Shown: positions 1 to 64,000 of the stretch, piece by piece | Layout of the letters: each line of letters starts with the position of its first letter | Position numbering within the stretch: the first letter of the stretch is position 1 | NCBI GenBank assembly: GCA_965368975.1 | Contig: CBDUPA010000007.1 | Coordinates: forward strand, 160,001 to 224,000 | Reading direction: 5' to 3' | Length of the DNA stretch: 64,000 bases | From: an uncultured bacterium | GTDB taxonomy: Bacteria; Acidobacteriota; Thermoanaerobaculia; Multivoradales; JAHZIX01 | Made by a program: the position numbers and the translations under genes | The notes under the pieces: generated by a model | Databases searched by the model: none | What the model was told of the DNA's origin: nothing | Seen by the model: only the letters and a program-made list of their open reading frames with translations

Positions 1-9334: not shown

Positions 9335-10294
9335 TTACAGACTGGGCTTGTAGGTGGCGAGTGCGTTCAGCGCGCGCGTCACCTGACCCGGCGTGAACTC
9401 GTACATGCAGGGGTTGTCGGTGTAGTCCATGTAGTTGTGGATCGGGTCGACACCGGTGCTGGAGCAGGTGTCACGGCCGACGGGGCAACCGCTGCCCGGG
9501 GAGGCCTCGAACGGGGTGTCGGCGACGGAGTCGCCGGGTGCCGAGCAGCCACCCTGGAAGGTGTGGTAGAGGCCAACCCAGTGACCGACCTCGTGGACCA
9601 TGATGTCACCCAGGTTGTAGGGAGCGGCGGAGCCTCCCGGCAGCGTGGCGTAGCTGATCAGCACGCCGTGACGGTAGCTGTCTTCCGGGTAGGACCACGG
9701 GAAGGTGGCCCGGCCCAGCAGGCCGCCCGAGGGACCGCAGGAGTAGACGTTCAGGTGGGTGGCCGGGGAAACGGCCAGGGAGGCGCGCATCTGCTGCTCG
9801 TTGCGTGAGTTGTCACAGCGGTCGAACCAGCTGCGGTTCTCGGTACGGTCAATGCTGTCGAGCGTGAAGCTGACGCCCATGCCAGCGTAGGCCGCGTTCA
9901 TCACTGCGACCTGATCGATGACCTGCTGATCGGTGACGTTACCCACCGTGTTGCCGCGCTGCTTCTTGGTGATCACGTGCCAGGCGACCTGGACGTTGAT
10001 GGCGGCCTTGTCCGTGGCGCCGTTCTCGGCGACGTGGTTGCGGATCAGGGTGTCGACGGCTTCCTGGGTACGCGCGTCCGGGGCGGCGACGCCACACAGC
10101 TGGCCACGACGAATCTCGCCGTTCTCGTTCAGGAAGTGGATGTCCGGCTGGACGCCACCACGGTCGGTCCGTCCCTCGACGGAAGCGAGGCTGTTGGGAT
10201 GCGAGTCTTCCGGGGCGGCGATGGCGTCCGCCAGGACGCCGGTGGCGCCGCAGAACAGGAAGGTGGCGGCGAGAATCGAGGCAGCTTTCTTCAC
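9335..10294 (-). CDS. Secreted M43 zinc metalloprotease, copy 2 (most divergent)
   Basis: GTG start after AGGAG; signal peptide; QLCG switch; HEVGHWVGLYH; NYMDY. Confidence 0.92.
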   Translation of the reverse strand: MKKAASILAATFLFCGATGVLADAIAAPEDSHPNSLASVEGRTDRGGVQPDIHFLNENGEIRRGQLCGVAAPDARTQEAVDTLIRNHVAENGATDKAAINVQVAWHVITKKQRGNTVGNVTDQQVIDQVAVMNAAYAGMGVSFTLDSIDRTENRSWFDRCDNSRNEQQMRASLAVSPATHLNVYSCGPSGGLLGRATFPWSYPEDSYRHGVLISYATLPGGSAAPYNLGDIMVHEVGHWVGLYHTFQGGCSAPGDSVADTPFEASPGSGCPVGRDTCSSTGVDPIHNYMDYTDNPCMYEFTPGQVTRALNALATYKPSL

Positions 10295-10417
10295 GAGGTT
10301 TCTCCTGGTTTCCGGCCGCACTCGATTGTTCTCGGGCGGCTTCGGAGAGAGTTGGGGGGGTGCTGTTTCAGATCGGATTCAAGTGACGGTCATCGGGACC
10401 GGGGAAGTCGGGGCCTG

Positions 10418-10446
10418 AAAAAGCCGGCTCCGAGGTGGAGCCGGCT
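10418..10446 (-). terminator. Intrinsic terminator after M43 copy 3
   Basis: AGCCGGCTCC-gaggt-GGAGCCGGCT with a minus-strand T run. Confidence 0.8.
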
Positions 10447-10499
10447 GGTCCCGTCCGAACCCCTGCTATGCAGGAGTTGTGGTCGGAGTCTCTGCCGTC

Positions 10500-11414
10500 T
10501 TACAGGCTGGGACGATAGGTGGCGCACATGGTCTGCATGCGCGAAGCCTGGTCGGACGTGAAGGTGTTCATGCAGCTATCGTCGGTGTAGTCCATGAAGT
10601 TGTAGATGGGATCCAGGCCGGCGCTCGAGCAGCTGTCACGGCCGACGGGGCAGCCGTAAGCCGGCGAAGCCTCGTACGGGGTGTCAGCGACGGAGTCGCC
10701 AGGCGCCGAGCAACCACCCTGGAAGGTGTGGTAGAGGCCGAGGTAGTGGCCGACTTCATGGGTCGCGGTGTCACCCAGGTTGTAGGGAGCAGCCGAGCCG
10801 CCGGGCAGCGAGGAGTGCAGCAGGACGACGCCATGGCGGTAGTCGCTCTCGGCGAAGGACCACGGGAAGTAGGCCCAGCCCAGGATGCCGTTGCTCGGGT
10901 TGCAGCTGTAGATGTTCAGGTGAGTCGAGGGATCGACGGCCAGGGCGGACTTCATCTGGTTCTCGGTGTTGCCGTTGTAGCAGCGGTCGAACCACTTGCG
11001 GCTGTTCGTGCGCGTGGTGGTCGCCAGGTTGAACGAGAAGCCGGTGCCGGCGTAGGCGGCGTTGAGCACGGACATCTGGTTGGCGATCTGCGTGTCGGAC
11101 ACGTTGCCGATGGTGTTGCCGCGCTGGGTCTTGTAGACCACGTGCCAGGCAACCTGGATGGTGCCGGCGGCCTTCTCGGGGGCGCCGTTCTCGGCGATGT
11201 AGCTCTGCACGTAGGACTCGATGGCCGCGGCGGTGCGGGCGTCGACAGCCGGGGCGCCACAGCGGGTGCCGCGGACCAGGTCGCCATCCTGGTTCAGGAA
11301 GTGGACGTCGTGGGTGACCTCGGGGGCATCAGCGCGGCTGATGCGCTCCGCGGTGACGCTCATGGCGCCACAAAGCAGGAACAGGGCACAAAGGATCGAG
11401 ACAGACTTACGCAT
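10500..11414 (-). CDS. Secreted M43 zinc metalloprotease, copy 3
   Basis: MRKSVSILCALFLLCG signal, GTRCG, HEVGHYLGLYH, NFMDY. Confidence 0.94.
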   Translation of the reverse strand: MRKSVSILCALFLLCGAMSVTAERISRADAPEVTHDVHFLNQDGDLVRGTRCGAPAVDARTAAAIESYVQSYIAENGAPEKAAGTIQVAWHVVYKTQRGNTIGNVSDTQIANQMSVLNAAYAGTGFSFNLATTTRTNSRKWFDRCYNGNTENQMKSALAVDPSTHLNIYSCNPSNGILGWAYFPWSFAESDYRHGVVLLHSSLPGGSAAPYNLGDTATHEVGHYLGLYHTFQGGCSAPGDSVADTPYEASPAYGCPVGRDSCSSAGLDPIYNFMDYTDDSCMNTFTSDQASRMQTMCATYRPSL

Positions 11415-11589
11415 GGGTAGGGATCTCCTGCTGTCGATCCGAATACAAGTTGCTCATGACACATTCTCGAAATCCCTGCTCACGCAGGAAACGCAGGAAT
11501 GCTGTATGACCGAACTCGATCGGCTCAACAGAAATAATGGGGTTTTACGGACAAGGACCCGAACAAGGGATGTAATCTGAAGCGTTGTG

Positions 11590-11618
11590 AGTGTATGGAT
11601 GCCAGTAAGGCATGTCAA
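11590..11618 (-). promoter_or_regulatory. sigma70-type promoter for M43 copy 3
   Basis: Minus strand TTGACA (11618-11613), 17 nt, TACACT (11595-11590). Confidence 0.75.
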
Positions 11619-11704
11619 GAGTTTTTTGCGGACCCCGGCGGATTACAAGTATGGAAATGTTGCTATGTCCTCCGCGGCAGTTGCTCCCGTCAAAAAGAGA
11701 GGGT

Positions 11705-11741
11705 AAGAGAAAGAGCCGACCTCCGGAAGAAGGTCGGCTCT
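11705..11741 (-). terminator. Intrinsic terminator after M43 copy 4
   Basis: AGAGCCGACCT-8 nt-AGGTCGGCTCT, with a pyrimidine-rich tail on the minus strand. Confidence 0.75.
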
Positions 11742-11832
11742 AAGACCGCTCGATGCGGTACGTCGCAGCTGCAAAGTTCCCGGCCAGGTGCATGAGCCCT
11801 GACGGTCAGCTTCCAGGCTGGGACGAATCAGC

Positions 11833-12744
11833 TTACAGGCTGGGACGATAGGTAGCGCACATGGTCTGCATGCGCGTCGCCTGGTCGGCCGTGAAGGTGT
11901 TCATGCAGGAGTCGTCGGTGTAGTCCATGAAGTTGTAGATCGGGTCTGGGCCACCGCCGGCGCAGGTGTCACGGCCGACCGGGCAACCGTAGGCCGGGGA
12001 AGCCTCGGCCGGGGTGTCGGCGACGAAGTCACCGTTGCCGCTGCAGCCGCCCTGGAAGGTGTGGTAGAGACCCAGGTAGTGACCAACCTCGTGGGTGCCG
12101 GTGTCGCCGAGGTTGTACGGTGCGGCGGAGCCGCCGGGCAGCGAGGAGTAGAGCAGGACGACGCCGTGGCGGTAGTCGCTCTCGGCGAAGGACCAGGGGA
12201 AGTAGGCCCAACCCAGGATGCCGCCGCTCGGGTTGCAGCTGTAGATATTCAGAGTGGTCGCCGGGTTGACGTTGAGCGAGGATTTCATCTGGTTCTCGAC
12301 GTTGGTGGTGTAGCAGCGGTCGAACCAGCGGCGGTTGTTGGTGCGCGTGGTGGTCACCAGGTTGAACGAGAAGCCGGTGCCGGCGTAGGCGGCGTTGAGC
12401 ACGGCGATCTGGTTGTCGATCTGCGACTGCGGCACGTTACCGGTGGTGGTACCGCGACGAGTCTTGTAGATCACGTGGAAGGCGACATTGATGGAGCCAG
12501 CTGCCTTCTCGGGAGCACCGTTCTCGGCGATGTAGCGCTGCACGTAGGCATCAACGGCCTCGGCGGTACGCGGATCGACGGCCGGGGCGCCACAGCGGGT
12601 ACCACGGATCAGGTCGCCATGGTCGTCCAGGTAGTGGACATCGAAGGCGACGTCAGGGGCATCGCGGCTGACGCGCTCAGCGGCAACGCTCATGGCGCCG
12701 CAGAGCAGGAAGAGGGCACAGAGAATCGAGACAGACTTACGCAT
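11833..12744 (-). CDS. Secreted M43 zinc metalloprotease, copy 4
   Basis: AAGGAG RBS, same signal peptide as copy 3, HEVGHYLGLYH, NFMDY. Confidence 0.94.
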   Translation of the reverse strand: MRKSVSILCALFLLCGAMSVAAERVSRDAPDVAFDVHYLDDHGDLIRGTRCGAPAVDPRTAEAVDAYVQRYIAENGAPEKAAGSINVAFHVIYKTRRGTTTGNVPQSQIDNQIAVLNAAYAGTGFSFNLVTTTRTNNRRWFDRCYTTNVENQMKSSLNVNPATTLNIYSCNPSGGILGWAYFPWSFAESDYRHGVVLLYSSLPGGSAAPYNLGDTGTHEVGHYLGLYHTFQGGCSGNGDFVADTPAEASPAYGCPVGRDTCAGGGPDPIYNFMDYTDDSCMNTFTADQATRMQTMCATYRPSL

Positions 12745-12909
12745 GGATAGCGTCTCCTTGCATGTTCTGTACGAAGCGGGAGGTTCAACTCTGCTCGGAT
12801 ACACAAAGCCCCTCTACCAGGGAATCGTGATCAGAATGTGGGCAAAGTGAAGTCCGCCCCAGTACGGGGGATTATAGGACCCGGGAAAGTATGCTCAAAT
12901 GCGGCCATC

Positions 12910-12938
12910 AGTATAGGCGGTGGTTTTCAGGCTGTCAA
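12910..12938 (-). promoter_or_regulatory. sigma70-type promoter for M43 copy 4
   Basis: Minus strand TTGACA (12938-12933), 17 nt, TATACT (12915-12910); a second TATAAT at 12876-12871. Confidence 0.75.
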
Positions 12939-13208
12939 CCTTCCGGGGCGGGATCTTCTCGGGCCTTCGCAGTTCCCCGAGAGCCCGGGCTCACCTCCCG
13001 ACACAAGGGTGGGGGCAAGAATCTATCCCTGTGGGGTGTTCCTGACGGCGGTGACATGGATAGAATGGCTCTAGAACCACCCGCGCTGCCTGGCCGTGTT
13101 CGCTTCTCCGCGCGGATTTGCCAGACTGCGGGTGGCGACTCGCAGCGCGACCCTCGCATGGATGACATTCCCCCCGACACCGCAAGACCCGCAAACCCCA
13201 AGGATTGA

Positions 13209-14651
<1,443 letters not shown>

Positions 14652-14692
14652 ACTCTCGGAACTCGGTGCCTCGAAGCGAGGCGAGGAGGTTG

Positions 14693-17600
14693 ATGGAGTC
14701 TCACGAGCAGGAGAAGCGACCGTCGGACCAAGGGCAAGAGCAGCACGGCCAGGACGAGGCCGCGCTGCAGGTCGGCTTGGAGGATAACGCTCGGGTCGAG
14801 CGGCCTTTCCGATACCAGAACCTGATGAAGCATTTGGTGCGGGATATCCTGATGGTGGCCAGCGCCTACGACTGTTTCATCCTGGAGGAGGACGGCCGTT
14901 TCGCCGACCGCCTGCTCAACCAGTACGTGGAACTCGATCTCTCTTCGCCTCCGCACTTCCGTCACGTCGCGTCGGCACGCGAGGCCCTGGAGCTGGTGCG
15001 CAGTGAGCGCTTCGACCTGGTCCTGACGACGCCGCACTGCGCCGACATGCGCGCCGAGCGGCTGGCCGCGCAGCTGGCGGCTGAGCATTCCCATCTGCCG
15101 GTGGCGATGCTCACTTACGATCAGAGCGACGCCCTGCGCTACAGCCAAATGCCGCGCTCGGCCGGCATCGACGAGACCTTCCTGTGGACCGGCGACCCCA
15201 AGCTGTTGGTGGCCCTGGTCAAGTCGATCGAAGACCACCGCAATGTCGACCGCGACACCCGCGAGGGCATGGTGCGGGTGATCTTGTTGGTCGAGGACTC
15301 GCCGTCCTTCTACTCGTCCTATCTGCCGATCATCTACGGTGAGGTCGTCGCGCAGTTCCAGTCCTTGCTCGCCGAGCGGCTCAACGAGCGCGACCGCCGT
15401 CATCGCATGCGCGCGCGCCCGAAGATCTTGCTGGCGCGCAACTGGGAAGAGGCGGTGGATCTTTTTCATCGCTACAACGAGTTCTTGCTCGGCACGATCT
15501 GCGACATGCGGTTCCCGCGCGGTGGTCGTCTGGACCCCGACGCCGGTCGTGACTTCATCCGCTTGGTCCGCGAGAAACAGGCCGATGCGCCGGTGCTGCT
15601 GCAGTCCGGCGAGGCGGGGCACGCCAAGGTGGCGCGGGAGCTGAAGGTGCACTTCGCGGACAAGAACTCAAAGGAGTTGCTGGCCAGCCTCGGCGAGTTC
15701 ATCCGCAACAATTTCGGCTTCGGCCCCTTCCGGTTTCAACTGCCCGGCGGCAAGAAGATCGCCGTGGCGGCGGACATGGAATCGATGGTCGAGGCGCTGC
15801 GCACGGTTCCCGACGCCTCTTTGCTGTTCCACGGCCGTGGCAACCACATCTCGAACTGGCTGATGGCGCGCAGTGAATTCGGACTGGCGCAGGAAGTTCG
15901 TCCCAAGAAGGTGGGAGACTTCCCGACCACCGCCGACATGCGGACCTACCTGGTGAACAGCTTCAGTCACCACCTGGAGACACGCCAGCGCGGCGAGATC
16001 GCCGAGTTCGCGCGACATTCAGTGTCGATCACGCGTGAGTTCAGTCGCTTGGGCAGCGGGTCGATGGGCGGCAAGGGTCGTGGTATCGCTTTTCTCAGCC
16101 ATCTGCTGGTGGAGCGCGGCGTGCAGAGTCGCTATCCGGAAGTGCGCGTGCGCGTGCCGCGCACGGTGGTGATCGGTACCGACCTCTTCGATCGCTTCTG
16201 CGAGCACAAGAACCTACGCCAGCGGGCGCTCGAAGCCGAGAACGATCAGCAGGTCGTGCAACTGTTTCTGCAGCAGCCGTTGCCCAAGGAACTGGATGAA
16301 GATCTCGACGTGATCCTGGGGCAGATGGACGTGCCGATCGCGGTGCGTTCGTCGAGTCTGCACGAGGACTCCGAGTCCCTGCCGCTCGCCGGCCTTTTCA
16401 AGAGCTACATGCTGCCCAACTGCTCGCACTCGGACCGCGTGCGCAAGAGGCAGCTGAGTCGCGCCATCCGGCTGATCTATGCCACGCCCTTCTTGCACCC
16501 GGTGCGCTCCTACCTCGAGGCCAGTGCTCTGCGCGTGGAGGAAGAAAAGATGGCGGTGATCATCCAGGCCCTCGTCGGCCGCCGCCACGGCGACTACTTC
16601 TATCCCGATTTCGCCGGTGTCGCCCAGTCGTACAACTACTATCCGCTGCGTTTCATACAGCCCGACGATGGCATTGCCACCGTGGCTCTCGGCCTTGGGC
16701 AGACCATCGTCCGTGGGCGCAAGGCGCTGCGTTTCAGTCCGCGCTATCCGCGCATCCTGCCGCAGATGTCGACTCCCCAAGACGCTCTGCGCGCGTCGCA
16801 GCGCCAGTTCTTTGCCCTCGACCTGTCGGACAGCGAACTGGAGCCGCAGGTCGATGAGGACGCGCACTTGGTCACCTTCGGGCTCGAAGTTGCCGAGGAG
16901 CACGGAACACTCGAGGCGCTGGGCGCTACCTACTCGCCGGACAATGACGCCATCTACGACACCATCTACCGCGACGGGGCTCGCCTGGTGAACTTCGCTG
17001 GTGTCCTCAAGCACGGTCGCTTTCCGCTGGCACCTCTGCTCACCGACCTGCTGGCGATGGGACAGGAAGGCATGGGGATGCCAATCGAGATGGAGTTTGC
17101 GGTCACCCTGCCCGCGGACAAGAACGCCGAGACCAGCTCTCCGCCCGAGATCGCGCTGCTGCAGCTGCGGCCGCTGGTGACGCAGAGCGGCGACCGCCAG
17201 GTCGACATCGACGAGTTGCCCGAGGATCGCGTGCCGCTGATCGTCGGAACGGCGTTGGGCAACGGCGTCATCCGAGGGATTCGTGACGTTGTCTACGTCA
17301 ATCCTGACCTGCGCTTCGAGGCCGACCACAACCGCCGCTTGGCGCGCCAGATCGAGGTGCTCAACCATCGCTTGTCGCAGGCGTCGCGTCCCTACATCCT
17401 GATCGGCCCCGGCCGCTGGGGTACCGCTGACCCGTGGCTCGGCATCCCAGTGACCTGGGCCCAGGTCTCGGCCGCGCGCGTGATCGTCGAATTGGAACTG
17501 CCCGGGTCGCACATCGACGCCTCGCAGGGCACCCACTTCTTCCACAATCTGACGTCGCTACGCATTGGTTACTTCGGTGTCGATCTCGGCAACTCCGTGC

Positions 17601-17758
17601 ACTACATTGACCTGGACTGGTTGCACAGCCTCAAGAGTGACGCCGGAGCCGGCTTTCTGCACTACGTGGAACTGCCAGAGGAAGTCGAGGTGCACATCGA
17701 CGGCCGCACCGGACGTGGCGTCGTGGTGCGCGTTCCCGCCGCCGAAACCCTCACATGA
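14693..17758 (+). CDS. Receiver-like domains + PEP-synthase/PPDK-type ATP-grasp + His-swivel-like domain (no PEP-binding barrel)
   Basis: ILMVASAYDCFILEEDG, VILLVEDSPSFYS, GSMGGKGRG, AVRSSS..ED, EEEKMAVIIQ, GPGRWG..DPWLGIPV, SQGTHFFHNLTS. GGAGG RBS. Confidence 0.85.
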   Translation: MESHEQEKRPSDQGQEQHGQDEAALQVGLEDNARVERPFRYQNLMKHLVRDILMVASAYDCFILEEDGRFADRLLNQYVELDLSSPPHFRHVASAREALELVRSERFDLVLTTPHCADMRAERLAAQLAAEHSHLPVAMLTYDQSDALRYSQMPRSAGIDETFLWTGDPKLLVALVKSIEDHRNVDRDTREGMVRVILLVEDSPSFYSSYLPIIYGEVVAQFQSLLAERLNERDRRHRMRARPKILLARNWEEAVDLFHRYNEFLLGTICDMRFPRGGRLDPDAGRDFIRLVREKQADAPVLLQSGEAGHAKVARELKVHFADKNSKELLASLGEFIRNNFGFGPFRFQLPGGKKIAVAADMESMVEALRTVPDASLLFHGRGNHISNWLMARSEFGLAQEVRPKKVGDFPTTADMRTYLVNSFSHHLETRQRGEIAEFARHSVSITREFSRLGSGSMGGKGRGIAFLSHLLVERGVQSRYPEVRVRVPRTVVIGTDLFDRFCEHKNLRQRALEAENDQQVVQLFLQQPLPKELDEDLDVILGQMDVPIAVRSSSLHEDSESLPLAGLFKSYMLPNCSHSDRVRKRQLSRAIRLIYATPFLHPVRSYLEASALRVEEEKMAVIIQALVGRRHGDYFYPDFAGVAQSYNYYPLRFIQPDDGIATVALGLGQTIVRGRKALRFSPRYPRILPQMSTPQDALRASQRQFFALDLSDSELEPQVDEDAHLVTFGLEVAEEHGTLEALGATYSPDNDAIYDTIYRDGARLVNFAGVLKHGRFPLAPLLTDLLAMGQEGMGMPIEMEFAVTLPADKNAETSSPPEIALLQLRPLVTQSGDRQVDIDELPEDRVPLIVGTALGNGVIRGIRDVVYVNPDLRFEADHNRRLARQIEVLNHRLSQASRPYILIGPGRWGTADPWLGIPVTWAQVSAARVIVELELPGSHIDASQGTHFFHNLTSLRIGYFGVDLGNSVHYIDLDWLHSLKSDAGAGFLHYVELPEEVEVHIDGRTGRGVVVRVPAAETLT

Positions 17759-19956
17759 GCGACGCTCTTTCTGTTGCGGGGCGCGTCCTCGTCCTCGGTT
17801 CCGGCTCGGCAGCGCGAGCGATCCAGCGACTGCTCGCCGACGCCAGTTTCGCGCACGTGCAGGCACAACCGGAGTTGGCACCGGCCTCCCTAGCCGATGC
17901 CGATCTCGTCATCTGCGTTTTTGGTGTCGACACCCCTGCGGCGATCGCACACGGTGTCGAGCAAGCCTGCCTGGACGCCGGTACTCCCTGCCTCTTCGTC
18001 GGTCCCCTGGGGGATGAGCTCGCGGTCGGCCCGCTGGTCCGGCGTGCGGTGGCGCGGCGCGGCGGAGGTTGTTCGTCCTGCCTGGAGCGTCCGCCCTGGC
18101 CCGACTTGTTGCACGCCGCGAAGATGTCTGCGTATACGGAGCAACTCGCAGCAGCCGTAGCGCTACGCGAGGCTCACCGGCTGTTGGTTCTGGGGGCGCA
18201 AGGTGAATTGGTCGCCAAGCGTACTCTGCTCGATGCGCAAGGGCGCTCCCGTCTCGAACGCTTGGCCCACCGCCCCGGCTGTGCACGCTGCGGCACGCCC
18301 GCGACCGTCGAACTGCACCGTCTCGCCGACCTGCATCGCGCCGCCGAGCGCTTCGTACAGCCTACGCGGCGCCGCGTCACGGATCCCGCTTCCGGAAGGT
18401 CCACTGGAGAACCAAGGGTGCGCCGCGTAGGCATCCTGGGTGGTGGTAGCGCCGGCTACCTTGCCGCGTTGGTCTTGCGCCGCAAGCTGCCGAGCGTCGA
18501 GGTGACGGTAATCGCGTCCTCGGACATCCCCGTCATCGGCGTCGGCGAAGCCAGCACACCGCTGCTGCCGGCCCTATTGCATGGCACCCTCGGCCTCGAT
18601 CTCCCCGACTTCTTCCGTCGTGCCCAGCCGACGCTCAAGCTGGGTATTCACTTCGACTGGGGATCGCAGGTAGGGGCCGGCTTTCACTATCCCTTCGACC
18701 GCGGTCCGCTACTCGAATCCCTGCACTACGAAGGCCACATCAACGCGTACTGTCCGTCGTCCCTGCTCATGACCGCTGGCCGTGCTCCCTTGCTGCGCCT
18801 GGGCGATGGCTCCTTGCGCTGGCTCGGTGCGCCGTTCGCCTACCACGTCGACAATCGCCGCTTCGTCCACTACCTCCAAGAGGAGGCCGAGCGCGCCGGT
18901 GTCACGACGCTGGACCGGCTCGTCGAGCGCGCCGACGTCGGGGAACTGGCGGAGGGTGAGAAGGTCGTCGAGGCGTTGTACACCGACCGTGGCGAGTGTC
19001 TCGAAGCCGACCTATGGATCGACGCGTCCGGCTTCCGCTCGTTCCTGCTCGGCGATGTCCTCGAGGTTCCCTTCGTCGATTTCGCCCCCAGCCTGTTCAC
19101 CAACGCTGCTCTCGCTGCTCCGCTGCCGCGGCCGAGGGAGGCCGAGTTACCGCCGTACACCACGGCGGCCACCTGGGACCACGGCTGGAGCTGGCGCATC
19201 CCGCAGCTGGAAGAAGACCACGTCGGCTATGTCTTCTCGACCGCTCACGCCTCTGCCGAACAGGCCGAGCGCGAGTTCCGCCAGGCCTACCCCGGCGTTG
19301 CGGATCCCCGGCTCTTGCATTTCCGGCCCGGCCGGCGTGCCAACGCGTGGGTGGGCAATGTCGTCGGACTCGGCAACGCCTACGGCTTCGTCGAACCGCT
19401 GGAGTCGACCTCGCTGCACATGATCGCCTTGACCACCGTCTTGCTCGTCCAGCACTTTCCGCAAGGCTCGACGCAGTGCCGCGACGAGCCGACATCGCGC
19501 CGCAGCTTCAATCGCTACATCGGTGATTTCTGGGACGAACTCCGCTGGTTCCTGGCGCTGCACTTCAAGTTCAACCAGCGTCGCGACACTGGGTTCTGGC
19601 GCGCTTGCCGTGCCGAGGTCGACGTCAGTGGTGCTCAGGCGACCCTCGACCTGTTCCGCGAACGTGCACCACTCTCCTACCGCCCACACCTCGAAGACTT
19701 CGATCCTCTGTGGGGTGACTTCGGGCGTGACGTGATCCTGATGGGCCAGGACGTCAAGGGTGGATGGGGGGCACCAAGGCTGAGTCCGGAGCAGTGGGCG
19801 CGGACGATGGAACACGGCCGCGCGCTCGTCGAGGCGGCGCTGCCGCATGGGGAAGTCCTGCGACTACTGCAAGAGCAGCCGGAGGTCGGCTGGCAGCTGC
19901 AGGCCGGTGCATCGTGGCTGAGTGATGCGGCGGTCGGCGGACGGCGGGGTTGGTAG
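17755..19956 (+). CDS. ThiF/E1-like (TOMM scaffold-type) domain fused to a flavin-dependent tryptophan-type halogenase
   Basis: N-terminal domain: VLVLGSGSAA, ADLVI, ACLDAGTPCL, VGPLV, CSSC and CARC. C-terminal domain: GGGSAG, GVGEAS, TLKLGIHFDWG (catalytic Lys), AYHVDN, IDASGF, WSWRIP, FVEPLEST. ATGA overlap with the upstream gene. Confidence 0.88.
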   Translation: MSDALSVAGRVLVLGSGSAARAIQRLLADASFAHVQAQPELAPASLADADLVICVFGVDTPAAIAHGVEQACLDAGTPCLFVGPLGDELAVGPLVRRAVARRGGGCSSCLERPPWPDLLHAAKMSAYTEQLAAAVALREAHRLLVLGAQGELVAKRTLLDAQGRSRLERLAHRPGCARCGTPATVELHRLADLHRAAERFVQPTRRRVTDPASGRSTGEPRVRRVGILGGGSAGYLAALVLRRKLPSVEVTVIASSDIPVIGVGEASTPLLPALLHGTLGLDLPDFFRRAQPTLKLGIHFDWGSQVGAGFHYPFDRGPLLESLHYEGHINAYCPSSLLMTAGRAPLLRLGDGSLRWLGAPFAYHVDNRRFVHYLQEEAERAGVTTLDRLVERADVGELAEGEKVVEALYTDRGECLEADLWIDASGFRSFLLGDVLEVPFVDFAPSLFTNAALAAPLPRPREAELPPYTTAATWDHGWSWRIPQLEEDHVGYVFSTAHASAEQAEREFRQAYPGVADPRLLHFRPGRRANAWVGNVVGLGNAYGFVEPLESTSLHMIALTTVLLVQHFPQGSTQCRDEPTSRRSFNRYIGDFWDELRWFLALHFKFNQRRDTGFWRACRAEVDVSGAQATLDLFRERAPLSYRPHLEDFDPLWGDFGRDVILMGQDVKGGWGAPRLSPEQWARTMEHGRALVEAALPHGEVLRLLQEQPEVGWQLQAGASWLSDAAVGGRRGW

Positions 19957-20030
19957 CGCGGGCGACCAGGTTGGGCACCAGGAGGGCTTGGATAGACGCT
20001 CTCGTCGCACCCTGCGTATGCTATTTAGAC

Positions 20031-20105
20031 ATGAACCTGGCAATCTCCTCGATCGTCGCTTCGCTGGCACGCTAGCCGTCAGCGGAGCGGCGGTTCTCCT
20101 CGCTC
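20031..20105 (+). pseudogene. Frameshifted duplicate of the first 25 codons of the hydrolase gene at 21641
   Basis: Manual alignment to 21641-21716 gives 68 of 76 positions identical, with one 1-bp deletion after codon 4. Confidence 0.85.
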
Positions 20106-20343
20106 GGGAGTCGTTCTAGACCGGTGCAAGCCAGTACAGGGACACAGGAATCGAGCCAGATAGACGTCTTTCCACGCTCCAGGAAGGCGTGATAAAGTCT
20201 CATTCATCTTGATTTCATTGCGCTTTTCGGAAGTGTGTAGATTTCGGAGTCCACTTCGGAATCGCTAAGGACAATTCAGCCGAAGGCTCGCTCTCGCCCT
20301 GGTCGTCGAGGCGCTTTCGGCTGCCGATCCAAGGAGGGATCCC

Positions 20344-28472: not shown

Positions 28473-30196
28473 ACCTCGATGAGACGACCCGCGACGCGCT
28501 CGCCTCGCGCACCACTATGGGCGATGGCAGCACGCTGGCACCGATGTCGGTGCGCGTGCCCTGCTTGACCCTGCTGGCGCATCCCGACCCTGGGCGTGTC
28601 GGTGAGCAGGCGCCGTTGCCTGCGCTGTCGGTGGGACGTTCGCTCTACCTCTCGCGCGCCGAGCCGAGTTTCCTGCAGCCATCGTCCACCGCCGGTACGC
28701 CGCGAGCGCTGGAAGATCCTCACCTCAGCCGCAAGCCGCTGGTGCTCGAAGCGACGGGCGAAGGGTGGCGCTTGTGCCGGGCTGGCAGCTCGACCCATAC
28801 CGAGGTCGACGGTCGAGCGCTGGTCGACGCGGTGGGCTTCAGCGCTGCCGATCTGGAACGCGGTGTCGTGCTCGAGCTGGGACGGCGCATCGTCCTGGTC
28901 TTGCATTTTCAGCATCCGACTCCCGTGGCGGTGCCGAAGTACGGCCTGGTCGGCGAGAGCAGCGCGATGGTCGAGGTACGGCTGGCCGTCCGGCAGCTGG
29001 CGTCGCTGCCGGCGTCGGTGCTGGTCCGCGGCGAGACCGGCACCGGCAAGGAACTGGTGGCGCGGGCGCTGCACGCGGCCGGTGAGCGTCGACGCCAGCC
29101 GTATCTGAGCGTCAACCTGGCGGCGGTACCGTCGCAGCTGGCGGCGGCGCAGCTGTTCGGCGCCCGCAAGGGAGCCTACACCGGTGCCGACCGGGATCAA
29201 GACGGCTACTTCCGGCGCGCCCATCTCGGCACGCTCTTCCTGGATGAAGTCGGGGAGACGCCTGCCGACGTCCAGGCGCTGCTCCTGCGCGCTCTGGAGA
29301 GTGGCGAGATCCAACCGGTGGGCAGCACCGAGACGCGGCAGGTCGACGTGCGCGTGGTCACGGCCACCGATGCGGACCTGGAAGCCGCCATCGCTGCCGG
29401 CGACTTTCGAGCGCCGCTGCTCCATCGCCTGGCAGGCTTCGAGATCCGCCTGCCACCGCTGCGCGACCGGCGTAGCGACCTCGGCCGGCTATTGATGCAC
29501 TTCCTGGAAGAGGAGCTACGCACGCTCGGGACCCCGGAGCTGCTGGCGGCCGGCGCCGGCGGCAAGCCCTGGCCATCCTCGGTCCTGGTGGCGAGTCTGG
29601 CGCGCCACTCTTGGCCCGGAAATGTGCGAGAACTGCGCAATGCCGCCCGCCGGCTGGCGGCCCTCGGTCGAGGCACGGCCGGAGCCAGCGCGGTGAACCT
29701 GATGACACAGCTGCTCGGCCAGCGCACGCTCGTGCCGGATGGGCCGGGGGGCGAGGGTTCTGTGCGCGCTACGGCGGGAGGCGCCGTATCTGTGGAAGCT
29801 ACATCTTCCGGAGAGCTGCCAGCTGGAAACGCGACCGCGCCACCGGCACGAAGGCGCCTGCGCAAGATCGAAGACGTCGGCCACGAGGAAATGCTGCAAG
29901 CGCTGCGTGATCATCAGTGGCAGGTCGCTCCGGCCGCGGCAGCGCTCGGTGTCTCGCGCGCGACTCTCTACCGGCTGATCGAGACGGTACCGGGGATCCG
30001 CAAGGCGGCTGAACTCGAGGCTGTGGAAATCGAGGCGGCTCTCGAACAGGCTGGCGGCGTCCTCGAAGCCGCCGCTGCCGCGCTCGAAGTTTCGCCGCAG
30101 GGACTCAAGCGCCGGCTGCGGGCTCTCGATCTGGCTGACGCCGGCCCTGGTCCGGGAACAGGGGCTCGTCGTCGCAGCCCTCGAAAGGACAGATGA
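28469..30196 (+). CDS. FHA-like domain + sigma54-dependent activator with two HTH domains
   Basis: LEDPHLSR, GETGTGKE, GAYTGA, LFLDEVG, WPGNVREL, two Fis-like HTHs; ATGA overlap with the kinase. Confidence 0.92.
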   Translation: MNLDETTRDALASRTTMGDGSTLAPMSVRVPCLTLLAHPDPGRVGEQAPLPALSVGRSLYLSRAEPSFLQPSSTAGTPRALEDPHLSRKPLVLEATGEGWRLCRAGSSTHTEVDGRALVDAVGFSAADLERGVVLELGRRIVLVLHFQHPTPVAVPKYGLVGESSAMVEVRLAVRQLASLPASVLVRGETGTGKELVARALHAAGERRRQPYLSVNLAAVPSQLAAAQLFGARKGAYTGADRDQDGYFRRAHLGTLFLDEVGETPADVQALLLRALESGEIQPVGSTETRQVDVRVVTATDADLEAAIAAGDFRAPLLHRLAGFEIRLPPLRDRRSDLGRLLMHFLEEELRTLGTPELLAAGAGGKPWPSSVLVASLARHSWPGNVRELRNAARRLAALGRGTAGASAVNLMTQLLGQRTLVPDGPGGEGSVRATAGGAVSVEATSSGELPAGNATAPPARRRLRKIEDVGHEEMLQALRDHQWQVAPAAAALGVSRATLYRLIETVPGIRKAAELEAVEIEAALEQAGGVLEAAAAALEVSPQGLKRRLRALDLADAGPGPGTGARRRSPRKDR

Positions 30197-30716
30197 GCAT
30201 TTCCGGGTCCGGCAGGTGGAAGCGCCGCTCGCGCCCGCTCTTGTCTCGGGCTGTGAAGCGCGCTTGGAAAGCGTAATTGCCCGAGCGAACCAGCTGGAAG
30301 AGGTTCTGCCTGTCTTGGAAGACCAGGAAGAGCTTCCCTCGCCGGCCAACCATGGGGTCCAACCGGATATTCTCGCTGTGAGTGTGCACCGACTTCAGGT
30401 CGGCGTCGAAGGGCGCCTGGTGTGTCGGCTCCTTGGCTTTCGAGGAAAACACCAGCTGCACATGGCTGATGGTCTCGGTGGGAAATCCTGGCGTCACATC
30501 GAGGATCGAGAAGGTGAAGTAATCGCCCACGTGAGCCGGGGCGATCTGGCCCTGGTGTAGCAGAGCAGGGGCGTTTCTGGAGCCGAAATACCAGCCGACT
30601 GGGTAGCAGGCTTCGATCCCATCGCCGTCCTCGAGGCCCCTGGCCTTGGAATTCCAGTCGATGGTGAGAACCCAGCGGAAGGTCTCTGGCGGTCGAGTCG
30701 CGTTGTGGGCTGTCAT
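30105..30716 (-). CDS. Hypothetical beta-rich protein with a DPEM motif near the C-terminus
   Basis: CAGGAG RBS, protein-like composition, YAFQARF...RFHLPDPEMLI. The 3' end overlaps the activator's 3' end. Confidence 0.7.
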   Translation of the reverse strand: MTAHNATRPPETFRWVLTIDWNSKARGLEDGDGIEACYPVGWYFGSRNAPALLHQGQIAPAHVGDYFTFSILDVTPGFPTETISHVQLVFSSKAKEPTHQAPFDADLKSVHTHSENIRLDPMVGRRGKLFLVFQDRQNLFQLVRSGNYAFQARFTARDKSGRERRFHLPDPEMLICPFEGCDDEPLFPDQGRRQPDREPAAGA

Positions 30717-30758
30717 TCACTGTCTCCTGTGGACACCGTGCGGCGGCCGCCGAGCCAC

Positions 30759-31757
30759 TCAGTATTGCAGCAGCACTGCCGCCCAGTGGAAGCCGGCGCC
30801 GAAGGAAGTGCACAGTACCAGGTCGCCGGGCTTGACGCGGCCTTGACGCCTTGCTTCCCACAGCGCGATGGGCACGGATGCCGAGCCGGTATTGCCGACA
30901 TCCTGAATGTTGATCGCCACTTTCTCGGGCGCGATGCCGAGCTTCTGGCCGACTGCCTGGATGATGCGCAGGTTGGCCTGGTGGGGCACAAAGAGGTCGA
31001 CCTCGTCGAGGCTCTTGCCGGCCTGTTCGAGCACCTGCTGCGAGGCGGCGGTCATGCGACTGACGGCTTCCTTGAACAGTTCGCGGCCTTTCATGACCGC
31101 CTTCTCGTGCAGCCCCTGGGCCACCAATTCGGCGGTGATGCGGTGGCGCGTGCCGCCGACGGGGACGGCGAGGATGTCGGCTTTGCTGCCATCGGTGCCG
31201 GCGAGAGCACCGAGGATCTCGGCGGCACCTTCACGGCGGCCGACGATAGCGGCGCCAGCACCGTCGCCGAACAGGACATCGGTGTGACGGTCCTTCCAGC
31301 TCAGCCACTTGGTGAGCGCTTCGGCGCCGATCACCAGCACCAGACCGCCATGCAGCAGGATGCGAGCGCGAGCGACGTCGAGGGCGAGCAGGAAGCCGGC
31401 GCAGCCGCTGCCGGCGAGATCGAAGGCGGGGATCTCGCGGGCGCCGAGTTCGTGCTGGACGAAAGCGGCGGTGTCTGGCGCCGGCATCTCCGGCGTATCG
31501 GTGGCGACGATGATCTCGTCGAGATCCTGGGCGCTGAGGCCGGCGTCGTCGAGGGCGCTGCGGGCTGCTTCTAGGGCCAGTTCGAGCGTGCTCTGATCCT
31601 CGGCGATGATGTGCCGGCGCTTGATGCCGGTACGGCTGGTGATCCACTCGTCGGAGGTGTCGACGTGCTCGGCCCACTCGTCGTTGGTCATCACGCGTTC
31701 GGGCAGGTAGGCGCCCAGGCCTATCAGGCCAATGGGATGCTGCGGCTCTGGTTGCAT
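30759..31757 (-). CDS. fabH: 3-oxoacyl-ACP synthase III
   Basis: DTSDEWITSRTGI, AGSGCAGF (Cys), LFGDGAGA, PHQANLRI (His), GNTGSAS (Asn). Confidence 0.93.
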   Translation of the reverse strand: MQPEPQHPIGLIGLGAYLPERVMTNDEWAEHVDTSDEWITSRTGIKRRHIIAEDQSTLELALEAARSALDDAGLSAQDLDEIIVATDTPEMPAPDTAAFVQHELGAREIPAFDLAGSGCAGFLLALDVARARILLHGGLVLVIGAEALTKWLSWKDRHTDVLFGDGAGAAIVGRREGAAEILGALAGTDGSKADILAVPVGGTRHRITAELVAQGLHEKAVMKGRELFKEAVSRMTAASQQVLEQAGKSLDEVDLFVPHQANLRIIQAVGQKLGIAPEKVAINIQDVGNTGSASVPIALWEARRQGRVKPGDLVLCTSFGAGFHWAAVLLQY

Positions 31758-31804
31758 GGGGGGCTCCGCTTGCGGTCGAGGTCGGTCGGACGCTGTCGTG
31801 ACCA

Positions 31805-33886
31805 TCAACATAGCAGACGGATCGTAGCTCCCTGGCGGGTAGAGGTCGGATCTGACAAAGGGCAGACAGTCGTCGACCCCTGGATCGATGCGACGCGCGG
31901 CGGCAGCCAGCCGGAAGAGATGAGAGCGACCGCGCGGCCGCTCGTGGCGTGATCGCGGATCGTGCTCTGCAGGCTGGTCAGGGGCGGTCCTTCGATCTCG
32001 CGACCGAGGGTGTCGAAGAGACCCTGAGCGTCTGGGGCCAGTTGATCGCGCCAGGCATTGAGCCAGCTGCCGTCGTGCTGGCTGAGGACCCAGGCACCGA
32101 GGTTGAGCAGCGTCCAGTAGCGGCGCCAGGCCAGATCACTGCCACTACCCTGGCCGCCCAGCTGCTCGGCGGCCCGCTGCAGGAGGCCGGGACGGCACCA
32201 ACCGCTGGCGTCGAGGTGCTGGCCCAGCCAGCTGGCAAGTCCCTGGAAAGCCCTGCCCTGAGCCCAGGCAGCGACAGGTAGCGGGAACGCGGTCTTGGGT
32301 GCCGACGCCAGCGCGCCGAGCCGAGCACGGAAGGCGCGCCGTAGGTAGCGTTTGTTGGCGGGCGTGTCGCGAGTACCGGCGTCCAGGTTGCGTACCGGGT
32401 CGAGGGGCAGCAGTGCCGAGACAAACTCGGTATCCAAGAACGGCACCCGCGTTTCGATGCTCGCGGCCAGGCCAGCGCGGTCGATGCGCATCAGCAGGTT
32501 GCGCAGGTAGTTGTGGCGGTCGAAGTGCAGCTTGCGGCGCAGACCTCGGTAGTCGGTCGCCGCCGGGGAGAAGGTGGTGGCGAGCCGTTGACGCAGCCGC
32601 TCCCAGGATGCAGCTCCTGCGGCTTCCGGTGGCAACCAACCGTGGAGCACCTCTTGCCACGGCAGGATGTCTTCGTCGTCGTCGAGCAGGAATTCCGGCG
32701 TACCATCGTCGCTGCGCTGGGCGTAGCGCGCGTAACGCTGGTAGCCGCAGAACAGCTCGTCGGCGCCTTCGCCGGACAGCATCACCTTGGCGCCTTGCAG
32801 GCGTGCGGTGCGACTCATCCAGAAGAGCGGTACGCCGGAGTTGAACATCACCGGTGTACCACTGACGCGCAACATCCATGGCCAGATGGCGAGGAAGGCG
32901 TCCGGCGTCAGGGTGGTTTCCTGTAGCTCCAGGCCCAGAAAACCGGCGGCCCGGCGAGCCTCGGCGCGCTCGTCGAGCATCGGTTCGGCGTCGAAGCCGG
33001 CAGCCAGGCAGGGTAGGCGGTGCGGGTGCTCTTGGGGTAGCAGGGACGCGAGGATCGTCGAGTCGAGCCCACCGCTCAGGAAAAGGCTGAAGCGGACGTG
33101 CTCGGGCAGGCGGATGTCGACCGATTCGCGCAACAGAGTTGCTAGCTCGGTGTCGGGTCCCGTGCCGCTGTCGGTTCCCGTGCCGCTGGCGGCGGCGAAG
33201 GCGTCGGGAGCGAAACGGCCGGTGCGGACGTCGAGGCCGTCCGGGGTCTCACGGAAGGTGACGGTCTGGCCCGGCAGCACCGCCTTGACGCCGGCCCACA
33301 TCGTCGAGGGCTCGAGCGGTTGGCGCAGCACCAGACACTCGAAGCGGCTCTGCAGGTCGGGAGTGTCGGGAGCCAGGCCTTGCTCGACGAGTCCTTGCGG
33401 TTCGGAACCGAAGGCAACATGGCCTGCGGCATGGCTGTAGTAGAGCGGCCGAATACCGACACGGTCGCGGGCCAGGGTCAGCTGCCGCGCCTGCCGATCA
33501 TAGACCGCGACGGCGAACATGCCGCGCAGGCGGGCGAGGAAGTCGAGGCCATACTCGGCAATGCCCTGCGCCACCAGCTGGCAGTCCGAGCCGGTGGGGA
33601 ACAGGCCGCCAGCCAACCGTGGGTCCCGGCGTAGCTCATGATGGTTGTAGAGCTGGCCGTTCATCACCACGGCAAAGCGGCCGTCGCGGCTGAGAAACGG
33701 GACGCCACCGCTTTCGGGGTCGGTGATCAGCAGGAAGGTCTGGCCGAGCAGGCAGCCTGGCTCGATGAACAGAGTGTAGCCGTCCGGACCGCGGCGCCGG
33801 ATCGCCGCCAGGGCACGGCCCACAGCGGACGCGACCTCCGCTTGCCGAGGTTCCGGGACGAACGCGACGCCGACGATGCCACACAT
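31805..33886 (-). CDS. Asparagine synthase (AsnB)-family amidotransferase with a divergent glutamine pocket
   Basis: MCGI, RGPD, NGQLYN, RGMFA, ARDRVGIRPLYY, SGGLDS, SGEGADELF.GY, RVPFLD. GGAGG RBS. Confidence 0.88.
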   Translation of the reverse strand: MCGIVGVAFVPEPRQAEVASAVGRALAAIRRRGPDGYTLFIEPGCLLGQTFLLITDPESGGVPFLSRDGRFAVVMNGQLYNHHELRRDPRLAGGLFPTGSDCQLVAQGIAEYGLDFLARLRGMFAVAVYDRQARQLTLARDRVGIRPLYYSHAAGHVAFGSEPQGLVEQGLAPDTPDLQSRFECLVLRQPLEPSTMWAGVKAVLPGQTVTFRETPDGLDVRTGRFAPDAFAAASGTGTDSGTGPDTELATLLRESVDIRLPEHVRFSLFLSGGLDSTILASLLPQEHPHRLPCLAAGFDAEPMLDERAEARRAAGFLGLELQETTLTPDAFLAIWPWMLRVSGTPVMFNSGVPLFWMSRTARLQGAKVMLSGEGADELFCGYQRYARYAQRSDDGTPEFLLDDDEDILPWQEVLHGWLPPEAAGAASWERLRQRLATTFSPAATDYRGLRRKLHFDRHNYLRNLLMRIDRAGLAASIETRVPFLDTEFVSALLPLDPVRNLDAGTRDTPANKRYLRRAFRARLGALASAPKTAFPLPVAAWAQGRAFQGLASWLGQHLDASGWCRPGLLQRAAEQLGGQGSGSDLAWRRYWTLLNLGAWVLSQHDGSWLNAWRDQLAPDAQGLFDTLGREIEGPPLTSLQSTIRDHATSGRAVALISSGWLPPRVASIQGSTTVCPLSDPTSTRQGATIRLLC

Positions 33887-33972
33887 ACTCCTGCCTCCTG
33901 TGAAATTCTAGCGGCTGCTGGATTCCGTATACGCAGGAGGAGGCAGTGAGTTCTGGGGCGGTCGTCAGGATC

Positions 33973-34857
33973 TCAGGTCGTACCGACGGCGCGCCGCAGG
34001 GTTCGTGTCTCGTCGCGCAGGTCACGAGCTGCCTGCACGAGTTCTTCTGTGATCGATGCCGGAAGTGGAAGAGCCACGGGGTCGCCGGTCTCGACCGGCT
34101 CGTAGGGATCTTCCAGGCTGGAGATTTCCACGGCTTCGTGCGGGCTCTCGTCGTCCGCATCTCCCAGACCGGTTCCGCGTTCCCGTGTCAGCCGCTCGCG
34201 AATTCGATCCCGCAGCGCGCGGGCGTCCTCCAGACCGCGGAAGCGGCCCAGGTGTAGGGTCTTGCCCTCCAACTCGTCCAGATCCGTCGGCAGATTGCCG
34301 CCGCCGGCGGTGTGAACTTCCAGATCGGCGATGCCGAACAGTCGCTGAATCGGGCCCTGCTTCACTTTCATATTCTGGATGTTGGCGATGCGGATGGTCT
34401 GCTCGTGTACCGTCCAGAGGCCCTCGCGCAAGCGCAGGAACTCTTCACCCACCATGTACCAGCGCAGCTCCCAGTCGAGCTTGAGCAGCAGCAGGGAAGC
34501 GAAGAACTGCACCGCGAATGTGACGACGGCGGTGCCTTCGATCAGCATCAGGACATGACTGGGCGCCCACTCGAAGGAGAAGAAACTGATGTTGATGTTG
34601 TTGCCAATGCGCTCACTGATGCGTTCGATGACCATGTCCAGACCGCCGAAGCGGATGAAGCCGACGTCGATGAGACCGAAGAAGGCGAGCGAGACAAGCA
34701 GGCCGAAGAAACCGGCGATCTGCTTGGGGAGCCAGCGGGCGGCGTTGTAGTAGAGGTGGCGCCGAGAAGCGCGGAAGGTGCGTAGGTCGGTATCGATGCC
34801 CGGTGGTGGATCGGGCTTCTCACGGATGCGCAGCAGGTGCAGGAGACGCTCTCTCAT
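33973..34857 (-). CDS. bPH_2 (YdbT-like) PH-domain membrane protein
   Basis: Two TM segments, then LRLREGLW...QTI..ANIQN..VKQGPIQRLFGIADLEVHTAGG. Confidence 0.85.
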   Translation of the reverse strand: MRERLLHLLRIREKPDPPPGIDTDLRTFRASRRHLYYNAARWLPKQIAGFFGLLVSLAFFGLIDVGFIRFGGLDMVIERISERIGNNINISFFSFEWAPSHVLMLIEGTAVVTFAVQFFASLLLLKLDWELRWYMVGEEFLRLREGLWTVHEQTIRIANIQNMKVKQGPIQRLFGIADLEVHTAGGGNLPTDLDELEGKTLHLGRFRGLEDARALRDRIRERLTRERGTGLGDADDESPHEAVEISSLEDPYEPVETGDPVALPLPASITEELVQAARDLRDETRTLRRAVGTT

Positions 34858-35531
34858 GATGCTTCTCCTTGCTGGTGGGCGCCCTGCTGCCGTGCCAGTT
34901 CCTGGCGCAGGGCTCGCAGTTCGGCTGTCGTTTCCTGCAGTGCACTGACGACCTGACGGAGAGGCTCGTCCGCCGGTATCGAGGTGGGCGCCGGCATAGA
35001 GGAGGGCGCCGGCACAGAGGTGGGCGTCGGTGGCGAGGGGGCGGTGTCCTGGACGCCAGCGTGGGTCGATGCTCCGGACCGCCTTGACCCTGTCGATCGC
35101 TTCGAGCGCCGCATGCGGGCGTAGAGAAAGTCGCGGACCGCCTCGAAGTTGGACAGACCCTCGATCGTGATCTCGGCCACCGACGAGCCCGAGGCTGTCT
35201 GGATCTGCACGCGCGCGAGTCCCAACCAGCGCTCCAGGGCGTTGCTGATCAGGTGGATGTCCTGGATGCGCGCGTAGGTCAGGCTGATCTCGCGCCGGAA
35301 CAGGATGCCCCAGTGCATGCTGACGCCTTCGTCGTCGAAGTCGTAGCGCAGTGTCTTGAACCGGAAGTAGAAGTAGAGGGCGGCAATCGGGAAGCCGGGG
35401 CCGAAGAGCAGCGACTTGAACAGGTAGTAGGTGAGCAGGCTACGTTCGGGCTGATGATGGCCGTGGACGGCGCTTACCTTCTCGGCGTCGTCCGTCGGAT
35501 CGGTGGCCGCCAGAGCGGCTAAATCTTGCAT
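34854..35531 (-). CDS. bPH_2 (YdbS-like) PH-domain membrane protein
   Basis: LRY.FDDEGV...WGILFRRE...YARIQD...LERWLGLARVQIQTASG. Confidence 0.85.
   Translation of the reverse strand: MQDLAALAATDPTDDAEKVSAVHGHHQPERSLLTYYLFKSLLFGPGFPIAALYFYFRFKTLRYDFDDEGVSMHWGILFRREISLTYARIQDIHLISNALERWLGLARVQIQTASGSSVAEITIEGLSNFEAVRDFLYARMRRSKRSTGSRRSGASTHAGVQDTAPSPPTPTSVPAPSSMPAPTSIPADEPLRQVVSALQETTAELRALRQELARQQGAHQQGEAS
34981..35034 (-). repeat. 18-bp tandem repeat x3 (P/S/T-rich linker)
   Basis: gagg(t/a)gggcg(c/t)cgg units at 34981, 34999 and 35017. Confidence 0.8.
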
Positions 35532-35626
35532 GATGGTCTCCGAGTCTCGGTGTTGGGCTTACGGGTCAGGAGAACTGCCCGAGTCTCTAGCACCTACTAC
35601 GGAAGGAACGCGGGTAAGATTACTCC

Positions 35627-36061
35627 ATGGTGCGCTTTCTCACGTGGACGTGGTTCGGACTATTGGTAGGTGCTCTCATTGCGACGTTGGCCAAGTTCCA
35701 GGCGTCGACGCTCGAGCGTGCCACCGCCTTCGAGGTCGGAAAGGTCACCTTCCAGGCCTTCAGCCATGCCGAATGGGGCTTGTGCATCGCGCTGATCGCC
35801 GCCGCTTTCGTGGCTCGACGAAGAGGGGCTTTCGGTCGACTGGGTTGGCTTCTCACGGCCGTGATCGTGGCCATGGTGGCGCTACAGGGAGCTTGGGTGC
35901 TGCCAGTGCTCTACCACCGGGTCGACTTGCTGATGGCCGGCGAGCCGTTGCCGCCGTCGTCCTTGCATCGTGTTTACAGCGTGCTGGAGTTGGTCAAGGT
36001 CGTCAGCTTGCTATGGCTCGGAGCCTTGAGCCAGCCACGCACTCTCTCCAACCAACGGTAA
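35627..36061 (+). CDS. Small 4-TM membrane protein (DUF4149-like) leading the cyd operon
   Basis: KFQA..L....AFEVGKVTF, H..Y..LELVK; hydrophobic helices. Confidence 0.75.
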   Translation: MVRFLTWTWFGLLVGALIATLAKFQASTLERATAFEVGKVTFQAFSHAEWGLCIALIAAAFVARRRGAFGRLGWLLTAVIVAMVALQGAWVLPVLYHRVDLLMAGEPLPPSSLHRVYSVLELVKVVSLLWLGALSQPRTLSNQR

Positions 36062-36082
36062 TCCTCGAATCTGGAGCTTGCC

Positions 36083-37402
36083 ATGACTCATCTCGAGTTA
36101 GCCCGCAGCCAGATGGCCTTCTCGCTGGGCTTCCACATCATCTTCGCCTCGATCTCGATGGTGATGCCTTTCTTGATGTGTCTGGCGTATCGTCGCTACC
36201 TTGCCAGCGGCGATCCACTGGATTTGCGCTTGACCAAGGCATGGATGCGGGGAACGGCGATTCTCTTCGCGACCGGGGCCGTCAGCGGCACTGCCTTGAG
36301 TTTTCAACTGGGACTCCTGTGGCCGACGTTCATGGAACACGCTGGTCCGATTTTCGGCATGCCGTTCTCACTCGAAGGGGCCGCCTTCTTCTTGGAGGCG
36401 ATCTTCCTGGGGCTGTTTCTCTACGGCTGGGACCGGCTGCCGCCGCGCGTCCACCTGTTCTGCGCCTGGATGGTGGGGTTGTGTGGGGTGGCATCCGGTG
36501 TACTGGTCGTCGCCGCCAATGGCTGGATGAACGCGCCCGCCGGCTTCACCTGGGTCGACGGGCAAGCTGTCGACATCGATCCATGGGCAGCGATGTTCAA
36601 CCAGGCGTGGCCGCTGCAGGCGACGCACATGCTGGTGGCGGCCTTCCAGGCGACCTGCGCCGCGGCCGCGGGCCTCCATGCTTGGGGGTTGTTGCGTGGC
36701 GACGGCGAGCGGTTTCACCGCAGAGCCCTGAGCTATGTCTTGCCGATTCTGGCTGTGAGCTCGCTTCTCCAGCCGGTGATCGGGCACTTCAGTGCCGAGT
36801 CTGTCGCTGAACGGCAGCCGGAAAAACTGGCCGCCATGGAAGCCCACTTCCACACCTCAACGGCAGCGCCATTGTGGATCGGCGGCTGGCCGGACGAAGA
36901 GGCGCAGCAGGTGAAGTGGGGCTTGCCCATTCCCGGTGGCTTGAGCTTCTTGGCACATGGTGATTTCGCTGCCGAGGTCACGGGGCTGGACGCGTTCCCG
37001 AAGGAAGAGCAGCCGCCGGTCCTGATCGTCCATCTGGCCTTCCAGGTGATGGTGGGTCTTGGCATGCTGCTGGCGGCGGTGTCTGTGCTCTACCTGGGTG
37101 CCCGCTGGCGCAAGGTCGACTTGTTGCGACGGCGCTGGTGGTTGACCCTACTCACGGTCTTGACGCCCGCGGGATTCCTGGCCTTGGAGGCAGGATGGGT
37201 GGTCACAGAGGTAGGGCGTCAGCCCTGGATCATTTACCGGGTGATGAAGACGGCCGAGGCAGTGACACCGGTGCCGGGCCTGGGCTGGAGCTTTGCGATC
37301 ATCGTACTGCTCTACAGTACCCTGGGGACGATCTCGATGCTTCTGCTCTGGAAGTGGTTTCGGCTCGAATCGCGGGTTGCTGAAGCTAGGGAGGAGGGTT
37401 GA
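36083..37402 (+). CDS. cydA: Cytochrome bd-type oxidase subunit I
   Basis: LARSQMA..LGFHIIF, FATGAVSG, LEGAAFFLEA.FLG, QPEKLAAME, GWVVTEVGRQPW. Confidence 0.95.
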   Translation: MTHLELARSQMAFSLGFHIIFASISMVMPFLMCLAYRRYLASGDPLDLRLTKAWMRGTAILFATGAVSGTALSFQLGLLWPTFMEHAGPIFGMPFSLEGAAFFLEAIFLGLFLYGWDRLPPRVHLFCAWMVGLCGVASGVLVVAANGWMNAPAGFTWVDGQAVDIDPWAAMFNQAWPLQATHMLVAAFQATCAAAAGLHAWGLLRGDGERFHRRALSYVLPILAVSSLLQPVIGHFSAESVAERQPEKLAAMEAHFHTSTAAPLWIGGWPDEEAQQVKWGLPIPGGLSFLAHGDFAAEVTGLDAFPKEEQPPVLIVHLAFQVMVGLGMLLAAVSVLYLGARWRKVDLLRRRWWLTLLTVLTPAGFLALEAGWVVTEVGRQPWIIYRVMKTAEAVTPVPGLGWSFAIIVLLYSTLGTISMLLLWKWFRLESRVAEAREEG

Positions 37403-38418
37403 ACATGGAGATCACGCTAGCTTTTCTCCTGGTTGCTCTGGCAGCCTACACTCTGTTCGGCGGCGCTGACTTCGGTGGCGGTGTGCTCGAAGCTTCGTTG
37501 TGGCGGCACCCAGCGCTACAGAAGAAGCTGCAGGCGACGCTGGCCCCGGTCTGGGAGGCCAATCACGTTTGGCTGATTGCCGTGATCGTGATCCTGTTCG
37601 TTGGTTTCCCGGCCGCCTACGCACGGCTGTGTACCCTGCTCTTCGTGCCGCTGTCTTTGGTGCTCCTCGGAATCATCCTGCGCGGTGCCTTCTTTACCTT
37701 TCGCAAGTACGATCCCGAACCGGGAATGCGTCAGCGTGGCTACAGCTGGCTGTTTCGGGTCAGCTCACTGCTCACGCCGCTGATGTTCGGATTCATCGTC
37801 GCTGCCTTGCTTCGGCCTTTCCTGCCGACGGCCATCGCAGCCGAAGAAGGCTTTGCTGCGGTCTACATCTATCCGTGGACGAACACCCTGGGCCTGCTGT
37901 GTGGGTTGTTCGTCAGCGCATTGTTCGGTTACCTGGCAGCCGTCTTCTTCTTCGGTGAGCTACGTGACGCCGCGGAGCGGGCCGTGCTGCGTACGAGGAT
38001 CCTCGGTTTCTTCGCCGCGACCTTCGTGAGCGGTGGCGGGGTGCTGCTCTGGGGCGCGCATAGCGGCACTGTGGATTTGCGTCAGGTGTTGAGTCCGCTC
38101 CAGGTTACAGTCCAGGCGGTCGCGCTGCTCGGCGTTGTCTGGTTGCTTCGCAGCTTGCGAGCGCCACGGATCTGGCAGATGCGCCTGGCTGCCGGCCTGC
38201 AGGTGCTAGCGATTTTGGCTGGCTGGTTCGGGACGCAGTTCCCGGTCTTCCTACGCTTCACGGATGGTTCCGAGGTCACGGTGCACAACAGCGCCGCGCC
38301 CCAGGTGACGCTGTTCTGGCTCAACCTGGGCCTACTGGTGGTGCTATCACTCGTGGTGCCGCTGATGGCGTACCTATACAAGGTGTTCAGCGCGCGCCAC
38401 CAACACACGGAGGTCTGA
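37399..38418 (+). CDS. cydB: Cytochrome bd-type oxidase subunit II
   Basis: GGADFGGG, APVWEANHVWLI, FP..Y, ILRGAFF.FR. Alternative ATG at 37405. Confidence 0.93.
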   Translation: MNMEITLAFLLVALAAYTLFGGADFGGGVLEASLWRHPALQKKLQATLAPVWEANHVWLIAVIVILFVGFPAAYARLCTLLFVPLSLVLLGIILRGAFFTFRKYDPEPGMRQRGYSWLFRVSSLLTPLMFGFIVAALLRPFLPTAIAAEEGFAAVYIYPWTNTLGLLCGLFVSALFGYLAAVFFFGELRDAAERAVLRTRILGFFAATFVSGGGVLLWGAHSGTVDLRQVLSPLQVTVQAVALLGVVWLLRSLRAPRIWQMRLAAGLQVLAILAGWFGTQFPVFLRFTDGSEVTVHNSAAPQVTLFWLNLGLLVVLSLVVPLMAYLYKVFSARHQHTEV

Positions 38419-38424
38419 GTTCCG

Positions 38425-38459
38425 GGACCTCTCAGCACCCGAGGCGGTGCTGGAGGTCC
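38425..38459. terminator. Hairpin between the convergent cydB and TonB receptor genes
   Basis: GGACCTC(t)CAGCACC...GGTGCTGGAGGTCC. Confidence 0.6.
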
Positions 38460-38491
38460 GTTCGCTCGAGAGCGCGACCAAGGTCGCCGAG

Positions 38492-41400
38492 TTACCACAT
38501 GACGCGCACGCCGAGCTGGAACTGGCGCGGGTCACCGAGGCCACTCTGCACCGTGCCATCGAAGTTGAACAGCAGGCCGGTGGCTTCGGGTTGGCGTAGA
38601 TTGCGCTCGTTGGTCAGGTTGAACACCTCGGCGATGCCCTCGATCTCCAGATTGCCGACGCGGAAGATCTTGGACAGACGCAGGTCGATGGACGAGAACT
38701 TGTTGTCCTTGCGACCCAGGTTGCGGCGGGTGACGGTGCCGTCGTCGTTGATGCGGTCGGTCGGTGAGGCGGCATCGGCGCCGGTCTCGGTGATCGACTT
38801 GGGCTGGGCCGAGCGGTACGAATAACGCGCGTTGACGTTGATGCCGTGAGGCGCCTGCCAGGTAGCCCAGGCGTTGAAACGGTGGCGTTGATCGCGGTCG
38901 GACCAACTCCACTCCTTGTCCAAGTCAGTGATGCGGGCGTAGCGCAGGGAGAAGGGGTCGCGCTCGTTGTCGTCGCTACTGCGGTCCTTGGAGTAGGTGT
39001 AGAAGGCGTTGAACTGGAACGCACCGCCGCGCTTGGACAGGCCGAACGTGTAGCCGTGGTAGAGGCTGTTGGCGGTGGACTCGACGGTGGTCAACTGGCC
39101 GATGCCGTTGCTGCCGTCCGTGCCCAGACCGGTCGACCAGGGAGAGCCGAGCAGCGGGTCGTTGCGGTTGACGAAGCGCGTCAGGTGCTCGGTGTCGGCG
39201 TAGTTGAACTTGACCAGGGCCGACAGGCCGTTGCCGATCTCACGCTCGTATGCGATCGAGGCCGCGACGGTGCGCGGATTCTGGAAGTCCTCGTCGAACA
39301 CGAACACGTCCGGACGGAAGGGGTCGCCGACTTCGGCGGCCGGGATCAAGCCGCCGTAGGCCGGTGGAGGTCCGAGGAAGGGCGAGGCGGCGCTGTTGCG
39401 GAACAGCGTCTGACCGAGGCTGCCGTTGGTCGAACGGCTGGAGGCCAGCACCAACCCTGGGATGCGGGCGTAGAAGAGACCGGCATTGGCGCGCAGTACG
39501 GATTTGCCATCGCCCTTCGGATCCCAGGAGATGCCCAGGCGCGGTTGCCACATGTCGTAGTCGGACGGAATGGTGCCGTCGGACGGGAAGCGTTGGCCGT
39601 TGACGGTCTGGCCGATGAAGGCGCTGTAGAAGACCTGGCTCGGCGGCGTGATCGGGTCGGGCTGGATCTGGGCTTCCCAGCGCAGGCCGTAGTTGATGGT
39701 CAAGTTGGAGCGCGGCTGCCAGGTATCCTGCAGGAAGACTGCTGGCTCCTCCTGCGTGATGGTCTGGGTGCCGGCCTGCTCGGGCGTCAGGCCACCGACG
39801 CCAGCGAACTGCAGGTACAACTCGACCGGGCCGGTGATCGAGGCGCCGGTCGGGCAGGCGCCGGTCTGCGAGCTGCTGCCGTCCGAGCACTCGACATAGT
39901 TGGGGTTGTCCAGGTAGTTGAGGAAGCCGTCGACCGACTGGAAGATCATGCGGCCGTTGGCGAAGCCGACGAAGGTCTGGAACGCGGAAGTCTGGTTCCA
40001 CTCGAAGCCGGCCTTCACAGTGTGCGCGCCGCGCAGCAAGGTGACGTTTTCGTTCACCTGCCAGCGCGTGTCGTGGTAGACGACCGGGATGAAGAAGGGC
40101 ATGCCGAAGCGGTAGCCGCGGAAGAAGTCGATGCCGGTGTCCGGGAAGGGGCGGCCGGTGACCGAGTTGATCGGACCATCGTAGGGCCGCGGCCGGTCTT
40201 CACGCGCGTACTGGAAGCGGAATTCATTGAACGTGTTCTCGTTCAGCGTCGACACCAGCGCGCCGTTGCCGGAGTGCGACTCGGCTTGCTCGACAGCGTT
40301 GGCGCTGGCGCCCCAGGGGTCGACGTCGAAGGTGCCGTTGACTTGCTCGGAGTCGAAGTAGTTGTATCGCAGGGTCAGCAGATTGCGCTCGCTCAGGCGC
40401 CAGTCCACCTTGCCCAGGAACACCAGTGCGTCGTTGGTGCGGGTGATCGGCGCGTTCTCGTTCGGACTACCGATGGCGGCGAAGGCGTCGACCAGGCGCG
40501 AGTCGATGCGCGTGGGATCGTTCTGCTTGGTGGAGTCGGCGTCCTGGTAGTCGAAGGCGGTGAAGAAGAAGATCTCGTCTTGCTTCAAGGGGCCGCCGAG
40601 GGTGAAGCCGATCTGTCCCTCCTCGGAATCGAAATCCGGCTCGCGGTCGCCGTCGGCGCGTTCGGCGCGGGTGGACATCGAGTCGTTGTCGAAGAAGAGG
40701 TGGGCCGTGCCGCGGTACTGGTTGGTGCCGGACTTGGTGACCACATTGACGAAACCACCGGAGGAGCGTCCGAACTCGGCCGGCGCGCCGTCGGCCACCA
40801 CGACGTATTCCTGCACCGCATCCTGGTTGAAGGTGAAGGCTGGGCGCTGGCCGCCGCGCTGCTCGCCGAAGAAGGGGTTGTTGAAGTCGGCGCCGTCGAC
40901 CGAGATGTTGTTCTGGATGCCCTTCTGGCCGTTGATCGTCAACTCGTCGCCGTCGGGTCCTTGGACCAGCGCGACGCCCGGCGTCATCTGGGTGAACTCG
41001 AGGAAGTTGCGGCCGTTGTTGGGGATCTCGTTGAGCGTCTCGCGGTCTATGGTGACCGTGTTCTGGGTGCTGCTGGTGGCGATCTGCGGCGCCGCGCTGG
41101 TCACCACGATCTCTTCCTCGACGGCCGAGATCTGCAGGGTGAAATCGACCACCAACGTGCGGCCGACGGTCAGTTGCAGTCCTTGGCGCACCTGGGTGGT
41201 GAAGCCTTCGAGTTGGGCTGTGACCTTGTAGGGGCCAAGAGGGAGCAGCACGCCGCGGTAGCGGCCGCGGGAGTCGGTGATCGTGGTCTGCTCGAAGTTG
41301 GTCGCCGTGTTCAGCAGCGTCACCAGGACACCGGGCAGAGAGTCGTCATTGTCATCTGTCACGGTGCCTTCGATGATGCCGGTCGTGGCTTGTGACTGAG

Positions 41401-41503
41401 CCGTGGCTGTGCCTGGTGTCAACAAGACGACCGGTGCCAGCAAGGCCGCGGCCAGCAAGACCGGGAGCGCAGTAAGCCGTAGGTGGATGCGCAGGGTATC
41501 CAT
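38492..41503 (-). CDS. TonB-dependent receptor (Oar-like, N-terminal carboxypeptidase-regulatory-like domain)
   Basis: Signal peptide, IEGTVTD...LPGV, IPNNGRNF, AEFGRSSGG.VN.VTKSGTN, QDTW...LTINYGLRWE, PRQFQLGVRVMW. GGAGGA RBS before 41503. Confidence 0.93.
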   Translation of the reverse strand: MDTLRIHLRLTALPVLLAAALLAPVVLLTPGTATAQSQATTGIIEGTVTDDNDDSLPGVLVTLLNTATNFEQTTITDSRGRYRGVLLPLGPYKVTAQLEGFTTQVRQGLQLTVGRTLVVDFTLQISAVEEEIVVTSAAPQIATSSTQNTVTIDRETLNEIPNNGRNFLEFTQMTPGVALVQGPDGDELTINGQKGIQNNISVDGADFNNPFFGEQRGGQRPAFTFNQDAVQEYVVVADGAPAEFGRSSGGFVNVVTKSGTNQYRGTAHLFFDNDSMSTRAERADGDREPDFDSEEGQIGFTLGGPLKQDEIFFFTAFDYQDADSTKQNDPTRIDSRLVDAFAAIGSPNENAPITRTNDALVFLGKVDWRLSERNLLTLRYNYFDSEQVNGTFDVDPWGASANAVEQAESHSGNGALVSTLNENTFNEFRFQYAREDRPRPYDGPINSVTGRPFPDTGIDFFRGYRFGMPFFIPVVYHDTRWQVNENVTLLRGAHTVKAGFEWNQTSAFQTFVGFANGRMIFQSVDGFLNYLDNPNYVECSDGSSSQTGACPTGASITGPVELYLQFAGVGGLTPEQAGTQTITQEEPAVFLQDTWQPRSNLTINYGLRWEAQIQPDPITPPSQVFYSAFIGQTVNGQRFPSDGTIPSDYDMWQPRLGISWDPKGDGKSVLRANAGLFYARIPGLVLASSRSTNGSLGQTLFRNSAASPFLGPPPAYGGLIPAAEVGDPFRPDVFVFDEDFQNPRTVAASIAYEREIGNGLSALVKFNYADTEHLTRFVNRNDPLLGSPWSTGLGTDGSNGIGQLTTVESTANSLYHGYTFGLSKRGGAFQFNAFYTYSKDRSSDDNERDPFSLRYARITDLDKEWSWSDRDQRHRFNAWATWQAPHGINVNARYSYRSAQPKSITETGADAASPTDRINDDGTVTRRNLGRKDNKFSSIDLRLSKIFRVGNLEIEGIAEVFNLTNERNLRQPEATGLLFNFDGTVQSGLGDPRQFQLGVRVMW

Positions 41504-41759
41504 GTTCTCGTCCTCCATCTCCCACCGGTACGTCGACCAGTGAGGGTTGTCCCGTTCATCGTGAGCTGCCGTTGCAGGAGCTTGCCGGTGCGGGCTGCCT
41601 TTGGGGCTGTTGATGCAAGGATTATGGGCGGATTTGCTACGGAATGTCTACTGAACAGCCTTCTCTCGGCGTTCCTCGGGCTCGTGGGGCCTGGACGCGA
41701 CGGGCTCTTTGGTTCTCTGACCTCGGCGGCAGGGGTCGCTTGTGGTAAAACCCGCTGCC

Positions 41760-44258
41760 ATGGGCGCTGCTCTGCTGATCCTGTTCTACCTGCTGACCTC
41801 CGTCGTGCTCGCCGCCTTCGGTTGGCCGCTGCGACGGCGGCCGTCGTGGATGGCGTTTGCGCTCTTGACGCTGCTGCCGCTGGCCTTCGCCGCTTCCGGT
41901 TTGCTGCCAGGCAAGACGCTGGCGCCCACCGGCACCTTGACCCACCTGGCACCGTGGACCGATCCAGACTTCGCGGCAGCGGTGCACGCGGCGTCGTCAC
42001 AGGACAATCCGCTGCTGCTGGACCCGCTCACGCAGATGGAGCCCTGGCGGCGCGCGGGGCGTCAGGACATCTTGTTCAATCCGGCGCAGAACGCGGGGGC
42101 GGCGCTGCTCGGCAATGCGCAGTCGGCGATCTTCTCCCCGCCCGAGGCGTTGTCGCGCCTGCTGCCGCAGACGCGGGCGACGACCTACGTACAGTTGACG
42201 CGGCTGCTGCTGGCTGCCTGGGGCATGTTCCTCTTGCTGCGCCTGCTGGCGCTGCCGGAGCTGGCGGCGCTGGCCGGTTCGACGGTATTGCTCGGTGGTG
42301 GTTTCCTGCAGCTGTGGCGGGCGTACCCGATGGGTGCGGTCGCGGCGTTGACGCCGTGGCTGCTGATCGCCTTTGTCCAGCTGCTGCGGCGGCCCGGCCC
42401 GTTGAGTGCCCTGGGCCTGGCGCTGGCGGGGGCCCTCGGGGTGACGGCGGGGCATCCGGAGACGCTGCTGCAATGCATGTTCTTCTGCGTCTTCGCCCTG
42501 GTGCCGGTGCTCTTCAGGGTGCCGCGGGCGCGCTGGCGGCGGGTGCTCTCCTGGGGTGCCGCGGCGGCCCTGACGTCGGTGCTGCTAGCGGCGCCGGCCT
42601 TGCTGCCCTTCGTCGAGACGCTGGCGGTGTCCTACGGCTGGCAGGAGCGCGAGCATGGAGTCCACCAGCAAGTCGAGATCCGCCTGCCCGACGCTCTCGG
42701 TCGGCTGACGCTGGCCCTCGATCCGCTGACCTTCGGCGATCCGCTGGACGGCGACTGGACCGGACCGGAGAACCTGGCCGAGACGGCAGGCGGTGCGGTG
42801 GCGCTGGCGGCGCTGGCGCTGGTGCCGGCGGCTTTCGTGCGCCGACGTCGCACGGCTTACAGTCGCGCTGGGGCCTGGGGTTGGTTGCTCCTGGCTCTGC
42901 TGGGGCTGCTGGTGGCTTGTCACTTCCCGCTGGTGTCGCGACCCTTCGGCTGGATCCCGCTGCTCGCCGAGTCGCTGCTCAAACGCTTGACGCTCTGGTG
43001 GTTGTTGGCGCTGGCGGTGCTGGCCGCAGGCGGCGTCGCGGCCCTGCTGCGGCGAGAGAGCCGGCGGCGGGCGGCGTTGGTAGTGACATTGAGTGCGGGG
43101 GGTGTCGCCGGGCTGCTGCTGTGGGTGGACGCGACCTACGCCAGCTATCACGAGCCGCTGTGGCTGGGCGTGCAGCTTCTCGAGTTGTTGACGGTGGTCA
43201 CCGCCGCCTGGCTGCTGGCGTCTGGGCAGTGGAGGCCGCGGCCGGCTGTCCAGCGCCCCGGGGCGGGGCCGACGGTCAGCTGGCGGGCGTCGTTCGGGCT
43301 GGCCCTCTTGCTCCTGGCGCTGCTGCTGCCGCGCGCTCTGACGTGGAGTCGCTGGATGCCGGTGACCCCCGCTTTTGCTTTCTATCCTGAGACTCCGTCG
43401 ATCCAGTTCGTGCAGGGGCGTCTGGGAGAGAATGCCGCCGGCTATCGCGTCGCCGGCATGACATCGGCATTGGTGCCGCATTCCGCGGCCTTCTACGGCT
43501 TCGGCGAGGTGCGCGGCTACGATCCTCTGTCCTTCGCCGATTACGTGTTGTTTTCCGAGGCACTGGGTCCGCGGGACTTCTCCTGGCCGCGGCTATCGGC
43601 GCGGCGCGGTCCCGCGCTCGATTACTTGGGCGTGCGCTATGTCTTCGATCACCCGACGATGTACGCCTACGAGTCGGGCGATGTGCGACAGGTGTGGGAA
43701 GGCGAGGACGCACTCGTATTCGAGAACCCGCGTGCCTTCGAGCGCCTGTTCGTACCGGCGCGCTTGCGCCTGTTCCGCGATGCCGAGGCGGGGCACGAGC
43801 AGGCGCTAGAACGGGCCGTGACGATCCAGGACTTCGCGCACCTGGCGGCGGTGTTCGATCCGGACGGCACCGTACCGGCGGGCCCCGAGCGCCGACGCAA
43901 CGGCCGCGCGCGGGTCGACGAGCTCCGTGTCGAGGGGCGCTCGGTGCGCGCCCGCGTGCACGCTGATGAGGCGGCGCTGGTGGTCAGTTCGCAGCCGGCG
44001 ATCCCTGGCTGGCAGCTGTGGATCGATGGCGTGCGAACCTCGCCACTACGCGTCAACGGCGCCTTCTTGGGGGCGTGGGTCGCGGCCGGCGAGCACCAGC
44101 TCGAGCTGCGCTATGCGCCGGCGAGTTTCCGCTGGGCCGTCCTCTTGTTCGTCTTCGGCGGTCTGCCCTGTGCCGGGTTGCTGCTCGTGCTCGGCCGTCG
44201 CGGCTCTGGTTCAGGTGTGCACTCTGGTGGGTTCGGGATCAGGATGGGCTCGCGGTGA
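41760..44258 (+). CDS. YfhO-family polytopic membrane protein (GT-C-like)
   Basis: N..LLDP..Q..PW, FNP...AG..LL.N.QSA.FSP, AGHPET, VRGYDP, PGW...IDG, VNGAFLG.WV.AGEH..ELRY.P. Confidence 0.85.
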   Translation: MGAALLILFYLLTSVVLAAFGWPLRRRPSWMAFALLTLLPLAFAASGLLPGKTLAPTGTLTHLAPWTDPDFAAAVHAASSQDNPLLLDPLTQMEPWRRAGRQDILFNPAQNAGAALLGNAQSAIFSPPEALSRLLPQTRATTYVQLTRLLLAAWGMFLLLRLLALPELAALAGSTVLLGGGFLQLWRAYPMGAVAALTPWLLIAFVQLLRRPGPLSALGLALAGALGVTAGHPETLLQCMFFCVFALVPVLFRVPRARWRRVLSWGAAAALTSVLLAAPALLPFVETLAVSYGWQEREHGVHQQVEIRLPDALGRLTLALDPLTFGDPLDGDWTGPENLAETAGGAVALAALALVPAAFVRRRRTAYSRAGAWGWLLLALLGLLVACHFPLVSRPFGWIPLLAESLLKRLTLWWLLALAVLAAGGVAALLRRESRRRAALVVTLSAGGVAGLLLWVDATYASYHEPLWLGVQLLELLTVVTAAWLLASGQWRPRPAVQRPGAGPTVSWRASFGLALLLLALLLPRALTWSRWMPVTPAFAFYPETPSIQFVQGRLGENAAGYRVAGMTSALVPHSAAFYGFGEVRGYDPLSFADYVLFSEALGPRDFSWPRLSARRGPALDYLGVRYVFDHPTMYAYESGDVRQVWEGEDALVFENPRAFERLFVPARLRLFRDAEAGHEQALERAVTIQDFAHLAAVFDPDGTVPAGPERRRNGRARVDELRVEGRSVRARVHADEAALVVSSQPAIPGWQLWIDGVRTSPLRVNGAFLGAWVAAGEHQLELRYAPASFRWAVLLFVFGGLPCAGLLLVLGRRGSGSGVHSGGFGIRMGSR

Positions 44259-44296
44259 GGGCTGGGTCGCGGTAAGATGCAGCGAGGCTTGAAACT

Positions 44297-45055
44297 ATGC
44301 GCTTGACTCTCTTCGACATAGACGGAACGCTGCTACGCTGCGGCAGCCAGGTGCGCGACATCTTCGCGTCGGCGCTGCGCGATGTCTACGGGTGCGTTGG
44401 CCCGCTCGAGAAGTACAGTTTCGCAGGCCGTACCGACCCCGGCATCGTGCTCGACCTGATGAGCGGTGCCGGCCTCGAGAGGCCGCACATTCTGGACCAG
44501 CTGGAGCGCATGCGCGAGCTGTACCTGGAGCGCTTGGAGGAGGGCCTGGAAGCCCATCGCATGCGCCTGTTGCCGGGCGTGCTCGACCTGCTCGAGACTC
44601 TGGCCGAGCGTGCCGATACCGTCCTGGGCCTGCTCACCGGCAACTGGCAGCTGGGAGCCCGCATCAAGCTTTCGCGTTTCGATCTCAATCGCTTCTTCGA
44701 CTTCGGTGCCTTTGGTGACGATGGCGCCGATCGCCGCCAACTGCCGCCGGTGGCGCTGGAGCGCGCGCGCGTGAGCGCGGGACGTACGTTCACCCCTGAG
44801 CAGACTCTGATCATTGGTGACAGCTTGCTGGATGTTGCCTGTGGTCGAGCGCATGGTGTGCCGGTGATGGCCGTCGCAACCGGCTTTACTCGTGCTGAAG
44901 ATCTGGCTGATGCCGGTGCAGATTGGGTGCTGCCCGATCTCGTGGCAGCTGGCTTCCATTTGACGCAGTTGGCGACCCGGCGCCCGGCATCTCCCTCTCC
45001 CGACTTGCCCCAAGATGCCGCGGTACCCGGTAGCCCTTCCCATCCCTTGTGCTGA
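44297..45055 (+). CDS. HAD-superfamily hydrolase
   Basis: LFDIDGTL, LLTGN, IIGDSLLDV, VATG. Confidence 0.92.
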   Translation: MRLTLFDIDGTLLRCGSQVRDIFASALRDVYGCVGPLEKYSFAGRTDPGIVLDLMSGAGLERPHILDQLERMRELYLERLEEGLEAHRMRLLPGVLDLLETLAERADTVLGLLTGNWQLGARIKLSRFDLNRFFDFGAFGDDGADRRQLPPVALERARVSAGRTFTPEQTLIIGDSLLDVACGRAHGVPVMAVATGFTRAEDLADAGADWVLPDLVAAGFHLTQLATRRPASPSPDLPQDAAVPGSPSHPLC

Positions 45056-45075
45056 TATTTGAGGAGATCGCCCCC

Positions 45076-45354
45076 ATGAAGGTAACTCTACAAATCGCCC
45101 CGAACGTTCGAGACCAGCTGCGCCAGTCTCTGGTGCCGGAGCAGGATCTGCTCAACATCCTGTCCAAGCAGCAACGTCACCCGGTGCCGGACGAGCCGAA
45201 CTCCTTCCGCTACAGTTGTCCGATTCCCTTGCCACGGCCGATGGATCCAGAGACCGCGGAGATGCGGGTGCTCGATGTCTTTCTACGCCCGCAGTCGGAA
45301 GGGGTGTGGGAGATCTATCGCGTCGAGGGATTGCCCGAGGAAACCGCCGACTAG
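45076..45354 (+). CDS. Hypothetical protein (92 aa)
   Basis: GAGGAG RBS before the ATG at 45076; protein-like composition. Confidence 0.65.
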   Translation: MKVTLQIAPNVRDQLRQSLVPEQDLLNILSKQQRHPVPDEPNSFRYSCPIPLPRPMDPETAEMRVLDVFLRPQSEGVWEIYRVEGLPEETAD

Positions 45355-45427
45355 CACGGTCACTACGCTGTTGGGCCGTGGACTCCAGCTCTGGTCGCGT
45401 GGTTCTGGGACCGGGGCCGGGGCGCCG

Positions 45428-48400
45428 CTACGCGGTGTGCGATCCACCGGTGAGCAGCGCCCGCAGTCGCCGTGCCGTCTCCTCGACGTGTGGTGGTTGC
45501 AGGATGCTGTAGTGGTTGCCCGGCAGTATGGCTTCGTGGATCGGGCCCTCGATCAGCTCTGCCCAGCCCAGAGCCGGCGCGGCGATTTCGGCGTTGGCGC
45601 CATCGGCCGCACGCCAGACGTGGACAGGGCCCTCGAGCGGCTCGACGTCCGCGGTCCAGGTCTCACCACGGCCATAGGTGAAGAGGGCCTGGTAGTTGGC
45701 GGCGAAGCGACGGAAGGGGCCTTCGAGGCCGCCGGAAGCCTGGTCTGACGTCGTCAGCGCCGCCAGGTCTTGCTCGAAGACACGGCGCAGCGCTTGGTCC
45801 TGCAGGTAAGGGTCATCGCGGCGTTGCGAGGGCGCGCGCACATCGAGCAGTACGATCCAAGCGACCGCCTCACCCAGTCTGCGCAGCTGTCGAGCCAGCT
45901 CGAAGGTCACCAGACCGCCCATCGACCAGCCGGCCAGCCGGTAGGGACCGCTCGGCTGTACCTCACGCACGGCCTCGAGGTAGCGGGCTGCCAGCTCCTC
46001 GATGCTCGGCGCGCTCTGGGATTGCGTCGCTGGCAAGTCGGGGGACTGGAGACCATAGACGGGGCAGAGGTCGGCCAGGCGGCGCGCGAGCGGTAAGTAG
46101 CACAGTACCTCACCGCCCACGGGGTGAACGAGGAACAGGGGCTGGCGGTCCGCGTCTTTGTCCTGGTTGCGGGCATGCTGCAGCGCGACGCACAGCGGGC
46201 GCGTCCTGGCGGCCGGTCCGCGCGTTGGGTGACGGCGCAGGCAGGCGGCGAAGGTCTCGGGGGTGCCATGGTCGAACAGCGTCGAGAGCGGCAGCTCGAC
46301 GCCGAAGCGCCGGTGCACCTCCGCCATGAGACGCACGGCGAGCAGGGAGTGCCCACCGGCCGTGAAGAAGTCTGTGTGCACGTGTGGCTGGCCGGGCAGC
46401 AGTTCTTGCCACAGGTGCAGCACGCGCAGCTCCAGCTCGTCGCGCGGTGCCTTCGCGGCGTCGGGATCGGTGGTGGCGTCGCCGTCGGCGGTCTCAGCGC
46501 TAGACTCGGCCTCGGCGGCGATCGCTTCCAGGCCTCGGCGGTCGAGCTTCTGGTTGGCCGTCAGGGGCAGGGTGTCGAGGAAGTGCCAGACGGCGGGAGT
46601 CATGTACTCGGGAAGGTCGGCGCGCAAGAATTCGACCAGGCGCGGCTCGATGGCGCTGGCTACCGGCGGCGATGAGCGCGGCACCACGAACGCCTCCAGG
46701 CGTAGGTCGCGGCTGCGACCACCGCGGCGGGCCAGCACGGCGGCCGCCTCGACATCCGGATGGCGGTTCAGCTGGCTGACGACTTCGCCCGGTTCGATGC
46801 GGAAGCCACGGATCTTGACCTGATGGTCCCGGCGGCCGAGGAAGTCGATACAGCCGTCGGGCAGGAAGCGGGCCAGGTCTCCCGTGCGGTAGAGGCGTGC
46901 ACCCGGCGTCTCGGCCCACGGGTCGGGCACGAAGGCCTCGGCGGTCCGGCGCGGGCGATCGTGGTAGCCGCGCGCCAGGCTGGCGCCGCCGATCTGCAGC
47001 TCACCCTGGACGCCGATCGGCACCACTCGGCCGCGGGCGTCGACGATACGTGCGCACAGGTTGTCGAGCGGTCGGCCGATCGACGGTCGCGTCAGCCCCG
47101 CAGGCGGCACCGAGGTGTGCGTCGCGATGACGGCGGTCTCGGTGGGGCCGTAGAGGTTGAACAGGGTGAAGGGATAGCCGGGCGGTGGCGGGCCGTGCAG
47201 AGCGTCGCCACCGGTGAGGATGGCGCGCGGCCCAGCGCTGGTCTCCCGGTGACAAGACTCGGTATTGGAAAGCCCGCTTTCTGCAGGCTCCACACCCGAG
47301 GGCCACGGTACGCCCAGTAACTGTTCGGTCAGCGGCGTGACCAGCATCACCAGCGAGATGGCGCGCCGGCGCAGCCAGCGTCCGAACGCGGCGGCGGTGA
47401 GTTGGCGCAGATCGAGTAGATCGAGGCAGATGCCGGCACTCAGGTGGCCCCAGACCTCGAAGACCATGCCGTCGAAGCCGAGGCCGAAGGTCTGCGATGC
47501 GCGGTCGTCGGGGCAGCAGGCGAAGCGCTCGTGGTACCAGTTGAGCAGGTTGGCGAGGGCGCCGTGGCTCACCTCGACGCCCTTGGGCCGGCCAGTGGAA
47601 CCCGAGGTGTAGATCAAGTAGGCGAGGTTGCCTGCGTGCACGGGTTCGAGCGCGGAGCCTGGCTCGACCGCAGCGGCCAGCCCGGGTTCCTGGGCTTCCT
47701 CGCGCAGCCAGCGCTCGACATCGAACCAGCGCGGCGTAGCCTGGGCCTGCGAGGGGGGCTCGTCGTTCTGCAGCCGTTGCCACAGCTGTTCCTGGGTCAG
47801 CACGCCGGTGGCGCCGGAGTCGGCGAGCAGCCAGCGCAGTCGCTGCGGTGGCAGAGTTGGGTCGAGCTGCAGGAAGGCAGCACCCGTCGTGAGGACCGCC
47901 AGTTGCGCCAGGACCAGCTCGGGCGAGCGCGGCAGGCAGACGGCGAGAACGTGCTCGGGACCGAGGCCGGCACCGGGCCAGGCTGCGCGCAGACGGGTCG
48001 CGAGCGCGGCGGCGTGCCGGCACAGCAGGCCGAAGCTGAGGTGGCGGTGGCCGTGCAGGAGGGCGATGGCGTCAGGGCGCTGCCGTGCTTGTGCATAGAC
48101 GCGCAGATGCACTCCGGAGCTGGGCGGCCGTGGACGCTGGGTGTCCTGCCACTGCTGCAGCAGCTGTGCGCGCTCGGCGGCGGACAGCAGGCTGAAGTTG
48201 TCGACGCTGTACCCTTGCGCCGCGTTACGCGAGGCGGCTTCGAGCTCTTCGGAATGCAGATGCCGTAGCAGTGTGTTCAGCAGGCGGTCGAAGTGGCCAG
48301 CGAGACGTTGCACTGTGGTGCCGTCGAACAGCTCGGTGCTGTACTCGACTTTCAGGAAGAGATCCTGTTCGTAGGTCTCCAGCGTACCGAGCAGGTCCAT

Positions 48401-49603
48401 GCGTGACGTGCGTCGCTCTTCGCCCAGTACTTCGAGTTCCAGGTCGCCGAGCTGCAGCTGCTCCGAGGGGGTGTTGTGCACCGCGAAGACGACCTGGAAC
48501 ATCGGGTGGCGGGCAGCGTCGCGTTGCGGGCTCAGCTGCTCGACCAGCAATTCGAAGGGGATGTCGGCGTGCTCTTGCACCGCCAGCACACAGCGCCGAC
48601 CCTGTTCGAGCAGATCGGCGGCGCTGCGCGTGCGATCCGCGTCCTCGAGGGTGCCCCAGGGCAAGACCAGCGTGGCGGCGAAGAAGCCGATCAGCTCCTC
48701 CAGCTCGACCCGATCACGTCCGGCCACGACACTGCCGAGGAGAAAGCTCTGGCGCCCGCTGTAGCGTTCGAGCAGCAGGGCGAAGACACTCAGGCCGACC
48801 ATGAACGGTGTCACGCCGAAACGCGTGCAAACGTGGTCGAGACGTGGCGCGGAGGTGGCGAGGCGGAAGAGTTGCTGCGTGCCCTGAAAGCTCAGGCGCG
48901 CGGGGCGCGGCCGATCGCCCAGCAGCTCCAGCGGCTCGACGCCGACCAGGTGTCGGCGCCACCAACGCAGGCCGTGCTCCAAGCGCTCTCCCTGCAGTCG
49001 CTTGTTCTGCCAGCGGGCGAAGTCGAGGTACTGCAGCTTGGGTTCGGGTAGCGGCGAAGGGTGGCCGCGGAGGAAGGCGTGGTAGAGCAACGTCGTCTCG
49101 CGGACGAACACGGCTTGCGACCAGGCATCCGAAACGATGTGGTGGGCGCTGAACAGCAGCAGGTGGTGCCGCGGAGCCAGGCGGAGCAGCTGCAGCAGCA
49201 GCATCGGTCCGCGCGCCAGGTCGAAGGGGCGGTGGTTGGCGCTGTCGAGCAGACTGCGAGCCCGCGCTTCGGCGTCGGATAGCGGCAGATGCGTCAAGTC
49301 GAGCACCGGCAAGATCTGGGGTTGCCAGGGCAGCGGCCACTGGACGGGCTGGCCGTCGACTTCTGGAAAGGCGGTGTTGAGCACGCGGTGGCGGCGTGTG
49401 ATCTCGCCCAGCGCGCGCGCCAGGGCCGCCGTATCCAGGTCGCCCTGCAGACGCAACAGCAAGGCTCCGTTGTACAGCGTCTTGTCGCCGTACAGGCGCT
49501 CCAGGAACCACAGGCGACGCTGGGAGAACGACAGCGGTTGGCGCTGGATCAGCAGCTTGCGCTTGGCCTCGGACAGCGACTGGAGGCGCGCGCTCAGGGT
49601 CAT
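45428..49603 (-). CDS. Single-module NRPS (C-A-PCP-TE)
   Basis: PLSFSQRRLWFL, HHIVSDAWS, YLIYTSGSTGRPKGV, NLYGPTE, LYRTGD, NQKLDR, FFTAGGHSLL, GWSMGG, GNHYSIL. Confidence 0.95.
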   Translation of the reverse strand: MTLSARLQSLSEAKRKLLIQRQPLSFSQRRLWFLERLYGDKTLYNGALLLRLQGDLDTAALARALGEITRRHRVLNTAFPEVDGQPVQWPLPWQPQILPVLDLTHLPLSDAEARARSLLDSANHRPFDLARGPMLLLQLLRLAPRHHLLLFSAHHIVSDAWSQAVFVRETTLLYHAFLRGHPSPLPEPKLQYLDFARWQNKRLQGERLEHGLRWWRRHLVGVEPLELLGDRPRPARLSFQGTQQLFRLATSAPRLDHVCTRFGVTPFMVGLSVFALLLERYSGRQSFLLGSVVAGRDRVELEELIGFFAATLVLPWGTLEDADRTRSAADLLEQGRRCVLAVQEHADIPFELLVEQLSPQRDAARHPMFQVVFAVHNTPSEQLQLGDLELEVLGEERRTSRMDLLGTLETYEQDLFLKVEYSTELFDGTTVQRLAGHFDRLLNTLLRHLHSEELEAASRNAAQGYSVDNFSLLSAAERAQLLQQWQDTQRPRPPSSGVHLRVYAQARQRPDAIALLHGHRHLSFGLLCRHAAALATRLRAAWPGAGLGPEHVLAVCLPRSPELVLAQLAVLTTGAAFLQLDPTLPPQRLRWLLADSGATGVLTQEQLWQRLQNDEPPSQAQATPRWFDVERWLREEAQEPGLAAAVEPGSALEPVHAGNLAYLIYTSGSTGRPKGVEVSHGALANLLNWYHERFACCPDDRASQTFGLGFDGMVFEVWGHLSAGICLDLLDLRQLTAAAFGRWLRRRAISLVMLVTPLTEQLLGVPWPSGVEPAESGLSNTESCHRETSAGPRAILTGGDALHGPPPPGYPFTLFNLYGPTETAVIATHTSVPPAGLTRPSIGRPLDNLCARIVDARGRVVPIGVQGELQIGGASLARGYHDRPRRTAEAFVPDPWAETPGARLYRTGDLARFLPDGCIDFLGRRDHQVKIRGFRIEPGEVVSQLNRHPDVEAAAVLARRGGRSRDLRLEAFVVPRSSPPVASAIEPRLVEFLRADLPEYMTPAVWHFLDTLPLTANQKLDRRGLEAIAAEAESSAETADGDATTDPDAAKAPRDELELRVLHLWQELLPGQPHVHTDFFTAGGHSLLAVRLMAEVHRRFGVELPLSTLFDHGTPETFAACLRRHPTRGPAARTRPLCVALQHARNQDKDADRQPLFLVHPVGGEVLCYLPLARRLADLCPVYGLQSPDLPATQSQSAPSIEELAARYLEAVREVQPSGPYRLAGWSMGGLVTFELARQLRRLGEAVAWIVLLDVRAPSQRRDDPYLQDQALRRVFEQDLAALTTSDQASGGLEGPFRRFAANYQALFTYGRGETWTADVEPLEGPVHVWRAADGANAEIAAPALGWAELIEGPIHEAILPGNHYSILQPPHVEETARRLRALLTGGSHTA

Positions 49604-49656
49604 GGACACCACAGGCTCATCGACACCATAGTTTCATGGACCCAAGCTTCATGGAC
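49600..49656. repeat. Four degenerate TCAT(G/C)GAC direct repeats at the NRPS start
   Basis: Copies start at 49600, 49617, 49634 and 49649 (spacing 17, 17, 15). Confidence 0.6.
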
Positions 49657-49681
49657 TCGACAGCCGCTGTATCCGGCTAGG

Positions 49682-50788
49682 TCAGGCAGTTTCCAGCCGC
49701 GGTGCTCGGTCGAGCGCGGCGTGGATCATCAGGAACTCGCCGACGTTCTCAGAGGTCAGCAGGCCGGTCAGCTGTCCCTGCTCGTTCAACACCGGCATGG
49801 TGCGTGAGTCGTCGCGCTGCAGACGGACGAAAGCGGATTCGAGTGTCTCGTTGGCATGCGTGGTCTGGAAGCGGTCATGCATGGTGCTCTCGACGGTACC
49901 GTCCTCGCCCTGTTCGTGCAGGCCGCGCATCAGGTCCTGGCGCGTCAAGATGCCGGTGACTCGCCGTTCGCCGTCGATCACCGGGAAATCCTGCTGACTG
50001 CCCGCCAGGATCAAGCTCATCGCGTGTCCGAGACGGTCCCCGGCGTCGAGCGTGTGGTACTCGCGCAGCATCGCCTGGTTGACCGAGATGCCGGTTAGCG
50101 CGGTACGGATCTGCACCCAGCTGGCTTCCTGCGAGGCGCCGATCCAGACGAAGGCGGCGATCAGCAGCAGGAAAGGGTTGAACGGCTTCGACAGCAGTCC
50201 CAGCAGCCCGAACAGCATCGCCATCGCCTGGCCGACGACCGCCGCGATCTGCGTCGCGCGGTTGTAGTTGGTGCCGAAGGCGAGCAGGGCGCGCAACACT
50301 CGACCACCGTCCATCGGGAAGGCGGGCAGGAGGTTGAACACCACCAGCATCACGTTCACCAGCATCAGTCGTTGCCAGAAGGGGCCGCCTTCGACATCCA
50401 GCTGCGCCAGCGGCACAAGCCGACCGGAGAGCGTCAAGACAGCGTAGAGCACGGCGGCGATGACCACGTTGACCGCCGGTCCGGCGAGCGCCACCAGGAG
50501 TTCCTGGCCGGGCTTGTCGGGCATCTTCTCGAGGCGTGCGACACCGCCGATCGGTAGCAAGACAATGCTGCGCGTGCGGATACCGTAGCGGCGCGCGGTG
50601 AGCGCGTGGCCCAACTCGTGCAGCACCACGCAGGCGAACAGCAGCAGCACGAACGCGATTCCCTCGAGCGTCGCGGCAGTGCCGCGACCGGCATAGAGGA
50701 ACACCACCCACACGATGATCAGGAAGAATGTGGCGTGCATGCGCAGGGGGATCCCCGCCAGCCTACCGATCTGCCAGGACCACTTCAT
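49682..50788 (-). CDS. Site-2 protease (M50) with CBS domains
   Basis: VVLHELGH, AGPAVN, FNLLPAFPMDGGR, C-terminal CBS pair. Confidence 0.95.
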   Translation of the reverse strand: MKWSWQIGRLAGIPLRMHATFFLIIVWVVFLYAGRGTAATLEGIAFVLLLFACVVLHELGHALTARRYGIRTRSIVLLPIGGVARLEKMPDKPGQELLVALAGPAVNVVIAAVLYAVLTLSGRLVPLAQLDVEGGPFWQRLMLVNVMLVVFNLLPAFPMDGGRVLRALLAFGTNYNRATQIAAVVGQAMAMLFGLLGLLSKPFNPFLLLIAAFVWIGASQEASWVQIRTALTGISVNQAMLREYHTLDAGDRLGHAMSLILAGSQQDFPVIDGERRVTGILTRQDLMRGLHEQGEDGTVESTMHDRFQTTHANETLESAFVRLQRDDSRTMPVLNEQGQLTGLLTSENVGEFLMIHAALDRAPRLETA

Positions 50789-50804
50789 CTCTGCTCGCCT
50801 CCTC

Positions 50805-50832
50805 GCTGTGGTGGTTCAGCTGTGGTGGTTCA
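50805..50832. repeat. Perfect 14-bp tandem duplication at the HtrA stop codon
   Basis: gctgtggtggttca x2. Confidence 0.85.
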
Positions 50833-52032
50833 GTCGACGTCGATCAGCCGAACAGAGACGCGTCGTGAACGACCATCGCGCGCTACGGTCAGGTCGACCT
50901 GCGCGCCGACGCCTGCTTGTTCGAAGGCGTCCTGCAGATCGTCGAGGCTACCGACCGACGTGCCGTCGACCGCCTCGATGACGTCGCCGAGGACCGGCCG
51001 ACGGCTGCCGCGGGGGTAGCGGAGACCGACGAGGCCGGCTTGCTCCGCCGGTGTGCCGCGGAGAACTTCCTGGATCGGTACACCGGCGATGCCGCGCTTG
51101 TACACCAAGCGCGGATCCAGCGGCTGGATGCCGATGCCGGGCCGGATTGGCCGACCGTTGCGGATCAACTGCGGCACCAGCCGGCGGACGGTGTCGGCTG
51201 GCACCGCGAAGCCGATGCCTGCCGAGTCGCCGCCGGTGGAGTAGATGGCGGTGTTGATACCGATCAGACGGCCGCGTGAGTCGAGCAAAGGGCCGCCGGA
51301 GTTGCCCGGGTTGATCGCCGCATCGGTCTGGATCAGGTCGCGGATCAGACGGCCACTGGGGGATTGCAGCTCGCGCCCCAGGGCGCTCACGACGCCGACC
51401 GTCAGCGTGTGGTCGAGGCCGAACGGATTGCCAATGGCGAGCACCCGCTGCCCGACCACCAGGTCGGTCGAGCGTCCGAGGTTGACTGCCTGCAGTTTCT
51501 CGCGTGGTGCCTCGATGCGCAGCACGGCGAGATCCTTGTCAGGAGCTGCCCCGACCAGCTGCGCCGGCCACTCGCTCTGATCGGAGAGGGTGACGGCGAA
51601 GCGCTGACTCTCGGCCACCACGTGGAAGTTGGTGACCACGTGCCCCTGGAGGTCCCAGAGGAAGCCGCTGCCAGAGCCCGCCGGCATCTGGTAGACGTTG
51701 CGCGAGAAGTAGTCGCGCCGCAGCTGAATGCTGGCGATCGACACCACCGAGTCGGCGGCGCTACGGAAAATCGAGATGATGCGCTGCTCTTCGCTGGTGA
51801 GGTCGTCGGGCAGCGGCTGGAAGATCTGCGACGGTGTCAGCGGTTGGGCGCTGGCGCGCGAGTCGAGTGCGGCCAGCGGGCGAGCCCCGCTGTTCGACGC
51901 CCCATCGTCCGGCTCTGCCGTCGACGAGGTCGCGATTTTCGCTGGATCGTCGGCCGGCCACGGCGTGTGGACCACCTGGCCCAAGAGCAGGCCGACGAGG
52001 AGAGCACAACAGACAAGTACGGTCGTTCGCAT
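50830..52032 (-). CDS. HtrA/DegQ-like serine protease with one PDZ domain
   Basis: GSGSGF, TNFHVV, DLAVLRI, IQTDAAINPGNSGGPL, PDZ. Confidence 0.93.
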   Translation of the reverse strand: MRTTVLVCCALLVGLLLGQVVHTPWPADDPAKIATSSTAEPDDGASNSGARPLAALDSRASAQPLTPSQIFQPLPDDLTSEEQRIISIFRSAADSVVSIASIQLRRDYFSRNVYQMPAGSGSGFLWDLQGHVVTNFHVVAESQRFAVTLSDQSEWPAQLVGAAPDKDLAVLRIEAPREKLQAVNLGRSTDLVVGQRVLAIGNPFGLDHTLTVGVVSALGRELQSPSGRLIRDLIQTDAAINPGNSGGPLLDSRGRLIGINTAIYSTGGDSAGIGFAVPADTVRRLVPQLIRNGRPIRPGIGIQPLDPRLVYKRGIAGVPIQEVLRGTPAEQAGLVGLRYPRGSRRPVLGDVIEAVDGTSVGSLDDLQDAFEQAGVGAQVDLTVARDGRSRRVSVRLIDVD

Positions 52033-52083
52033 CACAAGATCTCCTGGGGCGCAGCCTAACACACGCTCGGAGTGCGGTGAAAC

Positions 52084-52113
52084 TTGACTTACGCTGTGTT
52101 ACCGCCGTACACT
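52084..52113 (+). promoter_or_regulatory. sigma70-type promoter, probably giving a leaderless lexA mRNA
   Basis: TTGACT, 18 nt, TACACT, then 6 nt to the ATG at 52120; no SD. Confidence 0.55.
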
Positions 52114-52119
52114 GCCGGC

Positions 52120-52899
52120 ATGGCTAGCTCAACCCGCTCCACCTCTGCCGGCGCTACCTCGGCCGGCGCTACCTCTGCCGACGCTACCTCGGCCGGCTCT
52201 ACCGTAGCCAGAACCGATGTCTCCAGCCAGGGCCGATCCGCCGTGCCGGCGAAGGGGCGCAAGCGTGGCGACCGCAATGCGCCGTCGTACCTGACCGAGC
52301 GGCAGCGCGCGATTCTCGAGTTCATCGAGGAGTCACAGCGCCGTCGCAGCATCGCGCCGACCCACCGTGAGATCTGTGAGCATTTCGGCTATTCTTCCTA
52401 CGGCACCGTCTACAAGCACCTCAAGCTGCTCGAACAGAAGGGTTTCCTGACCCGAGATTGGAACCAGAAGCGGGGCATCGAGTTGACCCGTCCGGTGCGC
52501 GCCGAGGACGACGGCGACCTACCCTTTCTGGGCCTTATCGCTGCCGGCCGGCCGATTCAAGCACTGCCCGAACCCGAAACTCTGCAGGTGCCGCACCACT
52601 TGCTGCGACCGCGTTCCGGCGGCGAGCACTTCGTGCTACAGGTGATGGGCGACTCGATGATCGACGAAGGCATCCACGACGGTGACTTCGTCGTCGTCTT
52701 GCGGCGCCAGACCGCGGCGCCGGGTGAGATGGTGGTAGCCTTGGTCGAAGATCAGGACGCGACCCTCAAGCGCTTCTACCCTGAGGGGCCGATGGTGCGC
52801 TTGCAGCCATCGCACCCGACCATGGAGCCGATCTTGGTCGATGCCCGCGAAGTCAAGATCCAGGGCATCGTCGTCGGCCTGATGCGCCGGTACGCCTGA
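52120..52899 (+). CDS. lexA: LexA repressor with a low-complexity N-terminal extension
   Basis: LTERQRAILEFI, PT.REI, HLKLLEQKG, GLIAAGRP (Ala-Gly cleavage site), GDSM, ATLKRFY. Confidence 0.95.
   Translation: MASSTRSTSAGATSAGATSADATSAGSTVARTDVSSQGRSAVPAKGRKRGDRNAPSYLTERQRAILEFIEESQRRRSIAPTHREICEHFGYSSYGTVYKHLKLLEQKGFLTRDWNQKRGIELTRPVRAEDDGDLPFLGLIAAGRPIQALPEPETLQVPHHLLRPRSGGEHFVLQVMGDSMIDEGIHDGDFVVVLRRQTAAPGEMVVALVEDQDATLKRFYPEGPMVRLQPSHPTMEPILVDAREVKIQGIVVGLMRRYA
52141..52200 (+). repeat. 15-bp tandem repeat x4 (TSAGA) in the lexA N-terminus
   Basis: acctc(t/g)gccg(g/a)c(g/t)ct x4. Confidence 0.9.
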
Positions 52900-53057
52900 G
52901 CTTTCGCGCCGTAAGAGGCCTCGATCGGCGGTGGTTCTGCCGCCATATGTGGTCGATGTTTGGAGCTGCCGAGCCAAACCGCTAGAATGCTCGGCGCCGG
53001 TGCTGTTCCCCCCCCAACAGGATACGCCCGCTGAACTCGACTCCTTTACGAGGTGCT

Positions 53058-54449
53058 ATGGAGCTTGACGCGTTACTTAAGTTCATGACCAAGAAGGGCG
53101 CTTCGGATCTGCATCTGAAGCCGACCCGGCCGCCTCTGCTACGCATCAACGGCAAGATCATCCCCATCGACATGGACCCCTTCAAGCCGGGGGACATCGA
53201 CAAGATGGTGCTCGGGATCTTGAACCCGAAGCAGAAGGAGCGTTTGGAGGAACGGTTATCGGTCGATCTGGGGTACGGTGTCCCTGGATGTGCCCGCTTC
53301 CGTGGCAACATCTATATGCAGCGGGGAACCCTGGCGGCGTCGTTCCGTCGCATCCCGTTCCAGATCCGCGACGTCGAGGAACTCAACCTTCCCGACGTTT
53401 TGCTCGAGTTCGCCAGCTTGCCGATGGGGCTGGTGCTGGTCACCGGACCGACCGGTAGCGGCAAGTCGACTACCCTGGCAGCGCTGATCAAGTACATCTC
53501 GGCCAACCGGCCGGTGCACGTGATCACCGTCGAGGACCCGATGGAGTTTCTGTTCACCGACAACGTGGCGACCCTGTCGCAGCGTGAGATCGGCACTGAC
53601 ACCATTAGCTTCGCCGAAGCCCTGCGCAACGCGATGCGCCAGGACCCGGACGTCATCATGGTCGGCGAGATGCGCGATCCCGAGACCATCGCGACGGTGA
53701 TCACCGCTGCCGAGACCGGACATTTGTGCTTCTCGACACTGCACACCAACAGTGCTGGCCAGACCATCGACCGTATTCTCGACGCCTTCCCGCCGGATCA
53801 GCAGGCACAGGTCCGCTCGCAGCTGGCGCAGTTGCTCAGGGGGGTCGTGTCGATCAAGTTGGTCGAGCGCAAGGGAGGCGATGGCCGCATGGCCGCGCTC
53901 GAGATCATGCGCGGTTCGCCCAAGATCGCCGATCTGATCGAGAAGGGCAAGACCGCCAACATCCTGGAAGAAATCGAATCCTCCGTCGGCTACTACCGCA
54001 TGCAGTCGATGAACCAATCCTTGCTGGCACTGCTGGCCAACGGAGAAATCTCGCCCGAAGAGGCCATGCGGCAGTCCCCGGACGCCGAAGACCTCTCGCT
54101 CAAGTTGCGCAAGATGTTCCCCAAGATCGTGGAGGGAGACATGGCTACCTCGGACTTTTCCCAGATTCTCGAACTGCAGGAGTTCCGCCGCCTCTACGAA
54201 GAGCAGGAGGAGAAGATCAAGCTGACTCTGGCGGAGAAAGATCAGACCATCTCTGAGCGTGATGAGATGCTGGCCGACCGGGATCGTCAGATGAACGAGC
54301 TCCACGACGAGATGAACCGCATACAGGAGCAGGTGGACAAGCAGGAGCAGGATTACAATCGTCTCAAGACCGAGGCGCAGGACAAGATCGACAAGCTGAT
54401 GGAGCGCATCCGGCAGCTGAATCAGCGGCTCACCGGCGCCGCCCGCTGA
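53058..54449 (+). CDS. pilT: PilT/PilU-family ATPase with a C-terminal coiled coil
   Basis: ASDLHL, GPTGSGKSTT, ITVEDP, RQDPDVIMVGEMRD, TGHLCFSTLHTN; about 100-aa heptad tail. Confidence 0.85.
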   Translation: MELDALLKFMTKKGASDLHLKPTRPPLLRINGKIIPIDMDPFKPGDIDKMVLGILNPKQKERLEERLSVDLGYGVPGCARFRGNIYMQRGTLAASFRRIPFQIRDVEELNLPDVLLEFASLPMGLVLVTGPTGSGKSTTLAALIKYISANRPVHVITVEDPMEFLFTDNVATLSQREIGTDTISFAEALRNAMRQDPDVIMVGEMRDPETIATVITAAETGHLCFSTLHTNSAGQTIDRILDAFPPDQQAQVRSQLAQLLRGVVSIKLVERKGGDGRMAALEIMRGSPKIADLIEKGKTANILEEIESSVGYYRMQSMNQSLLALLANGEISPEEAMRQSPDAEDLSLKLRKMFPKIVEGDMATSDFSQILELQEFRRLYEEQEEKIKLTLAEKDQTISERDEMLADRDRQMNELHDEMNRIQEQVDKQEQDYNRLKTEAQDKIDKLMERIRQLNQRLTGAAR

Positions 54450-54478
54450 CCTCCGACGGCGCACACCCCGGTGGGCCC

Positions 54479-54865
54479 ATGGAGTTGACCACCCGAGACG
54501 TCCGACACCTTGCACGGCTGGCGCGCCTGCAGCCGGCAGACGGCCCAGCTGAAGGCTGGGCCGGAGCGCTCAAAGAGATGCTCGCCTACGTCCATCAACT
54601 TTCTGTCGTGGAGCCCGAGACTACAGACCGCTCGGTGGCCGCTGAGGGACTAGCTGAGGGGCTGCCAGTGGCCGTCCAGGAGCTAGAAACCACCGCTGAG
54701 GTTGGTGGTGTGCGTGCCGACGAGCCCGGCACGTGCTTGCCGGCGGCGGTCGTTCTGGCCAATGCGCCGGCACACAACAAGGGCTGGGTGATGGTCGCGC
54801 CACCGGCCGGCCATGCGCGAGCTTCCGTGGAGGCGGCGCGCGACGGAGGTGGGGAAGCGGCATGA
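54479..54865 (+). CDS. gatC: GatC-like subunit
   Basis: DVRHLARLARL, MLAYVHQL, RADEP, VLANAP; overlaps the gatA start. Confidence 0.75.
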   Translation: MELTTRDVRHLARLARLQPADGPAEGWAGALKEMLAYVHQLSVVEPETTDRSVAAEGLAEGLPVAVQELETTAEVGGVRADEPGTCLPAAVVLANAPAHNKGWVMVAPPAGHARASVEAARDGGGEAA

Positions 54866-56346
54866 GTATGGCCGCCACACAGGCCTGGAGTTGGAGTGCC
54901 GCGACCATTGCTCGGCGTGTGCGTGCCGGTGACGTGTCCGCGCGCGCCGTAGTCGATGCTTGCTTGCATCGCACCCACAGCGTCGAGCCGGCTCTCAATG
55001 CCTATCTGGAAGTGTTCGACCCTGCAGCCCGCGAGCGTGCCGACGCACTCGATCGCCGACGTCGACGAGGGGAGACACTCGGCGCGCTGGCGGGGGTACC
55101 GGTGGCGGTCAAAGACAACCTGAATATCGCAGGTCAGGCACTCAGCTGCGGCTCCCGCCTGCTCGAGGGCTACCGGGCACCCTACACCGCCACGGCCGTC
55201 GAACGCCTCCTGCGGGCTGACGCCGTGCTGCTCGGGCGCACCAATCTCGATGAGTTCGCCATGGGCTCCTCCGGTGAGACCTCGGCCTTCGGTGCCACCC
55301 GCAACCCGTGGGCTCGTGAGCGTGTTCCCGGTGGCTCGAGTAGCGGCTCGGCGGCGGCGGTCGCTGCCGGCAGCGTCCCTTTGGCCCTGGGTAGCGATAC
55401 CGGTGGCTCAGTGCGCCAGCCAGCTGCGCTGTGCGGCCTGGTCGGCGTCAAGCCAACGTACGGCCGCGTCTCGCGCTATGGCCTGACCGCTTACGCTTCC
55501 AGTCTCGACCAGGTTGGTCCGCTGGCCCGCGACGCCAACGATGCAGCGCTGGCCCTGGCCGTGCTCAGCGGTCACGATCCGTGCGACGCAACGTCGAGCC
55601 GCCGGGCACCGCCGCAGCTCGGGAGCGAAGTCCGCTGGCGTGGACTGCGCGCAGGCGTGCCCCGTGAGCTGTCGCTCGACGCGCTCAGTCACGCTGCTGC
55701 CAGCAACTGGACCGAGGCGCTGGAGCGCGTGCGGGGGCTGGGTGGCGAGGTCGTCGAGGTCAGTGTGCCGGCGTTGCCGCGCGCGCTGGCGGTCTATTCT
55801 CTGATCGCCAACAGCGAGGCGAGCAGCAACCTGGCGCGCTTCGATGGCGTGCGGTTCGGCACCAGACCTCCCCGCCCCAGGGGAGAGGACGTCGACGCAT
55901 CGATCACGCATGCGCGCTCGCAGGGTTTCGGTGCCGAAGTCCAGCGTCGTATCCTGCTCGGCACGTTCGCGCTCTCGGCAGGCTATCGGCATGCCTACTA
56001 CGCACGGGCGTGTCGGCTGCGTGCGGCCCTGGCATCTCAACTGCGCGACGCCCTGTGCTCGGTCGACCTGCTGCTGACGCCGACCACGCCGTCGGCCGCC
56101 TTCCCGCTAGGGGAGATGGTAGGGGCCTCGCTGCAGATGGCGCTCTCGGACCTGTTCACCGTGCCGGCCAGCCTCGCCGGCCTACCGGCGGTCGCGGTCC
56201 CTTCGGGCTACAGTGACGATGACATGCCGCTGTCGCTGCAGTTGATCGGCGACGCCTTCGATGAAGCCCGCTTGCTGCCGCTGGCGCAGGCCTTCCAAGA
56301 TCACGTCGAGTGGGAGGTGCGTCCTGCGCGCCCTGCTGCCCTCTAG
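54862..56346 (+). CDS. gatA: Asp/Glu-tRNA amidotransferase subunit A
   Basis: AVKDN, TNLDEFAMGSS, PGGSSSGS, GSDTGGSVRQPA, SSNLARFDG.RFG, GFG.EV.RRILLGT. Confidence 0.9.
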   Translation: MSMAATQAWSWSAATIARRVRAGDVSARAVVDACLHRTHSVEPALNAYLEVFDPAARERADALDRRRRRGETLGALAGVPVAVKDNLNIAGQALSCGSRLLEGYRAPYTATAVERLLRADAVLLGRTNLDEFAMGSSGETSAFGATRNPWARERVPGGSSSGSAAAVAAGSVPLALGSDTGGSVRQPAALCGLVGVKPTYGRVSRYGLTAYASSLDQVGPLARDANDAALALAVLSGHDPCDATSSRRAPPQLGSEVRWRGLRAGVPRELSLDALSHAAASNWTEALERVRGLGGEVVEVSVPALPRALAVYSLIANSEASSNLARFDGVRFGTRPPRPRGEDVDASITHARSQGFGAEVQRRILLGTFALSAGYRHAYYARACRLRAALASQLRDALCSVDLLLTPTTPSAAFPLGEMVGASLQMALSDLFTVPASLAGLPAVAVPSGYSDDDMPLSLQLIGDAFDEARLLPLAQAFQDHVEWEVRPARPAAL

Positions 56347-56356
56347 CTCCTCACCT

Positions 56357-64000: not shown

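Follow-up and report, generated by a model that had tools for sequence, protein, structure and literature searches.

We begin with the question that this locus raises: what does a flavin-dependent halogenase act on when it is fused to an E1-like domain, and what could that domain contribute when no precursor peptide is visible nearby? The gene (17755..19956, + strand) lies in the window, by which we mean the whole stretch of 64,000 nucleotides analysed (C7:160001-224000). It is a single open reading frame of 733 amino acids, whose product we call P0001, and it opens at the first start codon past an in-frame stop. The product consists of the E1-like domain, a linker and the halogenase. The frame is continuous, with no stop codon between the two domains.

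The initial annotation had placed a complete flavin-dependent halogenase at the C-terminal end of the fusion, and the profile searches bear this out. Residues 224-643 match the Pfam family Trp_halogenase (PF04820) with E 8e-104 and 348.4 bits against a cut-off of 21, and the motifs and Lys295 lie where an alignment of 22 sequences (A1) is invariant. On the evidence of PF04820 and of the structure 5uao_A, the tryptophan-type halogenase domain extends over residues 223-733 (18421..19953, +). It contains the FAD-binding GxGxxG motif as GGGSAG (residues 229-234; 18439..18456, +) and the halogenase motif WxWxIP as WSWRIP (residues 478-483; 19186..19203, +), both in invariant columns of A1. Lys295 (18637..18639, +), in the string PTLKLGI, aligns with the KLGI of 5uao and is invariant in A1, as is E547, and the glutamates of FVEPLES are present. 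The roles of the catalytic Lys and the conserved Glu are known from PrnA and RebH, and Lys295 is presumably the catalytic Lys expected of flavin-dependent halogenases. The closest solved structure is 5uao_A (375 bits, E 8e-111; P0001 residues 199-724 against chain positions 6-532), an entry titled 'Tryptophane-5-halogenase' that we take to be MibH; the next best is RebH, at about 205 bits and E 6e-60.

We turn to the N-terminal domain (residues about 8-201; 17776..18357, +), which profiles and predicted fold assign to the ThiF/MoeB/MccB fold, of the non-catalytic type seen in domain 2 of TruD and LynD. The features on which an E1-like assignment had been proposed are all found: a Rossmann-like start (RVLVLGSGS, residues 10-18), the VGP motif, present twice (residues 82-84 and 91-93), and two CxxC pairs. 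The first pair, CSSC (residues 106-109; 18070..18081, +), aligns with CWHC of TruD and the second, CARC (residues 176-179; 18280..18291, +), with CPTC of TruD, and the pairs of MccB align as well. Two such pairs form a structural zinc site in E1-like proteins. Across 40 homologous domains G92 and P93 are invariant, and conservation is at least 90% at C106, C109, C176 and C179. The HMM of the E1-like domain built in this work gives E 3e-38 on this region, and against the PDB the N-domain profile (A2) finds TruD (8e-12, over its residues 127-325, that is, domain 2), MccB (2e-8), LynD (1.5e-6), MusD (5e-6), MoeB (5e-3) and ThiF (2e-2). The NCBIfam model TIGR03882, titled 'TOMM precursor leader peptide-binding protein', scores 27.2 bits on P0001, under its curated cut-off of 36.9; among 22 family members it finds 18 at E no higher than 0.01, the best at 4.5e-9.

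Does the predicted structure agree? The suggestion would have fallen if the domain were not E1-like by structure, so we ran that test. The N-domain model has pLDDT 79.7, with 89 of its 223 residues at pLDDT 90 or above, and Foldseek matches it to MccB, LynD, ThiF, MoeB, TruD, UBA5, PaaA and McbB at E 1e-9 to 1e-6 (TMq 0.49-0.59), with probability 1.00 for the first six; the assignment thus stands. The profile alignment shows the nucleotide-binding insert to be missing: about 45 residues that MccB has there are absent from the domain, and for this reason we file the domain as non-catalytic, like domain 2 of TruD and LynD. A homodimer model of the domain scored 0.55 against 0.00 for the best control. 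Of 30 proteins whose structures are pairs of one chain, 20 attained this mark, as did 1 of 23 with single-chain structures; these counts are only a rough guide here, because our own alignment was used and because a pass may stem from E1-like homodimers whose structures the model has already seen. At least 63% of contacts are shared between the runs, and the partner has pLDDT of at least 75. Between the domains lies a low-confidence linker (residues 202-222; 18358..18420, +), with pLDDT below 50 at residues 182-212 and 214-219.

The next question is whether this arrangement is peculiar to P0001. Typical relatives have about 830-900 residues and carry, in order, a PqqD-like peptide-recognition domain (RRE), the E1-like domain and the halogenase. 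This full layout is found in 71 of 110 full-length relatives, RRE plus halogenase in 11 and halogenase only in 18. The E1-like domain occurs in 81 of the 110 and at 50 of 80 genome loci, so the view that the architecture is rare has to be given up. A second concern, that the fusion might be an artefact absent from homologues, was also put to the test: proteins with an E1-like domain and a halogenase are numerous, and P0004 (747 residues, 82% identity to P0001) has the identical layout, likewise without the RRE.

It is the RRE that sets P0001 apart from its typical relatives. P0001 starts at the Rossmann strand; no RRE is found in the window, nor one of the family type in the genome at E<1e-3. 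In the relatives, the RRE region matches PqqD in 8 of 29 cases and PaaA-like_N in 5 of 29, with PaaA and PbtF as matches in the PDB. P0001 and P0004 fall in a clade of 13 rows (SH-aLRT 95) that also holds eight proteins with RRE and halogenase and two with RRE, E1-like domain and halogenase, and from these sequences the loss of the RRE in P0001 and P0004 appears to be a derived state. Since the nearest relatives mostly keep the RRE (8 of 13 rows), peptide substrates are suggested as ancestral. The state with E1-like domain and halogenase alone needs nine changes on the tree, and the proteins that begin directly at the Rossmann strand include at least three more complete ones, each from its own 50% cluster (P0098, P0172 and P0189). 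In 21 of 83 sources the family adjoins a Nif11-type precursor whose last residue is Trp (MCCW, MCPW or DTTW). The same precursor-bearing type of cluster also holds a gene for a halogenase only (L053) and one for an E1-like domain and halogenase with no detectable RRE (L060). As far as our searches reach, KrmI is the only characterised member of the family.

We now consider the surroundings of the gene. At the junction ...ACATGAGC... the halogenase gene starts with an ATG at 17755 that runs into the TGA (17756-17758) ending the 1030-residue gene 5' of it, so that the ATGA (17755..17758, +), read directly from the sequence, couples the halogenase gene to a gene for a response-regulator receiver joined to a PEP-synthase-like nucleotide-binding domain, PPDK_N (14666..17758, +). 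The latter follows gdhA, for glutamate dehydrogenase (13242..14651, +), the first gene of a conserved pair; both assignments come from family matches and from the relatives' loci. Of the 61 genomes of the order, 25 have an orthologue of P0002, the partner of gdhA in the pair; gdhA adjoins the orthologue in 9 of 11 loci fetched, and a halogenase does so in none of the 11. The receiver-PPDK_N gene is conserved alongside gdhA and is no part of the halogenase system, and the halogenase gene is a lineage-specific addition to the end of the pair. The coupling to the gdhA-dikinase genes is real, as first reported, but says little of function because the pair stands without the halogenase in the relatives' loci.

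Are the usual partners found elsewhere? Whole-genome family searches place no YcaO, Lant_dehydr_N, Flavin_Reduct or PqqD gene within the window. A scan of its short frames gives no credible Trp-terminated small ORF: 35 of 961 end in W, all of them Arg/Pro-rich off-frame products. The earlier statement that the window holds no YcaO, Lan enzyme, flavin reductase or precursor is upheld by these searches, and a scan of 18 of the window's 43 ORFs turned up no NRPS. In the whole genome, the usual neighbours of the family (a LanB-N-only protein, two MBL-fold proteins, a cupin, TfuA and a 122-residue precursor) give no tblastn match at 1e-8, and the precursor HMM reaches a best E of 0.019, with matching ORFs that lack a terminal Trp. 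The profile of the E1-like domain matches only the P0001 ORF and an E1-like plus YcaO protein on contig C27 (E 2.8e-5), and the sole Flavin_Reduct gene found by the profile search lies on contig C8. The genome also has three stand-alone PqqD-like proteins, several small ORFs with GG leaders and four tandem PEARL-like genes on contig C9, any of which could be a partner in trans. One PqqD-like gene weakly resembles the family RRE; it adjoins a radical SAM/SPASM gene and so probably serves another system. When compared at 1e-8, the PEARL-like genes do not resemble the LanB-N-only proteins encoded beside the fused family. The best reading of the context is that P0001 is an orphan halogenase, its usual cluster partners not being found in the genome.

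Combining these lines, we give about even chances to an explanation in which P0001 is a leader-independent orphan halogenase of the MibH/KrmI branch, derived from the RRE-bearing family and carrying an E1-like dimerising scaffold. By its sequence, the C-terminal part of 510 residues would be a complete and apparently active halogenase of that branch; it would halogenate an indole ring with O2, with Cl- or Br-, and with reduced FAD supplied by a separate reductase. A flexible linker of about 40 residues would join it to the N-terminal 200 residues, a putatively non-catalytic E1-like domain that, on the structure model, may serve mainly as a homodimerising structural scaffold. P0001 would then be a derived, shortened member of a large family whose RRE-bearing members probably often belong to RiPP clusters, where they act on Nif11-type precursors with a final Trp. 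In its lineage the leader-binding RRE would have been lost and the gene appended after the gdhA-dikinase pair, where it is presumably co-translated. By analogy with KrmI, Amm3 and MibH, such an enzyme may act independently of a leader, its substrate being a free molecule derived from Trp or indole, or else a peptide that has already matured.

A rather unlikely alternative, close to what had been proposed initially, is that a peptide or protein Trp encoded elsewhere is halogenated, and that the E1-like domain recruits this substrate, either unaided or through a stand-alone RRE protein that docks to it and carries the leader. The absence of an RRE is compatible with peptide substrates, if SrpI (leader-dependent without an RRE) and the cluster positions of L053 and L060 are taken as guides. 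The Trp-ending precursors beside the family, which resemble SrpE, speak for recruitment, as do the RRE-keeping rows of the clade, the title of TIGR03882, a closest solved structure that is a peptide halogenase, MibH, and the genome's stand-alone PqqD-like genes, GG-leader ORFs, PEARL-like array and E1-like plus YcaO locus. The proposal is nevertheless weakened: the leader-binding element in such modules is the RRE, which is missing from P0001 and from the window. The genome yields neither a family-type precursor nor the usual neighbours, the one PqqD-like gene with a weak resemblance to the family RRE probably serves another system, and TIGR03882 stays under its cut-off.

The E1-like domain might also be an evolutionary leftover, functionless and drifting after the RRE was lost, with a halogenase that suffices by itself or a gene on its way out. 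Between P0001 and P0004 the N-domain is 68% identical over 225 residues and the halogenase domain 88%, so the former evolves faster; N-terminal modules have been lost repeatedly in the family, and the cognate cluster is not found in the genome. Against drift, purifying selection is indicated by the same 68% identity together with the retention of the four Cys and the invariant GP, and we judge from this that the domain remains under constraint. The domain also folds confidently in the model, the frame is intact and translationally coupled, and the other proteins that begin at the Rossmann strand are complete. We regard the leftover explanation as improbable.

More of a long shot is that the RRE-less E1-like domain is a docking platform for trans-encoded machinery (the PEARL-like enzymes of C9 or a stand-alone PqqD-like protein), with Trp halogenated while bound to a scaffold peptide; if true, the RiPP or pearlin pathway concerned would be split and assembled in trans, and no earlier halogenase would have been shown to act on a scaffold-bound amino acid. 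Very improbable, in our judgement, is a bifunctional enzyme whose E1-like domain is an active adenylating enzyme of the ThiF/MccB type, activating a carboxylate (for example of Trp or of a peptide C-terminus) before or after halogenation. MccB, ThiF, MoeB and PaaA are among its fold or profile matches, and OxzB, described as having a ThiF-like domain that cyclises N-acyl amino acids, offers a precedent. The deletion over the nucleotide-binding insert of MccB speaks against such activity, as does the fact that the best profile match is domain 2 of TruD, which does not adenylate. In P0001 the glycine-rich loop is GSGSAA, whereas adenylating E1-type enzymes have a GxGGxG-type consensus. That an assembly or gene-calling artefact fused two separate genes is of negligible probability, for although public runs sharing words with the stretch yielded nothing beyond identical fragments about 200 bases long, none bridging the domain junction, the frame is continuous and the same fusion recurs in P0004, at the genome loci and in the full-length relatives counted above.

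Peptide-acting halogenases are sought as biocatalysts, and those characterised are, in the published passages, a handful (MibH, SrpI, MppI and ChlH). P0001 belongs to a large family that fuses a leader-recognition front end (RRE and E1-like domain) to a MibH-like halogenase, and as a natural RRE-deletion variant it offers, together with its RRE-only cousins, a comparison for the contribution of the E1-like domain. Alone it is an orphan tailoring enzyme of moderate importance; the family context outside the window is the more promising lead.

How does P0001 compare with the known systems? MibH, the Trp-5 chlorinase of the lanthipeptide NAI-107, is the best solved relative of its halogenase domain (5uao). 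The 541-residue chain aligns to the halogenase part alone and has no E1-like domain. MibH is encoded within its lanthipeptide cluster, whereas P0001 has no Lan enzyme or precursor nearby. MibH is described as acting only once the leader is removed. SrpI, in the published description, brominates the C-terminal Trp of the proteusin SrpE (core LCCCW) and depends on the leader, though it has no RRE. The likeness lies with the RRE-bearing relatives of P0001, which adjoin precursors ending MCCW or MCPW together with YcaO; SrpI differs in having, as described, neither RRE nor E1-like domain, and a SrpE-like precursor was not found in the genome of P0001. Amm3, the ammosamide halogenase, is reported to cluster with MibH and to accept only a free Trp-derived diaminoquinone and no peptide intermediate. 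The amm cluster also has PEARL-like genes, as does the genome of P0001 with its four in tandem, but Amm3 is clustered with its pathway, whereas those four lie on another contig than P0001; the passages on Amm3 mention no E1-like fusion.

For the front end, the comparison is with the cyanobactin heterocyclases TruD, LynD and PatD (RRE, E1-like domain and YcaO). The N-domain of P0001 and their domain 2 are homologues whose CxxC pairs align, and the full-length family mirrors their RRE and E1-like front end with a halogenase in place of the YcaO domain; in P0001, domain 1 (the RRE) is gone as well. In LynD the RRE is described as forming the leader-binding sheet.

The closest parallel to the fusion itself is KrmI, from the keramamide pathway of a Theonella swinhoei symbiont, known here by description as a ThiF-fused halogenase acting on hydroxy-Trp and grouped with MibH and BrvH, apart from the classical Trp 5/6/7-halogenases. 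The ThiF-like N-terminal fusion ascribed to it at the outset agrees with the review's description, so that KrmI, like P0001, would carry an E1/ThiF-like domain and a halogenase in one polypeptide. Its reported strings ATTPSL and YPFGA resemble the family consensus ATTPLx and YPFxxG, and P0001 has ASTPLL and YPFDR, similar and not identical. P0163 (E1-like domain and halogenase, no RRE) is the only protein in our sets with both KrmI strings, a link of two short motifs only, and it falls in another clade than P0001. KrmI differs in serving an NRPS pathway, of which the scanned window ORFs hold none. P0001 is a further example of the KrmI-like kind of fusion, which is already known.

We start from the reading frame itself, which runs from 17755 to 19956 on the forward strand and encodes a protein of 733 aa (P0001). 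It opens with the earliest start codon that follows an in-frame stop, an ATG sharing bases with the TGA of the gene before it (...ACATGAGC...). The protein contains a complete Trp_halogenase domain (residues 224-643; Pfam, E 8e-104) in which the motifs GGGSAG (residues 229-234) and WSWRIP (residues 478-483), Lys295 and the glutamates of FVEPLES are all present, and these form invariant columns in an alignment of 22 family members. The first 220 residues hold every feature listed in the initial annotation: a Rossmann-like start (RVLVLGSGS, residues 10-18), VGP (residues 91-93) and two CxxC pairs (CSSC, residues 106-109, and CARC, residues 176-179). Two public DNA sequencing runs contain about 5% of the words sampled, and RNA runs are absent from the listing. 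The reads of the two runs match only as identical pieces some 200 bases long, apart from gdhA sequences of other organisms, and bridge neither the gene junction nor the domain junction.

The next question is what kind of domain the N-terminal region represents. The NCBIfam model TIGR03882, "TOMM precursor leader peptide-binding protein", scores 27.2 bits against P0001, under its threshold of 36.9, and it matches 18 of the 22 family members (best E 4.5e-9), while the SagC model matches two of the 22. When 40 homologous E1-like domains are taken from the window and the fetched loci and aligned, G92 and P93 are invariant and the four cysteines are at least 90% conserved. Compared with PDB sequences, the profile of these domains finds TruD (residues 127-325, E 8e-12), MccB (2e-8), LynD (1.5e-6) and MusD (5e-6) and, more weakly, MoeB (5e-3) and ThiF (2e-2). 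Both CxxC pairs align with the Cys pairs of TruD and MccB, and the domain lacks the nucleotide-binding insert, being about 45 residues shorter than MccB at that point. The AlphaFold2 model of residues 1-223 (pLDDT 79.7) has as its top Foldseek matches MccB, LynD, ThiF, MoeB, TruD, MusD, UBA5, PaaA and McbB (E 1e-9 to 1e-6, TMq 0.49-0.59, probability 1.00); the possibility that the domain is not E1-like by structure is therefore not borne out by the predicted fold. Because the sequence profiles and the predicted fold agree, we assign the domain as E1-like, of the non-adenylating kind found in domain 2 of the cyanobactin heterocyclases. In a six-frame search of the genome (97,386 frames) with a profile of those 19 rows of the 22-sequence alignment that have the E1-like domain, the only matches are the fusion ORF and, at E 2.8e-5, the one E1-like+YcaO protein of this genome, on contig C27.

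The E1-like domain may serve as a dimerising scaffold. Its two-copy model reaches 0.55, against 0.00 for the best control. Of 30 proteins whose solved structure is a pair of one chain, 20 attain this mark; of 23 with a single-chain structure, one does. Agreement between runs is 63% of contacts or more, with a partner pLDDT of 75 or higher, and the modelled symmetric interface is formed by residues 22-31 and 125-146. Because solved E1-like enzymes are homodimers, the score may stem from likeness to them instead of adding evidence. In the full-length model both domains are confident and the linker that joins them has a pLDDT below 50, and for this reason we draw nothing from it on the packing of the two domains.

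We turn to the family of fusion proteins. P0001 has 75 homologues of nearly its length, and many of these have 800-900 aa (query coverage 90-97%) with about 100 extra N-terminal residues that carry a DGxRT..EI-type motif. A profile of 29 such regions matches PaaA (E 0.0068) and PbtF (0.034) in the PDB and, more weakly, PqqD (0.08-0.14) and LynD residues 19-81 (0.8); Pfam finds PqqD in eight of the 29 and PaaA-like_N in five. These matches give moderate support for reading the region as a winged helix of the RRE type, the PqqD-like domain that recognizes leader peptides. Among the best 80 of 393 confirmed genome loci, 44 have RRE, E1-like and halogenase domains together (one of them frameshift-split), six have E1-like and halogenase domains (one cut by a contig end), three have RRE and halogenase, and 27 have the halogenase only. 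The corresponding numbers are 71, 10, 11 and 18 for 110 proteins with a near-complete halogenase domain, from which fragments without a halogenase match longer than 420 profile positions had been dropped. Searching 1.84 billion representatives with the E1-like profile gives 5456 matches at E <=1e-3; of the best 150, six were in the set previously and the remaining 144 were assigned an architecture. These 144 comprise 37 with all three domains, 12 with E1-like and halogenase domains, 21 with a YcaO domain, a count that is approximate because the classes rest on our own HMMs and on phmmer with the single YcaO domain of this genome, and 74 with neither halogenase nor YcaO. Many of the 74 have about 330-390 aa and are possibly stand-alone proteins resembling the TOMM C protein. 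Counted across loci, proteins and representatives, the architecture described at first as rare is therefore common. One RRE+E1-like+halogenase gene, in a Holophagales MAG (L022:9295-11767), is split over two frames within the E1-like domain, by either a frameshift or a sequencing error.

The closest solved relative of the halogenase domain is 5uao_A, "Tryptophane-5-halogenase" (375 bits, aligned end to end), which we take to be MibH; RebH gives about 205 bits and PrnA about 174. In a tree of 110 halogenase domains (IQ-TREE quick, LG+G4, SH-aLRT), P0001 pairs with P0004, its 82% identical relative. The halogenase domains of this pair are about 88-90% identical; at 68% identity, against 88% for the halogenase, the N-terminal domain evolves faster, yet is clearly conserved. 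Around this pair the tree shows a clade of 13 rows (support 95), which also includes eight RRE+halogenase and two RRE+E1-like+halogenase proteins, together with P0077, a long-branch row whose placement is unsafe. The E1-like+halogenase label needs nine changes on the tree, and the RRE has therefore been lost repeatedly. Three further proteins (P0098, P0172 and P0189) are complete at 734-745 aa and begin directly with the Rossmann strand, with halogenase domains only 43-46% identical to that of P0001; the record name of P0098 is only "tryptophan 7-halogenase".

What do the fused genes have beside them? Clustering the neighbours over the 80 loci gives a LanB-N-terminal-only, PEARL-like protein of about 771 aa in 26 loci (including 24 of the 44 full fusions), two MBL-fold proteins in 27 loci each, a cupin/JmjC protein in 14, TfuA in 13, YcaO in 12, and in 18 loci a protein of 122 aa without a Pfam match. 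This last protein is a Nif11-like precursor with a leader end ...ELSEDELESVAGG and a core that has MCCW, MCPW or DTTW as its last residues. Its HMM matches 21 of 83 sources at E <=0.01, with a Trp-ended frame in 22 of the 23 matched rows; one of these precursors, which have the leader end ...VAGG, is encoded on the reverse strand at L020:16814-17185, and 20 further loci bear one (e.g. L040, L044, L053, L056, L060, L061, L077, L024 and L084). These loci combine RRE+E1-like+halogenase genes with the LanB-N-terminal-only protein, the two MBL-fold proteins, YcaO/TfuA and the cupin, and they are clusters of the srp-like type in which the halogenase bears its own RRE. In two of the 21 the halogenase is without a detectable RRE, L053 having the halogenase only and L060 the E1-like and halogenase domains; therefore the absence of an RRE does not by itself exclude peptide substrates. 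In locus L020 a further halogenase gene, stand-alone and encoding about 500 aa (7908-9434), lies directly upstream of the fused gene and overlaps it; 15 other Nostoc/Aliinostoc loci have such a gene in this position.

The surroundings of the window gene are different in kind, and it stands there as an orphan. Upstream lie gdhA (13242-14651) and the gene of a 1030-aa receiver and PPDK_N protein (P0002; 14666-17758, forward strand), in which Pfam shows no phosphohistidine or PEP-utilising C-terminal domain. P0002 has orthologues in 25 of 61 genomes from the order and in all five from the family; gdhA adjoins the orthologue in nine of 11 fetched loci and a halogenase in none of the 11. The gdhA/P0002 pair is ancestral, and the halogenase gene beside it is a lineage-specific insertion. 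Near halogenases elsewhere, neither gene has a match in the 80 loci. GC3 is 0.78 in the fusion gene, 0.84 in gdhA and P0002 and 0.77-0.81 in the downstream genes, a difference that hints at horizontal transfer and is suggestive only. Genomes of the same family have related halogenases at unrelated places among housekeeping-type genes (for example a 644-aa frame, 55% identical, in G003 and an 872-aa protein, 44%, in G005). Downstream follow a secreted Cys-rich protein, an alpha/beta hydrolase, an ABC exporter, an amidohydrolase, a Ser/Thr kinase and a sigma-54 activator, and no flanking biosynthetic cluster appears among the 18 of 43 window ORFs of at least 100 aa that were scanned. The Cys-rich protein (20344-21516, forward strand, 390 aa) has a signal peptide, no Pfam match and a single weak match, to the plant thaumatin-like 2ahn (E 0.001, residues 292-338). 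Upstream of gdhA, three paralogous M43 (pappalysin-type) metallopeptidase genes (322, 328 and 323 aa) occupy 8120-12804 on the reverse strand. The closest clade (the window with L010, L011, L012, L014 and L097) has no common neighbour or small ORF, except an ABC1 kinase in L011 and L014, and no credible Trp-terminated small ORF was found near 13 loci.

Could the partners be encoded elsewhere in the genome? The usual neighbours of the family have no tblastn match there at 1e-8, weak YcaO similarity excepted. The initial annotation proposed to look for a YcaO and for Trp-containing precursors. A YcaO is present, and the best scores of the family's precursor HMM (E 0.019) fall on small GG-leader ORFs that are not Trp-ended. 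ORFs with ...E(L/A)xE(V/A)AGG leader ends lie at C13:106754-106918 (reverse), C13:108999-109148 (forward), C5:259000-259143 (reverse) and C16:153-449 (forward). They are possible RiPP precursors, and the core of one starts with Trp. The only YcaO is a 780-aa E1-like+YcaO fusion on contig C27 (L090:6950-15536), next to an S8 protease, a ferric-reductase/Rieske fusion and a gene of the MbnB/TglH/ChrH family (DUF692), and this looks like a separate RiPP-like locus. Besides this fusion, possible partners in the genome are one flavin reductase, on C8, and three stand-alone PqqD-like genes, on C22, C27 and C8. One of these, of 96 aa, lies on C8 between a 342-aa protein without Pfam match and a divergent radical SAM/SPASM gene (L124:6446-8902), a candidate RiPP locus. 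Further candidates are the LanB-type genes on C12 and C13 and an array on C9. On C9 (about 118.5-128.8 kb; L091:6537-16817, reverse strand) four LanB-N-terminal-only, PEARL-like genes (811, 861, 905 and 867 aa) stand in tandem, between an ADP-forming acyl-CoA synthetase-like gene and the genes of GAPDH and PGK, with no tailoring genes or precursor identified in the array; the four-gene array recalls the ammosamide cluster.

The observation of an E1-like/halogenase fusion is thus confirmed, and the interpretation given with it is partly supported. The window gene encodes a fusion of the KrmI-like kind. It belongs to a large family, of which it is a naturally occurring form that has lost the RRE, and no partner is identifiable in its genome. 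By analogy, P0001 may halogenate a free Trp- or indole-derived molecule, or a mature peptide, independently of a leader. There are precedents: the ThiF-fused KrmI acts on a hydroxy-Trp (review), Amm3, of the MibH clade, accepts only a free diaminoquinone, and MibH is active only after leader removal. P0163, an E1-like+halogenase protein with no room for an RRE, has both signature strings printed for KrmI, which by sequence is a lead and not an identification.

Of greater note is a finding beyond the window: the family with RRE, E1-like and halogenase domains and Trp-terminated Nif11 precursors. We did not find it described in the literature searched, supplements apart, where trees or tables may show it. 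Nor did we find a paper that treats a halogenase, an E1-like domain and a leader peptide together; for flavin-dependent halogenases and ThiF the mention of KrmI is the only relevant case, and the available parts of the literature combining RRE-Finder and halogenases do not describe an RRE-fused halogenase. In the srp system, the C-terminal Trp of the SrpE core LCCCW is brominated by SrpI after YcaO action, and SrpI is without an embedded RRE (PMC10858898). The MCCW, MCPW and DTTW cores encoded beside the fused halogenases closely parallel this Trp-ended core of SrpE.
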